DNA of 64,000 bases from Candidatus Lloydbacteria bacterium RIFCSPHIGHO2_02_FULL_50_18 (GTDB lineage: Bacteria; Patescibacteriota; Minisyncoccia; Phycocordibacterales; UBA6899), in NCBI GenBank assembly GCA_001821395.1, contig MHLM01000014.1:128001-192000 (forward strand). The letters run 5' to 3'. The notes beneath the pieces were generated by a model that worked only from the letters and a program-made list of their open reading frames with translations, did no database searches and was not told the origin of the DNA. Shown here piece by piece: positions 1 to 64,000 of this stretch (the first letter of the stretch is position 1; every line of letters starts with the position of its first letter). The translations under genes and the position numbers were made by a program.

Positions 1-216
1 CGTTTTCAAGAGGAAGCACAAGAGCGCACGGGGATCACCCCGAATTACGAAGTGTTAAAAGAAACGGGACCTGATCACGATAAGCGATTTGAAGTCGGTG
101 TTTACCTCGGAAGCGATCTGGTCGCATCGGGGCTGGGCGCATCGAAGCAGGATGCGGAGCAGATCGCCGCACAGTCTGCACTCGACAAAAAAGGTTGGCA
201 CGAGACTATTAAATAA
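1..216 (+). CDS. rnc: Ribonuclease III, C-terminal dsRNA-binding domain (5'-truncated by window edge)
   Basis: Frame 1 is open from position 1 to TAA at 214-216. The translation ...PNYEVLKETGPDHDKRFEVGVYLGSDLVASGLGASKQDAEQIAAQSAL matches the dsRBD consensus of RNase III (PxYxV...GPxHxKxFxVxV...G.G.SKKxAEQxAAxxAL). Confidence 0.7.
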   Translation, partial: RFQEEAQERTGITPNYEVLKETGPDHDKRFEVGVYLGSDLVASGLGASKQDAEQIAAQSALDKKGWHETIK

Positions 217-362
217 TCGCCGACTGCTCTATTGCCTGCCTGCGTAGGCGGGACAGGGTCTTTTCGGCTCGGTCAGCTTATATGAAAGCATCATTGACGT
301 ATCACTCAATGTATAGTAGTGTGCGGAGCAGAAAGTAGGCACTTTTCAGAAGGAGCATCGTA

Positions 363-1220
363 ATGACAGATGACAAAAAACCGGCGTTGAGCGCAGTATC
401 AGGGGACCAGAGTTTCGATGATATCCAATCGCGCCTTGCGCTAAGTATCATGGGAAAAATCGCTGAGTTCGGGTTTGCGCATGACAGGGAAGGAAGGCCA
501 AATCCAAAGATGGCGATGTCGCTCGTCCGTGCTGTCGCCGACGCCGTTGAGTTGCGTTATCGTGACGAAACGCGTGAATATGTGTCGACGCGATTTGATG
601 AGCAGGTCGAACGTTACATCGCGCTCGGGTTGCATGACGCTGCCGGGTATACCGAAGATTCGTTCCGAACATCATTGCGACCCCTCGCGGAAAGTGTGAA
701 GAAATTCTTTGATTATCCGTCAAATCATCCTATCCGTGACGGGGAGTACACACTGCTTTTGGTTCTTCCGGAACGCATGGTGCCTGTCCGTCGTCTCTTG
801 GCGACATTTTTGGGCAGCAACATTTTTTCCGTATTCGACACCTTGCGCATGGACGTACGCTCGCACGGAAAAGTAGCACCTGATTCCCCGTATGTACTCG
901 TTGGAATCAATGGGGGACGAGGGCTGTTGGATCACTCGATCGCGAGGGCTGATGATTGGATGGAGAAGAACGGGCGCACCTATCTGTCTCTGCATCAGGC
1001 GGTCCAGCTCTTTCTCATGCGGCCGCATTTTCTGTCCGCTCAGTCGGATGCATTGCATGCTCAATCGGAGGCGCTTGTTCTCGGTGAGAAGTGTTCGCAA
1101 GGGCTCATCAAGTTCGTTGCGAGAAGCAGTGGGAACGAAGTACTGTTCGTCGACGAAAAGAACATACACGGCGAAGTGGGGGTAGGGAAACCGCACTACA
1201 CGACGATGATCTCTGTGTGA
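363..1220 (+). CDS. hypothetical protein (285 aa)
   Basis: Long ORF with a GAAGGAG RBS 7-8 nt upstream of the ATG at 363. A terminator hairpin (gaccggagcag...ctccggtc + T-run) follows at about 1240-1270. No recognisable motif. Confidence 0.6.
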   Translation: MTDDKKPALSAVSGDQSFDDIQSRLALSIMGKIAEFGFAHDREGRPNPKMAMSLVRAVADAVELRYRDETREYVSTRFDEQVERYIALGLHDAAGYTEDSFRTSLRPLAESVKKFFDYPSNHPIRDGEYTLLLVLPERMVPVRRLLATFLGSNIFSVFDTLRMDVRSHGKVAPDSPYVLVGINGGRGLLDHSIARADDWMEKNGRTYLSLHQAVQLFLMRPHFLSAQSDALHAQSEALVLGEKCSQGLIKFVARSSGNEVLFVDEKNIHGEVGVGKPHYTTMISV

Positions 1221-1309
1221 AGAGAAAAATAGAGCCATAGACCGGAGCAGTAATGCCTCCGGTCTTTTTCTTTACGTAGGCGCATTCGGTTGTATGTACT
1301 AGCGCAGTA

Positions 1310-1338
1310 ATTGCGTACTTCTTGATTTTATGATATAA
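1310..1338 (+). promoter_or_regulatory. sigma-70 type promoter with extended -10 (TTGCGT-17 bp-TGaTATAAT)
   Basis: ttgcgt at 1310-1315, a 17-bp spacer, then tgatataat at 1330-1338, which is a perfect extended -10. It lies upstream of the small ORF at 1378. Confidence 0.5.
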
Positions 1339-1377
1339 TGTAAGACAAATTAAACCGTACTTTTTAAGGAGCTCTCT

Positions 1378-1545
1378 ATGTCCAAGATATGTTTGAGTCT
1401 GCTGGTTGTAGTGGTGTTTATCGTTGTGTTCTTGACCGTTGCAACAGTAACGTCTACTATCGCCGCCCTCGCCGCCGCCGTTGCCGCAACGGCTGGTGCA
1501 GTTTACCTCGCCCTCACCCTCACAATGATATATAAGAATTATTGA
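1378..1545 (+). CDS. small hydrophobic membrane peptide (55 aa; Ala/Val-rich single TM)
   Basis: AAGGAG RBS 8 nt upstream of ATG 1378. Translation is MSKICLSLLVVVVFIVVFLTVATVTSTIAALAAAVAATAGAVYLALTLTMIYKNY. It is below the 60-aa cutoff of the ORF track and is followed by a hairpin (cccagggattcctggg + T-run) at about 1578-1600. Confidence 0.45.
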   Translation: MSKICLSLLVVVVFIVVFLTVATVTSTIAALAAAVAATAGAVYLALTLTMIYKNY

Positions 1546-1652
1546 GCACTACTAGTGGCAAGATACAAGGTTCGACCCAGGGATTCCTGGGCCTTTTTCT
1601 TTTCCCCAGTTTCTAAGCGGTTTTCCAATAGTCATGCTAAAATGGAGCGGTT

Positions 1653-3929
1653 ATGCGATTAAAGAGATTGGAACTCTTTGGTTTTAAGTCTTTTGGAAAA
1701 AGGGCGGTTTTGGAATTCAATTCTCAGATCACTTCGATCGTCGGACCGAACGGCTCGGGTAAATCGAATGTCGCTGAGGGGATCCGATTTGTACTCGGTG
1801 AACAGTCGATGAAATCGATGCGCGGAAAGCGCGGTGAGGACCTCATCTTTAACGGCTCGCAAACGACGGGTCGCGCGAATCGCGCGAATGTTACTATCGT
1901 GTTCGACAATTCAAAGCGTGAATTTCCGCTTGATTTTGATGAAGTTTCTATCGCGCGCGAGGTGTATCGCGACGGCACGAATCAATATTTCATCAACGGA
2001 TCACAGGTGCGCCTCAAGGATGTTTTTGAGCTGCTGGCCTCCGTGCATATCGGAGCATCCGGGCATCATATGATCTCGCAAGGGGAAGCCGACCGTATCT
2101 TGAATGCCAATCCGAAAGAACGCCGCGAAATGCTTGAGGACGCGCTCGGTCTCAAGATCTACCAGTACAAACGTGCGGAGAGTGAACGTCGGCTTTTGAA
2201 GACGGAGGAGAACATGAAAGAGGCAGAGACACTGCGTCGCGAGATCGCTCCGCATCTTCGGTTCTTGAAAAAACAAGTAGAAAAGATCAACGAAGGAAGG
2301 GAATTGCGTGAGCGGTTGATCGGTCTGTATCGAGAGTATCTGAAGCGTGAAGAGATGTATTGTGAGTATAAAACAGGGGACATCGCGGGCAGAAAACACG
2401 TTCCGGCCGGTGAGCTCGCCGATCTCAATATCAAGATCGAGCATGCGCGCGGAGAGCTTGCAAAAGAAAGCGCGGGGGATGAAAAAAGCCAGCGATTGCT
2501 CGACGTCGAATCTCGGCTCCGTGGTGCGCGTGCGCGTCACGATGAGCTTTCACGCACGCTCGGCCGCGTTGAAGGCATGATCGAATATGAGGAGAAACAG
2601 CTGCGCAAAAAGCAGGAGTCGTTCGCACACCAGGAAGATGTTCCTATTCGATTAGGGGAAGTTGAGGAGCTTGAGAGTACTATCGCACAGGAGCTGTCGA
2701 ATGCGCAGGGCTCCGATGACATCAATTACATCAAGGGCGCGTTGAATCGCATCAGGGATACAGTCCGAGGATTCATTGCCCATCATAAAGCCGAGGCTGG
2801 ACAAAAGACATTGACGGATGCGGATTATCTCGAGGTACATGTCCTGCGTGAGGAAAAGGCAAAAGTTGATGAGGCGCTCCGAGGAGTAGCGGAGGAATCA
2901 AGGGCAATGGAAGGAGAGTATCAGGCGGTGAAGTCGGAGATCGACCAAGAAAAAGAGCATTCGCGAGATACTGAGCGCGCACTTTTTGAGATGATGTCGC
3001 GCCGCGGGGAGCTCCAGGGCACGCTAGATCGCATGCGCAACGAGGAAGAGAATCTTGCGCGTGAATCCCGCCGTCTTGCAGAAGAATTGAATGAGGCCGG
3101 GGTGCTCCTTGGTCGTTCCGTCCTCGAGTATTCGGACATACCCGTCACGCTAGAGGAAGTACGCGGCGAGTCGCGTGATGCGCAGGAGGCGCGCAGGCGC
3201 GAATTAGAGCGAGGGAAGATCAGGCTCGAAGATATTGGAGCTCAGGGGGGCGAAGATGCAGAGAAGGAGTACACCGATACTATTGAGCGTGATGTTTATC
3301 TTGAAAAGGAGATCGCAGACCTCGTGCAAACTCAGCAGTCTCTCTATCAGCTCATTGCAGAGCTGAATGTGAAGCTCGACACGGAATTCAAGTCCGGTGT
3401 GAAGAAGATCAATCATCAGTTCGGGGACTTCTTCCGATTGATGTTCGGCGGGGGTGTTGCCGAACTCTTCATTGTGAAGATCGAAAAACGGAAGCGTCGC
3501 GATACCGATCTCGACCTCAGTGATATCCCCGGTGGTGCCGATTCTGAGATTGCCGAAGGAGAAGAAGAGGATGAGGAGGGTATCGATATCGCCGTGTCCC
3601 TTCCGCACAAGAAGATCAAGGGGCTCCAGATGCTCTCGGGTGGAGAGCGCGCACTCACGTCCATTGCACTCCTTTTCGCCATCTCTCAGGTCAATCCACC
3701 GCCATTCATGGTGCTTGATGAGACTGACGCCGCACTTGATGAGGCCAATAGCCACAAATACGGCGATATGATCGAAAATCTCGCAAAGCTCTCGCAGCTG
3801 ATGGTCATCACACATAATCGCGAAACGATGAGTCGTGCGGGGGTGCTGTATGGGATCACAATGGGGACGGATGCGGTCTCAAAGGTACTTTCTATCTCCT
3901 TTGAAGACGCCGCCGCAGTCGCGAAATAG
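1653..3929 (+). CDS. smc: SMC-family chromosome-partition ATPase (short form, 758 aa)
   Basis: N-terminal Walker A GPNGSGKSN, long coiled-coil middle, C-terminal ABC signature LSGGERALTSIALLFA and Walker B MVLDETDAALDEAN. It is much shorter than the canonical ~1180-aa SMC. Confidence 0.8.
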   Translation: MRLKRLELFGFKSFGKRAVLEFNSQITSIVGPNGSGKSNVAEGIRFVLGEQSMKSMRGKRGEDLIFNGSQTTGRANRANVTIVFDNSKREFPLDFDEVSIAREVYRDGTNQYFINGSQVRLKDVFELLASVHIGASGHHMISQGEADRILNANPKERREMLEDALGLKIYQYKRAESERRLLKTEENMKEAETLRREIAPHLRFLKKQVEKINEGRELRERLIGLYREYLKREEMYCEYKTGDIAGRKHVPAGELADLNIKIEHARGELAKESAGDEKSQRLLDVESRLRGARARHDELSRTLGRVEGMIEYEEKQLRKKQESFAHQEDVPIRLGEVEELESTIAQELSNAQGSDDINYIKGALNRIRDTVRGFIAHHKAEAGQKTLTDADYLEVHVLREEKAKVDEALRGVAEESRAMEGEYQAVKSEIDQEKEHSRDTERALFEMMSRRGELQGTLDRMRNEEENLARESRRLAEELNEAGVLLGRSVLEYSDIPVTLEEVRGESRDAQEARRRELERGKIRLEDIGAQGGEDAEKEYTDTIERDVYLEKEIADLVQTQQSLYQLIAELNVKLDTEFKSGVKKINHQFGDFFRLMFGGGVAELFIVKIEKRKRRDTDLDLSDIPGGADSEIAEGEEEDEEGIDIAVSLPHKKIKGLQMLSGGERALTSIALLFAISQVNPPPFMVLDETDAALDEANSHKYGDMIENLAKLSQLMVITHNRETMSRAGVLYGITMGTDAVSKVLSISFEDAAAVAK

Positions 3930-3930
3930 C

Positions 3931-4153
3931 AATTTGGGCGCACTGCATTGTCGGAAACTTACGAGGCTCATTCACCGTACTCCGAAGTACGCCTCATTTC
4001 GCTTCGCGTTTCCTTCGCGCATTGCATCCCCAATTGTTATTTCGCTCAATGTCACTTCCTCGTCGCCTTGGACTGCGACCAAAAAATTCATCGAGCGACC
4101 AATTTTTCTTAGCAGTATTCTGCTTTAGAAAAATGGAAGTACTCTCCGTGGTG
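3931..4153. repeat. intergenic repeat family A, copy 1 (left module aatttgggcgcaYtgc...cgtacNNNNgtacg hairpin...cgcaYtgcatccccaa; right module gcgaccaatttttctta...ttagaaaaatggaagtactctccgtggtg)
   Basis: It shares conserved blocks with copies at 9964-10095, 27526-27645, 31300-31470 and 36923-37007. All copies lie in the 3' intergenic regions of + strand genes. Confidence 0.6.
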
Positions 4154-4307
4154 CATCCAAAAATAAAAGTCGTGCAATTGGGTGCGCTTTTTGTTGCACC
4201 CATTCGACTTTCCTGGTGTATAATTACTATATTATTCAGTAGTATGAAAAGCCATGTGTAACATCTGTAAATCAAGCTGTGCGCTATCAAGGATAGGATA
4301 TTATTTG

Positions 4308-4523
4308 ATGGCGGTCGGTGCAATCAACTGGGGGATCGTCGGGATCGGTTATTTTATGAACATCAATTTAAATTTGGTGCACCTCTTGTTCGGGACTTGG
4401 CCGGCACTCGAGGCTATTGTGTATATTCTTGTCGGTGCCGCTGCCGTCTTCATGCTTATTGGGTGTAGGTGTGCAAAATGTCAGACATGCTTCGTCGCGC
4501 CCGTCGCGCCGGTTTCAAAATAA
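4308..4523 (+). CDS. DUF378-family small membrane protein
   Basis: MAVGAINWGIVGIGYF...LVHLLFG...LEAIVYILVGAAAVFMLIG is the typical two-TM DUF378 pattern. The ATG at 4308 is preferred over the track start at 4254. A terminator hairpin lies at about 4540-4570. Confidence 0.65.
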   Translation: MAVGAINWGIVGIGYFMNINLNLVHLLFGTWPALEAIVYILVGAAAVFMLIGCRCAKCQTCFVAPVAPVSK

Positions 4524-4763
4524 ATTCGGAACATATACAAAAGGCCTCAATGCGGGGCCTTTTGTATTCGACAATTGTGCGGACATTCTGTATCATCTCA
4601 TTAGCTCGTCATTGAAAGGGTTTGTGATGCTCACGACACTTTTTTCTTCTCTTCGCGTGATAAGGAGCTGCTGCTCTTCGCCGCCTTTTTTGACCTCATT
4701 TTTTTCTGCGTATTATCTTTTATTCTCGGCTATCATTCGTCGCTCTTATGGGTCATCTACGAG

Positions 4764-4982
4764 GTGGGGGTCATCGGCCTGTGTGATATTCTCTCGCGGA
4801 GATATTTTTCTTGGCGTGAGATGAAGCGGTTGGCATGGCTCACGAATGGTCAACATGGGTTGTTCCCCAAGCCCTGGATGTACTACGCGGACTTGTGGGC
4901 TGAGCTCTTTGGTAAACCGATGGGTGTAATATATGTTGGCTTATTCATAGTCGGAAAACTGTGCGCATTCTTTTTTGCCTGA
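4764..4982 (+). CDS. hypothetical small protein (GTG start; weak)
   Basis: 72-codon ORF ending at the bidirectional terminator. There is no in-frame ATG and the upstream frame stays open without a start, so it may be non-coding. Confidence 0.25.
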   Translation: MGVIGLCDILSRRYFSWREMKRLAWLTNGQHGLFPKPWMYYADLWAELFGKPMGVIYVGLFIVGKLCAFFFA

Positions 4983-4987
4983 TATAC

Positions 4988-5015
4988 AAAAACGCCCGTA
5001 AGGGGCGTTTTTTTG
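4988..5015. terminator. bidirectional rho-independent terminator (aaaaacgcccgtaaggggcgttttttt)
   Basis: A perfect GC-rich hairpin flanked by an A-run and a T-run. It sits between convergent ORF 4764-4982 (+) and rnr (-). Confidence 0.7.
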
Positions 5016-7118
5016 TTAAATGAGTTTCATTCCTATCAGTTTTTTCTTGAGATCGACCGAGGCGATCTTGACGCGAACCTTGTCGCCAAGCCGATAGGTC
5101 TTCTTGTGATTTTTTCCCACGAGACGGTAATTTTTTTCTTCGAAAAAATAAAAATCATTCGGTATATCGCGCACATGCACCATGCCCTCGGTCTTTGTTT
5201 CGGGGTCCTCGACATAGAGGCCCCATTCCGTGACTCCGGAGATCGTGCCCGCAAGTTCGAGGCCGATGCGGTCAGCAAAATATTCACATTGCTTATAGCG
5301 AATGGATGCCCGCTCTGCTTCCGCAGCCCCAACCTCCATTTGCGAGCAGTATCGTGAAAGGTGCTCCTGCTCCTCGAGTGCTTTTTTGGGTACCGTATGA
5401 CCCAAGAGATAGCCTTCTAGGAGACGATGCACCATAAGGTCGGGATATCGGCGTATGGGGGAGGTGAAGTGCGTATAGAATTCGAAACCAAGGCCAAAAT
5501 GCCCGATGTTTTTTGTCGCATACACCGCTTTCGCCATTGAGCGAATGGTCGCGATCTGGATCATTGCTTCTTCTGCGCGCCCTCGTACTTCTTCAAGCAT
5601 TTTGTTGATATTTTTTGAGGTTACTTGTCCGAATTTGTCGAGTTTGAGGTCATAGCCGATTCCCAGGAGAAAATCGCGCAGGTCCTGCATGCGTTCCTCA
5701 TTTGGAGCATCGTGCACGCGATAGACGAACACCGTCTCCGCACGCGTGTCTTTTTGTGCAATGAGTGAGGCAACCTGCTTGTTCGCGAGGAGCATGAATT
5801 CCTCGATAAGCTTGTTCGTGTCCTGCATCACTTTCTTTGTTACGCGGAGCGGCTTGCCGTTCTCGTCGAGCTCGAAGCGAACCTCCTCGCTCTCAAAGGC
5901 GATCGCGCCGTCAGCAATGCGTTTTGTACGAATGCGCTTTGCCATGTCGTTGAGCGAAAGGAGCGCCTCCCTAAACCCGTCTTTGACGGGTCGGGCGATC
6001 AACTCATTCTGATGAGTTGATTTAGCCACACAGTCACCGCGCTTCTGATCGATGACTTCCTGCGCTTCTTCGTATGAGAATCTTCGTTGTGAGTGAATGA
6101 TCGTTTTTCCGAACCACTCATCGAGCACTTCTCCCTTTTTGTTCATCGTGAATACCGCCGAAAATGTGAGCCGGTCTTCATCGGGGACGAGTGAGCAAAT
6201 GCCGTTGGAAAGTCTCTCTGGGAGCATCGGGATGGTTCGATCGACGAGGTAGATCGAGGTGCCGCGCTCGACCGCTTCCTCGTCGATACGTGAGTGTGGG
6301 GTGATGTAGTGTGCAACGTCGGCGATGTGCACACCTACTTCGATATTCCCGTCATCGAGCGCTTTCCAGGATAGTGCATCGTCGAAATCTTTTGCGTCCT
6401 TCGGGTCGATGGTGAAGGTGAGTGTATCTCGGAAATCACGGCCGATAGGGGATGTGCTGCGGCGCGCGATCTCTTCCTCGGGGATTGAAAGCGGGATCTG
6501 TTCTGCGGCGAGAGTCACGTCGGGATCAAACGTCATATCAAAACCGCGCTCAAGCACGATCGCTTCCATTTCGACATTGTGCTCGTCGGGTTTTCCCAGT
6601 ATTTTCTTTACCTCACCGGTCGGGTCGAGTTTTGGATCGCTCCAATGCTTCATGTCGACGAAGACTTTTTGCCCTACCTCTGCCCCATGCAGCATCTCTT
6701 TCGGAATGAGGATGGCCCGATACATCTTGAAATCGTCCGGTCGGAGAAAGTAACTTCCTCCGTTCATCTCGATGACGCCGACGAATTTGGTCTTATTGCG
6801 GAAGAGGATCTCGGTCACTTCACCGCCCTGACGGGCATTAGCGGATTTGCCATAGAGCACTATCTTGACGCGATCTCGGTCGAGCGCAGTATTTAAGTTC
6901 TCTCCCTCGATCTCGATGTCCTCCTTCATTCCTTCTACTTCGACATAGCCCACTCCCTTTGCGGTGACGCGAATAGTGCCCTCGACTGCGTGACCCATCG
7001 GAAATTTTGTGTGTTCGGTTGGACGTCGTTGCGCGTGGACGGGTTTCTGTGAGTGTGAAGGCGTTTTCTTTTTGTCGGTGGAATGTCGTGCGGGTGACTG
7101 CCGGTGTTTATTGTTCAT
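5016..7118 (-). CDS. rnr: Ribonuclease R (RNB-family 3'-5' exoribonuclease) with basic N-terminal tail
   Basis: 700-aa ORF with the RNB catalytic motif HFGLGFEFYTHFTSPIRRYPDLMVHR, an N-terminal cold-shock-like region and a C-terminal S1-like region. The N-terminus is Lys/Arg/His-rich. Confidence 0.9.
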   Translation of the reverse strand: MNNKHRQSPARHSTDKKKTPSHSQKPVHAQRRPTEHTKFPMGHAVEGTIRVTAKGVGYVEVEGMKEDIEIEGENLNTALDRDRVKIVLYGKSANARQGGEVTEILFRNKTKFVGVIEMNGGSYFLRPDDFKMYRAILIPKEMLHGAEVGQKVFVDMKHWSDPKLDPTGEVKKILGKPDEHNVEMEAIVLERGFDMTFDPDVTLAAEQIPLSIPEEEIARRSTSPIGRDFRDTLTFTIDPKDAKDFDDALSWKALDDGNIEVGVHIADVAHYITPHSRIDEEAVERGTSIYLVDRTIPMLPERLSNGICSLVPDEDRLTFSAVFTMNKKGEVLDEWFGKTIIHSQRRFSYEEAQEVIDQKRGDCVAKSTHQNELIARPVKDGFREALLSLNDMAKRIRTKRIADGAIAFESEEVRFELDENGKPLRVTKKVMQDTNKLIEEFMLLANKQVASLIAQKDTRAETVFVYRVHDAPNEERMQDLRDFLLGIGYDLKLDKFGQVTSKNINKMLEEVRGRAEEAMIQIATIRSMAKAVYATKNIGHFGLGFEFYTHFTSPIRRYPDLMVHRLLEGYLLGHTVPKKALEEQEHLSRYCSQMEVGAAEAERASIRYKQCEYFADRIGLELAGTISGVTEWGLYVEDPETKTEGMVHVRDIPNDFYFFEEKNYRLVGKNHKKTYRLGDKVRVKIASVDLKKKLIGMKLI

Positions 7119-7133
7119 AGTAGGGTGTGGTAA

Positions 7134-7748
7134 TTAACGTCCTTCATCGTCTTGGCCGGTAAGTTTCTCCGCATGCGATCCGCTACGGGTAACTGCATCC
7201 TTCTCGTCCGGAACAAGGTGCACTAACTGCGAGCGTTCGACTTCACGGTCCTGGCTCTCGTTGATGAATCTTTTTATCTCATAAGGATGTGCAATGAATC
7301 CCGCCGTGAAATCCTCACGCTCACCTGCGGTTTCAAGCTGGATCGTCCCAAAATCGAGTAAGGTCTGAATGATGCCGATCTGATTGACGGATACGTTCTG
7401 GATCTTGTCGATGCGGAATGATGAGGATTCACGGCGAAAGAGGCCTTTTTGATTGATGTCAAATATGCGCTTGTCGGTAATGATGAGTACATCGAGATAA
7501 TAGTCCGTCCACATGTTCCATCCCATTATCCAGACGATAAAGAGCCACGCGAACAGGAAGAAGGATACCGCATACGCCTGATTCCCGGTGAAGATGAGGA
7601 TGTTTTCCATGGGGACGAGGTGGAAGAGAAAGAGTCCGATTACGGGCACGGCAAAAAGAAAGGCGAGGACAAAAATATCACTCAAGAGGACAAACCAGTG
7701 CCTGCGCACGACGCGAATGATATGCTCGCTTTTATCGATCTCGATCAT
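7134..7748 (-). CDS. membrane-anchored bacterial PH-domain protein (bPH_2/YdbS-YdbT-like), 204 aa
   Basis: Two TM helices followed by DYYLDVLIITDKRIFDINQKGLFRRESSSFRIDKIQNV, the bPH_2 pattern. The start is reassigned to the ATG at 7748 (MIEIDKSEH...), which overlaps the stop of the upstream gene by 4 nt (ATGA). Confidence 0.65.
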   Translation of the reverse strand: MIEIDKSEHIIRVVRRHWFVLLSDIFVLAFLFAVPVIGLFLFHLVPMENILIFTGNQAYAVSFFLFAWLFIVWIMGWNMWTDYYLDVLIITDKRIFDINQKGLFRRESSSFRIDKIQNVSVNQIGIIQTLLDFGTIQLETAGEREDFTAGFIAHPYEIKRFINESQDREVERSQLVHLVPDEKDAVTRSGSHAEKLTGQDDEGR

Positions 7749-7996
7749 TGTGCGGAGATGAGGTAAAGAACTGCTGATAAGATCATGAGTCCCGCGAGCG
7801 CCGCCGAGCCCGAGATATAGAGGAAATTCATTGCAAAGAGTTGCATCCCGCCCGTGCCGTAATTCTTCCAGTGATATCGAATGATCACCGTGAAGACGAG
7901 CCAGCCTGCGATCACGAGTGCCCCCACGACAAAAAGAAAGAACGGGGAGACGGCGATCTGAATATTGATAGTGCTGAGTATTGCGGGGGGAGTCAT
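7745..7996 (-). CDS. small two-TM membrane protein (83 aa)
   Basis: MTPPAILSTINIQIAVSPFFLFVVGALVIAGWLVFTVIIRYHWKNYG... has strongly hydrophobic helices. It is translationally coupled to the bPH gene. The longer track ORF 7134-8024 is an artefactual fusion across frames. Confidence 0.55.
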   Translation of the reverse strand: MTPPAILSTINIQIAVSPFFLFVVGALVIAGWLVFTVIIRYHWKNYGTGGMQLFAMNFLYISGSAALAGLMILSAVLYLISAQ

Positions 7997-8078
7997 TTGT
8001 GGTTGTATTATATCGTATTCTCACTAAATAAAGAACGGCGGCCGATGTGGCTGCCGTTGCGTTGAGCGTGACCCTGGG

Positions 8079-8408
8079 TCAGGGAATGATCTGGAAGTGG
8101 AGTATCGTGGGTTCGAAGACGTCACACACTCTGTATCCCTCCTTGAAGTACGCGATCGCTTCCGTGCAGGCAGTTTCTCCTGCTGCATGAAAGGCGAGTC
8201 GATCCTTCTCCTCACTGTCACTCGAAATATTTGCCGACACTATCGTCAAATATGTTTCTTTCACTATGCTCGTTGAAGGAGGAGGAAGATTGTGGGCATC
8301 AAAGACACGAACATTGGACGTCCTTTTTGCTATTCTGGCGTCCACCCTCACATTTACGCTTACTGCAAAAGCTATGCGCATGAAAGTACTCCTATATGTA
8401 GATGACAA
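8079..8408 (-). CDS. hypothetical protein (109 aa)
   Basis: ORF only; no motifs and no clear RBS. Confidence 0.3.
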   Translation of the reverse strand: MSSTYRSTFMRIAFAVSVNVRVDARIAKRTSNVRVFDAHNLPPPSTSIVKETYLTIVSANISSDSEEKDRLAFHAAGETACTEAIAYFKEGYRVCDVFEPTILHFQIIP

Positions 8409-8468
8409 CTAAGACGCAGTTAAAACCATAAAACATCTTCTGTCAACCCCAGATTTAATCTGATTTTA

Positions 8469-8497
8469 TTGACCAATCGGAGGGCGTCTGCTAGTAT
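8469..8497 (+). promoter_or_regulatory. candidate sigma-70 promoter TTGACC-17-TAGTAT placed about 7 nt before the rpsP ATG (possible leaderless transcript)
   Basis: ttgacc at 8469-8474, a 17-bp spacer, tagtat at 8492-8497, and the rpsP ATG at 8505. Confidence 0.35.
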
Positions 8498-8504
8498 CTT
8501 TCCC

Positions 8505-8951
8505 ATGTTAGCAATACGACTTAAGCGCGTTGGACGCAAGAACGACCCATCATTCCGCATCATTGTGCAGGATCATCGCCGTTCTCCAAAAAAGACGAGG
8601 GGTGTGGCGGAGTTTGTCGGATCTTACGATGCACGCAAGGGCACTCCGCAAATCGATGCAGAGCGAGTGAAGTATTGGATCGGTCAGGGTGCACAGCCAT
8701 CCGATACCGTGCACAACCTCTTGGTTGATGCGAAAATCATCCCGGGAAAGAAGGTCAATGCGCTTAATGCAAAGACACCCGTCGTGAAAGAGGCTCCTAA
8801 GGTAGAACCAAAGAAGGTCGCTCCCGTAGCAGCAGCTCCCGTCGCCGAGGTGAAAGCCGAAGAGCCGGCACCCGTAGCAGAGGTGGCAGCACCGGTTGCC
8901 GAAGTGAAGGCTGAAGAAGCGACACCAGCGGCAGAAACTCCGGTCGCATAG
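8505..8951 (+). CDS. rpsP: 30S ribosomal protein S16 with Ala/Pro/Val/Glu/Lys low-complexity C-terminal extension
   Basis: MLAIRLKRVGRKNDPSFRIIVQDHRRSPKKTRGVAEFVGSYDARK...VKYWIGQGAQPSDTV is the canonical S16. The tail carries the repeats (A)PVAEVKAEE. The ATG at 8505 is preferred over the TTG at 8469. Confidence 0.9.
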   Translation: MLAIRLKRVGRKNDPSFRIIVQDHRRSPKKTRGVAEFVGSYDARKGTPQIDAERVKYWIGQGAQPSDTVHNLLVDAKIIPGKKVNALNAKTPVVKEAPKVEPKKVAPVAAAPVAEVKAEEPAPVAEVAAPVAEVKAEEATPAAETPVA

Positions 8952-8966
8952 GTCAAAACAACAATA

Positions 8967-8996
8967 TAAAAAAACGAGCACCGGTGCTCGTTTTTT
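8967..8996 (+). terminator. rho-independent terminator (aaaaaacgagcaccggtgctcgttttttg)
   Basis: Perfect hairpin plus T-run after rpsP. Confidence 0.7.
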
Positions 8997-9058
8997 GTTT
9001 GACGTTTTATTTTTCTCCTGTAGCGTGAAGTGAGAACAGTGTCATAAGGAGTAGATAA

Positions 9059-9463
9059 ATGACCATTGAAAAACAACCTGTTTCCGAAGTGTGGGCGCCA
9101 TTTTCTTTTGGCGAGCTCACTCCACACGTAAAGCACATTAAGTCACAGCTCTTGAATGGACATAGTGTGATCATCGAGCCTGTGTACGCTGATTCATCGA
9201 CCGGCTTTCTCGTCATCACCTATGACCACGGGGAGTGGAGTCTCGAAGAGATCATCGACACGTCGTTTCTTGATGGCGGACTGGGTACACACGAGCTTCA
9301 TGGTCTCTCCGTGCTTAGTCTCGGATCAGTCAATTATGAAACCCGTCTTATTGATGAGACGCTTAGTGCGGGCTTCATTGTCTGTCTCCTCTCAGACGTA
9401 TCGAAGGATGGACGCGTCGTAGGGTCGTACATGATACGAGCAAGTGTGTCGGATAACTCCTAG
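9059..9463 (+). CDS. hypothetical protein (134 aa)
   Basis: AAGGAG RBS 7 nt upstream. A terminator (agccgcccaattcgggcggcttttg) lies at 9471-9495. Confidence 0.6.
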   Translation: MTIEKQPVSEVWAPFSFGELTPHVKHIKSQLLNGHSVIIEPVYADSSTGFLVITYDHGEWSLEEIIDTSFLDGGLGTHELHGLSVLSLGSVNYETRLIDETLSAGFIVCLLSDVSKDGRVVGSYMIRASVSDNS

Positions 9464-9603
9464 TTGTTTTAGCCGCCCAATTCGGGCGGCTTTTGTATCA
9501 CCCTGTGAATTGACGAATAATAAGATTCCTCTATAGTAGAGTGTAAGCAGAAGGGCTTGTCCGCCACTTTCGCGATTCTTTAATTGATAGTTAGATTAAC
9601 CTT

Positions 9604-9963
9604 ATGGCTGAAACATACAGCGACAAAGAATTTCTTGAGTTTCTCGTAAAGTCTCTCGTCGACAAACCGGAGAAGGTTGTAGTTGATCGACGTACGGATG
9701 ACATGGGAGTACTTCTTACTCTTGATATCGACCCTGAGGACATGGGGAAGGTCATCGGCAGAATGGGGAATACCGCAAAGGCGATCCGCACACTGCTTCG
9801 CGTTGTTGGAATGAAGAATAATGCACGCGTCAATCTGAAGATCAATGAGCCTGAGGGCGGAAAGCGCGCACCAAGCGCAGGAGGTGAGGGCTTGGGGGTG
9901 AGTATGGCGGGGGGAGTATTGCATCAAGACGTTGATGACGTCATCGCCGACTTGAAAGCATAG
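9604..9963 (+). CDS. khpA: KH-domain RNA-binding protein (KhpA/YlqC, UPF0109) with C-terminal Gly-rich extension
   Basis: FLVKSLVDKPEKVVVD...MGKVIGRMGNTAKAIRTLLRVVG carries the KH GxxG motif. The gene sits between rpsP and trmD as in many bacteria. Confidence 0.8.
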   Translation: MAETYSDKEFLEFLVKSLVDKPEKVVVDRRTDDMGVLLTLDIDPEDMGKVIGRMGNTAKAIRTLLRVVGMKNNARVNLKINEPEGGKRAPSAGGEGLGVSMAGGVLHQDVDDVIADLKA

Positions 9964-10095
9964 CGACACTCATTGTCGGGTAATTTCTTCGTTGCCTGCG
10001 TCGTGAGTCCGGTGAACGTACTCAGCGTACGTCCGCGCGGACATCACTTCCTTGTCGCCTCGAACTTCCCTCGACGCTGAGCGTCTCCGTTTGAC
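9964..10095. repeat. intergenic repeat family A, copy 2 (cattgtcgg...acgtactcagcgtacgt hairpin...cacttccttgtcgcctcg)
   Basis: It shares the cattgtcgg and cacttcctYgtcgcctYg blocks and the cgtac/gtacg hairpin with copy 1. Confidence 0.5.
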
Positions 10096-10103
10096 ATACT
10101 TTT

Positions 10104-10137
10104 AAAAAAACCACTCGCACATGCGGGTGGTTTTTTG
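10104..10137 (+). terminator. rho-independent terminator (aaaaaaaccactcgcacatgcgggtggttttttg)
   Basis: Hairpin flanked by A- and T-runs. Confidence 0.7.
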
Positions 10138-10193
10138 TTTGACGACGCATAGTGATTCAGCTAATCTGTGCGAAGAAGCTCGTGGAGAAAAAA

Positions 10194-10484
10194 ATGGCGA
10201 AGTCGGAAGAGTTGAAGCGAGAGATCACCGAGAAGATCAAGGCAGAGTGGACTGATCCGAACGTGGGCTGGGACTGGAAGGACGGGGTCACTGACGAAGT
10301 GTATGCGAAATTGTGCGATCCCGAGAATTGGATACGCACATGGAAGGGGCCCACTACCATCGGTGAACAGGTTTTTGTTATCAGACAGTTTGGCTTCGGT
10401 GAAGAGGACGGTATCACGATCGACGCGACGGTCACTTGCGATAAAGATGACAACTTCCTGGATATTGAATTTGAACAGCAATAA
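10194..10484 (+). CDS. hypothetical small acidic protein (96 aa)
   Basis: GGAG lies 8 nt upstream of ATG 10194 (the track ORF starts at 10152). A terminator (aaaccaccgcgtaggcggtttttttg) lies at 10487-10510. Confidence 0.55.
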   Translation: MAKSEELKREITEKIKAEWTDPNVGWDWKDGVTDEVYAKLCDPENWIRTWKGPTTIGEQVFVIRQFGFGEEDGITIDATVTCDKDDNFLDIEFEQQ

Positions 10485-10580
10485 AACCACCGCGTAGGCG
10501 GTTTTTTTGATAGCTTTACTTTGAAAATTAAATTGGTAGCATGCAATAAGGGTTAGTACATCCATAGGAGGGAAGAAGCA

Positions 10581-10862
10581 ATGGAACCATCCACTGCCGA
10601 ACTCATCATTGATATGAAGAAGATGTATCTTGATGGGGCAAGTGATGATCAGTTGTGCAGTCGTGGCACTGAGATCTATGAACGCATCGAGAAAGATTTT
10701 ACGCTCGCACGAAATGACCAGCGGAAGATCGGCATCATTACCGTGGAGCAAAAGGCTTTTGAGAAGATTATCAAGCAGATCCGTGATGCCCGTCATGAGC
10801 ACGCGCTCGACGCCTACGACGCGTTCGTAGCGAGAAGGACCGCTCCGGGCAAAAAGAAGTGA
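10581..10862 (+). CDS. hypothetical protein, paralog 1 of a tandem pair (93 aa)
   Basis: GGAGGGAAG RBS upstream. The segment YLDGASDDQLCSRGTEIYERIEKDF aligns with YVGGAEDAVLRDKAKEIFERIDETI of the next gene. A terminator lies at 10899-10925. Confidence 0.6.
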   Translation: MEPSTAELIIDMKKMYLDGASDDQLCSRGTEIYERIEKDFTLARNDQRKIGIITVEQKAFEKIIKQIRDARHEHALDAYDAFVARRTAPGKKK

Positions 10863-11007
10863 CGATCAAGCGCTTTCTCGTTGTGTAGCGCGAAATAGAA
10901 CGCCCAACCTTTGGGCGTTTTTGTTTTTTCAGCGTTCATCTCCGGTGCTCTTTACACGCACACGATTATTGATAGGATTGGGCCAGTCGTTCCGATGGAG
11001 GAATTTT

Positions 11008-11313
11008 ATGAATGTTCTCAAGGAGGCTGGAGAGATTGAGCGTCTCATCGATGAGTTTAAGAATGATCTGTATGTTGGTGGTGCCGAAGATGCGGTGCTC
11101 CGCGATAAAGCGAAGGAAATATTCGAACGTATAGACGAAACGATACAAATTCTTGGAGGAAACAGTGTTGTCACGCAATTGCTGAAAGGGACACGCAAGG
11201 ATTTTGAGAACTTTGTGATTGATGTCTATCGGAACCGACATGCACCGGAGCTCAAAAAATTCTATTTTCTCTATAAGAAAAAGCATCCGCAGCAAGCTTT
11301 TGTGACAGCATAA
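11008..11313 (+). CDS. hypothetical protein, paralog 2 of a tandem pair (101 aa)
   Basis: GGAGG RBS 6 nt upstream of ATG 11008. It is similar to the 10581-10862 product. A terminator (cgtcccgttatcggggcgtttt) lies at 11320-11343. Confidence 0.6.
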   Translation: MNVLKEAGEIERLIDEFKNDLYVGGAEDAVLRDKAKEIFERIDETIQILGGNSVVTQLLKGTRKDFENFVIDVYRNRHAPELKKFYFLYKKKHPQQAFVTA

Positions 11314-11373
11314 AACAGACGTCCCGTTATCGGGGCGTTTTCTTTTTAGAAAATATGAGCCATACTGTCCCTT

Positions 11374-12075
11374 ATGAGATTTCATATCATAAGTTTATTT
11401 CCCGACACGATGCGCGCCTATCTCGACGATTCCATCATTGGTCGTGCGCAGGAGGACAAAAAATTGAGCATCAAATACTATAATCCGCGCGCATTCACGA
11501 AGGATAAGCACGCGCGGGTCGACAAGCGTCCCTACGGAGGGGGACCCGGTATGGTGCTTGAGGCGGAGCCGTATTTGAAAGCCGCCGCAAAGGCACGCGG
11601 CAAGAAGACGAGGCGCGTGAAAGTGGTTTTTTTTGCAACAGACGGCAAGCAATTCACGAATGTCATGGCGCGCGATTGGGCAAAGAAGTACGACGATATC
11701 ATTTTCCTTTCCGGACGCTACGAGGGTATCGATGCCCGTGCGCCGAAGATATTGAAAGCGGAAAAGATCTCCGTCGGGCCGTTCGTTCTCACTGGAGGGG
11801 AGATACCCTCAATGATCGTGATTGATGCGGTTGCGCGTCAGATCCCTGGAGTCCTCGGCTCGTTTGAATCGGTTGAAGAAGAGCGCGTCGCAAGCCCCGA
11901 TGTCTACACCCGCCCCGAGATATTGGAATGGAAAAAAAGAAAACATAAGGTCCCCAAAGTTCTCCTCGGCGGGAATCACAAAGAGATTGAAAAGTGGAAG
12001 TTAGATCAACTTGCCCGAACCATAACCGTGCGAAGCACCAGAAAAAGTGAGTCCGCGAGCGACAACGCCAAATAG
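11374..12075 (+). CDS. trmD: tRNA (guanine37-N1)-methyltransferase TrmD
   Basis: MRFHIISLFPDTMRAYLDDSIIGRAQ...DDYPYGGGPGMVL...LSGRYEGIDAR is the SPOUT TrmD pattern. It has a short C-terminal extension. Confidence 0.9.
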   Translation: MRFHIISLFPDTMRAYLDDSIIGRAQEDKKLSIKYYNPRAFTKDKHARVDKRPYGGGPGMVLEAEPYLKAAAKARGKKTRRVKVVFFATDGKQFTNVMARDWAKKYDDIIFLSGRYEGIDARAPKILKAEKISVGPFVLTGGEIPSMIVIDAVARQIPGVLGSFESVEEERVASPDVYTRPEILEWKKRKHKVPKVLLGGNHKEIEKWKLDQLARTITVRSTRKSESASDNAK

Positions 12076-12131
12076 CGTCCGCTTGCGACAACGCCAGATA
12101 GCGTCTTCGAGCGACAACGCCCAATAGTATT
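12052..12131. repeat. three tandem direct repeats of about 27 bp (gcgacaacgccaaatagcgtc-like) overlapping the trmD stop
   Basis: gagcgacaacgccaaatagcgtcc / gcttgcgacaacgccagatagcgtctt / cgagcgacaacgcccaatagtattgac, immediately followed by a TTGACA -35-like box. Confidence 0.6.
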
Positions 12132-12195
12132 GACAAACATTGTTATTCGACGTACTTTGCATAGCATCAGTTCTTCGCAATAAAAGGAGAGAAAT

Positions 12196-13257
12196 ATGTT
12201 GGCATTAATAGGCGTTCCGCTCTGTACTTACAAGGAGAGGATTCACCATGTTCCGGAAGGCGTCCTGCCGAGCCGTACGATCGATGACTATCTTGCTCGA
12301 CTTGCTCCATTTCATGCGGAGATGGAAGTAGTCGCGCGACAGTATGATGTGTTTGACCCGTTCAAGCATTGCAGTCGACTGCCGCAGGAGTTCTATGAGC
12401 GCTGCACGTTCGAAGAGCTCTGCAAGATCTATGGGTCGAGCATCTTCCAGCTTACTCGACCGCAATACGAGCTTTTCCAGAATGACCCGGAGTATTCACT
12501 CGTAAGGAAGATTGCGAGTTCATTATGGCGTTGGGGTTGTGGATGTCGCGAGGACGAGTGGAATACCATTGTCGATACACACAATGGGATCAGAAATTTC
12601 TCATTCGGTTTACCGGAGTTTGAGGTGACGCTGACCTATACGACGGGGTACAACGAATGCGGATCATCTGAACATGACAGAAGGATATTTCTCGACGGCG
12701 TGTTCGGCTTCATGGTCCACTATCGCGGTCTGCATGTGATGACGATCGGATTTTCTATTGCACAGGGAAGAAGGCTTCTGCTCACGCAGGTGCAGATGAA
12801 GACAGAAAAAGGGAACCGCTTCCTTTACAAACTTCCGATGCCGTACGTAGAGTACGCGATCATGCTGATGGAGAAGTTCTTCCCGACGCTTACGCTTTAT
12901 CTCGTCGATGGTGATTCCGTTGTTGCGAAATATCTGCCTCAGTACGAGACGTCATTGAAGTTTCTCTTTGAGAGCACGAAGCGCAATGAGGAGAGTATTG
13001 CTGAAGCATTCCGCATCAACGCGAGCACTACAGCCGAGAATAGAGATCTGGCGCGCTCGCTCGCCTATCAGCTGAAGCGAAGGGAGGAGCTCCCGAAGGA
13101 TATCGAGCTCACTCGGGCATGCATCACGGGGTTGAAAGGAGCGACCGGCGATCGTGTTCGCAAAACGTATCTCCTTGAGCGCGGACCATGGCGATTGTCC
13201 GATAAGGATACTATCGAGATGAATCGATTCCGTTTCCGTCGCATTATTCGCGTATGA
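12196..13257 (+). CDS. hypothetical protein (353 aa)
   Basis: AAAGGAGAG RBS upstream. No family could be assigned from motifs. A terminator (ccaccctgctttggggtggtttttt) lies at 13257-13287. Confidence 0.6.
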   Translation: MLALIGVPLCTYKERIHHVPEGVLPSRTIDDYLARLAPFHAEMEVVARQYDVFDPFKHCSRLPQEFYERCTFEELCKIYGSSIFQLTRPQYELFQNDPEYSLVRKIASSLWRWGCGCREDEWNTIVDTHNGIRNFSFGLPEFEVTLTYTTGYNECGSSEHDRRIFLDGVFGFMVHYRGLHVMTIGFSIAQGRRLLLTQVQMKTEKGNRFLYKLPMPYVEYAIMLMEKFFPTLTLYLVDGDSVVAKYLPQYETSLKFLFESTKRNEESIAEAFRINASTTAENRDLARSLAYQLKRREELPKDIELTRACITGLKGATGDRVRKTYLLERGPWRLSDKDTIEMNRFRFRRIIRV

Positions 13258-13368
13258 CCACCCTGCTTTGGGGTGGTTTTTTATTTTATGAAAGTCACGG
13301 GGAAATTGACCGGCAGAACTGGTCCACATCCGCTTGGAGCAACATATTTTTTGTGGCACACTAGATGT

Positions 13369-14283
13369 ATGTCAATGATATATGCTATCGGACTATTGCT
13401 CGTCTCGATCTTCGTCGCTTGGGCGGGAGGACATCTTTTCATACAAGGCGTGGGAGGGATGCGTAAAATGCTGCGTATTTCAGGACTGACTGCTGGGCTT
13501 TTGGTCGCGTCGATATCGACATCTTCCCCCGAGCTTTTTGTCGGAGTGAGTTCTGCGATTCGGAAAATTCCCGAAGTATCACTGGGAGACGTGCTTGGAA
13601 GTAACGTTGTGAACATTGCTCTTATCATGGGGGTCTTCCTGCTGCTTTCTCCGAAGCCGATTGTGGCTCATACTATTCGCAAAAAAGATGTGCTCATTGC
13701 ATGTGCTGCTCCTATTCTTGCGCTACTCCTTTCTCTCGACGGGATGTTGTCAAAGGTAGACGGACTTATTCTCTTTGCGATCTTTGCGCTATGGCTGCGA
13801 TGGCTCATCAAGGAGGACAATGTGACTCCTGATGATGTCGAGCAAAAGACGGGGACACTGATGTACTTTGGGATCGGGCTCGCGATGCTTGTTGTTGCAG
13901 GATACACGTTCACAGAGAGTGCGAATGTTCTCGCAAAAATATTCGAGATGAACCTGTTTATTTTCAGTTCGATTGTTGTTGCACTTGGAACGAGCATGCC
14001 CGAACTCGTCACCTCCATCATCGCCATACGCACGAAGCAGAATGATGTTGCGATCGGCAACTTATTGGGAAGTAATGTATTCAATTCTCTTGGTATCTTG
14101 GGAATCGTCGCGTTGATCCAGCCCATCCCTGTTTCTCCGCTCATCATTCTGGTGCCGGTGGTGATCGCGGTGATCGCAACGCTTGTTGCCTCACGTACTA
14201 CTCGGTCGAATATGCAGATGATCGGCTTCATCCTCATCGGCATCTATGTGTTATCTCTTTTTTCCGACGTATTGTTTTGGTGA
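13369..14283 (+). CDS. Ca2+/cation antiporter (CaCA family, YrbG-like)
   Basis: Two alpha-repeat signatures, LGSNVVNIALIMG and GNLLGSNVFNSLGILGIVALI, with about 10 TM segments. The ATG at 13369 (MSMIYAIG) is preferred over the track start. Confidence 0.75.
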   Translation: MSMIYAIGLLLVSIFVAWAGGHLFIQGVGGMRKMLRISGLTAGLLVASISTSSPELFVGVSSAIRKIPEVSLGDVLGSNVVNIALIMGVFLLLSPKPIVAHTIRKKDVLIACAAPILALLLSLDGMLSKVDGLILFAIFALWLRWLIKEDNVTPDDVEQKTGTLMYFGIGLAMLVVAGYTFTESANVLAKIFEMNLFIFSSIVVALGTSMPELVTSIIAIRTKQNDVAIGNLLGSNVFNSLGILGIVALIQPIPVSPLIILVPVVIAVIATLVASRTTRSNMQMIGFILIGIYVLSLFSDVLFW

Positions 14284-14342
14284 TAGTGTTCTATTGCTTG
14301 TGAAAATTGTCGAGTTAATGGTATGGGAAGTATACTGAGTGC

Positions 14343-14930
14343 ATGACGGAGAAACATGAGATCGCAGTATTCGGTGGAGGGTGTTTTTGGTGTACTGAGG
14401 CGGTGTTTCGGATGCTGAAAGGTGTGATCAGTGTGGAGCCGGGATATGCGGGAGGTCCTTCGACAGGTGGGGGGCGAGTGCCGACATATGAGGAAGTGTC
14501 AAGCGGCGAAACTGGACACGCCGAAGTTATTCGTATCGAATACGATCCGAGCTTGGTTTCGTATCATGATCTCATGACGGTATTTTTTGCCTCGCATGAT
14601 CCAACAACGATGAATAAGCAGGGGGCTGACGTGGGGACACAGTACCGCTCGATTATTCTCTCGACGAGTGACGAGCAACAAAAAGAAGCCGAGTCGTTCA
14701 TTGCCGAACTCAATAATGAAAGCAAGGATGGCCTGCCTACACAGTCCGGTGTGCCGATCGTGACGCTGGTGGTGCCATTTGAGAAATTTTATTCAGCGGA
14801 GAATTACCACCATGACTATTACGCGAGCAATCCGAATAAGGGGTATTGTGCGATGGTCATCGACCCAAAACTCGAAAAAGTGAGGAAAGAATTTGCAGCG
14901 TTATTAAGCGATAAGAGTAAGCAAAAATAA
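14343..14930 (+). CDS. msrA: peptide methionine-S-sulfoxide reductase MsrA
   Basis: AVFGGGCFWCTEAVF catalytic motif and GYAGG signature. Confidence 0.9.
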   Translation: MTEKHEIAVFGGGCFWCTEAVFRMLKGVISVEPGYAGGPSTGGGRVPTYEEVSSGETGHAEVIRIEYDPSLVSYHDLMTVFFASHDPTTMNKQGADVGTQYRSIILSTSDEQQKEAESFIAELNNESKDGLPTQSGVPIVTLVVPFEKFYSAENYHHDYYASNPNKGYCAMVIDPKLEKVRKEFAALLSDKSKQK

Positions 14931-14931
14931 T

Positions 14932-15384
14932 ATGGACGAAAGTAGAATACCAAGTACAGAAGAAGAATGGAGGGAAAAACTTACGCCCGAGCAGTATCGC
15001 GTTCTTCGCGAGAAGGGGACCGAGGCGCCCGGAAGCGGTGTGTATCTTCATGAGCATGCGGATGGCACGTTTCGCTGTGCGGCGTGCGGCAATCCGTTGT
15101 TCTCGTCCGCTGCAAAATTTGACTCTCACACCGGCTGGCCATCTTTCGATGAGGCATTGCCTGGGGCAGTGAAATTTGTGCATGATGATACATATGGAGC
15201 GGCTAAATCGTCCGCAGCGGACGATCGCCCGACGAATCTTCGTGATTCGCTTAGGGAGCGCACGGAAGTGCTTTGTGCAAAATGCAATTCCCATTTAGGC
15301 CACGTTTTTGATGATGGACCAAGTGCAACGGGTAAGCGGTTTTGTATGAATTCGGTGTGCTTGTCGCTTGAGAAAGAAAAATAA
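14932..15384 (+). CDS. msrB: peptide methionine-R-sulfoxide reductase MsrB
   Basis: CxxC...CxxC zinc motif (CAACGNPLF, CAKCNSHLGHVFDDGP) and the SelR HxGH pattern. It lies 1 nt after msrA. Confidence 0.9.
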   Translation: MDESRIPSTEEEWREKLTPEQYRVLREKGTEAPGSGVYLHEHADGTFRCAACGNPLFSSAAKFDSHTGWPSFDEALPGAVKFVHDDTYGAAKSSAADDRPTNLRDSLRERTEVLCAKCNSHLGHVFDDGPSATGKRFCMNSVCLSLEKEK

Positions 15385-15473
15385 ACATACTTGCGAGAGT
15401 CTGTTTTGCCGGCCTTGCGATTTCATTTAAAATGCGTAAACTCGATAATAGAAGAACTTGAGGGAGACTGAAA

Positions 15474-16142
15474 ATGAAAAATATCGCATCATACATCGAC
15501 CATACGCTGCTTAAACCCGATGCAACACCTGATCAGATCACTAAGTTGTGCGAAGAAGCAAGGCAGTATCATTTTGCGAGTGTGTGCATTAATCCCTCCT
15601 ATGTCGCACCTGCAGTGACTTTGCTTTGTGGGAGTGGCGTGAAGGTATGCACGGTCATCGGTTTTCCGCTCGGAGCAACATCGACTCCTGCAAAATTTTT
15701 TGAGGCGAATGTCGCACTCGAGGATGGGGCGACGGAGATCGATGTGGTCATTCATGTGGGACGGTTGTGTGCCGGAAACATCGCGTATGTTGAAAGCGAG
15801 ATTCGACTGCTTGCGGCACTGGTTCACTCATACGAGGGATCGATCCTCAAGGTCATCATCGAGACCTGTCTTCTCTCTGATGATGAGAAGATCCTTGCAT
15901 GTCAGATCGCAAAGAGGGCCGGTGCTGACTTTGTCAAAACGTCAACGGGTTTTTCCTCTCACGGAGCGACAGTAAAAGATGTTGAGCTCATGCGCCACAC
16001 AGTTGGACCCGTCATGGGCGTGAAAGCATCAGGCGGCATCAGTACATATGTGGACGCGAAGGCAATGATCGACGCGGGCGCAACCCGCATTGGCACCTCA
16101 AAGGGTGTTGCCATCGTGAATGGTGCGCCGACAATTCCTTAG
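15474..16142 (+). CDS. deoC: deoxyribose-phosphate aldolase
   Basis: [27 protein letters not shown] and the Schiff-base lysine context VKASGGI. A terminator lies at 16161-16186. Confidence 0.85.
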
Positions 16143-16199
16143 GGATTAGAAATTAATTACTCGCGTCATCACGACGCGAGTTTTTTAATATTTGATATA

Positions 16200-16745
16200 A
16201 TGAAATACATGGAGATCATCATCCGTAATGCGGAACCGAATGACGTGAGGGCGATCCGAGAAGTGTATTACCGCACATGGCTTGCGACGTATCCCAATGA
16301 GGCGCATGGCATATTGATGAGCGATATTGAGGATCGCTACAAGAATTCGTTCACTCCAAGTAGTATCAGTCGGGGTGAGTATGCGATCAGCCATCTTGCT
16401 CCCAATGAGCGTGTGCTCGTTGCGCTGTTAGACGGAGTCATCGTTGGAACAAGTAAGCTGAAAAGGGGAGAAGAACGAAATGAGATGCATACCATTTATA
16501 TCTTGCCGGAGTATCAGGGTCAGGGGGTGGGGAAAATGTTGTTCGCCGAAGCGCTTGCATGGTTCGACAAAAACAAGGATACGCAGATCGATACCGCCGT
16601 TTATAATTTTCCTGCGATCAAGTTCTATGAAGGACTCGGCTTTGTTGCGACAGGGGAGACGTTCACCGAGGAAGAGTTTCGCATGCCGAGTGGCGGCATC
16701 ATCCGTGAACAGCGCATGGTGAGAAGTGCGTTCTTGACGGACTGA
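16200..16745 (+). CDS. GNAT-family N-acetyltransferase
   Basis: Acetyl-CoA-binding motif ILPEYQGQGVGKMLFAEAL. Confidence 0.75.
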   Translation: MKYMEIIIRNAEPNDVRAIREVYYRTWLATYPNEAHGILMSDIEDRYKNSFTPSSISRGEYAISHLAPNERVLVALLDGVIVGTSKLKRGEERNEMHTIYILPEYQGQGVGKMLFAEALAWFDKNKDTQIDTAVYNFPAIKFYEGLGFVATGETFTEEEFRMPSGGIIREQRMVRSAFLTD

Positions 16746-16783
16746 CATTTTTTCCGTAGATTTTCTGTAGCCATTCTTTTTTA

Positions 16784-17263
16784 TTGAGGTGTGATATGCA
16801 CATCAGAGAGCTTTTTCAATACCAGCCGCGCCGTGATATTTATGCTGAGTGGAACTCCGATGTCCCCCATGAGATACTTGAGATCATCAGTAGTGTTATT
16901 GTCGGCCTCTTGGGGTGCTTCCTTGCCGCTGCCATGTATGTGTATGCCGTGAATGGGGGAAATCTGCTGAAGCATCCCCCCACGTTTTTCTGGTGGATAC
17001 TTCCATCGGCGCTCATGACCCCCTTCACGCTGTGGCGCATCGCGTTTCGTCTGCGCACTATGCCGTCCGGAATGGTCATTCAGAGCTTTGTATGGAGAAA
17101 CGTCCATCTCGAGGAAGGTATCACCGGATGGAAGGTGCTCCTCTATCTCGTGAAGGCATATCTCCCGGCTCTAAGCTGGCTGTGCATCATCGCGGGAATA
17201 TGTTCGATGCTGTCTTGCTCGTTTCATGTTCGGCGTGCCTCCCTCCTGCCTCCTCGACAGTAG
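16784..17263 (+). CDS. hypothetical membrane protein (about 155 aa)
   Basis: Hydrophobic helices. A terminator (atcgcgcttcacggcgcgattttttg) lies at 17273-17300. The start is uncertain (16784 or 16796). Confidence 0.5.
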   Translation: MRCDMHIRELFQYQPRRDIYAEWNSDVPHEILEIISSVIVGLLGCFLAAAMYVYAVNGGNLLKHPPTFFWWILPSALMTPFTLWRIAFRLRTMPSGMVIQSFVWRNVHLEEGITGWKVLLYLVKAYLPALSWLCIIAGICSMLSCSFHVRRASLLPPRQ

Positions 17264-17361
17264 TATTTGTTCATTATCGCGCTTCACGGCGCGATTTTTT
17301 GTTTGACGATCAATATTTGATATAAAAAAAGTCCCGGAGCATCTGTGCCAGGACGAGTTCG

Positions 17362-17919
17362 TTATCGTAAAATTTTTCGCACTCGCCTGATCAGTCGGCT
17401 GACTTCGCGGGGTGTGAGGATGCTGAAATCGTGACCCTCGATCTGTTGTATCTTTGGACCATTCTCGCCATAAGAATTGACTTTGATCTTTTGCCCGCGG
17501 GCTATGACGTACATCGCATGTTTCGCAACGTAAGCAATTCCCGGAGCCGATTCGGGCAATCCGTTTGTTTGATGATCCCAGTATGACTTACCCTCGGAAA
17601 GCACGATGAACAGTTCATCGGCTTCGAGTTCTGCCGCGATGCACACCATGTTTTCAACCGAGAGATCACCCCAACCCAGTTTTTCGCCGGCCTTGTTGTA
17701 CCAGCCGCTATTGTGGGTCATTTTTCCTCGGACGCACATTTGTCCGAAATGAAGGCCGAACAGCGTACTTTCTTGGCCGAATTCTCTGCCGTACATACCT
17801 TTCGTGAGCTGCGTCATGTCTCGATCCTTTTGTTTGTACTTATAGTCTGAAGGCAATTTCTCATTAACGAACCCATAAGTCAACCTGTACGGGTAATATG
17901 TTTTTTCATTGAATATCAA
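17362..17919 (-). CDS. hypothetical protein (185 aa)
   Basis: ORF with a consistent codon composition; no motif recognised. Confidence 0.5.
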   Translation of the reverse strand: MIFNEKTYYPYRLTYGFVNEKLPSDYKYKQKDRDMTQLTKGMYGREFGQESTLFGLHFGQMCVRGKMTHNSGWYNKAGEKLGWGDLSVENMVCIAAELEADELFIVLSEGKSYWDHQTNGLPESAPGIAYVAKHAMYVIARGQKIKVNSYGENGPKIQQIEGHDFSILTPREVSRLIRRVRKILR

Positions 17920-17940
17920 ACGTAGTATAATTACACGATC

Positions 17941-18474
17941 ATGAAATTTATTGAGCGGAGAAAAGTCATTTTTGCTTTTATGGTTGTGGTTTGCGTGGGA
18001 GTCGGCTCATACCTCTGGTGGGAAGTACAAAAAAATGCGAACCAACCGAAAGAGCAAACAGCTCCAGAGGCCACCTTGCTCTATCCGACAAAAGCTTCAG
18101 TCCCGCCCAAATTTATTATGTTTGGAGAGCCGATCTATTCGAAGACCTCCTATGTGGTGACGTACCGCGCTCCCTCGGTCGATCAATTCATGACGATTCT
18201 TTTCCATGAGGATTTGAGCAAGACCTATGAAGAGGTCGTTGCTATTCCAAAAAAATTCATCTATGACGCGGTCACGAGGGAGGAGCGAGTCTGCGGCGAA
18301 CGGCAATGTTATCTGATTAGTTATCCCGTCATAAATTATCCCGACATCATGAATTATTATCTCTATTATGACGATGGCGGTCACGCGTTGCAGATTGATC
18401 TCACAAATATCCCGAAGGGCATGTTCACATCGGAAATGATATTCAACATGATCCCGACCCTTGAGCGCAAATAA
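17941..18474 (+). CDS. hypothetical N-terminally membrane-anchored protein (177 aa)
   Basis: N-terminal TM VIFAFMVVVCVGVGSYLWW followed by a soluble domain. Confidence 0.55.
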   Translation: MKFIERRKVIFAFMVVVCVGVGSYLWWEVQKNANQPKEQTAPEATLLYPTKASVPPKFIMFGEPIYSKTSYVVTYRAPSVDQFMTILFHEDLSKTYEEVVAIPKKFIYDAVTREERVCGERQCYLISYPVINYPDIMNYYLYYDDGGHALQIDLTNIPKGMFTSEMIFNMIPTLERK

Positions 18475-18699
18475 TTTCAAGCCACTGCAAATTTTCTCTC
18501 CTCTCGGAGATCCATTCTTGGTGAACAATAAACAGGGAATTTGACTAAAAAGTAAGAAAGTAATAAAGTAAGGAAAGCGTCCACGGGTACGTGAGGCACC
18601 AGGTTTTCTTTTTTACTAAGGCGTTCGCGCCGCAGACTCAAAACACCACTCGATTTCTTGGAAATAGAATTTCCACGAAGTCGATCATAAACAAGAAAT

Positions 18700-18957
18700 A
18701 TGGCAACAACAGAAAAAATTCAACGAATCACAAGTAAGGGGCAAATCACGCTTCCTATTGCGTGGCGTCGCAAGATGGGCACCAGTACAATCGTCGTACG
18801 CGCAAAAGGCGACATGCTTGAGATCTCCCCACTCCGCACGCTCGATGATGAAGACGAGCAGTGGGTCACAATCTTCGACGCCGTGCGCGATAACAAAGGA
18901 AAGGGAATTCCGGCAAAGGAAATTTCAAGGATTTTGAGAAAGATCGACAAGAAGTAA
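18700..18957 (+). CDS. AbrB/MazE/SpoVT-family antitoxin (looped-hinge helix DNA-binding fold)
   Basis: SKGQITLPIAWRRKMG matches the AbrB-type swapped-hairpin motif. The toxin gene starts 4 nt downstream. Confidence 0.65.
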   Translation: MATTEKIQRITSKGQITLPIAWRRKMGTSTIVVRAKGDMLEISPLRTLDDEDEQWVTIFDAVRDNKGKGIPAKEISRILRKIDKK

Positions 18958-18960
18958 GAT

Positions 18961-19203
18961 ATGGATTCGACAGAAAAACTTTTGCGAAAGATATCGAAGG
19001 ATGATCGCGCTATTCTGAATAAACTTACCGACGATTTACAGGTTCCACTTCTGCGAAAAAATATGGATATTTTAAAACTGGCAGATAGTGACTATTTTCG
19101 TGTTCGAAAAGGAAAATTTCGCGCAATCTTTCATTTCGAAGGAAAAGAGGCAATTGTTGACTCCGTTCGCTTGCGCAACGAAAAAACATACCGTGATCTT
19201 TGA
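18961..19203 (+). CDS. RelE/ParE-superfamily toxin
   Basis: DYFRVRKGKFRAIFHFEGKEAIVDSVRLRNEKTYRDL resembles the RelE/ParE C-terminal pattern (RxxxYRxIY...V.R..HR..Y). The antitoxin-toxin order and 80-aa size are typical. Confidence 0.6.
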   Translation: MDSTEKLLRKISKDDRAILNKLTDDLQVPLLRKNMDILKLADSDYFRVRKGKFRAIFHFEGKEAIVDSVRLRNEKTYRDL

Positions 19204-19324
19204 GGTAATTCCGAACCTCGCTTCGAGGAAATAATCCCTCACTTCTTTTGATTGGCAAACGATAAATAGGGAAGTAGGTCATTCGTGAAAAAATATAATA
19301 AAAATATACTGATATACTATTTGT

Positions 19325-19942
19325 ATGAATATGTTTTTATTAAGCATGATCGATGGTCTCAACGCAGAGATAAAAAAAGCTCTTCAGGATGAAATTTCCA
19401 AAAGAGGGAATAGGGTTGCGTATGTTTCATCAGAGCCTCAAAGCGGAGAAAAGCCATATTATCTTGCAAACATAAAAGATTTTAAGGTCATCAGCGACGA
19501 AATTGAGGTTGACTATTTTGATCTCTCAGATGATTTCTCGGATGAGTTGCTGAACGGTCTGGGTACATATGGAGTTGTGTATCTCGCAGGAGGGAACACC
19601 TATACTTTTTTAGCTGCCGCCAAAAAAAGAAATTTACAAAACATACTTGAACATATTCTGGATAAAGACGGTCTGCTTATCGGCGTCAGTGCTGGTGCAC
19701 TTATCATGACTCCATCCGTGGAGCTTGCGGCCAGTGAGAATCTTGCTGCTCTTCAAGATTCGTCCGGTTTTGCTTTCGTTCCGTTTGAATTTTTTCCGCA
19801 CTATGAGGCAGACGGCAAAGAGTTCCCGGTAGGATATCTCACAAAGAACACTATCTATCTTTGCAAGAATGGCGATGGGATCTTCGTTTCAGGTAATGGC
19901 ATGAAAAAGTTCGGAGATATTCGCGAGCTTGAGACGGAGTAG
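19325..19942 (+). CDS. peptidase S51-family protein (dipeptidase E/cyanophycinase-like)
   Basis: VVYLAGGNTYTFL...LLIGVSAGALIM matches the S51 nucleophile-serine context. Confidence 0.7.
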   Translation: MNMFLLSMIDGLNAEIKKALQDEISKRGNRVAYVSSEPQSGEKPYYLANIKDFKVISDEIEVDYFDLSDDFSDELLNGLGTYGVVYLAGGNTYTFLAAAKKRNLQNILEHILDKDGLLIGVSAGALIMTPSVELAASENLAALQDSSGFAFVPFEFFPHYEADGKEFPVGYLTKNTIYLCKNGDGIFVSGNGMKKFGDIRELETE

Positions 19943-20070
19943 GGATTCGATTCGGAGGGCAACGCTCATTAAAGACGTTTCGAACTTTTTCTCCCTGCTT
20001 TCAGTGGGGTAATAAGAAAGACTATTTCTGAGATTCCACGGATATCTCTTTTTCTCTCCCTCGGACGAGG

Positions 20071-20207
20071 CATTCTTCAATCGAGAAAACTCGCGGAGGC
20101 TACTGGGGCAGGGCTTGGTCTTCGCCTTGCGAAGCCTGCCCCGCCGAGCGGAGGCACAATTTTTTGCAGGAAAAAATTGATGCCGTTTTTCTCGATTGAA
20201 GAATGCC
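20071..20207. repeat. structured element: 20-bp perfect inverted repeat (gcattcttcaatcgagaaaa / ttttctcgattgaagaatgc) enclosing two further perfect hairpins
   Basis: The inner hairpins are ggggcagg...cctgcccc and caattttttgcaggaaaaaattg. The element lies in the long non-coding region upstream of the rpoB promoter. Confidence 0.6.
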
Positions 20208-20247
20208 GTTGTCCACACCTTTTCCCCTTGCTTGTCCCCACCGCAAG

Positions 20248-20276
20248 GTATAGCTCTTGACGCAGATTAAGCCTTA
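20248..20276 (+). promoter_or_regulatory. sigma-70 promoter TTGACG-17-TATACT for rpoBC, with an approximately 400-nt leader
   Basis: ttgacg at 20248-20253, a 17-bp spacer, tatact at 20271-20276, and rpoB start at 20680. Confidence 0.5.
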
Positions 20277-20679
20277 ATCTATACTACTTTCACTAACGGC
20301 CTGATTGAGTTATTGGCGGATAACCCTTAGTACAGCCACTCTATAGCGCATGCTGCGCATTTATTTATAAGTTCGAGGAATATAAGACACTAACTCTGTA
20401 AACGAGTCCGTGTTTTTGCGTCTATTTCCTAGTGTAGCGAGCGAAATGAGAATGTCCGCATTCACATTTCCGAGCGAACGACGGAAAAAAGAGGGTATTC
20501 CGATTAATTGTACTTTCCGTATTTTAGTTCACGCGTTAGGACTTTCGGAAATGGATGCACCACAAAGAGTATTTCCATTTTTCTAAGCGGAGTACCGCAA
20601 AGAAAAATTGGTCAAATTCTCGGCGTGAGAAGTTCGCCATTTACGTATGTCCTATATTTAATAGTTTACTTATTCGATT

Positions 20680-23600
20680 ATGGAGGCGATCAATAAGAAG
20701 TTTTTTGGGCGCTATAAGGAATCGCTTGCAGAGATGCCAAATCTCGTGGAGATGCAGAAGCGTTCCTATGATTGGTTGGTTGAGGAAGGACTGAAGGAGC
20801 TCTTCAAGGAATTCTCACCGATCAGCGATTATTCAAAGAAGAAGTTCGATCTCGAGTTCATCGGATTCGAACTTTCACCCGCTCGTTTCGACGAACACTT
20901 CGCTCGTGAGAACAAGGTCTCGTATGAGACCCCGCTTCGCGCGCGTGTTCGCCTCACGAACAAGACGCTTGGTACCGTAAAGGAGCAAGAGGTCTTCATG
21001 GCGGATTTCCCGATCGCAACCGATCGCGGAACATTCGTCGTGAACGGTGTTGAGCGCGTCGTTGTGCCACAGCTCGCACGTTCATTCGGAATATTTTTTA
21101 CCGCACAGGAACTCAAAGCCGGTCGCTTCTTCGGAGCGAAGGTCATTCCCGCGCGCGGCGCATGGATCGAGATCGAGACGGACTCCGATGAGGTCATCTG
21201 GGTCAAGATCGACCGCAAACGTAAGTTCCCCGCAACCAGCCTCCTGCGTGTCTTCGGACAGTGCGGTGATGCGGAGATACTGAAAGCCTTCGAAGGCGAT
21301 CCCGACGCGAAGCGCTATATTGAAAAGACGCTTGCAAAGGATCCCGCAAAGACCCTTGAGGATTCGTACATCGAAGTCTATCGCCGCCTCCGCGATGGTG
21401 ATGTCACCTCAATAACAAACGCGCGCGAACTGATCGACGCGATGTTTGCCCGTGAGCGCTATGACCTTTCTCCCGTAGGTCGCGTTCGCTTCAACCGCCG
21501 TTTTGGAAAAGCGATGACTCCCGTCGCTCTTGAGACGCGCGTGCTCACCTTTGACGATCTCACGACGACCGTTGCGTATGTCGCGAAGTTAAATCACACC
21601 AAGGGTGCCGAGGAAGACGACATCGACCATTTGGGTAGCCGCCGCGTACGGTTCGTCGGAGAGATGCTTCAAGCAAAACTTCGTGTCGGTATGACACAGA
21701 TGAAGCGCAACATTCAGGACCGCATGTCGACCGTTGAAACGGATACCATTCTGCCGATCAATTTTGTTTCTCCTCGTCCGCTTCAGGCACGCCTCAAGGA
21801 ATTCTTCACGACCAATCAGCTTTCTCAGCTTATGAGTCAGGGGAACGTCCTTGACGAAGTGGAGCATCTCCGCACCACATCAGCCATGGGTCCCGGTGGA
21901 CTCACGAAGGAGCGCGCCGGACTTGAGGTCCGCGACGTGCATCCGTCACATTACGGACGCCTTTGCCCTATTCATACACCTGAAGGTCCGAACATCGGAC
22001 TCGTGCTGCGTTTGGCAACATACGCGCGCACCAATGCGTTTGGCGTCATTGAGACACCATATGTGAAGGTTGATGACGGACATATCACAGGAAAGATCGA
22101 GTATTTGAATGCACTTGAAGAAGAGCAGTTCATCATCGCGCACGCAGCCGTACCGTACGGCGCCGACATGATGCTTGAGTCTCGCGTTGAGGCTCGCGTC
22201 AAGGGAAATCCCGGTATCGTCAACCGCGCACAGGTCGACTACATCGACGTGGCGACAAATCAGGCATTCTCAACCGCTACCTCATCGATCCCGTTCCTCG
22301 AACACGACGATGCCAACCGTGCACTCATGGGTTCCAACATGCAACGCCAGGCGGAGCCGTTGGTTTCTCCAACCGCACCGATCGTCGCGACCGGAATGGA
22401 AGGACGCATTGCCCGCGACTCAGGCCGCGTGGTCATCGCTGAATCGGACGGTGTCATCAAGGAAGTCGACGCGCGACATATCGTCTTCAAGGACAACAAG
22501 GGTAATGAAAAAGAGTACAAGCTTTTGAATTACATCATGACGAACAACGCCAACTGTTATCATCAGCGTCCGATCGTTTCGGTCGGTGAGAAGATAAAGA
22601 AGGGTGATGTGCTCGCCGACACTTCGACATCAGATCGCGGAGAGATGGCGCTCGGACAGAATCTGCTCGTCGCGTTCATGTCATGGGGAGGAGCAAACTA
22701 CGAAGATGCCATCATTCTTTCGGAGCGTCTCGTTCGTGAGTCTGTGCTCACCTCTATTCATATCGAGAAATTCGTCGTGAACGTGCGCGACACCAAACTT
22801 GGACCCGAGGTCACCACTCCCGATATCCCCAATGTCGGTGAAGTCAAATTAAAAGACCTCGATTATGAGGGCATCGTGCGTATCGGCGCAGAAGTACGAC
22901 CGGGAGATATTCTGGTCGGAAAGATCACTCCGAAGGGCGAAGCGACACTCACGCCGGAAGAGCGCCTCTTGCGTTCGATCTTCGGTGAGAAGGCACGCGA
23001 CGTCAAAGACACCTCGCTCCGCATGGAGCACGGCAAGCGCGGTCGCGTCATCGGCGTGAAAGTATTCTCACGCGAGAAGGGTGACAACCTTGAGTCCGGT
23101 ATCATCAAGCGCATCTATCTTGAGATCGCACAGTTGCGTAACATCTCGGTCGGAGACAAGCTCGCCGGTCGTCACGGTAACAAAGGTGTTATTTCAAAGA
23201 TCCTCCCGCTTGAGGAAATGCCATTCCAGGAAGACGGAACACCGATCGACGTGATCCTTACCCCGCTCGGCGTGCCGTCACGTATGAACCTCGGACAAAT
23301 TTTTGAACTCCACTTGGGACTTGCTGCGCACAAGCACGGCTACCAGGCGGTCACACAGCCGTTCCTCGGCGTCACTGAAGAGGAGATCCGCGCAGAGTTG
23401 AAGAGCGCAGGATATCGCGAAGACGGAAAAATGAAGCTGTACGATGGCCGCACGGGCGAGTCGTTCGAGCAAGAAATTTCAGTTGGCTACATGTATATTT
23501 TGAAACTTCATCACATGGTGGAAGACAAGATCCACATGCGCTCCATCGGGCCTTACTCCCTTATCACGCAGCAGCCGCTCGGCGGAAAGGCGCAAGGAGG

Positions 23601-23850
23601 AGGACAGCGTTTCGGAGAAATGGAAGTGTGGGCGCTCCAGGGTTATGGTGCCGCTCATATCCTTCGCGAAATGTTGACCGTGAAGTCCGACGATATTCTC
23701 GGACGCTCCGCCGCGTTTGACGCGATCGTCAAAGGCAAGAACATCCGTGAGCCGAATCTCCCCGCAACGTTCAATGTCTTGCTCAATTCGCTTCGCGGAT
23801 TGTCCCTCGATATCGACCTGATGCACATTAAGGATGAAGAGACCAATTAA
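20680..23850 (+). CDS. rpoB: DNA-directed RNA polymerase beta subunit (short, 1056 aa)
   Basis: Conserved RpoB blocks throughout, for example GRYKVNKKLG-like, NMQRQA, GGQRFGEMEVWAL and the C-terminal region. Confidence 0.95.
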   Translation: MEAINKKFFGRYKESLAEMPNLVEMQKRSYDWLVEEGLKELFKEFSPISDYSKKKFDLEFIGFELSPARFDEHFARENKVSYETPLRARVRLTNKTLGTVKEQEVFMADFPIATDRGTFVVNGVERVVVPQLARSFGIFFTAQELKAGRFFGAKVIPARGAWIEIETDSDEVIWVKIDRKRKFPATSLLRVFGQCGDAEILKAFEGDPDAKRYIEKTLAKDPAKTLEDSYIEVYRRLRDGDVTSITNARELIDAMFARERYDLSPVGRVRFNRRFGKAMTPVALETRVLTFDDLTTTVAYVAKLNHTKGAEEDDIDHLGSRRVRFVGEMLQAKLRVGMTQMKRNIQDRMSTVETDTILPINFVSPRPLQARLKEFFTTNQLSQLMSQGNVLDEVEHLRTTSAMGPGGLTKERAGLEVRDVHPSHYGRLCPIHTPEGPNIGLVLRLATYARTNAFGVIETPYVKVDDGHITGKIEYLNALEEEQFIIAHAAVPYGADMMLESRVEARVKGNPGIVNRAQVDYIDVATNQAFSTATSSIPFLEHDDANRALMGSNMQRQAEPLVSPTAPIVATGMEGRIARDSGRVVIAESDGVIKEVDARHIVFKDNKGNEKEYKLLNYIMTNNANCYHQRPIVSVGEKIKKGDVLADTSTSDRGEMALGQNLLVAFMSWGGANYEDAIILSERLVRESVLTSIHIEKFVVNVRDTKLGPEVTTPDIPNVGEVKLKDLDYEGIVRIGAEVRPGDILVGKITPKGEATLTPEERLLRSIFGEKARDVKDTSLRMEHGKRGRVIGVKVFSREKGDNLESGIIKRIYLEIAQLRNISVGDKLAGRHGNKGVISKILPLEEMPFQEDGTPIDVILTPLGVPSRMNLGQIFELHLGLAAHKHGYQAVTQPFLGVTEEEIRAELKSAGYREDGKMKLYDGRTGESFEQEISVGYMYILKLHHMVEDKIHMRSIGPYSLITQQPLGGKAQGGGQRFGEMEVWALQGYGAAHILREMLTVKSDDILGRSAAFDAIVKGKNIREPNLPATFNVLLNSLRGLSLDIDLMHIKDEETN

Positions 23851-26800
23851 TAGCCATACCATTCATATGAATAATCCATCAACAGATTTCAACGCGATCG
23901 GCATCAAGCTTGCTTCGCCGGAGCGCATCAAGGAGTGGTCGCATGGCGAGGTCACCAAGCCTGAAACGATCAACTATCGTACCCAGCGCTCAGAGCGCGG
24001 AGGACTGTTCGACGAGCGCATTTTTGGACCTGAAAAGGACTTCGAGTGCTACTGCGGTAAGTACAAAGGCATCCGCTACAAGGGGATCATCTGTGAGAAG
24101 TGTGGCGTTGAGATCACGCGCGCGATCGTGCGCCGTGACCGCATGGGTCACATCGAACTCGCAGCCCCCGTGTCGCATATTTGGTTCTTGCGCGGCATCC
24201 CGTCACGCATTGGACTCCTGCTCAATCTTCCTGTTGCTGAGCTTGAGAAGGTCATCTATTTCGCCGCATACGTCGTCACAAAGGTGGACGAGCGCGAGAA
24301 AGAGGAGCTTTTGAAACAGCTCGATCAGGAATATAAATCGAAAGTGAAGTCACTTGAGGCAAAGGGAGCGAAGGACAAGATGAAGGAACTCCTGACCGCC
24401 GCAAAGAAAGAGATCGACGGAATCACCGTCGGGCTTATTCTGGACGAAATGACGTACCACAAGTACTCACTCAAATATTCGTCCGCTTTCGAAGCCGGCA
24501 TCGGTGCCGAAGCGGTCTACGCAATGTTCCAGAAACTTGATCTCAAGAAACTTCAGACACACATGCTGACGACGCTTGAGAAAGCCGGAGCCGTTGAGCG
24601 CGTGAAGCTCTACAAGCGACTGTCGCTCGTGAAGGCCATGTTGCGCTCGGGAGTTCGTCCTGAGTGGATGTTCCTGACCGCGATCCCGGTCATTCCTCCA
24701 GGAATGCGCCCGATGGTCGCACTTGAAGGAGGCCGTCACGCGACATCCGACGTCAACGACCTGTACCGACGCGTCATCAATCGGAACAACCGCTTGAAGA
24801 AATTGATCGAGATCGACGCCCCTGAGGTCATCTTGCGCAATGAAAAACGCATCTTGCAGGAAGCAGTAGACGCGCTCATCGACAACTCGATCCGTCACGG
24901 TTCGACCTCTGCGGCGATGAGTCAGACACAGCGCCGTCAGTTGAAGTCACTTGCCGACACACTCAAGGGAAAGGGAGGACTCTTCCGCCAGAACTTGCTT
25001 GGAAAGCGCGTCGACTACTCGGGACGTTCCGTCATCGTCGTTGGCCCGGACCTGAAATTGAATCAGTGCGGACTTCCGAAGCACATGGCACTTGAACTGT
25101 TCCGCCCATTCGTCATCGCAAAGCTCTTGGATCAGGGTCTCGCATTCAACATCCGCGGTGCCAATCGTCTCATCGACGAGGGTATTCCCGAGGTGTGGGG
25201 AAATCTTGAGGATGTCATCAAGGGCAAATATGTGCTCTTGAACCGTGCTCCGACCCTTCACCGCCTCGGTATCCAAGCATTCAATCCGACGCTGATCGAA
25301 GGCAACGCCATCCAGGTGCATCCGCTCGTCTGTTCCGCGTTCAACGCAGACTTCGACGGAGACCAAATGGCCGTTCACGTTCCATTGTCCGATGAAGCAC
25401 AGGCTGAAGCAAAGAACCTCATGGCATCGAACAAGAATCTCTTGAAGCCGGGCTCAGGAGATCCTGTGGTGAATCCCGGACAAGACATCGTGCTCGGTTG
25501 CTACTGGATGACCAAGATCGTCGAAGGCGAGGCGGGCGAGGGCAAGATCTTTGCTACTCCGAACGCATCGATCACCGCATATGACTTTGGTGTCGTCGGT
25601 TTCCGCTCCAAGATCAAGGTCATGGGAACGGATACGGATAAATACAAGCAGTTCGAAGGGAAGCCTTTCGAGACGACCGTCGGACGCTTGCTCTTCAACT
25701 CCGTGCTTCCGTCAGATTTTCCTTTCATCAACAAAGTGGTCACGAAGAAAGATCTCGCCAACATGGTCGACGACCTCATCACGCGTTACGGTATCGACGG
25801 TACTCCTCAGGCACTCGATAAGATCAAAGCATTTGGATACAAATACGTCACCAAGTCCGGTGTGACCTGGTCACTGTCCGACGTGAAGGTTCCTCCCGAG
25901 AAGAAGGCGATCGTTGCCGCAGCTCGCAAAGAAGAACTTGGAGTCATGGAAAACTACGAAGAGGGACTCCTCTCCGCAGATGAGAAATATCGCAAGGTCA
26001 TCGAGATCTGGACACGTGTGCAGAATGATATCGAAAAGGTGGTGCCGAACGGATTGCCACTCAACGGTCCCGTCATGGACATGATCACCTCCGGTGCGCG
26101 TGGTTCCATCAAGCAGGTGTCACTCATGGTCGGCATCAAGGGTCTCACGCAGGGACCGTCAGGCCGTATCATTGACTTCCCGATGGTGCCGTCACTCAAA
26201 GAAGGTCTTACTCCGCTCGAATACTTCATTTCTACCCACGGAGCACGTAAGGGTATGACCGACACCGCACTCAATACCGCAAAGGCAGGGTACCTGACGC
26301 GCCGTCTCGTTGACGTGGCGCAGGACGTTGTCGTCCTCGAAGAAGACTGTGGTGAAAGAGACGGTATCCGTCTCACGAAAGAGAATGCACTTGGTATCGA
26401 GATCACTATGTCGCGAAATTCTCGCGGTCGTGTCCTCGCGAAGGATGCCGTTGCGAACGGAAAGGTCATCTTCAAGAAGGGAAGCCTCCTTGGCCGCGAT
26501 GAAGCGAAATTGATCGAAACGTCGGGTGTTGAAGAGGTCTTCGTTCACTCTCCGCTCGTGTGTAAGACGCTCCGCGGTGTCTGTCAGAAATGCTACGGCA
26601 TGGATCTCGGACGCGGTGTGATGGTCGCACTTGGAGAAACAGTCGGTATCGTCGCCGCGCAGGCCATTGGAGAGCCGGGAACCCAGCTCACGATGCGTAC
26701 CTTCCACGCCGGTGGTGCCGCAGGTGAAGACATTACGATGGGTCTTCCTCGCGTTGAAGATATTTTCGAGCGTCAGACACCGAAGGCGCAGGCCGTCGTG

Positions 26801-27514
26801 TGTAAGATCGACGGAGTCGTTTCCGACATCAAGCACGGTGAAAAGGATGACCTGATCATCGTCGTCTTGGGCGAGGAGTCAAGCAAGAAAGAGAAAGAGG
26901 CAAAGGAAGTCGAGCACTCAGTATCGTTCCGCCGTTCACCGCTCGTCAAAGTTGGCGCGCACGTGAAAGCGGGAGATCTGATCACCGACGGCTATGCCGA
27001 CATCGATGAGCTCTACAAGTTCGGAGGACTCGATCGCGCACAACGCTACATCATCGCCGAGATCAACAAGATCTATGAGACACAAGGAGCATCCATCTCG
27101 CGTAAGCATGTCGAGGTCATCGTGCGCCAGATGTTCTCACGCCGAAAGATCAAGTCGACCGGAGATACGAAATTCTCCATTGGCAACACCGTCGAAGAGT
27201 CGACGCTCAATGTCGAGAATGCACGCGTGAAGGCACAAGGTGGCGAAGAGGCCAAGGGTGAGCAGCTCGTCCTCGGTATCACTGATGTCGCACTCACGAA
27301 GGAGTCTTTCCTCTCGGCAGCATCATTCCAGAACACGTCACGCGTCTTGATCGAAGCAGCAGTCCAAGGTTCTGTCGACAAGCTCTATGGTTTGAAGGAG
27401 AACGTTATCTTGGGTCGCTTGATCCCCGCAGGAACAGGGTTCCATACGAATAGGGTGGAGCCGGAGTATGATCCGGAGGATGATTTGCCTCCACGCGAAA
27501 TAGTCCAAGCGTAA
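23834..27514 (+). CDS. rpoC: DNA-directed RNA polymerase beta' subunit
   Basis: Zn-finger [21 protein letters not shown], the NADFDGD catalytic loop and trigger loop. The track ORF overlaps rpoB by 17 nt; an alternative non-overlapping start is the ATG at 23867 ([18 protein letters not shown]...). Confidence 0.95.
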
Positions 27515-27525
27515 CAATGTCCAGT

Positions 27526-27645
27526 TAGGGCGCATTGCGTCGTTGACTTCGCTCTCCGGTTCGGAGAACTTACTCAAAGTAAGTCCTCGCGAACACGGAG
27601 AGCTTGTCGCCTCGCACTGCATCCCAAACTGACCATTGTTAAAAT
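27526..27645. repeat. intergenic repeat family A, copy 3 (ttagggcgcattgcgtcgttg...acttactcaaagtaagt hairpin...tcgcactgcatcccaaactg)
   Basis: Same terminal blocks as copies 1 and 4. Confidence 0.55.
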
Positions 27646-27763
27646 GCAATGCAGCGCAGTTCGTTCTTTGTTTCAGGGCTCATGAAATAAAATGAAAATT
27701 AAAAAGAAAACACTCAGCAACGTCTCTCCTGTGTGTTTTCTTGCATCCGACCATGGCAACACC

Positions 27764-27883
27764 CGTAGAACAGATAAAAAGGAAGCTTCACAAATTTACC
27801 TGCAGTGCGAGGCGGCAGCGAGGAGCACCCCTGAGGCGTATGAGCGATACGGTGAAGGGGTCGACGTAGCGACAACGAAGCAA
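27764..27883 (+). pseudogene. duplicated 5' end of dnaG (decoy start / duplication remnant)
   Basis: atggcaacacccgtagaacagataaaaagg (MATPVEQIKRK...) is near-identical to the real dnaG start atgccaaccccagtagaacagatcaagtcc ([11 protein letters not shown]...) about 145 nt downstream. It diverges after 11 codons and stops after 39 codons. Confidence 0.5.
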
Positions 27884-27909
27884 TGCAGTAAATTTGTAAG
27901 CGCAAACAT

Positions 27910-29685
27910 ATGCCAACCCCAGTAGAACAGATCAAGTCCCGCTTATCGATAGTCGATGTGGTGGGGTCGTACATCAAGCTTGATAAGGCTGGCGGAAGCT
28001 TTAAGACACTCTGTCCGTTCCACAACGAGAAGTCGCCATCATTCAATGTCAGTCCATCGCGCGATGCGTACTATTGTTTCGGGTGCAATCGTGGGGGAGA
28101 TATCTTCTCATTCGTGCAGGAGATCGAGGGTATCGACTTCGTTGATGCCTTGAAGATACTTGCAACGCGTGCGGGGGTGGAATTAAAGCGCGAGAACATC
28201 GGCGAGCGTACGGTGCGTGAGCGTCTCTATGCCATCATGGATGCGGTCACCGAATTGTATCAAGGCGAACTCGCGAAGAATGCGGAGGTGAGCGCGTATC
28301 TTCTGGGACGCGGGCTCACCGAGAAGACCATTTCAGATTTTCGCATCGGCTACGCTCCGAATGAATGGCGTCTCGCGTACGAACATCTGAAGCGAAAAGG
28401 ATTCACCGATGAGGAGATAGAAAGCGCGGGGCTCACAAAGGCTGTTGAAGGAAAGGGGTATTACGACCGATTCCGCGGAAGGGTCATGTTCCCGATCTTC
28501 GATGCGAACGGTCGCGTCGTGGCGTTCTCGGGCCGCGTCTTTGGGAATCAGAAGAACCAAGATGGGACCGATGTCGCGAAGTACATCAATTCACCGGAGA
28601 CCCCGCTCTATGACAAATCGGCGATACTTTTCGGATATGACCGCGCGAAGATGGATATTCGAAAGCAAAATTTTTGCATCCTCGTCGAGGGGCAGATGGA
28701 CCTCATCATGTCGCATCAGGCGGGGACCACGAACACCGTTGCGGTATCGGGCACGGCGCTCACCGAGCGTCATCTCGCGCTACTCAAGCGGGTGACCGAC
28801 AATCTTGTCTTCGCATTCGATGCCGATGATGCGGGTCTTGCCGCGACGGGTCGTGCGTTCCAGATGGCACTTGCCCTCGGTATGAATGTCCGCGTTGCGG
28901 CCATCCCGGACGGGAAAGACCCCGCAGATTATATTTTGAAGAATGCGGAAGAGAAACCGGAAGCCTGGGCAGAGGTCATTGCGAGTTCGAAGCACATCAT
29001 CGACTTCTATCTTTCGTCACTCGCAGGGAAGGGGTATGACCCACGCGATTATCGCGAGGAGGTCGAGAAAAAAGTCCTTCCTCTCATTCTCGCAATGCAG
29101 TCGAAGATCGAGCAGGCGCATTTCATCGTCGAAGTCGCACGAAAGCTCGGAGTTGCCGAGAATGCCGTCTGGGAAGAGGTCAAGCGTCTCAAGTTTCAGG
29201 GTGGTGCGATCACGCACAGTGTGACCCCCCAGGGCGGAGAGGATCGGAGGGACGAGCTACCGCGAGGGAACATAAAGAGCAGACGTCAAGTTGCCGAGGA
29301 GGAAATAATCAGTATTCTTCTCTGGCAGGAGACCCATAAGGAGCCCGCCATCAATGTTCCCGTTATTCGCAGGTCTTATGAGGAGCGCATTGCGCGATAC
29401 GCCATCTCGGGCATGAGGCCGGATGATGACCAGACGCGCATTCTCATCATCAAAGCCGAGCACACGTACGAGCATGGACCAGGGCTTGAAGTCGCCATCG
29501 AAGAGATGCTCGACACACTCGAAGCCGAAGTATTGAAAGAGATGCAGGCGGAACTGTTAAAAAAGATCCATGAGTCCGAAGGAAGAGGGGACAAAGAAGA
29601 AACGAAAAAATATTTACAACAATACCAGGAAGTGACTCCCCGATTAATAGCGATAGAGGATAGGAAGTTAAAGCGGAGTATATGA
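27910..29685 (+). CDS. dnaG: DNA primase
   Basis: CHC2 zinc finger [30 protein letters not shown] and TOPRIM motifs EGQMDLI and DADDAG. Confidence 0.9.
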
Positions 29686-29686
29686 G

Positions 29687-31207
29687 TTGAGAGGTGAGTG
29701 GATGAAAGCAAACAAATTTTATATTATTAACAACAACTATCGTATGGCAACCAAGAAACCCGTGAAGACTGCTCCGAAGAAGAAGGTCGCAAAGCCCGTC
29801 AAGCCTGCCCGCGCAGGCGGGAAGGCAGTTGCAAAGCCCGCACCAAAAAAGCCTGCACGGGTAACGGCTAAGGCGCAGAAGGTGACGCTCGCGAAGCCCG
29901 CAAAAAAGGCCGGGAAGCCTGCGAAGAAAAAGAAGAAGAACACGGGAACCAAACCGGGAAGCGCAAACACGCGCAACGCAAAGAATGCCAAAGCGAAGAA
30001 GGAGCTGAAGGCGCATCCAAAACCCGAAACGGACGAGAAGCCAAAGAAGCTCACGGCCTCCGAGAAGAAGGCGCTCGCCAAGAAAGAGCAGCTCGCACCG
30101 CCCCCAAAGAAGACGATGACCAAGGAGCGCAAAGCCTTGGAGCATAAGTTGACCACCCTCATCACCCGTGGCCGCGATCGCGGTTTCATCACCTTCGACG
30201 AGATCCTGCGCGTGTTCCCGGAGATCGAGAACAATCTCGACTTCCTGGAAGAGGTCTACGATCGGATGGGCGTCATGGGCGTCGACATCCTCGAGTCGGG
30301 CGGCTTGCTTGATGTGGTGACCGAAGACGAGACTCCGCACCACGGCGCATCAAAGAAATATCTGACGACAAAGTCCTCGCCATACGACTCGACGCAGATG
30401 TATCTCCGCGAGATTGGTCAGTATCCGCTGCTTTCCGCACGCGACGAGCGCGAGCTTGCACAGCGCATTCAGGCGAGCGATCCTGAGGCAAAGAATCTCC
30501 TCGCACGCGCCAACCTTCGCCTTGTGGTCTCCGTTGCCAAGAAATACGTCGGTCGCTCACCCGACCTCACACTGCTTGACCTCATCCAGGAGGGGAATCT
30601 CGGTCTTTTCCGTGCCGTCGATAAGTTCGACTGGTCGAAGGGCTACAAGTTCTCGACCTATGCTACATGGTGGATCCGTCAGGCCATCACCCGCGCCTTG
30701 GCCGACCAGTCCCGCACCATCCGTATCCCGGTCCATATGGTGGAGACCATCGCGAAGTATAAGCAGGTCGTCCGCCGCCTGACTCAGGACCTGGGTCGCG
30801 AGCCGATGGCCGAAGAGGTCTCGACCGAAATGGGTATCGACATCGAGCGCGTCCGCATCATTGAGAACATCGACCAGGATACCGTTTCCCTCGAGAAGCC
30901 GATTGGTGATGACGAAGACAAGTCCACCCTCGGTGAATTCATCGCTGATGAGAAGATCCTTTCACCCGACGCAGAGTCTTCCCGCCGTATCCTTAGCGAT
31001 CAGGTGGGGGAGATACTTGGAGATCTCAGCCCAAAGGAGAGGAAGATTCTTGAAATGCGGCATGGGCTATTGGACGGTGTAACGCACACTCTCGAAGAAG
31101 TCGGGAAAGAGTTTGGGGTTACGCGTGAACGTATTAGACAGATCGAGGCCAAGGCCCACGAGAAGATCCGCCAGCACGCGAACATCAACAAACTGCGAAG
31201 CTACTAA
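29687..31207 (+). CDS. rpoD: RNA polymerase principal sigma factor (sigma-70 family) with Lys/Ala/Pro-rich histone-H1-like N-terminal region
   Basis: Region 2 ([27 protein letters not shown]), region 3 and region 4 ([15 protein letters not shown]...[23 protein letters not shown]). About 130 N-terminal residues are AKP/KK repeats. It is adjacent to dnaG (MMS-operon order). Confidence 0.9.
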
Positions 31208-31211
31208 GACA

Positions 31212-31293
31212 AACAACAAAAAACGGGGGTGCTAAGGTCCGACCTTAAGAATTTTAAAAGGTCGGACCTTGGAGAAACTGCACCCCCGTTTTT
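31212..31293 (+). terminator. compound terminator (outer stem aaaaaacgggggtgc...gcacccccgttttttg enclosing inner hairpin ggtccgacc...ggtcggacc)
   Basis: Nested perfect hairpins with a T-run, immediately after rpoD. Confidence 0.7.
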
Positions 31294-31299
31294 TGCTGT

Positions 31300-31470
31300 G
31301 GCTCCGCAGTTAGTTATGCCGTGCATGTCGTATCTAGGACGCGTAATTTGGGCGCATTGCTTTGTTGTCATCGGAACGAACCCCGCTCATCGTACCAGAG
31401 TACGCCTCGGGAGGTATCGTCCCTCGACGTCTCGCACTGCATCCCCAATTACGCGTCCAAAATATGACCG
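31300..31470. repeat. intergenic repeat family A, copy 4 (aatttgggcgcattgc...cgtaccagagtacg hairpin...tcgcactgcatccccaattacgcg)
   Basis: Same terminal blocks as copies 1 and 3. Confidence 0.55.
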
Positions 31471-31621
31471 TTTAAGCAAATTAAGGTTGTTAGTTGCAGG
31501 TAGGCTATACTTTTTGACAAAAGATTAACAATACATATTATTTGTAAATAAAATATGTTGTTATATATAGATATTCTGAAAATTGAGTTATATTGTTAAT
31601 ATATAAAATACAATATCCACA

Positions 31622-31650
31622 TTGACACTGGTAAATAAGGGAATATAATA
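31622..31650 (+). promoter_or_regulatory. near-consensus sigma-70 promoter TTGACA-16-TATAAT driving the mini-HTH array
   Basis: ttgaca at 31622-31627, tataat at 31644-31649, and the first gene at 31685. The surrounding 200 bp is extremely AT-rich and has a second ttgacaaaag box at 31515. Confidence 0.55.
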
Positions 31651-31684
31651 ATTTCTTATAAACAAAAAACTTAGCAATCAATTT

Positions 31685-31909
31685 ATGGAAGAAGAGAATA
31701 TAAAACTTTCAGCAATAGACCGAAAACTCACTGTGATTGTTGGTTTGCTGTTTAAAATTTCAAATCAAGGGGGAAAGTCAACGCTGAAAGATCAAGTGAA
31801 AGAACTTTCAAGCCTTGGGTTGTCTGCAAATGAAATCGCTGCCACTTTGGGGAAAAAGATAACTCACATAAGAAAAGAATTAACAGGACTTAAAAAAACA
31901 AAGAAGTAA
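31685..31909 (+). CDS. mini HTH protein 1 of 7 (sigma-70 region-4/LuxR-like HTH, Lys-rich tail), 74 aa
   Basis: LTVIVGLLFKI...LSSLGLSANEIAATLGKKITHIRKELTGLKKTKK fits the HTH consensus G-h-S/T-x-x-E-I-A-x-x-L...V/I...L seen in sigma region 4.2 and LuxR. Confidence 0.6.
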   Translation: MEEENIKLSAIDRKLTVIVGLLFKISNQGGKSTLKDQVKELSSLGLSANEIAATLGKKITHIRKELTGLKKTKK

Positions 31910-31910
31910 T

Positions 31911-32126
31911 ATGGACAATCAGGATTTATTACAGACAATATCAAAAAAACTCGGTGTTCTAATTGCCCTACAGCTTCAAGAAAAATCAGAAAAGTTTTCT
32001 GTATCTGAGGGAGTGGAGTTACTTACTCGTTTTGGAATGACCCCAACTGAGATTGCAGATATTCTAAATACCTCAACAAACACCGTGAATGTTATGAGAT
32101 CTCGTCTTAAAAATAAAAAGAAATAA
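31911..32126 (+). CDS. mini HTH protein 2 of 7, 71 aa
   Basis: LGVLIALQL...LTRFGMTPTEIADILNTSTNTVNVMRSRLKNKKK. It starts 1 nt after the previous stop. Confidence 0.6.
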   Translation: MDNQDLLQTISKKLGVLIALQLQEKSEKFSVSEGVELLTRFGMTPTEIADILNTSTNTVNVMRSRLKNKKK

Positions 32127-32128
32127 GC

Positions 32129-32314
32129 ATGGAAAAAGAAATACTTGAACAAATCAAATATCAAAACAGTCAGCTAAGAGACATCTTTATCTTCTTACTT
32201 AGCAGAGAAGGGTATAACGATTCAGAAATACGAGCCATTGTCGGAAGTGTCGATAATAATAAAATTAGAAAAATAAGTGCAGGCCTCAAAAGAATTAAGA
32301 AACTTAAAAAATAG
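32129..32314 (+). CDS. mini HTH protein 3 of 7, 61 aa
   Basis: LRDIFIFLLSREGYNDSEIRAIVGSVDNNKIRKISAGLKRIKKLKK. Confidence 0.55.
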   Translation: MEKEILEQIKYQNSQLRDIFIFLLSREGYNDSEIRAIVGSVDNNKIRKISAGLKRIKKLKK

Positions 32315-32315
32315 C

Positions 32316-32486
32316 ATGATTAAGAAAAATCAAAATAATGAAAGTGATCGGACATCTGACTTGGTGATGAAATTACTTATACTTGAACTCGCTAAATTCG
32401 GTCTACCTCAAGGCGAAATAGCAAAGAAGCTTTGCGTAAACATTGTGGTTGTTAATGACTTTCTTAAAGGAATAAAACTTAAATAA
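32316..32486 (+). CDS. mini HTH protein 4 of 7, 56 aa (start reassigned to ATG 32316)
   Basis: MIKKNQNNESDRTSDLVMKLLILELAKFGLPQGEIAKKLCVNIVVVNDFLKGIKLK. It starts 1 nt after the stop of gene 3. Confidence 0.5.
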   Translation: MIKKNQNNESDRTSDLVMKLLILELAKFGLPQGEIAKKLCVNIVVVNDFLKGIKLK

Positions 32487-32487
32487 T

Positions 32488-32646
32488 ATGGCAAAAAAGA
32501 AAAGCGAGAAACTTGAACCACTAGAAGAAATTAAAAGGCTTCTTGTATTGGGGCTAGTAAATCAAGGCGTAAAAGGGAAAGATATTGCAGCTGTTCTTGA
32601 CGTTGATCCTGCAATAATTAGCCGACTTTTGTCTCCCAAAAAATAA
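32488..32646 (+). CDS. mini HTH protein 5 of 7, 52 aa (below the ORF-track cutoff)
   Basis: MAKKKSEKLEPLEEIKRLLVLGLVNQGVKGKDIAAVLDVDPAIISRLLSPKK. It starts 1 nt after the stop of gene 4. Confidence 0.5.
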   Translation: MAKKKSEKLEPLEEIKRLLVLGLVNQGVKGKDIAAVLDVDPAIISRLLSPKK

Positions 32647-32650
32647 ATTT

Positions 32651-32863
32651 ATGAATGAAAATACGGATATTACAAAACGTCTTGATGCAATTGCTTTGCT
32701 ACTTTTAAAACTACTGCCAAAGGAAACACTTGGACCCGATCAGGACAAGATACTATTTTTTAGTAGCCTCGGCTATTCAAATACTGAAATAGCAAAGTTG
32801 TTGCTCAAAACTCCAAACCAAGTTAAATCACTTCTCCACTTAGGAAAGAAGAAGAATCAATAA
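32651..32863 (+). CDS. mini HTH protein 6 of 7, 70 aa
   Basis: LDAIALLLLKLL...FFSSLGYSNTEIAKLLLKTPNQVKSLLHLGKKKNQ. Confidence 0.6.
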   Translation: MNENTDITKRLDAIALLLLKLLPKETLGPDQDKILFFSSLGYSNTEIAKLLLKTPNQVKSLLHLGKKKNQ

Positions 32864-32864
32864 T

Positions 32865-33443
32865 ATGACAGATCGACTTAATCCTAAAATAATTGTGATT
32901 CTTGAAGCCAAGTTGGGTAAAACTGCTGAACAGATAAGACCGCGATTGTCTGAGTTGCGTCGCAAACACAGCGGCTTAACGATGAATGCTGCGGCACAGA
33001 TGTACGCAATGTCTCACAACACATCTATTATGGGGAAACTTGATGTAGAAGATCGACAATCTCTAGCTACTGTTCAAGCCATTACGCAGGTGAGCGTGTC
33101 TAGTGTATCTAAGGTTGATAAGCGCACACTAAACATTAACAACTCCCCGATACACAATCTCTCATTTGGTGACCGAAACCAGGTGGGTCAAAGTGTTGTG
33201 AATATCGATAATTCCCTAGAAAAGCTATCTAAACAAATTGAAAAAAGTACAGTACTAACGGATGATGAGAAAAATGATTATAAATCCGACATAGAGACCA
33301 TCGCGAGTCAAGTTGGAAAAAGTAAACCCAACAGATCGATTATTAAAACGGCATGGGAAGGAATAAAAGCACTATCTGAATTAGAGGGTTTTGCTCAGGC
33401 TGTAGCTCACACTGGTACATTAATTCAGCACTTTATTTCATAG
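32865..33443 (+). CDS. mini HTH protein 7 of 7 with about 130-aa C-terminal extension, 192 aa
   Basis: The N-terminus KIIVILEAKLGKTAEQIRPRLSELRRK is related to the other six. The C-terminal extension is Asn/Ser/Lys-rich with no recognised motif. Confidence 0.55.
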   Translation: MTDRLNPKIIVILEAKLGKTAEQIRPRLSELRRKHSGLTMNAAAQMYAMSHNTSIMGKLDVEDRQSLATVQAITQVSVSSVSKVDKRTLNINNSPIHNLSFGDRNQVGQSVVNIDNSLEKLSKQIEKSTVLTDDEKNDYKSDIETIASQVGKSKPNRSIIKTAWEGIKALSELEGFAQAVAHTGTLIQHFIS

Positions 33444-33475
33444 CATGTAGCTCGCTTCGCTCACTAGAGGGATCA

Positions 33476-33484
33476 CCCCCCCCC
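33476..33484. repeat. homopolymeric C9 tract
   Basis: gatcacccccccccatatt lies between the HTH array and the downstream secreted-protein gene. Such tracts undergo slipped-strand length variation in many bacteria. Confidence 0.6.
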
Positions 33485-33507
33485 ATATTATTCCAATTTT
33501 TTTCTAT

Positions 33508-33547
33508 AATTACCATATAATACGCCATGGCGTATTATATGGTAATT
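33508..33547. promoter_or_regulatory. 40-bp perfect palindrome (aattaccatataatacgcc|at|ggcgtattatatggtaatt) containing TATAAT on both strands
   Basis: The reverse complement of the left 19 nt equals the right 19 nt exactly. It lies 50-110 nt upstream of the 33599/33620 gene and is a candidate operator overlapping a -10. Confidence 0.6.
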
Positions 33548-33619
33548 CGAAAACCAGTACATTCATGATTGATTTTGTGAATCTGTTGGCTGATTGCTTT
33601 GTTTACCGTAAAGTATAGT

Positions 33620-33922
33620 ATGAGTCGCATGAATAAATTTCTCTTTGGGCTTGCGGTTGTTGGGCTTTTTGGCATCGTGGCGCCTGAAACATCAGCTCAT
33701 CCGGGTAATACCGCCTCCGATGGTTGTCACTACTGTCGCACAAATTGTGCCAAGTGGGGAGAGGTAGAAAATGCAAGACACTGTCATGGAAGCAGTAGTT
33801 CTGCGGGTCGCTCAAGTAGAGCTAATGATGATGGGGGTAGTGGAGGATGGCTGTGGCCCATCGCGGGCATAGCTGCTGGAGCCGGTGTTGTATATTTTGG
33901 TGGCAAGAATAAGTCTAAATAA
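33620..33922 (+). CDS. small secreted Cys/His-rich protein with N-terminal signal peptide and C-terminal TM anchor (about 100 aa)
   Basis: MSRMNKFLFGLAVVGLFGIVAPETSA is a signal peptide. HPGNTASDGCHYCRTNCAKWGEVENARHCHG is a putative metal-binding cluster. A Gly/Ser linker precedes WLWPIAGIAAGAGVVYFGG (TM) and a KNKSK tail. The track ORF starts at a TTG at 33599; ATG 33620 is preferred. Confidence 0.6.
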   Translation: MSRMNKFLFGLAVVGLFGIVAPETSAHPGNTASDGCHYCRTNCAKWGEVENARHCHGSSSSAGRSSRANDDGGSGGWLWPIAGIAAGAGVVYFGGKNKSK

Positions 33923-34134
33923 AACGGAGACGAGCTCGCTAGGGGGGCAGACTCCTCCTTTTTCAAGCAATTATTTTGCGTATAAGGAAATTGGTGAAAA
34001 TTTTATGAAGCTGTTGCGCTTAGAGAAAACTGATAATATTAAATCAAGCTGTTATCGTGGCATGATTTAAGTTTAATAAAAGAAAACGGGATAAGCCCAC
34101 AACCTAAAACTTACTGATCGTATGGAATATAAAT

Positions 34135-34929
34135 TTGGAGGTGCTCGGGTGGCGATTGTGGTGTTATAGTAAAGACATGAATAGATTGAAGCAGGCCTTC
34201 GATACTAAAGAAAAATTATTTTGGTTGGGCTATTGGATTATCAGTCTTTCCGCTATCGTTGCATTCTTTTTTCGGGTTGTTCCGATGCAAGCGCAGCATC
34301 CCGAGAGGGCTTATGAGAATAGCGCCATTTTCGTTATTCCTTTTCTGGTTCTGTTTGTTGTATTGCGTGTGTTATCTAAATTTCGTGATTTAAACAAATT
34401 TAAACAGCGTTTGATTATTGTTTATCTTATCTGTCTTTTTGGAGCGGCAGTTTTGTTCTGGCCGTCTCGAGTGGATGATGCTCAGGTGTTACTATGGCTA
34501 CTCTTAATCTCATTTATTGCAGCCACCTTACTTGTTTTTGGATATTCACTCGTAAGAATAGAAGAATCAAAAAAATCATTTTTAATGAAATTTGTTTTAA
34601 TTTGCATTCTATTTTCCCCTGCACTTTTTGTCCCTGCCGATGTATGGATAAGTAGCGGGATAAAATTTCCGCATCTTTGCGAAACACAAACCATTAATCA
34701 TCCTGGTGTTCCGATTGACTACGTTTGTACGCCAGAGATGGGACTATGTGGACGAGGTCTACCTTCCGCCGGGGAAGGGTGGTCAGATACAAAATCCATT
34801 TGTATCTGGGATTTACAAGCTGGGTTAGGTCTCATTTTCAGTACCTTGTTCAGGTTTTTTTACTCATCCTTGATCGCAATCGTAATTACCATAAAAACGG
34901 GGAAAAGTGGAGATAAGTCCTCGACCTAA
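34135..34929 (+). CDS. hypothetical polytopic membrane protein (about 250 aa)
   Basis: Six or more hydrophobic helices; AT-rich codon usage like the upstream island. Confidence 0.55.
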   Translation: MEVLGWRLWCYSKDMNRLKQAFDTKEKLFWLGYWIISLSAIVAFFFRVVPMQAQHPERAYENSAIFVIPFLVLFVVLRVLSKFRDLNKFKQRLIIVYLICLFGAAVLFWPSRVDDAQVLLWLLLISFIAATLLVFGYSLVRIEESKKSFLMKFVLICILFSPALFVPADVWISSGIKFPHLCETQTINHPGVPIDYVCTPEMGLCGRGLPSAGEGWSDTKSICIWDLQAGLGLIFSTLFRFFYSSLIAIVITIKTGKSGDKSST

Positions 34930-34956
34930 AATTTCCCGACTGCAGGAAGCATAAAT

Positions 34957-35022
34957 TTGGAAGTACTCTTTGTGGTGATTGATTTCTGAAACGCGTGGTC
35001 AAATTTGCAAAGTCCTGATGGG
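34957..35022 (+). repeat. intergenic repeat family B, copy 1 (ggaagtactctttgtggtg-attgatttc-...tggtcaaatttgcaaagtcctgatggg) followed by a terminator
   Basis: Related copies at 35700-35744 and 37405-37468. The gaagtactctYYgtggt block also occurs at 4136-4153, 36990-37007 and 38860-38878. Confidence 0.6.
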
Positions 35023-35033
35023 ATATTTGTGAA

Positions 35034-35063
35034 TAAAAAAAGCCCCGCGGATGCGGGGTGAAT
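35034..35063. terminator. bidirectional terminator (aaaaaaagccccgcggatgcggggtg)
   Basis: GC hairpin with an A-run on the 5' side, located between convergent genes. Confidence 0.6.
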
Positions 35064-35071
35064 GGCAGGAA

Positions 35072-35425
35072 TTACCGAGCCGAGGACTGTATTTTTTCTA
35101 CTTCCTCGGCGAGTTTTTGTGCGAATGTGCGCAATGCTTCGATTTCTGCCCCATCGTTAACACCAACCATGTAGACCTCGCCGCCCCAGAAATGGTTCTT
35201 TACGCGAACCTCAGTGTAGACAGTGTCCCCCTCGATCGGTTCATGTGACAATGACTCGACTGCAAAATGCATATGTCGATAAGGTGAACATACGCCAAGC
35301 ACGAATGCGGGTTTTCCGTCCGCTAAGGTTCTCTTGATGACCGCTTTGTCGCCAGCAATTGCCTTGATGGCCTCGACGATATTGCGACCCATCACGCTCT
35401 TCATCTGTACAAGATCAGATCCCAT
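35072..35425 (-). CDS. hypothetical protein (117 aa)
   Basis: Clean ORF ending at the bidirectional terminator; no motif recognised. Confidence 0.55.
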   Translation of the reverse strand: MGSDLVQMKSVMGRNIVEAIKAIAGDKAVIKRTLADGKPAFVLGVCSPYRHMHFAVESLSHEPIEGDTVYTEVRVKNHFWGGEVYMVGVNDGAEIEALRTFAQKLAEEVEKIQSSAR

Positions 35426-35555
35426 AAATACCTCTTTAAATACAAAACTAACTCACATAATACAAGTTAAATTGTAAATGTCAAACAACATGAAAATGAG
35501 GTAAGCATGATAGAAAACGGGGATAAGCAAACGACCCCAGGATGGATTGGACGCC

Positions 35556-35699
35556 TTATCCGTTGATGATTTCTCCGCCATTCGGATGAAGTACTTGTCC
35601 TGTCATGAACGAAGAATCCTCTGACGCGAGAAATACGAATGATGGAGCGATTTCGCTTGGCTGTGCTGCGCGTTTCAAGATAGAATTTAAGTAAGTCCC
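35556..35699 (-). pseudogene. C-terminal fragment of a short-chain dehydrogenase/reductase (SDR), 5'-truncated at repeat family B copy 2
   Basis: The minus-strand translation ...GTYLNSILKRAAQPSEIAPSFVFLASEDSSFMTGQVLHPNGGEIING* matches the SDR C-terminus (G.PEEIA..V.FLASD.AS.ITGQ.L.V.GG). The frame hits a stop inside the repeat tggtcaaatttgc at about 35720. Confidence 0.6.
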
Positions 35700-35744
35700 A
35701 TTGATTCTTGATTCGTGTGGTCAAATTTGCAAAGTCCTGATGGG
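35700..35744 (+). repeat. intergenic repeat family B, copy 2 (ttgattcttgattcgtg-tggtcaaatttgcaaagtcctgatggg), followed by hairpin gtgccgcacattactgtgcggcgg at 35762-35786
   Basis: The 27-nt core is identical to copy 1. Confidence 0.6.
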
Positions 35745-35794
35745 GGAGTGGTGTTAAAAAATGTGCCGCACATTACTGTGCGGCGGGGAGGGGA

Positions 35795-36115
35795 TTAGCA
35801 GGTCGGTCGACGAATCCACCAGCCTGCATATTTGTCGTCAACAAGGTGGTTACGCCAGCCGTTCGGTCCAGCGAGTTCGGTTATCCGAACTCTCAGGAAT
35901 CTGGATGAAGCATTGTCCATTTTCATTGCGTTCGGCGGGATGAAAAGGAAGCCATCCGCGCTTACCTCTGCATCGCTCGGCACCATTCCCGTCAGGAGAA
36001 GTAATAGTGCATCAAACTCCTCCCGCTTTGTTTCATTGCGCGTGCTAGATTTCATTGCAAGTCTCCTTGTTCGTGGAAAAAGATCTGACCGCGGGATAAT
36101 AGCATGAATATACAA
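35795..36115 (-). CDS. hypothetical protein (possibly a gene remnant)
   Basis: ORF only. It lies in a degenerate region between a pseudogene and repeats. Confidence 0.25.
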   Translation of the reverse strand: MYIHAIIPRSDLFPRTRRLAMKSSTRNETKREEFDALLLLLTGMVPSDAEVSADGFLFIPPNAMKMDNASSRFLRVRITELAGPNGWRNHLVDDKYAGWWIRRPTC

Positions 36116-36185
36116 CTAAGTCAATAGCGCTCAGTTTCGCTCACATGGGGGTCTTGTTCCCATTCACGATTGATCTACGTGCGCA

Positions 36186-36213
36186 GCAAGAAAAACACCC
36201 CGTTTTTTTCGGG
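36186..36213. terminator. bidirectional terminator (aaaaacaccccgtttttttcggggtgtc)
   Basis: Hairpin with flanking A- and T-runs, downstream of the lipoprotein gene on the minus strand. Confidence 0.6.
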
Positions 36214-36236
36214 GTGTCACAGGTTTGTCCTTCGGT

Positions 36237-36713
36237 TTATTTCTTTTGTTCAAGTATTTTTCGGATATCTTTTTCGGCAGCACGGTCTGCCGCACGCTGC
36301 TCCTGGTGAGCAAAGAGGACCCGAACCGATGAGGCCAATTCTCTTGGCTCCATTTCAATGATCGCCCCTTTTGTGCAGAGTCCAAATTTCGTCGAATCGG
36401 TGCGATGTGCAACCAGGTAATGCTGATCTTCTTTTGCATTTTCCTCAAGCATTGCCCGCGCCAAGGTTCCATTCTTGTTGTTGTGTACAGAAACAATCGG
36501 CGTCAGATACGTGACCCAGCACAGAGAAGGTGTGGTGTCTTTTCCCGACAGAATATCGTTCGCGTTCACTGTGTTCGTGAGTATCGTGTTCGGGAACAAT
36601 CCGTTGGTGCCTATGGGGGGCAGTGGCTCCATCGAGCTCTTGTACCCGCTGTCTGTACAGCCGGCGGCGATGAGTGTGGTCGTCAGGACGAGGGCGGTGG
36701 TCAGATATTTCAT
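36237..36713 (-). CDS. lipoprotein (158 aa)
   Basis: Reassigned start MKYLTTALVLTTTLIAAGC has the lipobox LIAAG|C. The track ORF extends upstream to 36851 in the same frame with no signal-peptide logic. Confidence 0.6.
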   Translation of the reverse strand: MKYLTTALVLTTTLIAAGCTDSGYKSSMEPLPPIGTNGLFPNTILTNTVNANDILSGKDTTPSLCWVTYLTPIVSVHNNKNGTLARAMLEENAKEDQHYLVAHRTDSTKFGLCTKGAIIEMEPRELASSVRVLFAHQEQRAADRAAEKDIRKILEQKK

Positions 36714-36922
36714 TAAAGACTCCTTGCTGTTGAAAATTTTTTCTGCATGATTTCTATCACAGCAATCAACATGTGTCAAGAAAACGTAATAGTTCAATAG
36801 CTTGGACGCAAAGTATCCATTAAACTTCGCGTCATATGCCATACACAACAAACCCTGCCCTGCTCCGCGTCCGTCGCGATGCGGCTGCTATGAAAACGTG
36901 GACAGTCACAATTGATTTCTGG

Positions 36923-37007
36923 GGTTCACTTCGCTCGCCAGAGGAGTCAGCGACCAATTTTTCTTAACGGTACTCCGTCTTAGAAAAATGAAGTACTCTC
37001 CGTGGTA
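36923..37007 (+). repeat. intergenic repeat family A right module, copy 5 (ggttcacttcgctcgcc...gcgaccaatttttcttaacggtactccgtcttagaaaaatgaagtactctccgtggta)
   Basis: Near-identical to 4080-4153. Confidence 0.6.
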
Positions 37008-37032
37008 AAATAATTCCTTCCTAATTCTATTC

Positions 37033-37076
37033 TCTTATTCGCGCGAATAGGCGAATAGATTACAGAGTGTTATGAT
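37033..37076 (+). promoter_or_regulatory. putative ArsR operator/promoter: palindrome attcgcgcgaat, direct repeat gcgaatag x2, and extended -10 TGtTATGAT
   Basis: tcttattcgcgcgaataggcgaataga, then tgttatgat at 37068-37076, 10 nt before the arsR-family ATG. Confidence 0.5.
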
Positions 37077-37085
37077 GGCAATATC

Positions 37086-37346
37086 ATGAAAGAGATCGAG
37101 AAACAGATGAGGGCGCTCGCGAATGGCCGACGACTGGCCATTCTCAAGTATCTGAAAAAAATCAAGGAGGCGAACGTGGGGGAGATTTCGGAGGAGATCA
37201 AGCTTTCATTCAAGGCAACATCCAAGCACCTGGGTATCTTGTATGCGGTGGGCATAGTAGAGAAAGATCAACTCGATCTCACGATAAATTATCGGCTGGC
37301 AAAGGACCCTCATGTTGCGGTGAGACAAATCCTTTTTATTCTCTAA
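37086..37346 (+). CDS. ArsR/SmtB-family transcriptional regulator (86 aa)
   Basis: LANGRRLAILKYL...ANVGEISEEIKLSFKATSKHLGILYAVGIV is the winged-HTH ArsR signature. Confidence 0.75.
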   Translation: MKEIEKQMRALANGRRLAILKYLKKIKEANVGEISEEIKLSFKATSKHLGILYAVGIVEKDQLDLTINYRLAKDPHVAVRQILFIL

Positions 37347-37404
37347 TTCCTTCCTGCGAAGGCAGGCGCGATCAAAATATCCTGAGTGAAGCGATCAGCG
37401 ATAT

Positions 37405-37468
37405 GAAGTACTCTTATTGTGATTGATCGTGCTGGTCCGCGGGGTAATTTTGCACAGTCCTGATGGGA
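37405..37468 (+). repeat. intergenic repeat family B, copy 3 (gaagtactcttattgtgattgatcg...ggtaattttgcacagtcctgatggga), followed by the A6-hairpin gcgggcgccgtggcgtccgc at 37478-37516
   Basis: Same module order as copy 1 at 34957. Confidence 0.55.
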
Positions 37469-37592
37469 TAATATATTTCGATAAAAAATGAAGCGGGCGC
37501 CGTGGCGTCCGCTGGGGATAGTGTTTTTTGAGAAGTGTGAGCTTCACCTTCGATTCATCGGACTCTCCTTTTGGTTAGGTCGTTTCAGGGCG

Positions 37593-37829
37593 TCAGCGCT
37601 TTTCGGCGGCGATGCGTCGCCCGCGCAGTTCTTCGACGGGGACAAATTTCCCGGATGCCTTGCGGTATCCCGGGTCGCCGTAGGTGGCACCATCCTGAAG
37701 CCGGCGGTGGTCGACTTGCATCGCTTCACCGTCAGCATCATAGAATGCGTTGTTCGCATCATCACTATCGCTGTCGGTTTGACCTCCGCAGCCAAAGGGC
37801 GTGTTGGTCAGAGCCTGAAAAGCATCCAT
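37593..37829 (-). CDS. hypothetical small acidic protein (78 aa)
   Basis: GGAG RBS 8 nt upstream of the ATG and a TATAAA -10 further upstream. A hairpin plus T-run lies downstream on the minus strand. It is preferred over the overlapping + strand ORF 37488-37850. Confidence 0.5.
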   Translation of the reverse strand: MDAFQALTNTPFGCGGQTDSDSDDANNAFYDADGEAMQVDHRRLQDGATYGDPGYRKASGKFVPVEELRGRRIAAEKR

Positions 37830-38277
37830 GTGCGGTACTCCAATTTATAAAAAGGTTAAAAAGATCTTAGATTTTAAGGATAGCATGAATATTCGCTCAT
37901 GTCAATACCATTTGAAAGCTGAGATATGTGCAATTGATTTCAAAAAAGTCGGGTGGTATATTCAAAATATGACTTTGGAAAGTTTACAGACAGAAGAAGC
38001 GTCGCCCGAAAAAGAAGGAGTGATACGTGCGTTGCTTGCCAACCACGAAGACTTATCGCCACTTCATCAATTTCTCGGCTTGCGCGAAACAAGGTGTAAG
38101 AACGGGATGGATAATCTTCTTCTCTCCGTCGACCTTCTTGACATTTGTGTGGGTGCGCATCTCTATGAAGCGGCTCATGAAACGCTGAATGCCGCGCTTC
38201 TCCAAGCAGAGCAGGAGGACGCTGCGGCGATCTTTGAGTATCTTGAAGGGGTAAGGCGCCAACTGCTTCAGTGGTAA
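37828..38277 (+). CDS. hypothetical protein (start uncertain; possibly ATG 37885)
   Basis: ORF only. Confidence 0.4.
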   Translation: MCGTPIYKKVKKILDFKDSMNIRSCQYHLKAEICAIDFKKVGWYIQNMTLESLQTEEASPEKEGVIRALLANHEDLSPLHQFLGLRETRCKNGMDNLLLSVDLLDICVGAHLYEAAHETLNAALLQAEQEDAAAIFEYLEGVRRQLLQW

Positions 38278-38350
38278 TATCTGGGGAATTACCATTTTTA
38301 AATTTAAGCTCACAATAAAAGATCCCGCACCAATTGTGCGGGATGAGAGG

Positions 38351-38752
38351 CTATTTTTCGGTGCTGTTATGTCGTGCTTTTAGTTCACGATAGTCTTCGA
38401 CTTCCATCCAGATGGGTAGCGGTGTTTCTGCCCCGAATGATTTCGCGCCGTCAGGTGCGGTATCGTCAGGTACAAGCGCAAGGTCGATCAATTCGCTATA
38501 CACTTTTTTCATCATCGCTATTTTCCTCGAGACCTTTGCGCAGTCGAGCTTCCCGATACGTCTTAGGAAGACCAGATCATCGCTCGCTGTCTTGAGAAAG
38601 ACGACGAGATGTGCGTAATGTTCGTCTCCCGTCCAGTAAGGGAATAGTTTTTTGTTCTTGGAGCGTAACGACCGATAGGGATGATGCACAACGATTATTT
38701 CACGCACGAAGGTGGTGAGGGTTGTTTTGGTCTCTGCACGCACAGCATCCAT
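38351..38752 (-). CDS. hypothetical protein (133 aa)
   Basis: ORF ending at the hairpin atcccgcacaattggtgcgggat at 38318-38342. Confidence 0.5.
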   Translation of the reverse strand: MDAVRAETKTTLTTFVREIIVVHHPYRSLRSKNKKLFPYWTGDEHYAHLVVFLKTASDDLVFLRRIGKLDCAKVSRKIAMMKKVYSELIDLALVPDDTAPDGAKSFGAETPLPIWMEVEDYRELKARHNSTEK

Positions 38753-38904
38753 TTGCGCCTCCGGTATTTTTTATCCTTTCCCACTCTACTGCTTTATGAA
38801 GTGTTGTCAATTTCGCTCGTGACCACGTCGAAGTCCCATACTCCGGCGATCAGAGATTTCAAGTACTCTCCCGTGCAAGGCCGAATAGCCTCGTACCTGC
38901 GTTA

Positions 38905-39147
38905 TTATTTGGATTGAAGTATCAGGGAGCCTTTGCTGAAATTTTCTCCGATCCAAGAGATCTTTCCGATGAGCGGTCCGAGGATGCCGAGTGCTATCGT
39001 CGCGATAATTGCGGAACCGACAAAAAATCCTATACCGTAGATGATCCCGGTGCCGGCGATGTGTGTCACCGTGGTTTGTTTTTTGATATTGGCATTCAAC
39101 GTGATCAACTGCCTGATGATCTCGTCGTTCTGTTGTTCGATATTCAT
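38905..39147 (-). CDS. small membrane protein (80 aa)
   Basis: C-terminal half is Gly/Ile-rich TM (IAGTGIIYGIGFFVGSAIIATIALGILGPLIG). Confidence 0.5.
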   Translation of the reverse strand: MNIEQQNDEIIRQLITLNANIKKQTTVTHIAGTGIIYGIGFFVGSAIIATIALGILGPLIGKISWIGENFSKGSLILQSK

Positions 39148-39247
39148 ATGTTAATTATACCACTCGAAAATTTAAAAGTAGCGATCTGTTGTTGCTGAGT
39201 TGAGAAATATGCGGTTGAAATGATCTGTAGGCGAGTAGGACGATACG

Positions 39248-39466
39248 CTATGTTTTGCGACCCCACTGGATATGTGCCCAGATACGTTCATGCAGATAAT
39301 AGAGTGCGGTACTGTATCCATTCACAAAGATCACGATACCGGCACTGAGTGCAGCGTCACGCGTAAAAAAGTATGCGACCGCAGAGTCAATACTGATACT
39401 TAAGAGTCGATAGCTGATCGATTTAACCCCGGTGCGTCGGTGTTTTTCTAGTGGTTTTATTTCCAT
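39248..39466 (-). CDS. small two-TM membrane protein (72 aa; DUF2061-like)
   Basis: SYRLLSISIDSAVAYFFTRDAALSAGIVIFVNGYSTALYYLHERIW pattern. Confidence 0.5.
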   Translation of the reverse strand: MEIKPLEKHRRTGVKSISYRLLSISIDSAVAYFFTRDAALSAGIVIFVNGYSTALYYLHERIWAHIQWGRKT

Positions 39467-39608
39467 TTGCCAAGTATATCAAGGAAAATCGGAAAATAGT
39501 GCTCCTGCGGAAAAGCACGATCTTTCTGGCGGACAGGTAGGTCCGTTGATCTTTGAATGACGCAGAGGGAAATAAAAAAGCGCTACATAGATAATGTAGC
39601 GCCGTTGC

Positions 39609-39989
39609 TTATTCCTTCAGATGGTCGGGGAACAATTTGTCGCGCTCCTCGCGGAAACGATGAAGTGTAAGCGTCGACTCTTTGCGTACGCGACGTGTCA
39701 TCGAGACGTGCTCGATAAGCGATTCTTCTTGTTTATCAAGATATACCCCCACTTCTTCGAGCGTTGCGAGACGCATGTTCTCGCGCGAATCGGGTGAGTG
39801 TTCCGTCACGTCAAATTCATATGCTTGAGATTGTTCCAGCATGTCGTCAAAAGATCTGACGTAAAACAGCCTTGCCTCATTGTCGACCCTCGTAATGACG
39901 GCGGGGCAACTCCACCGGCTCATCGAGGTCGTTCCCGAATACCAAATGAATGCTCCCTGCTTCACATGTTCCGCAGTGACTTTTGCCAT
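39609..39989 (-). CDS. hypothetical protein (126 aa)
   Basis: ORF with the downstream terminator aaaaaagcgctacatagataatgtagcgc at 39570-39605. Confidence 0.5.
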   Translation of the reverse strand: MAKVTAEHVKQGAFIWYSGTTSMSRWSCPAVITRVDNEARLFYVRSFDDMLEQSQAYEFDVTEHSPDSRENMRLATLEEVGVYLDKQEESLIEHVSMTRRVRKESTLTLHRFREERDKLFPDHLKE

Positions 39990-40138
39990 CGTCTTACTCC
40001 TATGAAAAACTCAACTCTATCGACAACCTACCATAAAGATCATATATCGCAAGGGGAAGGGGTCACAATGATCGACCATGGAAAATGAGTGAATAAAAAA
40101 TGCCCCGCACAATGTGCGGGGCATGAAGATCATTGTCG

Positions 40139-41155
40139 TTAGTTGTCGCCCCCTCCACCACCGGCAGTCGAGCCGCCGCTATCGGGGGAGCTGAATGAGT
40201 CGAAGCTGCTCGAACTGCTCCCTGAACCGGAGTCATCACTGCGCTCCCAGTTGGACGAACTCGATTGAGTAGAAGCAATTTCAACCGCAGCTACTGCCGC
40301 AGCTGCTGCCGTAGCCGCATTCGTGCGTGCACTACGCGGCGGTGCATTGGAATATGAAGCAGGTCGCGTGGGCGGACGCTCGCGCCGTGCTTCCGGTCGC
40401 TTGGTAGGCAGAGGATATGTTGTGGGGAGGTCATCCTCACTCATTCTTTTCAGCCACTCGGCATATTCTTGTTTTTCACCGCGCACACGCTCCCGCTCCG
40501 CCTCCTCGTTCTTTCGTTTATTGATGCGATAGAGGTAAAGACAGAGCAGTGTTGATCCAAGAATAGCCAGCAAAAGAGGAACGGCAAATTCGAGACTTCG
40601 GTCACCTCCCGGCTGCCTTGTCACTGTTGTTTTCGGAACGAACTCATGCTTTGTGCGCTCCATAAGTGCATCAGTGCCTCGCATAAGTCCAAGCGCATAC
40701 GCCCCCAGTGTCCCATTATGCATCGCAGGCTTCATCGTTCCTTCGGTGATATTTTTAATCGCGAGATCAGGCACCGCGCCTTCAACGCCCCGTCCCGTGA
40801 CAATGCGTATCTTGTAAGGCGGAGTCTTGCCTGCGACGATGACGAGGATACCGGAGTCGATATCTGCTTGCCCCGGCTTCCATTTGTCAAAGAGTCCGAC
40901 GCCGAGGTCGATCAGTCCGGTGGGGTAGCCATAGTCCTGTGCTGACGTGATCGTTGCGATGACGATACTGACCTTGCTCGCATCGCGAAATTTCGCGAGT
41001 TTTGCGTTCAGCTCGTTCGCTTCATTCGGGCTTATCATCGACGCAAAGTCGTTGACGAAGCGGTCGGAAAGCGCGGGGAATTCGTTTGCGCCTGCGAGGG
41101 CAGCCGAAATGCAGAGAAAGATACCGAGCAGTAAGCGGGTGAATTTCATGGACAC
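40139..41155 (-). CDS. TPM-domain (TLP18.3/Psb32/MOLO-1; YgcG-like) secreted protein with TM and Gly/Ser-rich C-tail
   Basis: Signal peptide, then FVNDFASMISPNEANELNAKLAKFRDASKVSIVIATITS...GILVIVAGKTPPYKIRIVTGRGVEG is the TPM phosphatase-fold pattern. This is followed by a TM, a basic stretch and a poly-A/S/G tail. Confidence 0.75.
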   Translation of the reverse strand: MSMKFTRLLLGIFLCISAALAGANEFPALSDRFVNDFASMISPNEANELNAKLAKFRDASKVSIVIATITSAQDYGYPTGLIDLGVGLFDKWKPGQADIDSGILVIVAGKTPPYKIRIVTGRGVEGAVPDLAIKNITEGTMKPAMHNGTLGAYALGLMRGTDALMERTKHEFVPKTTVTRQPGGDRSLEFAVPLLLAILGSTLLCLYLYRINKRKNEEAERERVRGEKQEYAEWLKRMSEDDLPTTYPLPTKRPEARRERPPTRPASYSNAPPRSARTNAATAAAAAVAAVEIASTQSSSSNWERSDDSGSGSSSSSFDSFSSPDSGGSTAGGGGGDN

Positions 41156-41494
41156 TCCTTCTTTATGTTGAGTTCAATTTGAAGAGCTAACCGTTAGCAC
41201 AATAATACAATAAACATAATTTGTCAAAATTTTCTCAATGCGATGAGATACGCAATGGAGTACTCGGTTTGAGTGCAATTTGTTCAAGCAAAACAAACAG
41301 TCATTTAAAAGCTGTCGCTGCTCCGACCGATACTCAGCCTTATGAAATAGTATAAACTATACTTTTGATGTAAAATGAAAATGTTATTTTAGAACAAGAC
41401 ACATAATCGGAATTATGTGTCTCGCGGTTGTCTCCATGCTAGCGGATGAATGATAAAGGCAAAAGTGAAATTAAAACAATAAAAATAAAGAAAT

Positions 41495-44400
41495 ATGCAT
41501 ATATTTTTCAAATCATTGGTAGTGGGTGCGCTCTCCCTCTCTATACCATTTTTTGTCTCAGCAGAGGAAATACAACCAATTGTACCAGTATCTCAAATAC
41601 TCACAGATACGAATGAGATGAAGCCTATCGTGTTAGCCACTGTCAATCTTCAGAACGCCACCTCCACCCAAGAAGGACACACTTTCACTATCTCCTTCGA
41701 TCTGACAAATCGCGTGGGTGTCCAGCCTGGAGTGAAATATAGCGTAGTACTTATTAAGGAAACAGCTGTTGGGCAGACGATCGTAGATGAGCACGTATAT
41801 GACGAAACGATCAATCTGGGTGAAAATAGTTCTGTTCATAAAGTGGTCAATTACGCGCCCCCAACGAACATAGTGGGAGAGTACCTCCTCTTTATTTCTA
41901 GTGAGAACACAAGTGGATTTCCATTTGGACAAGCGACACTTGGAAAGGTGATCCTCAAGAGGAGTGATGCAGCTCAAAACCCTATTGTTATTGATACCGT
42001 AAGTTGCTATCTCACCGTAGAAGGGGAAAAAGATCAGCCTCACTATGCGCCTCGCCAGGGAGTCGATATCTCGATCGTTGAAAAATTACAAAGCAATTGT
42101 ATCGTAGAAAATACCTCGAATGTTCCAACTACCGCCACTCCTTCTTTTGTCACTCGCACCCGTTCCAATTTTGGTGAGATAGTATCCACGCAAGGTGGTG
42201 ATATGAACGCTGTTATATTTGCGCCGAATGAAAAAAAGACAATAGTAACATCTCTTCCAATATCGCTTACTCCACAATCTTACAATGTAAATCTTAAATA
42301 TGGAGCAACGAGTAATGAGATCTCCTACCACTATGTGATACAGGGCGCAGGCGGGACGATACAGAACATTCTTTTGGACAAAGATGCGTACGTCAAAGGG
42401 GAGACCGCAAATATTTCATTCATGTGGTCGCCTTCTGCCGATGGGTTCCCATACTCTCGTCAGGGGGCAAGTACTCAATTAACAAGTCCTTCCTTTGCTA
42501 TTTCGCTTGTTGATGAAACGGGAAATTCTTGTGCCAACTCCTTTAATCAGCCTCTATTGAGTGATGATATTCTTGTCCAAGCAAAGATAGCTATTATCTC
42601 TTCTTGTATTCATCCAAGAGCGAATGTGACGCTTGCCGATGCGAAGTTGGGGGTATTGGCACAAATGTCTTTTGAAACGGCCACGACGCCATCCCCATCA
42701 ATTCCGCAAAAAGAAACAAATACAAAAAACATCCTTGCGGTGATGCTGGTTATCCTTCTATCGGTGATATTTGCTTTTTTGATCTATCGTAATAAAAAGG
42801 TTCACTCTCTTCCCGTTGGCCCGCTTGTACTTCTCTTCGTGATCGGGTTCATGTTCACTCATGCGGAGATTGCGAGAGCGGATACGTTTTATACCGGATT
42901 TACTGGTACTACTCTTGTGAACGTATCGCTTAACAAGACTTCGTATGCCCCGGGGGAGCCGATGACAATAACTGGGTCAATAACCGTTGCTGGTTGTGCA
43001 AACTCAGGAGATTGGTATCTTCTTAAATACGGTGTCGATCTAGCTGTGGGCCCCTTTACCGGAGCATACCTCATTAGTCAGCGAATCGCTGGGGGGAGCA
43101 CTATTTTTTCTTCAGCCACTGTACCTGCCCCGCTGTTGGCAGGAAGTCATAGAGTCAATTTTCTTACTACGACAGGTTGGGTTGTCAGCAAATCTTATTT
43201 CTTACCTTTCACTGTTAATACTCCTTCTTGTACTGGCGCGACTCCCTGCGGTACTCCGGGTTCTTGCTTCGCAAAATCCGGCTGCAATAACGTCTGTGGC
43301 TCTACCGCCGTCAACGACTGTGCGGGTACCTGCGGAGGAGGCGCCGTAGACTACAATGGTGCAGTTGCAGGCTGTGGTTTCCCTGCCTGTACTGGAGCGA
43401 CTCCCTGCGGTACTCCGGGTTCTTGCTTCGCAAAATCCGGTTGTGATAACGTCTGCGGCTCTACCGCCGTCAACGACTGTGCAGGTACCTGTGGAGGAAG
43501 AGCTACCGACTACAATGGTGCAGTTGCAGGCTGTGGCGGACCACTTTCCATCACCGCAAACCCTGTTGCACCGATCACGCTTCCCACCACGACATTCACC
43601 TCTACGTATTCACTTACGAACGGTACGTCCGCGAACACGAATTGTCGTTTGCTTGATAATGCAAGTAATCCGCTCACCGGATATACTCCGTGCTCGGGGA
43701 GTATCGCCTACAACACTCCTGCTTCACCCGGTGCGTATGGTTATAATGTCCAAGCATTTAAGTCCTTGACCGGTGAGATCAAGACAAGCGCATTTACCGT
43801 GACGGTGAATGGTGCTGGCTGTTCCGCTACAACGATCGAGAACTGTGCACTTCCCGCAACCGCGACCGGAGGAAATGCGGGGAGTTGTAATAGCGGATAC
43901 GTCGGTTCCTGTAATTTCTCGTGTATGAACCGCGTATGGTCCTCGAATTCAAACTCCTGTACATTGATCCCTGCTCCCATCGTTACCGCCACAATAAACG
44001 GCGCGGCGACCGCATCGATAGGCTCGGGCGCACCATTCACCCTCGCAATGACCTCAAGCGGTGTTGGAGGGGGAACATGTTCATGGAGCCGCTCATCGGT
44101 TGCAAACAATCTCGGAGGAGATTTTGGGTTCGCGGCGATCCCCACAGCGAACGGGGGACCACAACAGTTCAACACCAACAATGTATTCTCCGGATGGAGG
44201 GGCCCAACAAAAGTGACTTGGATATTCAAATGTGACAATGGGTTCGGGCTCTCCACCTCAAGGTCTGTGGAACTCACCATTGCCGCTCCTGTTCCAGCGA
44301 TAACAATCAATCCGATCAATAATCTGCTTTTCGGTGATGTTCCGCTCAATAATACTCGTATTCGGACGTTCACCATCACAAATACCGGAGACATCGGTTC

Positions 44401-44935
44401 ATGGCTTATTGGTACGGTGACGACCGGAAATCCTCGTTTTGTCTGTACGGAAAGATGTACCTACGACCTTGGTGCGGGGGAAGTACAGACTGTGACCGTT
44501 ATCTTCACCCCTGGCGTTGTCGGTCCGATCTCTGCGTCAGTACTTTTCAACGGTAATCCCTCTCCCACGTTAATCTCTTCGGGAAACGGAATCGCACCAG
44601 TCATCATTGTTCCGGCATCGGTCGATTTCGGCAATGTCCCGATTATTCGCACTAAGGACCTCAGCTTTGTCATCAAAAATATTGGTACGGTAGATCTGGG
44701 CCTCACTACTTTTTGGGGGTATAATGCGCCGTACACCTGTATCTCCATGGCGACCTGCGCTCAAAACGGGATCAATCTTGCTCCAAACGTCGTGAACACG
44801 GTCACGTTACGGTTCTCTCCGACGGCCGCCATCGTCTACCCGACGCAAATAGGTACACTTTCCGGTCAGCCGCTTTACGCCATCCCTATCAGCGGTACCG
44901 GAGTGCAGCCGGTGTTCAATGTGAAGGAGCAGTAA
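41495..44935 (+). CDS. large surface protein (1146 aa) with a signal peptide, an internal TM hairpin, tandem Cys-rich repeats and Ig-like (ASPM/choice-of-anchor-D-like) C-terminal domains
   Basis: N-terminal signal MHIFFKSLVVGALSLSIPFFVSA|EE. Internal segments ILAVMLVILLSVIFAFLIYRNKK and VGPLVLLFVIGFMFTHAEIARA are TM-like. Two tandem 53-aa repeats PSCTGATPCGTPGSCFAKSGC(N/D)NVCGSTAVNDCAGTCGG... are present. C-terminal motifs FGDVPLNNTRIRTFTITNTG and VDFGNVPIIRTKDLSFVIKNIG are beta-sandwich-like. Confidence 0.8.
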   Translation: MHIFFKSLVVGALSLSIPFFVSAEEIQPIVPVSQILTDTNEMKPIVLATVNLQNATSTQEGHTFTISFDLTNRVGVQPGVKYSVVLIKETAVGQTIVDEHVYDETINLGENSSVHKVVNYAPPTNIVGEYLLFISSENTSGFPFGQATLGKVILKRSDAAQNPIVIDTVSCYLTVEGEKDQPHYAPRQGVDISIVEKLQSNCIVENTSNVPTTATPSFVTRTRSNFGEIVSTQGGDMNAVIFAPNEKKTIVTSLPISLTPQSYNVNLKYGATSNEISYHYVIQGAGGTIQNILLDKDAYVKGETANISFMWSPSADGFPYSRQGASTQLTSPSFAISLVDETGNSCANSFNQPLLSDDILVQAKIAIISSCIHPRANVTLADAKLGVLAQMSFETATTPSPSIPQKETNTKNILAVMLVILLSVIFAFLIYRNKKVHSLPVGPLVLLFVIGFMFTHAEIARADTFYTGFTGTTLVNVSLNKTSYAPGEPMTITGSITVAGCANSGDWYLLKYGVDLAVGPFTGAYLISQRIAGGSTIFSSATVPAPLLAGSHRVNFLTTTGWVVSKSYFLPFTVNTPSCTGATPCGTPGSCFAKSGCNNVCGSTAVNDCAGTCGGGAVDYNGAVAGCGFPACTGATPCGTPGSCFAKSGCDNVCGSTAVNDCAGTCGGRATDYNGAVAGCGGPLSITANPVAPITLPTTTFTSTYSLTNGTSANTNCRLLDNASNPLTGYTPCSGSIAYNTPASPGAYGYNVQAFKSLTGEIKTSAFTVTVNGAGCSATTIENCALPATATGGNAGSCNSGYVGSCNFSCMNRVWSSNSNSCTLIPAPIVTATINGAATASIGSGAPFTLAMTSSGVGGGTCSWSRSSVANNLGGDFGFAAIPTANGGPQQFNTNNVFSGWRGPTKVTWIFKCDNGFGLSTSRSVELTIAAPVPAITINPINNLLFGDVPLNNTRIRTFTITNTGDIGSWLIGTVTTGNPRFVCTERCTYDLGAGEVQTVTVIFTPGVVGPISASVLFNGNPSPTLISSGNGIAPVIIVPASVDFGNVPIIRTKDLSFVIKNIGTVDLGLTTFWGYNAPYTCISMATCAQNGINLAPNVVNTVTLRFSPTAAIVYPTQIGTLSGQPLYAIPISGTGVQPVFNVKEQ
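43229..43546 (+). repeat. two tandem 159-bp direct repeats (about 93% nucleotide identity) inside the surface-protein gene
   Basis: tgtactggcgcgactccctgcggtactccgggttcttgcttcgcaaaatccgg... starts at 43229 and again at 43388. Confidence 0.8.
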
Positions 44936-45092
44936 ACGTTCGAGTCGGGAACCAATTGCAGACAGACCACGCGTTCACGTGTGGCCTGTTTCTGCTTCAT
45001 GGCGGATCGATCATTGCTTTTAGTTTGTCTGGATACGCAAGAGTGCGGATACTATTTTTTACGCGAGAAAATGATGTAGAAAGCAGGGTATA

Positions 45093-45758
45093 TTGATCTC
45101 CAGGATATTTGCTATACTCAGTTGTATGGATAGAAGGCTTACTCTTTTTTTACTTTTCACGATTGTCATCGTATTGCTTTTTTGGTACTCGAGCGTTTTG
45201 CAGGAGCAGTTCTATGTTGTTGTTAAAATCTTCGATGCGATCGTTCTTGAGAATCGGTCGTTGGCGATAGGGGTATTCGTGTTGGCCGCGGCAGTCGCTG
45301 CCCTGATAAGCCCACTCACCAATATACCGCTTGTGCCGATCGCGGTGGCGATCTGGGGCCCTTCTTTTACGACGGCTATTTTACTTTGCGGCTGGTTTAT
45401 CGGCGATATACTGGCATATGTTATCGGACGCTATGTGGGTCGAAAGGCCGTCTCCTACTTTGTGCCGGAGGAGCGACTTGAGCGATGGAGTAGCACCGTA
45501 AAGGAACACACGAATATTATTACTGCATTTTTTCTGCGTTTGGCACTTCCCGCCGAGCTTGGTTATGCATTCGGGATCGTGCGCTACCATGCCGGGTGGT
45601 ACATATTGATCACTGTTCTTGCCGAACTTCCGTTTGCCGTCGTTGCTACTTATGCGAGTGAAGCGGTCCTTTCCGGTGATGTGATAAAGTTTTTCTGGTT
45701 CACGGCGATACTCTTCCTGCTCATATTTTTTGCATTTTTCAAAATTCGTAAAAAGTGA
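45093..45758 (+). CDS. DedA/TVP38 (VTT-domain, SNARE-associated) membrane protein
   Basis: Polytopic membrane protein with FLRLALPAELGYAFGIVRY resembling the VTT-domain motif. Confidence 0.6.
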   Translation: MISRIFAILSCMDRRLTLFLLFTIVIVLLFWYSSVLQEQFYVVVKIFDAIVLENRSLAIGVFVLAAAVAALISPLTNIPLVPIAVAIWGPSFTTAILLCGWFIGDILAYVIGRYVGRKAVSYFVPEERLERWSSTVKEHTNIITAFFLRLALPAELGYAFGIVRYHAGWYILITVLAELPFAVVATYASEAVLSGDVIKFFWFTAILFLLIFFAFFKIRKK

Positions 45759-45882
45759 TGCACGATTAACCACCGTGCGCTTTTGTCACACAGTGGTTGG
45801 TCCAGGTGATGATAGCTCAATAAAAAAGTGCGACCATTTGGGGTCGCACTCAATCGATGCCTCTTTCTGTGAGCGTTTCTGT

Positions 45883-46332
45883 TTATCTGCGTCGCCGGAA
45901 AGTATCGGCTGCGTCCCCAGCTTCTATGATGTCTCTCACACAATTTGAGTAGACCCATGGTATGTCCGAGAACTGCGCGCATGCCGTAAAGTAGTCGACG
46001 TGCTCCGCGGGTGCATAGTTCATGCGGGGCGGATAATATATGCGCGGTTGCGGGTAATAGACCGGCGGCGGTAGATAGTAGACGGGAGGCGGCACATAGA
46101 CCGGCGGGGGAATATAAGGCGGAGCATAATTCTCGTGAATGATATATGCCCCCAATCCGCCGATAATGAGCGGTGCGATCCAATTCCCTCGATCATGGTG
46201 CTGATATTGCGGTCTTTGCTGCGGATACTGTTCATGATGGTGCCGCGGGTTAGCTTCAGCAGTTCCGACGATCACAAGTGCAATCGCTGTGACTACTGCG
46301 TAAAAAATCAATGACTTGTTCAATGATCTCAT
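45883..46332 (-). CDS. secreted Pro/Tyr-rich repeat protein (149 aa)
   Basis: Reassigned start (AGGAG 7 nt upstream) gives signal peptide MRSLNKSLIFYAVVTAIALVIVGTAEA. This is followed by a His/Gln-rich stretch and PP(V/I)YYPP repeats (PPPVYVPPPVYYLPPPVYYPQPRIYYPP). Confidence 0.65.
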   Translation of the reverse strand: MRSLNKSLIFYAVVTAIALVIVGTAEANPRHHHEQYPQQRPQYQHHDRGNWIAPLIIGGLGAYIIHENYAPPYIPPPVYVPPPVYYLPPPVYYPQPRIYYPPRMNYAPAEHVDYFTACAQFSDIPWVYSNCVRDIIEAGDAADTFRRRR

Positions 46333-46548
46333 GTGATACTCCTGTGTGTGACGATGGACGAACTGCAAGCATTCTACTACTAATTAGATCAATCGTCAAT
46401 TATGAACACTGGTTGGCAATACAGCTGAAGCAGGGCGTTTTCAAAAAATGCTAGACATGTTGGATGCTTATTCCGGCATAGGATGGTGGAGAAAGAAGAA
46501 TCAAAAGACACACGACAGCATCATGATGTAGCGTATCTTATGACTCGC

Positions 46549-47652
46549 TTATTTATAGTAGATGCCGCCAAGTATGCGTTTACCGCGCGCGCCCGTTGCC
46601 TTGGGAAGGTTCCCCGGTCGCCGTAGCAGCGTCTGTTCTGCAAGCCATGCGAATGCAAGCGCTTCGACGTCTTGGGTGCCGACATTGAGCTCGTCCGTCA
46701 CCGTGATCCTTGCCTCCGGAATGAGCTCGCGCAATCGATTGCGTAGGGCAGAGTTCTGCGCTCCACCTCCGCAGCAATAGACCTCTGTCGTACCGCGGCA
46801 ATAGGCGTGGATGGCGCCGGCGATGGCGTGCGCCGTAACGGCAAGTAGCGTCGCCTGCACGTCGCATGCTGTATATTCAGGCTTCAGCGCGTGTTCATAC
46901 CACGCAGCATTGAACAGGTCGCGCCCGCTCGATCTTGGCGGCTTCTTCTTGAAATAGGGGTCGGCGAGGAGCCGTGAGAGAAGAGCGGGGATGACCGTAC
47001 CCGACGCTGCCCATTTCCCGTTCTTATCGAATGCCATCTTTTTGTTCTTCCGTATCCATGAATCCATGAGCATATTACCCGGTCCGGCATCAAATCCGAT
47101 GGTCGCTTTGACGGGGTTGAGATCGGTGATATTCGCTATGCCGCCGATGTTCAGGATCACACGATGAACTCTGGGGTGACGAAACATGACATCGTGGAAT
47201 GCCGGCACAAGCGGCGCACCTTCCCCACCCGCGGCAATGTCACGGCTACGAAAGTCGGAGACAACGGTGATGCCTGTTAATTCAGCAAGGAGAGAGGGAT
47301 TATTGAGTTGCAGTGTAAAACCAAGATTCGGGCAATGCAGTATCGTCTGCCCGTGACATCCGATCGCCGAAATATTTTTGGCGGGAAGGTTGGCATTCGC
47401 GAGCACGGCGGTGATGCTTTTTGCATACAAATGCGCCAACCGGTTTGCGGTTTTCGCGGCAAGCGTGAGCGAGCCCGCTTTGTCTTCGTGGAGGAGAAGC
47501 AGCGTTTCACGGAGTCGTTTGTCGAATCGGACGAACGCTGTCGCACGCACGGTAAACGGAGACTTGCTTAAGTCGGCGAGAACGGCGTCCGCGCCATCGA
47601 GGCTCGTGCCCGACATGATGCCGATGTAGTATGCTCGTTTTGCTCGACTCAT
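46549..47652 (-). CDS. anmK: anhydro-N-acetylmuramic acid kinase
   Basis: The N-terminus YYIGIMSGTSLDGADAVLADL matches AnmK (FIGVMSGTSLDGVDVVLA in E. coli), and the ASKHA fold runs throughout. The start is set at the ATG giving MSRAKRAYYIG rather than the longer track ORF. Confidence 0.8.
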   Translation of the reverse strand: MSRAKRAYYIGIMSGTSLDGADAVLADLSKSPFTVRATAFVRFDKRLRETLLLLHEDKAGSLTLAAKTANRLAHLYAKSITAVLANANLPAKNISAIGCHGQTILHCPNLGFTLQLNNPSLLAELTGITVVSDFRSRDIAAGGEGAPLVPAFHDVMFRHPRVHRVILNIGGIANITDLNPVKATIGFDAGPGNMLMDSWIRKNKKMAFDKNGKWAASGTVIPALLSRLLADPYFKKKPPRSSGRDLFNAAWYEHALKPEYTACDVQATLLAVTAHAIAGAIHAYCRGTTEVYCCGGGAQNSALRNRLRELIPEARITVTDELNVGTQDVEALAFAWLAEQTLLRRPGNLPKATGARGKRILGGIYYK

Positions 47653-47731
47653 CTCTTCAGTGTACCCGCGCCAAAAGGAGCTCACAAGGAGGGGTATTTC
47701 CGTTTCTCGGCGTGTGGCGAGGAAATGAGTC

Positions 47732-48295
47732 GTGTATACTGAGCAGGTGAGATCAAATTTAGAAAATTTTCAGATCGAAACGGCGCGATTACTCCTTGTT
47801 CCCATCACCATGGAATATGCCGAGGAGATCTTTCGCGTATTCGATGATGAGATAACAAGGTATATGTACCCTGCGACGCCCGGCTCGATCGAGGATACGC
47901 GAATATTCATCAGAAAAAGTATCGAAGGATTCTCAAGAGGAGAAGAGATCGTGGCGGCAATTCTCACAAAAGACGCCCGTGAATTTATCGGAAATGTGGG
48001 TATCCATGACATCAACACGAGCACGCCCGAGCTAGGGATATGGATCAAGAAGGATGCGCATGGCCACGGTTATGGAAAAGAGGCGGTGACCGGACTTAAG
48101 GAATGGGCGGATACAGCGCTTGGCTATGAATATATCAAATATCCCGTCGTTGAGGAGAATATTCCAAGTAGGGCGATCGCGGAATCGCTGAATGGGAAAG
48201 AGGTACTGCGATATCCCAAAACAAACTTAAGCGGAGTAACACACGCGATGGTCGAGTATTATATTCATCCGAATGTACCTCATGCGCATCAGTAG
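47732..48295 (+). CDS. GNAT-family acetyltransferase (RimJ/RimL-like)
   Basis: LLLVPITMEYAEEIFRVFDDE...GNVGIHDI...GHGYGKEAV pattern. Confidence 0.7.
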   Translation: MYTEQVRSNLENFQIETARLLLVPITMEYAEEIFRVFDDEITRYMYPATPGSIEDTRIFIRKSIEGFSRGEEIVAAILTKDAREFIGNVGIHDINTSTPELGIWIKKDAHGHGYGKEAVTGLKEWADTALGYEYIKYPVVEENIPSRAIAESLNGKEVLRYPKTNLSGVTHAMVEYYIHPNVPHAHQ

Positions 48296-48341
48296 TGTGT
48301 TGCTCTTGCAAAACATGTGTAAAATGCAGTAATGTATAGTA

Positions 48342-48854
48342 ATGACCAGTGAATCACTACATGCCGTCGAAGATGAAAGTGTGGGCCTGCAAATTACCAG
48401 GAGAGATTTCTTGAAAGGGGTGTGCGGCGGGTTGGCGCTCTCAGCGATCGGGCTTGATTCCGAGGCAGTGGAGAGTAAGGAAAAAGATGAGTCCCCGTTT
48501 GACCATGAGGTACAGAGGAGGCTATTGGGCTTTGTGGCAAAAACAATGGACGTCGTACTCGACACCGACGTCATATCGCTTCCCACCGTGGTAGAGGCGG
48601 AAACGATATCAGATGCAGATTTTAATCAGATGATAGGATTTGACACAGAAGGGCATCGTAATAATTTATTTTTTCCGCCAAGCTGCATATTGTTATTGAA
48701 GAAAAGCAAGGCGCACAGCCTCGTGCATGAATACGTGCATTATATTCAGTACAACTATAAGGGGTACACTGATGGAACGACTGACGAGGTTGAAAATCAA
48801 GCGGTACGTATTCAAAATATATTTAGAGAAACAGGGGAAGGAGTTGTTCGTTGA
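48342..48854 (+). CDS. small Tat-signal protein with HExxH motif (putative secreted zinc metallopeptidase-like, 170 aa)
   Basis: The twin-arginine motif TRRDFLKGVCGGLALSAIG and the motif SLVHEYVHYIQ (HExxH). Confidence 0.5.
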   Translation: MTSESLHAVEDESVGLQITRRDFLKGVCGGLALSAIGLDSEAVESKEKDESPFDHEVQRRLLGFVAKTMDVVLDTDVISLPTVVEAETISDADFNQMIGFDTEGHRNNLFFPPSCILLLKKSKAHSLVHEYVHYIQYNYKGYTDGTTDEVENQAVRIQNIFRETGEGVVR

Positions 48855-48999
48855 GGCGGTGTTTGCTCCAACATGTAAATGATCGTTTTGTCCCGTTTTG
48901 ACATAATGGTAGATGGTCTTCATCTGGATTGCATAAGAAACGTAGTCATGCGAGTATTGTGAAAGGTGTGTTTTTTGTTCAACACTGAGGAGGTCTGAC

Positions 49000-49389
49000 G
49001 TGACCAACATAACTGAACGACTCGTGCGCCCGGAGCATATGAATGCGGCGGGTGCGCTTTTTGGGGGAGTCATCCTTGCGTGGATCGACGAAGCGGCTGC
49101 TATCGCTGCACGAAAACTTTTTCATACAACGAACTTCGCTACGGTGGCGATAACGGGGGGTATCTATTTTCGGCGCCCTATTTTTCTTGGAGACCTCGTG
49201 TCACTCCAAAGTACGCTCGTGCGCGTGGGGAGAACATCGATCGCGTTTCAGGTCGATATCAACGTTTTCGACTCGAAAGACCCAGCGCCCGTTTGCTCGG
49301 TGCAGGAGATCGTCTTTGTGCGGAAGGATGCACAAGGCACACCTTATCCTCACGGACTCTCTCCGCTGCTCATCACTCACACGCCGTAA
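49000..49389 (+). CDS. acyl-CoA thioesterase (hotdog fold, YciA-like); GTG start
   Basis: RPEHMNAAGALFGGVILAWIDEAAAIAA...IYFRRPIFLGDLVSLQSTLVRVGRTSIAFQVDI. Confidence 0.75.
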   Translation: MTNITERLVRPEHMNAAGALFGGVILAWIDEAAAIAARKLFHTTNFATVAITGGIYFRRPIFLGDLVSLQSTLVRVGRTSIAFQVDINVFDSKDPAPVCSVQEIVFVRKDAQGTPYPHGLSPLLITHTP

Positions 49390-49578
49390 TATGTCGCGAA
49401 AAGTACACCGACCTGCTCGGTGTTTTTTGTTGAAAAAATATTTTACAAATAAAAGCACACGACGTGTTGCCTCCTCGCGTGTGAACAGTATCAATCATTA
49501 TACTTTTAGGTAAAGTTAATTCTTTTGCATGTTGGGAACAATAATAAACCCCACGCATGATGCGTGGGGTGCGATAAA

Positions 49579-50142
49579 CTATATTTGCCTGCGGAGGATC
49601 AGGATGATCACTCCGCTTTGGATAAAAAAGAATGCGATCGGTGTGAGTGCGTATGCGATGGTCATCGAGGGGATCGCAAGTACACCGAGTGTTGCGGCAA
49701 GGAGTCCGTAGAGCCAGCCCCTAAGCGGTTCGTTGTGCGGGTCTTTCCAGAGGTTGATCAGCATCGGTATCGAACCAACGATGTTCGCAACGACACTGAT
49801 GGTGATCGCCACGTTTGCATTACCCGAGAAATACCACCCGACCAACGCCAGGATCACGAGTCCGAAGCAGAAGCTGTCGAGCTTCTTCCACTCGATCGTC
49901 ACCTTTTTTACGCCGCAGAGGATGACGATGAGTCCGGTCCCTGCGAAGTAGACGTACATTTGCCGGACAATAGAGTCCTTCGCGATCATCCCTGCCAAAA
50001 TGACTGCATCAACGATGAGCCATGAGAGCCACGTAGAGAGAGTTGGTCTCGACGTACCACTAAGGATGGAGCGAATGTATGGGACGTATGCCCACACTAC
50101 GGCGACTATCGCCAGTGCGGTAAAGAAAGAAACACGGTCCAT
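49579..50142 (-). CDS. hypothetical polytopic membrane protein (187 aa)
   Basis: Start reassigned to the ATG with a GGGAG RBS (MDRVSFFTALAIVAVVW...). A terminator lies at 49545-49575. Confidence 0.55.
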   Translation of the reverse strand: MDRVSFFTALAIVAVVWAYVPYIRSILSGTSRPTLSTWLSWLIVDAVILAGMIAKDSIVRQMYVYFAGTGLIVILCGVKKVTIEWKKLDSFCFGLVILALVGWYFSGNANVAITISVVANIVGSIPMLINLWKDPHNEPLRGWLYGLLAATLGVLAIPSMTIAYALTPIAFFFIQSGVIILILRRQI

Positions 50143-50286
50143 AGAGATTCTCCCTAGGTGTTGTTGTGAAGGTGCGTTTGCTTGACAATGCATTATGTAA
50201 ACGAAAAAGTCAAACATGAAAAAGTATCTGCAGGCGGACCCTGAAAGAAGAAACGCCCTGCGCATGAAGCGCAGGGCGAGGATCGA

Positions 50287-50541
50287 TCAATAAGACGTAT
50301 CACCTTTTGAATTGAGAGAAACATATTCCGGGATGAGTCCCGTTTTGCGCAGCTCTCGCGAGAGTTCCTTGAGGGTGGCGCCGCTTGCGCGCGCGAGCTC
50401 CGTCTTCTTTCCGGCTTCGTCGATCTGATAGATGACGCCTTTTTTGCCGCTACTGCCCTTGCGTCCGCCGCCGATAGCGCCGTTGCCTTTGCGTTTTGCG
50501 GTGATGGTCACAATTCTACCCAACATTGCTCGTTCGCGCAT
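50287..50541 (-). CDS. small basic Gly/Lys-rich protein (84 aa; possible DNA-binding)
   Basis: KRKGNGAIGGGRKGSSGKKG followed by a helical C-terminal region; no family assigned. Confidence 0.45.
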   Translation of the reverse strand: MRERAMLGRIVTITAKRKGNGAIGGGRKGSSGKKGVIYQIDEAGKKTELARASGATLKELSRELRKTGLIPEYVSLNSKGDTSY

Positions 50542-50684
50542 TGATTACTCCTTGGTTGTACAGACTTGCTAGCCCCCATGTTACGTATTTTTGATGATTT
50601 GTCGAGCATTTCCATCAGGTGAACGTGCAGCAGAGAAGCATGCCGAAGACATACGGCAAACATATTTTTAGATGCTCGTGAATG

Positions 50685-51248
50685 CTATTTTTGTTCGATC
50701 TTCATCTTTTCGGCAAGACGAACCGGCAGCATGCGTATGAGCGTTTCGTCATGAGTAACATAGTGATGATAGAGTGCCGCGAAGACATGCACGAGAACGA
50801 GTAATACGATGATCACACCGAGCAGGGAATGCATTGCTCCGAGCTGTGGCGCCGATATCCCGGGAATGATAAGCGGAGAAAAAGAATAGAGTCCAAAAAA
50901 ACTGACGGCCAATGCCCGAGAGGATGCCCATGCCCACCCCAAAATAGGCATAGCTATTAGTGAAATATAAAGGGCGTAGTGCATCGCATTCGCGAGTGGT
51001 TCAGTATGTATGCTCACGTCAGACTTACTCGTTACGAATGGACGTAAGTGTATAATGGCCCACATCCCGCGCAACATGATCACCCCGATAATAAGCAGCC
51101 CAAAAGAGAAGTGCAGATCGGTGAGCGTGCTCACGTCAGTTTCGCCGCGCATTTCAGGCATGGCCGCTGCGACGAGAAATTCAATTGCTACAAGTAAAAA
51201 AACAAGCCAGTGAAACATCTTTGAAATTGGGTCGTATTTTTCTTTCAT
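50685..51248 (-). CDS. cytochrome b561-family (Ni_hydr_CYTB/CybB-like) membrane protein
   Basis: MFHWLVFLLVAIEF...HFSFGLLIIGVIMLRGMWAI has conserved His ligands in four TM helices. Confidence 0.7.
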   Translation of the reverse strand: MKEKYDPISKMFHWLVFLLVAIEFLVAAAMPEMRGETDVSTLTDLHFSFGLLIIGVIMLRGMWAIIHLRPFVTSKSDVSIHTEPLANAMHYALYISLIAMPILGWAWASSRALAVSFFGLYSFSPLIIPGISAPQLGAMHSLLGVIIVLLVLVHVFAALYHHYVTHDETLIRMLPVRLAEKMKIEQK

Positions 51249-51340
51249 ATTATTATAGTGTTACGCTTCATTATATCACTGATCTTCTCTTGAAGTCTCT
51301 CCTGTATTGTGAAAAATCTCGGTCGGTGTATTATGCATTC

Positions 51341-51781
51341 ATGAACAAAGAGATGCAGGGATCGGAGGTGGACGCGAATGAGCTACCAGAGGAAACGGCC
51401 GCAATTATTGAGCGCGAGCCGCCTTATTCGTATGAGGGGTATATCGCACTGGGCGGACGTATCGACGAAGAGAATTATCAGCGAGTGATGAAAAGGGCGA
51501 GCGAAGAGTCGAGTCATTTCAGAGTGAACCAACTGAGAGATCAAACTAGGTCTACTGCGGACGTCTCCGGAATTTCTCTTGATGTGGTCCGGGATGAGGC
51601 CGGTATTGATCCGAGGTGTATATACGAAATTTTAAGATATGACGTGAAGCCTGCTGACGTGAAAGACCATCATAGTCAAATGTGCGACCAGCAACTCTTG
51701 GTAGAATCGCTCCGTATGTTGGAGCAAGGGAGTGCAGCACAGGCGATCATCGATAGGCACCCACACATTTCTTTTAACTGA
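51341..51781 (+). CDS. hypothetical acidic protein (146 aa)
   Basis: The ATG at 51341 avoids overlap with the cyt b561 gene. A terminator (gagaaaccccgcaatattggcggggcttt) lies at 51815-51848. Confidence 0.45.
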   Translation: MNKEMQGSEVDANELPEETAAIIEREPPYSYEGYIALGGRIDEENYQRVMKRASEESSHFRVNQLRDQTRSTADVSGISLDVVRDEAGIDPRCIYEILRYDVKPADVKDHHSQMCDQQLLVESLRMLEQGSAAQAIIDRHPHISFN

Positions 51782-51899
51782 TCGGGAATTCGCTCCGTAC
51801 TTGTTTGGACGCAATGAGAAACCCCGCAATATTGGCGGGGCTTTCTTTTGTGCGAAAACGCACGGTTCACGGTGAGAGAAAATTCTTTGTGACAGGTGG

Positions 51900-52367
51900 C
51901 TACTTCCGTGCGAAGTGCTTTGTCTCATGGTACGTATCGTAATCGGCGGTCAGCTCTTCGCCTGCTTTCACGTCGCGCATCGTGATGAAGGTTTCACCCT
52001 TGTCGAGGGTCGTCATGTTCGGCTTTTTTGAGTGATTGAGAAAATAGTTTTTTGTCAGCGCATCAATTCCGTAGTCCGGTACGAAATAAACACCATCTTG
52101 CAGTGCGCAAAAATCGCGCACGAGTTCCTTTGCTTCCTCCGGCGCGTCAAATCGATCAAGGTCGCACTTGGGGATCTTGAGTACGTCGCCGCAAGGGTCC
52201 GCATTTTTGAAGGGGTCTGTTCCTTTAGGAATCATGCGAATGGCAACCACTCCGACACCGTGCTTGGTGATCCCGAGCCGGCAATACACATCACGGAGCG
52301 CAGTGAGGAACGACTTTTTATTCATGAGATAGAGTATACCGTAATTGAGAAAAGAGAGAACAGACAT
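51900..52367 (-). CDS. SET-domain protein (putative lysine methyltransferase), 155 aa
   Basis: NYFLNHSKKPN (NHSC.PN motif) and AGEELTADYD (ELxxDY post-SET motif). Confidence 0.7.
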   Translation of the reverse strand: MSVLSFLNYGILYLMNKKSFLTALRDVYCRLGITKHGVGVVAIRMIPKGTDPFKNADPCGDVLKIPKCDLDRFDAPEEAKELVRDFCALQDGVYFVPDYGIDALTKNYFLNHSKKPNMTTLDKGETFITMRDVKAGEELTADYDTYHETKHFARK

Positions 52368-52381
52368 GATACAATCTTTTT

Positions 52382-52618
52382 ATGTACGAGCCATCAAAAC
52401 ATCCGAACAATCCGTTGCACGGAAAAACGCTGCAGATGGTACTTGAGTATCTCCTTGAACAGTACGGCTGGGAGGAACTGGGAAAACGCATCAGTATCAA
52501 GTGCTTTATGTTGAATCCGAGTATCAAATCGAGTCTGACATTCTTGCGCAAGACCCCATGGGCACGGGAAAAAGTTGAAGGACTCTATTTGGAGACGGTT
52601 AGCAGGAATTATCAATGA
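52382..52618 (+). CDS. VF530/DUF2132-family small protein
   Basis: [28 protein letters not shown]...[12 protein letters not shown]. Confidence 0.65.
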
Positions 52619-52672
52619 TCCTCCTGCGGCGTTTGTGCACGGTGCTTGCATAAATAAAAAAAGTAGGAAAGA

Positions 52673-53002
52673 ATGGAGCATATGTCAAAGAACCCAGGTG
52701 AATCGGTACCCGAGGAAGTCCCCAAAGCAAAGCGTGATATGACGAGTAAGCTCGATATTCTTAATACGCAGATCAATGGACAACTCACTGAGGGGAACCC
52801 TGATGCGGAGCTTGATGTTGAAGATTGCGTCAGAGCGGCGGAAGATATGCTCGATCTCCTCGAGGCTGAAAACGCTGAGGGTCGCAAACCTTATAAGGAT
52901 GATGTTGATGCGATCTTGAAGAAACTGAATACCGCGATCGCTATTTCCAACGAACCCTACGCGCGTGAATTGCGCAAGAGGCTTTTGATGCGATTTGGCT
53001 AG
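52673..53002 (+). CDS. hypothetical acidic protein (109 aa)
   Basis: ORF only. Confidence 0.45.
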   Translation: MEHMSKNPGESVPEEVPKAKRDMTSKLDILNTQINGQLTEGNPDAELDVEDCVRAAEDMLDLLEAENAEGRKPYKDDVDAILKKLNTAIAISNEPYARELRKRLLMRFG

Positions 53003-54515
53003 CAAGAATGATGACGATATTGAGGGGGATGTCCCTTTTAGTCTGCCGTCATTTTTCATTGGCGGTTGCCAGGCCACGATGTCGCAACCCACTTTTCGGG
53101 GTGATTTCGGTTGCAAAATTACATTAAATCCGTATACTGTCAAGCACAATATGCCTAAAACAAATGCGGCAAAGAACAATACACTGAGCGATGTCGGACC
53201 GACGGAGGCGCTTGTTCGGCAGATATCCGCGACAAAAAAAGAGCCCGATTGGATGCTCGAGCTGCGTCTTCGCGCTCTTGCGCTATGGCGTGAGACAGCG
53301 ATGCCGAACTGGGGACCTGATCTTTCCGGGCTCGACCTCGACGGGATGACCTACTATGCGGATCCGAACGTGAAAGAGACTGACGACTGGAAAGAACTGC
53401 CGAAAGAGATCACCGATACATTCGAAAAATTGGGTATCCCGAAAGCGGAGCGGGATTACTTGGGAGGGGTTGGTGCACAATTCGACTCAGGAATCGTTTA
53501 CCATCGTATCCAAGACTCGCTCGCAAAGAAGGGGGTGATTTTTGAGAACATGGATGTCGCACTACAAAAGTATCCCGAAATGGTGAAGGAGCATTTTATG
53601 ACGAAGTGTGTTCCGATCAATGACCACAAGTTCATCATGCTTCACGCTGCCGTTTGGAGCGGTGGGACATTCATCTATGTGCCGAAGGGCGTGTCAGTCG
53701 AGCTTCCGCTCCAAGCATATTTTCGCATGAACAAAGCGCGCTCGGCGCAGTTTGAGCATACGCTCATCATCGCCGACGAAGGTTCCGAGATCACGTATAT
53801 CGAGGGGTGTTCCGCGCCGCAATACACCGAGTCGTCACTCCATGCCGGTTGTGTAGAGCTATGGGTGAAGAAGAATGCGAAGATCAAATACATCAGCGTC
53901 GAGAACTGGTCCAAGAACACCTATAATTTGAATACAAAAAAAGCGCTCGTATTCGAGCGGGGACTTGTGGAGTGGGTGAACGGAAATATGGGTTCGCGTG
54001 CGACAATGCTCTATCCCTCATCGGTCCTATTGGAACGCGGTGCGCGCTGTGAATCGCTCGGCATCGTGATGGCCAATGCGGGGCAGGTGCAAGACACGGG
54101 GTCGAAGGCGACACACGTTGGGCCCGAGACGGTTTCCGTCATTCGTTCGAAATCAGTTTCGAAGGGTGGGGGAGTGTCCAATTATCGAGGAATTGTAAAA
54201 ATTTTACCCGGTGCGACGGACGCACAGTCGAGCGTCTCATGTGATGCGCTCATCCTGGACGATCTTTCTATTTCAAACACCTATCCGTCGATGAAAAACC
54301 AGAACGAAACCGCCGACCTTTCTCATGAAGCGCGTGTTGGACGTATTGGTGAAGAGGAAGTATTTTATTTACGCTCTCGCGGTTATTCGGAAGATGAAGC
54401 CCTCCGCCTCATCGTCGGGGGGTTCATGGAGCCGATCGTCAAAGCCCTTCCGCTCGAATATGCGGTAGAACTCAATAAATTAATAGAATTAGAAATGGAT
54501 AACAGTGTCGGATAA
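52995..54515 (+). CDS. sufB: Fe-S cluster assembly protein SufB (start uncertain: TTG 52995, ATG 53079 or ATG 53151)
   Basis: EPDWMLELRLRALALW N-terminal block and SufB core throughout. Confidence 0.85.
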   Translation: MASKNDDDIEGDVPFSLPSFFIGGCQATMSQPTFRGDFGCKITLNPYTVKHNMPKTNAAKNNTLSDVGPTEALVRQISATKKEPDWMLELRLRALALWRETAMPNWGPDLSGLDLDGMTYYADPNVKETDDWKELPKEITDTFEKLGIPKAERDYLGGVGAQFDSGIVYHRIQDSLAKKGVIFENMDVALQKYPEMVKEHFMTKCVPINDHKFIMLHAAVWSGGTFIYVPKGVSVELPLQAYFRMNKARSAQFEHTLIIADEGSEITYIEGCSAPQYTESSLHAGCVELWVKKNAKIKYISVENWSKNTYNLNTKKALVFERGLVEWVNGNMGSRATMLYPSSVLLERGARCESLGIVMANAGQVQDTGSKATHVGPETVSVIRSKSVSKGGGVSNYRGIVKILPGATDAQSSVSCDALILDDLSISNTYPSMKNQNETADLSHEARVGRIGEEEVFYLRSRGYSEDEALRLIVGGFMEPIVKALPLEYAVELNKLIELEMDNSVG

Positions 54516-55704
54516 TATTTTACAGCTTACAAATATTTCAAGCGCACTCAAAGAACCTGAGTGGCTTTTGGCTTGGCGGAAAAAGCAGACGACACTTTCG
54601 TCAGTACTTCCGAAAGCCATTAAGCATGGCATTGGCATTTCCGCGCTATTTCCAGAGATCGAGCCCGACTTCAGTGCAGTTGCGGACTATCATGTCGATA
54701 CGACGAAGGGTCTTGAGATCTATACATGGAGTGAGGCCGTGACTCAAGAGGAAGTCGAGCCGATACTCAAAGGTCTTTTGGAGAGTGCATTCTTTCCCGC
54801 ACCGAAAGACTTTTTCCGCGCGAAAGGGCAGGCGCTCTTTGCGTCGGGGCTTGTGGTCTACGTCCAGCCCAATATGGCGGATGACGGAACATTCATTACG
54901 GAAAAACTTACACTTGATACGATGCTTCCAACAGGCTCATCCTCGGATATCATCGTGGTTATCATAAAAGAAGGGGCGAAGTGCGATCTCACGCTCAATA
55001 CGAGCGGAGGAGCATTCGGGAGTATGCATTCACGGACGCTTGTTGTGGTGACCGAGGCGGATAGTATCGTGCGTGTCACAAAGAATGATCGGCTGGAGTC
55101 CGGAGCGATGGCGATGCATTTTTCGCGCGGAGTGGTCGCGGGTAATTCGCATATCGTTTGGCGTGAAATCCTCGGTGGGGATATGCTCGTGTCTTCCGTT
55201 ACGAATAATCTCCTCATCGGAAGCGGGGCAAACGCAACAGTACTTCAGGCGCTCATTGCGCGTGACCACGGCGAGTTTGACGTTGATGTCTCCGCGGAGC
55301 ATTTGGCGGATGATACGCATTCAGCAATCTGTACCGCAGGAACGGGCGCTGATACATCGAAGATCCTTTACCGAGGACTTGTTTCCATGAAAGAGGGTGT
55401 ACATAGGGTGGCGGGTGCACAAGAGGCAAAATTCCTCATGCTTACGCCGGGAGCGAAGATCGATGCGATACCTTCGCTCGATGTGGCGTCGAATGACGTT
55501 GCGTGTGCCCATAAGCTTTCGATATCGCACGTACGCGAAGGGGATATGTTCTATCCGAAACTGCGCGGACTTGGTGACGATGAGAGCCGCGCACTCTTTT
55601 TGGAAGCGCATTTTGCGCATGTATTCTCAGGGGAAGAAAATGCGGATATACTGAATATCATCACACCACTCTTTTTGGGAGGATCATCATCACATGCCGC
55701 TTGA
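54505..55704 (+). CDS. sufD: Fe-S cluster assembly protein SufD
   Basis: SufB/D beta-helix family. It overlaps sufB by 11 nt. Confidence 0.75.
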   Translation: MSDNILQLTNISSALKEPEWLLAWRKKQTTLSSVLPKAIKHGIGISALFPEIEPDFSAVADYHVDTTKGLEIYTWSEAVTQEEVEPILKGLLESAFFPAPKDFFRAKGQALFASGLVVYVQPNMADDGTFITEKLTLDTMLPTGSSSDIIVVIIKEGAKCDLTLNTSGGAFGSMHSRTLVVVTEADSIVRVTKNDRLESGAMAMHFSRGVVAGNSHIVWREILGGDMLVSSVTNNLLIGSGANATVLQALIARDHGEFDVDVSAEHLADDTHSAICTAGTGADTSKILYRGLVSMKEGVHRVAGAQEAKFLMLTPGAKIDAIPSLDVASNDVACAHKLSISHVREGDMFYPKLRGLGDDESRALFLEAHFAHVFSGEENADILNIITPLFLGGSSSHAA

Positions 55705-56905
55705 TACGTTGAAAATTAAAAAAGAATTTCCCCCGATACCGGACGGGGTCTATCTTGATAGTGCGGCGACATCGCTCACACCGCTAGCGGTTATGGACGC
55801 CGAGCTCGAGTACTACACCGATTTTCGTGCCAATGTGCATCGTGGATTCTTTAAAGAAGCGGTGCGTGCTACCGAGCGGTACGAGGAAGTACGAAAGCGA
55901 GTCGCCGCATTCATTCATGCGGATCCTGAGGAGATCATATTCACGTCCGGCGCGACCGAGTCCTCCAATATGTTCGTGCGCATGATCGATGAATCCGCCG
56001 TCGTTGCCGGTGAACGGATGGAAATCTTGAGTACGGTGATGGAGCATCATGCCGGTCTTGTGCCCCTCCAGCAATTCGCACGGCGACGAGGACTTCCGCT
56101 CCGCCTTATCCCGATGAAGGGAGTAGCGCTCGACTATGAAGAGGGCGCGCAAATGATCACCAAGAAGACCGCACTCCTCTCCGTTATGCTCGCGTCAAAC
56201 GTGTCCGGTGCCATCAATGATGTGCATCTCCTTGCCGGCCTTGCGCATCGTGAGGGAGCGATCGTGGTCGTTGATGCGACCGCGGCGGCGGGACATATTC
56301 CCATCGATGTGCAGCAACTTGGGTGCGATGCACTTTATTTTTCCGGTCACAAGATGTTCGCACCGACCGGAGTGGGCGTGCTTTTTGTGAAGCGGGAACT
56401 TCTCGAAAAACTTTCACCATCAGTGTTCGGAGGACATATGATATCGCACGTAGGGGAACAGGTATCGGAATGGGCCGAAATTCCATCCCGTTTTGAAGCG
56501 GGAACCAAGAACATCGCCGGAGTAATCGGGCTTGGTGCCGCGATCGACTTTCTCGAAAGGCACGATGTGAATGAGATCCATGGGCATGTAAAAGAATTGG
56601 TTACCTATGCCGTAATCGAGCTGGAAAAGATCCCCGGTGTCACGGTGATAGCGGAGAAGGATCCTGAGAAGAATATCGGTATCGTGAGTTTTGTATGTGC
56701 ATGGGCACATCCGCACGATGTCGCTGAGATCCTTGCGCGCGACAACGTCGCAGTACGTCCCGGCCACCACTGTGCGATATTGCTTCATGCGGCACTCCGA
56801 ATTCCCGCAAGCACGCGTGCAAGTTTTCATCTTTATAATTCGAAGAACGATGTCGATATGCTTGTCGAGAGTGTAAAGAAAGCATGCGCGATATTTACTC
56901 AATGA
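55694..56905 (+). CDS. sufS: cysteine desulfurase SufS (class V aminotransferase)
   Basis: Context for the PLP lysine (SGHKMFAPTGVGVLF) and the catalytic Cys loop (RPGHHCA). Confidence 0.85.
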   Translation: MPLDTLKIKKEFPPIPDGVYLDSAATSLTPLAVMDAELEYYTDFRANVHRGFFKEAVRATERYEEVRKRVAAFIHADPEEIIFTSGATESSNMFVRMIDESAVVAGERMEILSTVMEHHAGLVPLQQFARRRGLPLRLIPMKGVALDYEEGAQMITKKTALLSVMLASNVSGAINDVHLLAGLAHREGAIVVVDATAAAGHIPIDVQQLGCDALYFSGHKMFAPTGVGVLFVKRELLEKLSPSVFGGHMISHVGEQVSEWAEIPSRFEAGTKNIAGVIGLGAAIDFLERHDVNEIHGHVKELVTYAVIELEKIPGVTVIAEKDPEKNIGIVSFVCAWAHPHDVAEILARDNVAVRPGHHCAILLHAALRIPASTRASFHLYNSKNDVDMLVESVKKACAIFTQ

Positions 56906-56915
56906 TGTTGCTTAT

Positions 56916-57209
56916 ATGAAATTCCTTTTACATGCGGTAGTGCGAATGGTCGTCCTGGGTAGTTTCATCATCTTGGTTGCTTTCGGTCTTTTTCAACATC
57001 CGACGTTCGCTCAAAAGATCGGAGCTGCAGGAGTTATTTTTGTCTTCAATAGCTTTGCGGTCTATTTAAGTATAAAGGAAGTCGATTGGAAGAATGTTCG
57101 ACTTACGTCATCGTTGCCGCCCATCATTGTCATTGCAATCGTGCCGTTTTGCGTCATGATCGTATCCGGTCTCGGGTTGATCTTTATTATCTGGAAGAAT
57201 TATTTTTAA
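56916..57209 (+). CDS. small two-TM membrane protein (97 aa)
   Basis: Hydrophobic ORF between sufS and sufU. Confidence 0.45.
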   Translation: MKFLLHAVVRMVVLGSFIILVAFGLFQHPTFAQKIGAAGVIFVFNSFAVYLSIKEVDWKNVRLTSSLPPIIVIAIVPFCVMIVSGLGLIFIIWKNYF

Positions 57210-57212
57210 GCT

Positions 57213-57587
57213 ATGGATCCGCTTTACCAAGAACATATTCTCGAACATTACAAACATCCGCACAACAGGGGTTTGATGGAGGGTTTTGATGTGAAGAAAA
57301 AAGGAGAGAACATTTCGTGCGGCGACGATCTTACGCTGTATCTGAAATGGAACCTGGCTGCGCAGGCAGGCGGAGATACGCTTTTAGATATTTCCTTTGA
57401 GGGTTTCGGTTGTGCGATATCGCAATCGGGCGCATCGATGCTTACGGATAAGGTGAAGGGGATGATGCGGGCTGATATCGCGAAACTCACGGAAAAGGAT
57501 ATGTATGAGCTCTACGGCACAGTCATTTCCCCGCAGCGTGAAAAGTGCGCACTGCTCGCTCTGTCTACGCTTCATTCGGCGCTTTAG
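57213..57587 (+). CDS. sufU: SufU/IscU-like Fe-S scaffold (NifU N-terminal family)
   Basis: NISCGDDLTLYL, GFGCAISQSGASMLTD and ALLALSTLHSAL supply the three Cys ligands. Confidence 0.8.
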   Translation: MDPLYQEHILEHYKHPHNRGLMEGFDVKKKGENISCGDDLTLYLKWNLAAQAGGDTLLDISFEGFGCAISQSGASMLTDKVKGMMRADIAKLTEKDMYELYGTVISPQREKCALLALSTLHSAL

Positions 57588-57602
57588 TAATAAAAACCCG
57601 CC

Positions 57603-58355
57603 TTATGCGGCGGGTATGTGTCGTTGCTCAATGCGTTTGAGGAGTTGCTGGAGCACGCGCATTTCCTCGGTAATCGCACAACCTTTTGGCCATCCGGTGA
57701 GTGTGTATGCTTGTATCTCGTCGAGAAGTACTGTTTTTGAATAGCGCTCCAATATCCATGATCGTAATTCAGCAATAGGGAAACATGCGATGATCTCGAT
57801 CATGGCATTGTGATACTCTCTGTTGAGTGCAAACAACGCATGTCGGTACTCATGTTCAAAGTATGCTTTCGCGCCACGTTTGTTTCCGATGAGGTAAAAT
57901 TGATCCTCATGAAATGCTCCCTGTTTTGTTAATTCATCAAAGAGCCACAACTCTTTCGCTGAGTGTCCGGTAAAGGTTTCGCAGACCGCGCGTACCGCCA
58001 CCTCTGGAACATTGAATGCCGACCAATCAGATGCATAGGTGAATGCGCCGTAGGGCTTTTTTGTTTTTGAATATTCCCGCACATACCAGTCCATATACGT
58101 TTCAAGAGAAAAGACTTTTCCTTGAAATAGCGGATTCGGACTTTCGTAATATTCTTCGATCCGCAGGAACGTCATCGCCAGATCCCATCGGTCATCAGAT
58201 TCGACATGCCAAATGGGGTAGTTGGGAAGTTTTCGTATAGTGAGCATCAGTATCCCTAAGGAAAGGAATCTGTGTCCAATATTGCATGGAGCAGCCGCTT
58301 CTGCAAGGAGACGATCTTTGTTTCCAGTGCGCTTCTTTTGCGTACAAAAACTCAT
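57603..58355 (-). CDS. hypothetical protein with HExxH motif (FEHEYRHALF)
   Basis: 250-aa ORF ending at the terminator aaaaacccgccttatgcggcgggtat at 57592-57620. Confidence 0.5.
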   Translation of the reverse strand: MSFCTQKKRTGNKDRLLAEAAAPCNIGHRFLSLGILMLTIRKLPNYPIWHVESDDRWDLAMTFLRIEEYYESPNPLFQGKVFSLETYMDWYVREYSKTKKPYGAFTYASDWSAFNVPEVAVRAVCETFTGHSAKELWLFDELTKQGAFHEDQFYLIGNKRGAKAYFEHEYRHALFALNREYHNAMIEIIACFPIAELRSWILERYSKTVLLDEIQAYTLTGWPKGCAITEEMRVLQQLLKRIEQRHIPAA

Positions 58356-58416
58356 TGTTTTTCTCGGGTTCCTGTGCTAAACCGAAGGGAGATTCTTTGA
58401 GTATTGGAGGACAATT

Positions 58417-60030
58417 ATGGATCAAAAAAATATCGTGGTCATTGGTGGCGGGCATAACGGACTCGTCGCGGCGGCATATCTGGCGAAAGCAGGACACAAC
58501 GTGACCGTGCTTGAGTCTCGACGGGTGGTCGGGGGTGCGGCATCAACAGATACAACAACATTTCCGGGATATAAAATATCGACCGCATCATATCTGAATA
58601 GTCTGTTTTTGCCGGAGGTCATCGCAGACCTTGAGCTTGAGCGCTTTGGGTACGAGATGCTTCCCCGAGAACCTTCTTCGTTCACACCTCTTCCGTGTGG
58701 TACGAAGTCGCTGCTCATGGGTAGCGACATGGAGTACAACCAGATGCAGATCGAGCAATTCTCAGCGCATGATGCGGTAGCGTATCAGCGTTACGAGCAT
58801 GAGCTTGGTGAGATCGCCGCATGGATGTCACAGATGATGACGATGACCCCGCCGAATATTCCGCCGCGCAATATGCGTGATGTGAAAAATATTCTGAAGG
58901 TCGCGCGTCATGGACTGCGTTTAACGCCCGTGCAAATGTATCGAATGGGAAAATTGCTTTTGAGCGATCCCGTCGAATATTTGAACGAATGGTTCGAGTC
59001 GGATGTATTGAAGGCGACCTTGCTCACCGATGCCTTGATCGGTGCGACAGCATTGAACGGTTACGTTCTTTTGCATCATGTGATGGGTGAAGCCGGCAGT
59101 GCACGCGGAGTATGGGGATATATGCGTGGAGGCATGGGCGGCATATCGGAAGCGCTCGCCAAGGCCTGTACTGAATTTGGAGCGGAGGTCATACTCAATG
59201 CTGAGGCAGACCGAATAATTGCTCGGAATGGCCGTGTGATCGCTGTGTTGGCGATGGCAAAAGATCTCGAAGGACGCCACGCCCCGATGTGGAAATACGT
59301 TTATGCGGACATTGTCATTTCCGCGGTTGATCCGACGATCACATTTGCGAAACTATTGAGGTCATCACACCTCGTGGATGGTGTCCGCAAAAAAGTCGTT
59401 GCACGTGATACAAAAAGTGCTTCGATGAAGATCAATCTGACGCTCTCCGGTCTTCCTGATTTTCGTGCGAAACCGGGCGTCACTCCCGGACCGCAGCATA
59501 AGGGGACGGTGCATATTGCTCCCTCGGTGGCGCATATCCTTGATGCATTAGAGGACCTGAAGAAGGGCTGCCCATCCTCTCGTCCGATTCTTGAGCTCAC
59601 GATACCAAGTGTGGTCGATGACACATTGGCGCCACCAGGATGCCATGTGATGAACATCTTCCTGCAGTTCGTTCCATACAAACATCCGTTCGGAGACTGG
59701 CAAAAAGAGAAGGATGGATACTTTCAAAATGTCGTCCTTCCGCTCCTGCGCGAGTACATCACGAACATTGATGCGATCGTCACAGGGGTCCAGATATTCA
59801 CTCCGGAGGATATCGAGCGCGAGTTCGGTATGGTTGGAGGAAATATCTTCAGCGGCGGCATGGGGCTTTCGCAATTGTTCTCCGGTCGGCCCATCAGGGG
59901 TATGGCGGATTATCGGACTCCGATCAAGGGTCTCTATCTCTCCGGTGCGGGAACGCATCCGGGTGGGGGAGTGACCGGCGCTTGCGGGTACAATGCCGCA
60001 CGTGAAGTCCTTGCTGATATTGGCTTGTAG
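58417..60030 (+). CDS. FAD-dependent oxidoreductase, phytoene desaturase (CrtI) family
   Basis: N-terminal dinucleotide-binding motif IVVIGGGHNGLVAAAYLAKAGHNVTVLE and a C-terminal GAGTHPGGGVTG-like motif. A terminator lies at 60036-60066. Confidence 0.8.
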   Translation: MDQKNIVVIGGGHNGLVAAAYLAKAGHNVTVLESRRVVGGAASTDTTTFPGYKISTASYLNSLFLPEVIADLELERFGYEMLPREPSSFTPLPCGTKSLLMGSDMEYNQMQIEQFSAHDAVAYQRYEHELGEIAAWMSQMMTMTPPNIPPRNMRDVKNILKVARHGLRLTPVQMYRMGKLLLSDPVEYLNEWFESDVLKATLLTDALIGATALNGYVLLHHVMGEAGSARGVWGYMRGGMGGISEALAKACTEFGAEVILNAEADRIIARNGRVIAVLAMAKDLEGRHAPMWKYVYADIVISAVDPTITFAKLLRSSHLVDGVRKKVVARDTKSASMKINLTLSGLPDFRAKPGVTPGPQHKGTVHIAPSVAHILDALEDLKKGCPSSRPILELTIPSVVDDTLAPPGCHVMNIFLQFVPYKHPFGDWQKEKDGYFQNVVLPLLREYITNIDAIVTGVQIFTPEDIEREFGMVGGNIFSGGMGLSQLFSGRPIRGMADYRTPIKGLYLSGAGTHPGGGVTGACGYNAAREVLADIGL

Positions 60031-60109
60031 GTTTGATAAGATGCATCTTCCGATGCATCTTTTTTGTTGCCTTTTTTCGGATTTTAGTGTCTAATACACA
60101 AACAAATAT

Positions 60110-60844
60110 ATGAGCGAACTGACCATCAACAATGTCACGGTGCGAACGAGCGATAAGATCGTCGTTGACGGTGCATCGCTTACGATCAAAAGCGGAGAGA
60201 TCCATGTGCTGATGGGGCCGAACGGATCGGGGAAATCGTCTCTCCTCAACGCCATCATGGGACATCCGAAATATGAAATTAGGGGCGGCTCGGTGATGCT
60301 CGACGGAGAAGATATCACGACACTTGCCACGGAAAAGAAGGCGCGTGCGGGGATATTCCTTTCGCTCCAGCATTTGCCCGAGATTGCGGGTGTGACGCTC
60401 ACGAATTTTCTTTTCCGCGCACACAAAAGCATGAAGCCAGAAAGCGAGGTCACGCCGCTTGAATTTTTTAAACTGATGGAGGCAAAGGCAAAAGAGTTTG
60501 GGATCGATCCGTCGTATCTGCGCAAACATTTGAATGCCGGACTTTCGGGAGGTGAGAAGAAACAATCCGAAGTGCTCCAACTCCTTGCGCTCGAACCCAA
60601 ATTCGCACTCTTGGATGAGATCGACTCCGGGGTTGATATTGATGCCTTGAAGCGAGTCTTTGCGGTCATTAGCGCGCTCCGTGATCGTGGGATGGGATTT
60701 CTGCTCGTGACCCACTACAGCAAGCTTTTGGAACACATTACTCCTGATGCGGTCACCGTCATCAAGGAGGGAAGAGTTGTCGCATCGGGTAAGGGTGAGC
60801 TTGTCGAGAAGATCGCGAAAGAGGGATTTGAATCCCTCATCTGA
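60110..60844 (+). CDS. sufC: Fe-S cluster assembly ATPase SufC
   Basis: Walker A GPNGSGKSS, signature LSGGEKK and Walker B LLDEIDSGVD. Confidence 0.85.
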   Translation: MSELTINNVTVRTSDKIVVDGASLTIKSGEIHVLMGPNGSGKSSLLNAIMGHPKYEIRGGSVMLDGEDITTLATEKKARAGIFLSLQHLPEIAGVTLTNFLFRAHKSMKPESEVTPLEFFKLMEAKAKEFGIDPSYLRKHLNAGLSGGEKKQSEVLQLLALEPKFALLDEIDSGVDIDALKRVFAVISALRDRGMGFLLVTHYSKLLEHITPDAVTVIKEGRVVASGKGELVEKIAKEGFESLI

Positions 60845-60846
60845 CC

Positions 60847-61128
60847 ATGCTTACGAAAGATGACATCATTAAGGCGCTCAAGACCGTCGAAGATCCCGAA
60901 ATACATATTGATGTGTATACACTTGGACTTATCTACAATATCGACATCAATGATGCGGGGATAGACATCTTGATGACGCTCACGACGCCTTTTTGTCCGT
61001 ATGGCAATCAGATCGTGCAGGCCGTCGAGAAAGCACTCAAGCCATTCGGACTTGAGGTACGCGTTGAGATCACGTTTGAGCCCGAGTGGGTTCCACCTGA
61101 GGATGTAAGAATAGCCCTGGGGATATAA
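60847..61128 (+). CDS. DUF59/MIP18-family Fe-S assembly protein (SufT-like)
   Basis: ALKTVEDPEIHIDVYTLGLIYNIDI...LTTPFCP matches the DUF59 motif. Confidence 0.75.
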   Translation: MLTKDDIIKALKTVEDPEIHIDVYTLGLIYNIDINDAGIDILMTLTTPFCPYGNQIVQAVEKALKPFGLEVRVEITFEPEWVPPEDVRIALGI

Positions 61129-61196
61129 TAATTTGACAAAAGCATAAAAAGAAGTCTAACTAGTACTAGAAGTTGTACTCGTTGACGATGATGTGA

Positions 61197-61240
61197 ATTT
61201 GCCATAGCCAAAAGTCCTTTGATGAGCTCAGGATTTCTGG
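61197..61240 (+). promoter_or_regulatory. conserved 44-nt 5'-UTR stem-loop element, copy 1 (catagccaaaagtcctttgatgagctcaggatttctggctgtg)
   Basis: An identical 44-mer occurs at 62088-62131. It folds as an 8-bp outer stem plus a 6-bp inner stem with an 11-nt loop. A ttgacaaaag -35 box lies at 61133. Confidence 0.55.
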
Positions 61241-61300
61241 CTGTGGCAAATCTCAATTCCGAGAAACCAGAGCAGTGCGACCTCATTTGAGGGAGCAATT

Positions 61301-61909
61301 TTGAAAAGGAGACCCATCATGGGGAAACTTATCACAGAGACACCGTACTCGGAGATTACTGCAACGATGGAGTTGCTCGATTCTTTTGGTGTGTCACGGG
61401 AAGATCTGACTCGGTTCAGGAAGGCTTCGTGGGAATTGAAGACGAGGGTGGCTGGCCTCATCATCCATGGCGTCTCTCACAGCGCCACAATATCCGTCGA
61501 CTACAATATGCCTCTCAAGGCAATGATTGTCTCCGGGCTTTACGATTGGGTGAACAAGAATATCACTGAAGAACACTTCCCGATTGCGGAAAGTGGAGTG
61601 GCAAATATCACGGTTGAGCTGGTGCAGTTTGGTCGAAAGATTTTATTCGATGATGCCGTCGCCGAATTGCGTCGTCGCGATTTACGCCCCGCAACCCTGG
61701 CCGAGCTCCTTGCGTTCGGTAATGCGTTCCCCATGGAGCAGTGTAGGTACCCTATTGTGGCGCTTGGCTCCGATGCGATCGTCGACCGCCTTCGGTACGT
61801 CGCATTTATCAGCAAAGAGGGTTCGGATCGGGTTCTCGACCTCGAGTCTACGTTCGGTTATTTTTTTGGCAACGCTCGTTTTCTTGCCGTGTGCAACAAA
61901 GATCTATGA
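61301..61909 (+). CDS. hypothetical protein (202 aa), cassette paralog X
   Basis: AAAAGGAG RBS upstream. The C-terminal region is distantly similar to the 62200-62799 product (YDWVNKNITEEHFP versus YPDWVKQVMHPELEDV; RVLDLESTFGYFFGNARFLAV versus YRLDLHWSSDDNLAARF). Confidence 0.6.
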   Translation: MKRRPIMGKLITETPYSEITATMELLDSFGVSREDLTRFRKASWELKTRVAGLIIHGVSHSATISVDYNMPLKAMIVSGLYDWVNKNITEEHFPIAESGVANITVELVQFGRKILFDDAVAELRRRDLRPATLAELLAFGNAFPMEQCRYPIVALGSDAIVDRLRYVAFISKEGSDRVLDLESTFGYFFGNARFLAVCNKDL

Positions 61910-61937
61910 TCCTCGTTTCTCGGGTCTACTTTGTAAC

Positions 61938-61988
61938 CTATTGACCGTCAATATCGTCCCGCGCATGTATGCAAATACAGCGCGGGAC
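61938..61988 (+). terminator. conserved terminator module, copy 1 (atatcgtcccgcgcatgtatgcaaatacagcgcgggactttt)
   Basis: Hairpin cccgcgc...gcgcggg plus T-run. A near-identical copy lies at 62838-62888. Confidence 0.6.
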
Positions 61989-62087
61989 TTTTAAATTGAC
62001 AAAAGTGCCACTTGGATTAGGTTGAAGGTATTGTTCTTGGTTTTTTAATGCAGGCGTGCATTCCTGTATGGGGTAGGTCGGTGGTCA

Positions 62088-62131
62088 TAGCCAAAAGTCC
62101 TTTGATGAGCTCAGGATTTCTGGCTGTGACC
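62088..62131 (+). promoter_or_regulatory. conserved 44-nt 5'-UTR stem-loop element, copy 2
   Basis: Identical to 61197-61240. It is preceded by ttgacaaaagtgcc at 61993. Confidence 0.55.
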
Positions 62132-62199
62132 AACGTAGGCCACAGCTCCACCTCGGATGAGAGGAAAATCTACGCACAATTGAGTGCAAGGAGAATGAT

Positions 62200-62799
62200 A
62201 TGATTAGAGAAAGATTGGCGATCGCTGATGTCACTGGTGGGCAATTGAATGCCATCGTCAAAAAGATCAAAAAAGCTGGCGGAGTTGATGGCGTCCAACG
62301 CTTCTTGTCCGACGAACTCATCGTCACCGCAAAGGAAGACACCATCATCCGCATCACGCGTCCGGTCAAACCGACCTACCCCGACTGGGTGAAACAGGTG
62401 ATGCACCCAGAACTAGAAGACGTGGGTCCAGGCGAGTACGATCTCGCTTCCATCGACCTATGGCTCGATGAGCGACAGATGAAGAGTAGTGACTACATGA
62501 GACAGATGGGGCGGGTCTACGGAAGCGTTATCTACGAAGATTTCAAACACAACGACAGACTTAAAACCTGTCTCGGCCTCCGAGATGCCGAGGAGATCCA
62601 AAAGAAGGGCCCCGCCGTTTTCCGCCGATGCTTCGGCAAGAAAGCGTTGTGCTTTTGGAAGTCGGTTGTCTGCAGCACGGATCTTAATCTCCACGTCCCG
62701 TGTATCTACGTGTTAAATGATGATGTGGTGATAAGTTGGTACCGGCTCGACCTTCACTGGTCGAGCGACGACAACCTTGCGGCGCGTTTCACAAGTTAG
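62200..62799 (+). CDS. hypothetical protein (199 aa), cassette paralog Y
   Basis: CAAGGAG RBS upstream. It is distantly similar to the 61301-61909 product. Confidence 0.6.
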   Translation: MIRERLAIADVTGGQLNAIVKKIKKAGGVDGVQRFLSDELIVTAKEDTIIRITRPVKPTYPDWVKQVMHPELEDVGPGEYDLASIDLWLDERQMKSSDYMRQMGRVYGSVIYEDFKHNDRLKTCLGLRDAEEIQKKGPAVFRRCFGKKALCFWKSVVCSTDLNLHVPCIYVLNDDVVISWYRLDLHWSSDDNLAARFTS

Positions 62800-62837
62800 T
62801 TCTTTGGGTTCGGTCACTATGTCTTTGTGATATTCTG

Positions 62838-62888
62838 ACCCTCGATATCGCCCCGCGCATGTATGCAAATACACCGCGGGGCTTTTTG
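62838..62888 (+). terminator. conserved terminator module, copy 2 (atatcgccccgcgcatgtatgcaaatacaccgcggggctttttg)
   Basis: Hairpin plus T-run. It is shared by convergent dsbA-like gene on the minus strand. Confidence 0.6.
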
Positions 62889-62966
62889 TTTTTACCCCCC
62901 ATGATTCATTTTTGGGATAAAAAATCTCCGCGATCGCGGAGATATTTTAATTTATAGAATTCCTTG

Positions 62967-63749
62967 CTACTTCGCCGAAGGGGCGGCGATAATACCATCA
63001 AGCAAAGATTTCACATTTTCGAACGGATAGGCTCCGTTCATTGATACCTGCTTTCCGGTCTTCCTGTTCCAGATGATCGAGTAGGGGGTTCCGCGAACGC
63101 CGACGCTCGCGCCGTTCTCAAAATCACGCTGTACGCGAGGAGCATATTTCCCGCTACTCAAACAGGTGGTGAACTTTGCAACATCGACTCCGACCATGCC
63201 GGCGATCTGTGGAAGCATTGTAGCGTCAAGTCCATTGTTACCAGGGGTGATCTCGAATATCTTATCAGCGTATTTCCAGAATGCATCATTACCGCCGAGT
63301 TCATTTGCGCATTCAAGCGCCTCAGCTTCTTTGCGAGCTTTCGGATGCATATCGAGCGGGAAGTGACGATACACCCATGCGACCTGTCCTGATGTACCAT
63401 ATTCCCCGGCGACGAGAAGCATCGTCTCATGGAGTCGCTTGCAGAATGGGCATTCGGTATCCGAATATTCGATGACCACAACATCAGCATCGGGGTTTCC
63501 AAGAATGTGGTCGTCGTTCGTGAGCTTAAGCAGGTTGACGTCGACATTGGCGACCGGGGCGTCTGCTGCGGGTGGGGGTACCCCGCCGGCGGCTAGTGTT
63601 GGTGTTCCTACTGCGGTCTTATTCGAAAAAATGATCGAACCCGCAATGAGTATTCCGGCAAAAACGATCGCGATAGGTATGTTGAGACTGTCATCTCTCT
63701 TGGTGTGGGTAACATGATGCGTGGCCGGCGTTTGATTTTCTTTTTCCAT
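62967..63749 (-). CDS. DsbA-family thiol:disulfide oxidoreductase with N-terminal TM anchor
   Basis: N-terminal TM IPIAIVFAGILIAGSIIF and the thioredoxin active site CPFCKRLH. Confidence 0.8.
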   Translation of the reverse strand: MEKENQTPATHHVTHTKRDDSLNIPIAIVFAGILIAGSIIFSNKTAVGTPTLAAGGVPPPAADAPVANVDVNLLKLTNDDHILGNPDADVVVIEYSDTECPFCKRLHETMLLVAGEYGTSGQVAWVYRHFPLDMHPKARKEAEALECANELGGNDAFWKYADKIFEITPGNNGLDATMLPQIAGMVGVDVAKFTTCLSSGKYAPRVQRDFENGASVGVRGTPYSIIWNRKTGKQVSMNGAYPFENVKSLLDGIIAAPSAK

Positions 63750-63879
63750 AAATTTGGCGTATGTGAATAAGCGCTTAAGGTTTGTATTGCGAGTATAACA
63801 TGACAGGGTTATTCACATGAGTTGACAAAAGTGTCTTATCGTGAATAATTATTGCAGGTCTACCAAAAGGAGCATCGTT

Positions 63880-64000
63880 GTGAGCATTCTTACGTTCATC
63901 GAAGAGGCTGTCCGTCGTATGGAGCAAACGGGAGAAGAGTTTTGCGTATCATGCGGGCGTGGCATGGGATTTTCCGCAATGAATACACATGTCGACCATC
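63880..64000 (+). CDS. hypothetical protein, 3'-truncated by window edge (GTG start)
   Basis: Preceded by the promoter ttgacaaaag-17-ataatt at 63826-63854 and AAAAGGAG RBS. The fragment VSILTFIEEAVRRMEQTGEEFCVSCGRGMGF is too short to assign. Confidence 0.4.
   Translation, partial: MSILTFIEEAVRRMEQTGEEFCVSCGRGMGFSAMNTHVDH

What the first reader, a model, noticed from the sequence alone, without database searches (positions are those of the whole stretch)
61129..62900. Two adjacent paralog cassettes sharing an identical promoter box, a 44-nt 5'-UTR stem-loop and a terminator module
Seen in sequence: each unit is organised as TTGACAAAAG -35 box (61133; 61993), then 60-95 nt, then an identical 44-mer catagccaaaagtcctttgatgagctcaggatttctggctgtg (61197; 62088), then a second small hairpin cctcNNNNNgagg, then a strong RBS and a 200-aa ORF, then a conserved hairpin terminator ...cccgcgcatgtatgcaaatacaScgcggg...tttt (61938; 62838). 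The two ORFs are only distantly similar (for example DWVNKNITEEHFP/DWVKQVMHPELEDV; RVLDLESTFGYFFGNARFLAV/YRLDLHWSSDDNLAARF). The flanking regulatory modules, in contrast, are near-identical. This implies gene conversion or selection acting on the non-coding modules, or cassette-like shuffling of divergent ORFs into a common expression module. The 44-mer forms an 8-bp plus 6-bp two-tier hairpin with an 11-nt loop containing ugaugagcuc, and could be a riboregulator, RNA thermometer or protein-binding site. The third TTGACAAAAG box at 63826 drives the next, truncated, gene.
Basis: seen in the sequence. Interest (0 to 1): 0.6.

Follow-up and report, generated by a model that had tools for sequence, protein, structure and literature searches.

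The report
Conserved leader hairpin of DGR-target genes
The two neighbouring genes belong to a family of small proteins that a reverse-transcriptase system hypermutates in candidate-phyla-radiation bacteria, and the shared 5' hairpin is a structured mRNA leader, absent from Rfam, found in front of such genes in over 100 species.

Summary
A 43-nt exact repeat lies at 61203-61245 and 62086-62128, a 64-nt 3' module at 61929-61992 and 62823-62886, and TTGACAAAAG boxes at 61133, 61996 and 63822.

The two ORFs show no BLASTP similarity. Profile comparison puts them in one superfamily (hhalign 98%). Close homologues are proven targets of diversity-generating retroelements (DGRs): they sit next to TR, Avd and RT, and their VR/TR mismatches fall almost only at TR adenines. 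The window, from a Candidatus Lloydbacteria genome, has no RT or TR. The locus is identical in six assemblies. The two genes are therefore targets with no DGR nearby, and apparently static.

The 5' hairpin is not a local oddity. [quoted passage not shown] It lies about 30 nt after a sigma-70 promoter and about 55 nt before the ribosome-binding site of a ~200-aa DGR-target-type gene. Covariation is strong, with conserved G.U pairs and an A.C mismatch, so it is a sense-strand RNA. Rfam has no match.

The 3' module is an intrinsic terminator, as in 67 active loci. Full identity of the variable hairpin tip and of the terminator between the two cassettes points to local duplication or gene conversion. 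The hairpin's mechanism is inferred: a cis-acting post-transcriptional control element.

The parts
61133..61161 (+). Promoter of cassette 1: -35 TTGACA (61133-61138) and a weak -10 candidate CTAACT (61156-61161)
   Evidence: In 81 of 100 hairpin loci a sigma-70-like promoter ends a median 39 nt before CAUAGCC. Here the distance is about 41 nt.
61197..61251 (+). P1 leader hairpin, copy 1 (exact 43-mer core 61203-61245)
   Evidence: Covariance model R1 scores 45.6 bits, E = 6e-10, on the + strand against 29.9 bits on the - strand.
61277..61311 (+). Small hairpin GCGACCUC-AUUU-GAGGGAGC followed by the ribosome-binding site AAGGAG (61306-61311)
   Evidence: The stretch from P1 to the ATG is 88% identical to L001, against 76% at third codon positions.
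61319..61909 (+). ORF1, 196 aa (MGKLITETPYSE...), a DGR variable-protein family member (OGZ04717.1, A2845_05500)
   Evidence: 16 homologues. P0012 in L004 is a proven DGR target. The A3 HMM gives E = 7e-81. Name.
61929..61992 (+). 3' module, copy 1: motif YUGACCNUCRAUAUCG, terminator hairpin 61956-61988 (GCAA loop) and a U tract
61996..62024 (+). Promoter of cassette 2: -35 TTGACA (61996-62001) and a weak -10 candidate TAGGTT
62080..62134 (+). P1 leader hairpin, copy 2 (exact 43-mer core 62086-62128)
   Evidence: R1 scores 44.5 bits, E = 1e-9.
62146..62193 (+). Predicted junction that occludes the ribosome-binding site: CUCC (62146-62149) pairs with GGAG (62190-62193) and encloses P2 (CCUC-GGAUGA-GAGG, 62151-62164) and P3 (GCAC-AAUUGA-GUGC, 62174-62187)
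   Evidence: RNAalifold on 14 leaders of this subfamily. P3 covaries, P2 has two double changes, and the CUCC:GGAG pairing is conserved without covariation.
62200..62799 (+). ORF2, 199 aa, a DGR variable-protein family member (A2845_05495, P0017)
62823..62886 (+). 3' module, copy 2: the same motif, terminator hairpin 62850-62882 (GCAA loop) and a U tract
62918..62949 (.). Palindromic bidirectional terminator between ORF2 and the convergent DsbA-like gene. It marks the end of the cassette array.
   Evidence: (I1).

Best explanation
The region holds two self-contained expression cassettes for small proteins of the Patescibacteria (CPR) DGR variable-protein superfamily. Neither has its retroelement nearby.

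Each cassette runs in this order:
- a sigma-70 promoter;
- a structured leader of about 150 nt;
- a ~200-aa protein with an N-terminal helical module and a C-terminal C-type-lectin-like scaffold, the part that is the variable region in active relatives;
- an intrinsic terminator about 50 nt after the stop codon.

The shared 5' stem-loop (P1) is the hallmark of a leader RNA conserved across this gene family in many CPR lineages. Its base (RGY-CAUAGCCAAAAG / YUGGCUAUG-RCY) has a conserved A.C mismatch and G.U pairs and is fixed in sequence. Its upper stem covaries freely and its tip tolerates insertions.

Shown: the family membership of the ORFs; the RNA structure and its strand; its fixed place between promoter and ribosome-binding site; and its tight association with DGR target genes, whether or not an RT is adjacent.

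Inferred: P1 acts in the mRNA as a recognition site for a conserved trans factor, a double-strand RNA-binding protein or RNase III. P1 is about 22 bp, two helical turns. Together with the downstream pairing that hides the ribosome-binding site, it would set the stability or translation of the variable-protein mRNA. I put about 0.35 on this specific mechanism and about 0.8 on 'functional cis-acting leader RNA'.

The complete identity of P1's normally variable tip and the 84% identity of the terminator module between the two cassettes come from recent local duplication or gene conversion. The 894-bp ORF2 unit is bounded by the 3' modules and is missing in a syntenic relative.
For: ORF family:
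- hhalign of A3 against A4 gives 98% probability.
- Homologues of both ORFs lie directly upstream of TR, bAvd and RT.
- VR/TR pairs are 125-128 nt, with 15-20 mismatches at TR adenines and 0-1 elsewhere. The same pattern holds in 67 loci.
- The ORF2 model gives weak but coherent C-type-lectin-fold matches, including the DGR proteins TvpA and Mtd.

No DGR nearby, and static:
- No RT or Avd by tblastn in the window.
- No TR in the window.
- No RT within 10 kb downstream.
- The locus is 100% identical in six assemblies.

P1:
- At least 120 genome loci, almost all CPR. Only 3 doubtful hits in 2.9 million viral contigs.
- 94.5% of cells paired; 10 of 22 pairs change on both sides; covariation score 0.37 against 0.14 for shuffles (0 of 500 reach it) and at most 0.125 for slid controls. 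G18.U37 occurs in 40 of 42 sequences.
- The + strand scores higher than the - strand.
- A promoter is found in 81 of 100 loci, ending a median 39 nt upstream, against 3 of 100 in coding controls. The ribosome-binding site is a median 56 nt downstream.
- 70 of 83 complete downstream ORFs are RT-linked or have a C-terminus matching an RT-linked target.
- In loci retrieved by RT alone, 17 of 40 with enough upstream sequence carry P1 1.2-1.75 kb upstream on the RT strand, with no hit elsewhere in 435 kb. Many of the rest carry variant hairpins, GCCACAGC...GCUGUGGC.
- Between the window and L001, the leader is better conserved (P1 91%, P1 to ATG 88%) than third codon positions (76%) or the promoter region (56%).
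- No Rfam match.

Terminator: a GC hairpin plus U tract lies a median 57 nt after the VR end in 67 active loci, with variable loops.

Cassette gain or loss: L001 runs from the ORF1 homologue straight to the DsbA-like gene.
Against: - No experiment or transcript data shows that P1 is transcribed or bound.
- The pairing that hides the ribosome-binding site is conserved but shows no covariation.
- The possible alternative pairing of P1's 3' arm with the downstream GGYCAUAG segment is no better than shuffles.
- The trans factor is unidentified.
- The pattern used for the genome scan fixed the lower stem, so its invariance in that set is partly by ascertainment. The RT-anchored set shows that variants exist.
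- I could not examine the rest of the Lloydbacteria genome. An RT acting in trans on these genes is not excluded.
- ORF1 has lost several conserved tryptophans of the variable-region scaffold and may have a different role.
Confidence: 0.7

Rival explanations
1. P1 is a component of the DGR mechanism itself. It would be a cis element on the target, at DNA or RNA level, that recruits the RT-Avd-cDNA complex or marks genes for mutagenic retrohoming, rather than an expression element.
For: - P1 is almost exclusively associated with DGR target-type genes.
- It keeps a fixed geometry relative to the RT in active cassettes.
- Its sequence is conserved while the RTs have diverged to about 60% identity. 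That fits co-evolution with a DGR-encoded protein.
- How cDNA is integrated in DGRs is unknown (general knowledge).
Against: - P1 lies about 450-500 nt upstream of the variable region. The known DGR target determinants (IMH and the adjacent hairpin) are at the variable region's 3' end (general knowledge of phage BPP-1).
- P1 is intact in both window copies, which have no TR or RT nearby and show no variation.
- It is also intact in 32 loci with no RT within 2.7 kb or more downstream.
- Its position tracks the promoter and the ribosome-binding site.
- Conserved G.U pairs and an A.C mismatch point to sense-strand RNA.
- P1 arm k-mers are not enriched elsewhere in the cassettes, so there is no sign of pairing with the TR RNA.
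Confidence: 0.12
2. The leader is a ligand-sensing riboswitch or an RNA thermometer that opens the ribosome-binding site in response to a small molecule or to temperature.
For: - A three-stem leader is predicted to sequester the ribosome-binding site, and the P2 loop (GGAUKA) is conserved.
- A repeat of the P1 5' arm downstream offers a possible alternative fold: 81% of cells pair, against 50% or less when slid.
Against: - The conserved nucleotides of P1 form a regular helix, not a junction or pocket.
- Other subfamilies keep P1 but have different downstream elements.
- P1 folds at about -29 kcal/mol and excludes the ribosome-binding site, which is unlike thermometers.
- The alternative pairing has no covariation support.
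- No Rfam riboswitch matches.
Confidence: 0.08
3. The units are mobile gene cassettes, integron-like or MITE-like, and the hairpins are recombination sites. The sequence identity would reflect recent transposition rather than a role in expression.
For: - The ORF2 unit (894 bp) is present in the window and absent from the syntenic locus L001, and is bounded by 64-nt direct repeats.
- Tandem family genes with homogenised flanks recur in L003, and L089 and L092, two contigs of one genome, carry near-identical hairpins.
- Modules are shuffled, as in P0024.
Against: - Called genes and their Pfam hits were seen only for about 20 kb around the cassettes (L007), and none is an integrase or transposase. 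The rest of the 64-kb window was not screened for such genes.
- P1 always lies between a promoter and a ribosome-binding site, on the sense strand.
- Two copies in one genome often differ in the variable tip (L083; L042 versus L079).
- The 3' hairpin has the features of an ordinary terminator.
Confidence: 0.05
4. This is a simple recent local duplication followed by fast ORF divergence. The shared non-coding pieces would have no function.
For: Only two copies occur in the window. The apical part of P1 and the terminator are identical or nearly so.
Against: - The ORFs are too divergent for a recent duplication (BLASTP E = 2.9). Each has closer relatives in other genomes.
- P1 is conserved with covariation in more than 100 species.
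- The outer stems of the two copies each follow their own subfamily's type.
Confidence: 0.03

Closest known systems
DGR variable (target) proteins with a C-type-lectin-fold variable region: Mtd of phage BPP-1, TvpA of Treponema denticola, and the domain-less targets of 'DGR clade 2' restricted to Patescibacteria (Roux et al. 2021, PMC8144416)
   Same: - Homologues of both ORFs carry a C-terminal variable region of about 125 nt matched by a TR, with adenine-specific mismatches, next to Avd and RT.
- The predicted fold of ORF2 weakly matches C-type-lectin-fold proteins, including TvpA and Mtd.
- No Pfam domain is found, as reported for CPR targets.
   Different: - The window copies have no TR or RT within reach and show no variation between assemblies.
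- ORF1 has lost several conserved scaffold residues.
- A conserved structured 5' leader has not, as far as my searches show, been described for DGR targets.
The GC-rich hairpin (cruciform) next to IMH at the 3' end of the BPP-1 variable region, which is needed for efficient retrohoming (Guo et al. 2011; from my own knowledge)
   Same: A GC-rich hairpin with a 4-nt GNRA-type loop (GCAA) follows each ORF. Active relatives have one at a regular distance after the variable region (median 57 nt).
   Different: - Here the hairpin is followed by a U tract and sits about 50 nt, not a few nt, from the end of VR/TR homology.
- Loops vary widely across loci.
- It fits an intrinsic terminator. A second role in DGR targeting is untested.
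Long 5'-leader hairpins that serve as RNase III or protein recognition sites controlling mRNA stability or translation, such as the E. coli pnp and rnc leaders, the phage T7 R1.1 signals with internal loops, and the MS2 coat-protein operator (from my own knowledge)
   Same: - About 22 bp of helix interrupted by a conserved 1x1 or 2x2 mismatch.
- A sequence-conserved lower stem with a free apical part.
- A position between the transcription start and the ribosome-binding site, with the ribosome-binding site predicted to be paired.
   Different: No cleavage or binding data exist. The degree of sequence conservation exceeds what RNase III alone normally requires. The factor is unknown.
Rfam cis-regulatory families
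   Same: P1 behaves like a typical candidate motif from comparative genomics: conserved, covarying, and tied to one gene family.
   Different: No Rfam 15 family reaches threshold on the window or on 18 related loci. Only chance miRNA-like hits at E > 0.3 overlap P1.

Membership tests
DGR variable-protein (target) gene | Sequence homology to proteins shown to be DGR targets | tested here: met
   ORF1: homologues P0012 (L004) and P0002 (L002) lie next to TR and RT. ORF2: P0030 (L013) and P0036 (L015) lie next to TR, bAvd and RT. hhalign of A3 against A4 gives 98%.
DGR variable-protein (target) gene | A template repeat (TR) nearly identical to the variable region, differing at TR adenines | tested here: not met
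   No TR-like match to either C-terminal coding region in the 64-kb window or downstream. The rest of the genome could not be searched.
DGR variable-protein (target) gene | A DGR reverse transcriptase (and Avd) in the locus | tested here: not met
   tblastn with RT and Avd of this clade finds nothing in the window. No RVT_1 domain within 10 kb downstream.
DGR variable-protein (target) gene | Variable-region hypervariability within or between populations | tested here: not met
   61100-62950 is 100% identical in six assemblies from different samples. Read-level variation is not testable here.
DGR variable-protein (target) gene | A C-type-lectin-type fold carrying the variable region | tested here: inconclusive
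Intrinsic (Rho-independent) terminator | A GC-rich hairpin immediately followed by a U tract, downstream of the stop codon | tested here: met
   Hairpins at 61956-61988 and 62850-62882. Fragments fold at -32 and -36.5 kcal/mol, z about -5, followed by UUUU(U). The same architecture occurs in 67 active loci.
BPP-1-type DGR target-recognition hairpin | A hairpin a few bp downstream of IMH that is required for retrohoming | not testable with these tools
   A hairpin is present, but about 47-51 nt after the stop codon. No IMH or TR is available in the window, and function needs an assay.
Any Rfam 15 family | Covariance-model score at or above the family's gathering threshold | tested here: not met
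   0 matches on the window. Only sub-threshold chance hits on 61100-62950. Only tRNAs on 18 related loci.
RNA thermometer (ROSE / fourU type) | The ribosome-binding site or start codon lies inside a marginally stable hairpin | tested here: not met
   P1 ends 55-67 nt before the ribosome-binding site and folds at about -29 kcal/mol.
Riboswitch | A conserved ligand-binding core and ligand-dependent alternative folding | not testable with these tools
   The complementarity for an alternative pairing exists but is not supported by covariation.
Candidate new motif: 'CPR DGR-target leader hairpin (P1)' | RGY-CAUAGCCAAAAG / YUGGCUAUG-RCY stem with an A.C mismatch, on the sense strand, between the promoter and the ribosome-binding site of a ~200-aa DGR-target-type gene | tested here: met
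   Both window copies match model R1 (45.6 and 44.5 bits) and have the promoter, ribosome-binding site and ORF context.

The most novel reading that the evidence does not exclude
P1 is a previously unrecognised cis component of Patescibacteria DGR systems. It would be an RNA handle on target transcripts, bound by the DGR's own Avd-RT complex or by a dedicated host factor. It would couple expression of the variable protein to retrohoming, or mark which genes, including remote ones with no DGR nearby, belong to the diversification regulon.
Probability: 0.12. Interest if true: 0.8.

Novelty: new variant of a known kind. Interest (0 to 1): 0.55.

Why it matters
DGR targets in the candidate phyla radiation are abundant but functionally opaque. 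They have no recognisable domains, and nothing is known about how they are expressed.

A sequence- and structure-conserved leader RNA specific to these genes offers three things:
- a new candidate cis-regulatory RNA class for a lineage with very few known RNA regulators;
- a sensitive marker for finding remote, stranded or decayed DGR targets that VR/TR-based tools miss, such as the two genes here and the truncated locus L079;
- a concrete, testable handle on whether variable-protein expression is post-transcriptionally controlled or linked to the retroelement. The tests are RNase III or protein binding, reporter fusions, and retrohoming assays with and without P1.

For this window, it also turns two 'hypothetical proteins' into annotated DGR-family cassettes.

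Tried and rejected
- Hammerhead or other ribozyme, or any known RNA, suggested by the loop UGAUGAG: no Rfam match even at E up to 10. The loop is not conserved in other genomes.
- Kissing-loop role for the palindromic loop GAGCUC: rejected for the same reason.
- Both ORFs as targets of one TR: their C-terminal coding regions do not align at DNA level and no TR exists in the window.
- Search for further copies of this genome's exact hairpin in metagenome contigs: 0 hits. Even the window's own locus is not in that collection, so this was uninformative.
- Contig L201, from the same metagenome as one assembly of the window, carries a DGR of this clade. It has a different variable-region type, no similarity to the window ORFs, and is truncated upstream. 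It probably comes from another organism.
- Alternative pairing of the P1 3' arm with the downstream GGYCAUAG segment: the complementarity is there, but covariation is no better than shuffles.
- Pairing of P1 arms with the TR RNA or other cassette parts: no k-mer enrichment.
- Hairpin upstream of an RT gene in L079: this turned out to be a deletion that fuses a target leader to a 5'-truncated RT.
- Phage origin: only 3 doubtful hits among viral contigs.
- Pfam on the ORFs: nothing above threshold.
- Literature searches for the motif sequence, or for a 5' element of DGR targets: nothing relevant.
Full report
1. The observation

- The exact repeat is a 43-mer at 61203-61245 and 62086-62128. These are the only two matches within 3 mismatches in 64 kb, and none is expected by chance.
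- The 3' module is a 64-nt direct repeat, 84% identical, at 61929-61992 and 62823-62886. Its GC-rich hairpin core is at 61958-61986 and 62852-62880.
- TTGACAAAAG occurs at 61133, 61996 and 63822, and also at 31514: 4 found against 0.18 expected.
- The hairpin is larger than the identical core. It spans 61197-61251 and 62080-62134. The outer base pairs differ between the copies but stay paired (GCC/GGC versus GUC/GAC). The fold is 12-14 bp, a 1x1 A.C mismatch, 7 bp and an 11-nt loop, at about -29 kcal/mol and z about -6.
- The ORFs are best read as 61319-61909 (196 aa, ATG preceded by AAGGAG) and 62200-62799 (199 aa).

2. What the ORFs are

The two proteins show no BLASTP similarity (E = 2.9) and no Pfam domain. 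Each has a small set of homologues in metagenomes: 16 for ORF1 and 27 for ORF2. ORF2 is identical to a hypothetical protein of Candidatus Lloydbacteria, which identifies the window's organism. ORF1 is OGZ04717.1.

Alignments of both families show a conserved body and a hypervariable C-terminal ~45 residues, rich in W, G, D, S, Y, C, N and R and ending ...AAVRxx or ...ALRFAS. Profile comparison joins the two families (hhalign 98%, E = 2e-13). One ORF2-family member, P0024, carries the ORF1-type N-terminus.

Genomic context settles the family. The ORF1 homologue P0012 (L004) and the ORF2 homologues P0030 (L013) and P0036 (L015) lie immediately upstream of a bAvd gene and an RVT_1 reverse transcriptase. 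Their last 125-128 coding nucleotides are repeated downstream, with 15-20 mismatches at adenines of the downstream copy and 0-1 at other bases. That is the signature of a diversity-generating retroelement (DGR). The same signature was found in 67 fetched loci.

These genes match what Roux et al. 2021 call clade 2 DGRs: restricted to Patescibacteria, with targets that lack recognisable domains.

3. The window copies have no DGR nearby

- tblastn with RT and Avd of this clade finds nothing in the window.
- Nothing resembling a TR for either C-terminal region exists in the window.
- The 10 kb beyond the window end holds housekeeping genes only.
- The 1.85-kb region is 100% identical in six independent assemblies.

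The two genes are therefore not visibly diversifying. I could not search the other contigs of the genome, so an RT acting in trans is not excluded.

Genes stranded in this way are common. Of P1-bearing loci with at least 2.7 kb of downstream sequence, 32 lack an RT.

4. The 5' hairpin is a family-wide RNA motif

The leader of the ORF1 homologues in L001 and L002 keeps the hairpin, with compensatory changes.

I estimate about 35 chance hits for this pattern. The observed hits are overwhelmingly Patescibacteria MAGs: Saccharibacteria, Paceibacterota, and Nomura-, Nealson-, Buchanan-, Yanofsky- and Wolfe-bacteria. In 104 non-redundant cases the stem extends by at least 3 further pairs.

On 42 ungapped examples:
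- 94.5% of cells pair.
- 10 of 22 pairs show changes on both sides (118 cells).
- The covariation score is 0.37, against 0.14 for shuffles (0 of 500 reach it) and at most 0.125 when the partner is slid.
- The invariant lower-stem pairs were fixed by the search pattern, so they say nothing either way. The outer extension and the upper stem carry the signal.
- A G.U pair (40 of 42), a U.G pair (27 of 42) and the A.C mismatch are conserved. The covariance model scores the + strand about 15 bits higher. So the folded molecule is the sense strand, that is, the mRNA.

The model finds exactly two copies in the window. No Rfam family matches. Viral contigs give only 3 doubtful hits.

5. Context of the motif

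- In 81 of 100 loci a sigma-70-type promoter (at least 9 of 12 matches) ends a median 39 nt before CAUAGCC, against 3 of 100 in coding-region controls. A ribosome-binding site follows a median 56 nt after the hairpin.
- 83 of 107 hairpins are followed by a complete ORF, median 209 aa. Of these, 25 are linked to an RT about 1.55-1.7 kb downstream. Another 45 have a C-terminus matching an RT-linked target.
- Going the other way, 80 metagenome loci were retrieved with an RT alignment alone. Of the 40 with enough upstream sequence, 17 carry a model hit. All 17 are on the RT strand, 1.2-1.75 kb upstream, and there is no hit anywhere else in 435 kb.
- Many of the remaining loci carry variant hairpins, GCCACAGC...GCUGUGGC. 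These are closer to the outer stem of window copy 1.

The canonical cassette is therefore: promoter, P1 leader, target gene, terminator, TR, Avd (antisense), RT.

6. The rest of the leader

Window ORF2 belongs to a subfamily whose N-terminus reads ...LTAGQLNAIVKKLGG.... Its leader and first ~65 coding nucleotides are about 70-74% identical to many loci.

RNAalifold on 14 such leaders predicts P1, then UUCC or CUCC paired with the GGAG of the ribosome-binding site. This pairing encloses P2 (CCUC-GGAUKA-GAGG) and P3 (GCNC...GNGC). P3 covaries. The pairing with the ribosome-binding site is conserved but shows no covariation.

The segment after P1 repeats the P1 5' arm (GGYCAUAG) and could pair with the 3' arm instead. 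The complementarity is above slid controls but no better than shuffles, so I leave it as a possibility.

Other subfamilies keep P1 but follow it with a different CU-rich element, UAGUCCUCUGGCA.

Between the window and the 78%-identical orthologue in L001, P1 is 91% identical and the stretch from P1 to the ATG is 88% identical. Third codon positions are 76% identical and the promoter region 56%. This indicates purifying selection on the leader.

7. The 3' module

Both window hairpins are followed by U tracts and lie 47-51 nt after the stop codons. In 67 active loci a GC-rich hairpin plus U tract lies a median 57 nt after the end of VR/TR homology, and its loops vary (GAAA, UUCG, GCAA and many others).

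This is an intrinsic terminator that separates the target mRNA from the TR transcript. Whether it also serves as the DGR target hairpin known from phage BPP-1 cannot be tested here.

8. Why the two cassettes share identical pieces

The base of P1 is identical because it is conserved across the whole family. The tip of P1 and the terminator vary between genomes, so their identity here needs a local cause. The outer stems of the two P1 copies each follow their own subfamily's type. This suggests a short conversion tract rather than duplication of the whole leader.

The syntenic locus L001 goes from the ORF1 homologue and its terminator straight to the DsbA-like gene. The 894-bp unit of promoter 2, P1, ORF2 and terminator, bounded by the two 64-nt modules, was therefore either gained in the window's lineage or lost in L001's by recombination between the modules.

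Homogenised flanks around divergent family genes recur in the tandem pair of L003 and in L089 and L092, two contigs of one genome. They are not universal: the two copies in L083 differ, as do L042 and L079.

9. Mechanism

Shown: P1 is a conserved, sense-strand RNA helix at a fixed place in the 5' UTR of DGR-target-type genes.

Inferred: it is a recognition element for a conserved trans factor and, with the paired ribosome-binding site, controls mRNA stability or translation. The points in favour are the length of about 22 bp (two helical turns), the sequence-fixed lower stem with its conserved mismatch, and the free apical part. These resemble RNase III or protein operator hairpins.

A role in retrohoming itself is less likely, but my data do not exclude it. 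Against it:
- P1 lies far from the variable region.
- It persists in static genes that have no DGR nearby.
- It shows no complementarity to other parts of the cassette.

10. Novelty

The ORFs are new, unannotated members of a known kind. The leader hairpin is, as far as Rfam 15 and my literature searches show, an undescribed RNA motif tied to a known system. I therefore rate the finding a new variant of a known kind, of moderate interest.

Noticed in passing
L079:6560-6760 (- strand): A complete target-type leader (promoter, P1, CU-rich element, ribosome-binding site) is fused directly to a 5'-truncated DGR reverse transcriptase, out of frame with the leader's ATG. This is a decayed DGR in which the target, TR and Avd were deleted.
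   Followed up: partly
L015:~4760-4830; L016; L004:5700-5760; L013: A conserved sequence lies upstream of the TR in active cassettes: GGUAGUAGGCGAAUC..GCGGGC-loop-CCCGC..CCGAAUCCAGUAUCC. It is probably the structured 5' part of the DGR RNA. In this clade Avd lies antisense between TR and RT.
   Followed up: no
window:62804-62812, and the 5' ends of many leaders (L025, L052, L145 and others): The motif (A/G)GYUCUUUG(A) occurs at the predicted 5' end of leaders: 41 occurrences across 100 loci, mostly 25-39 nt before CAUAGCC. It also occurs in 3' UTRs between the stop codon and the terminator (window ORF2, L002, L004, L015). It is unexplained. UUCUUU could pair with the ribosome-binding site AAGGAG.
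   Followed up: partly
L003:3950-5630: Another genome carries two tandem family genes with near-identical 5' hairpins of a different sequence (GAGACGAGCGCC...GCGCTCGTCTC) and near-identical 3' hairpins. They lie about 2 kb from CBASS genes (CD-NTase, Cap15).
   Followed up: partly
window:62099 (start of contigs L011 and L012): Two Logan assemblies break inside the repeated 43-mer. The repeat is long enough to fragment short-read assemblies of this locus.
   Followed up: no
window:62918-62949: A 32-nt near-perfect palindrome (94% complementary arms; TAAAAAATCTCCGCGA/TCGCGGAGATATTTTA) acts as a bidirectional terminator between ORF2 and the convergent DsbA-like thioredoxin gene (62967-63749, - strand).
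   Followed up: partly
window:63822-63849 and 31514-31523: Further TTGACAAAAG boxes. The one at 63822 has a good -10 (AATAAT, 16-nt spacer) and drives an unrelated 69-aa ORF with no hairpin. So the 'box' is a general promoter feature of this genome, not specific to the cassettes.
   Followed up: partly
P0024 (ORF2-family homologue): It carries the ORF1-type N-terminus (MGKLVTETPHSE...RFRKSS) on an ORF2-type body. This is evidence of recombination of N-terminal modules within the superfamily.
   Followed up: no
window:57603-61128: Upstream context is a SUF iron-sulfur cluster operon (SufB/D, cysteine desulfurase, NifU-like, SufC at 60110-60844, DUF59-type FeS assembly protein at 60847-61128) plus an FAD-dependent oxidoreductase. 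It appears unrelated to the cassettes.
   Followed up: no
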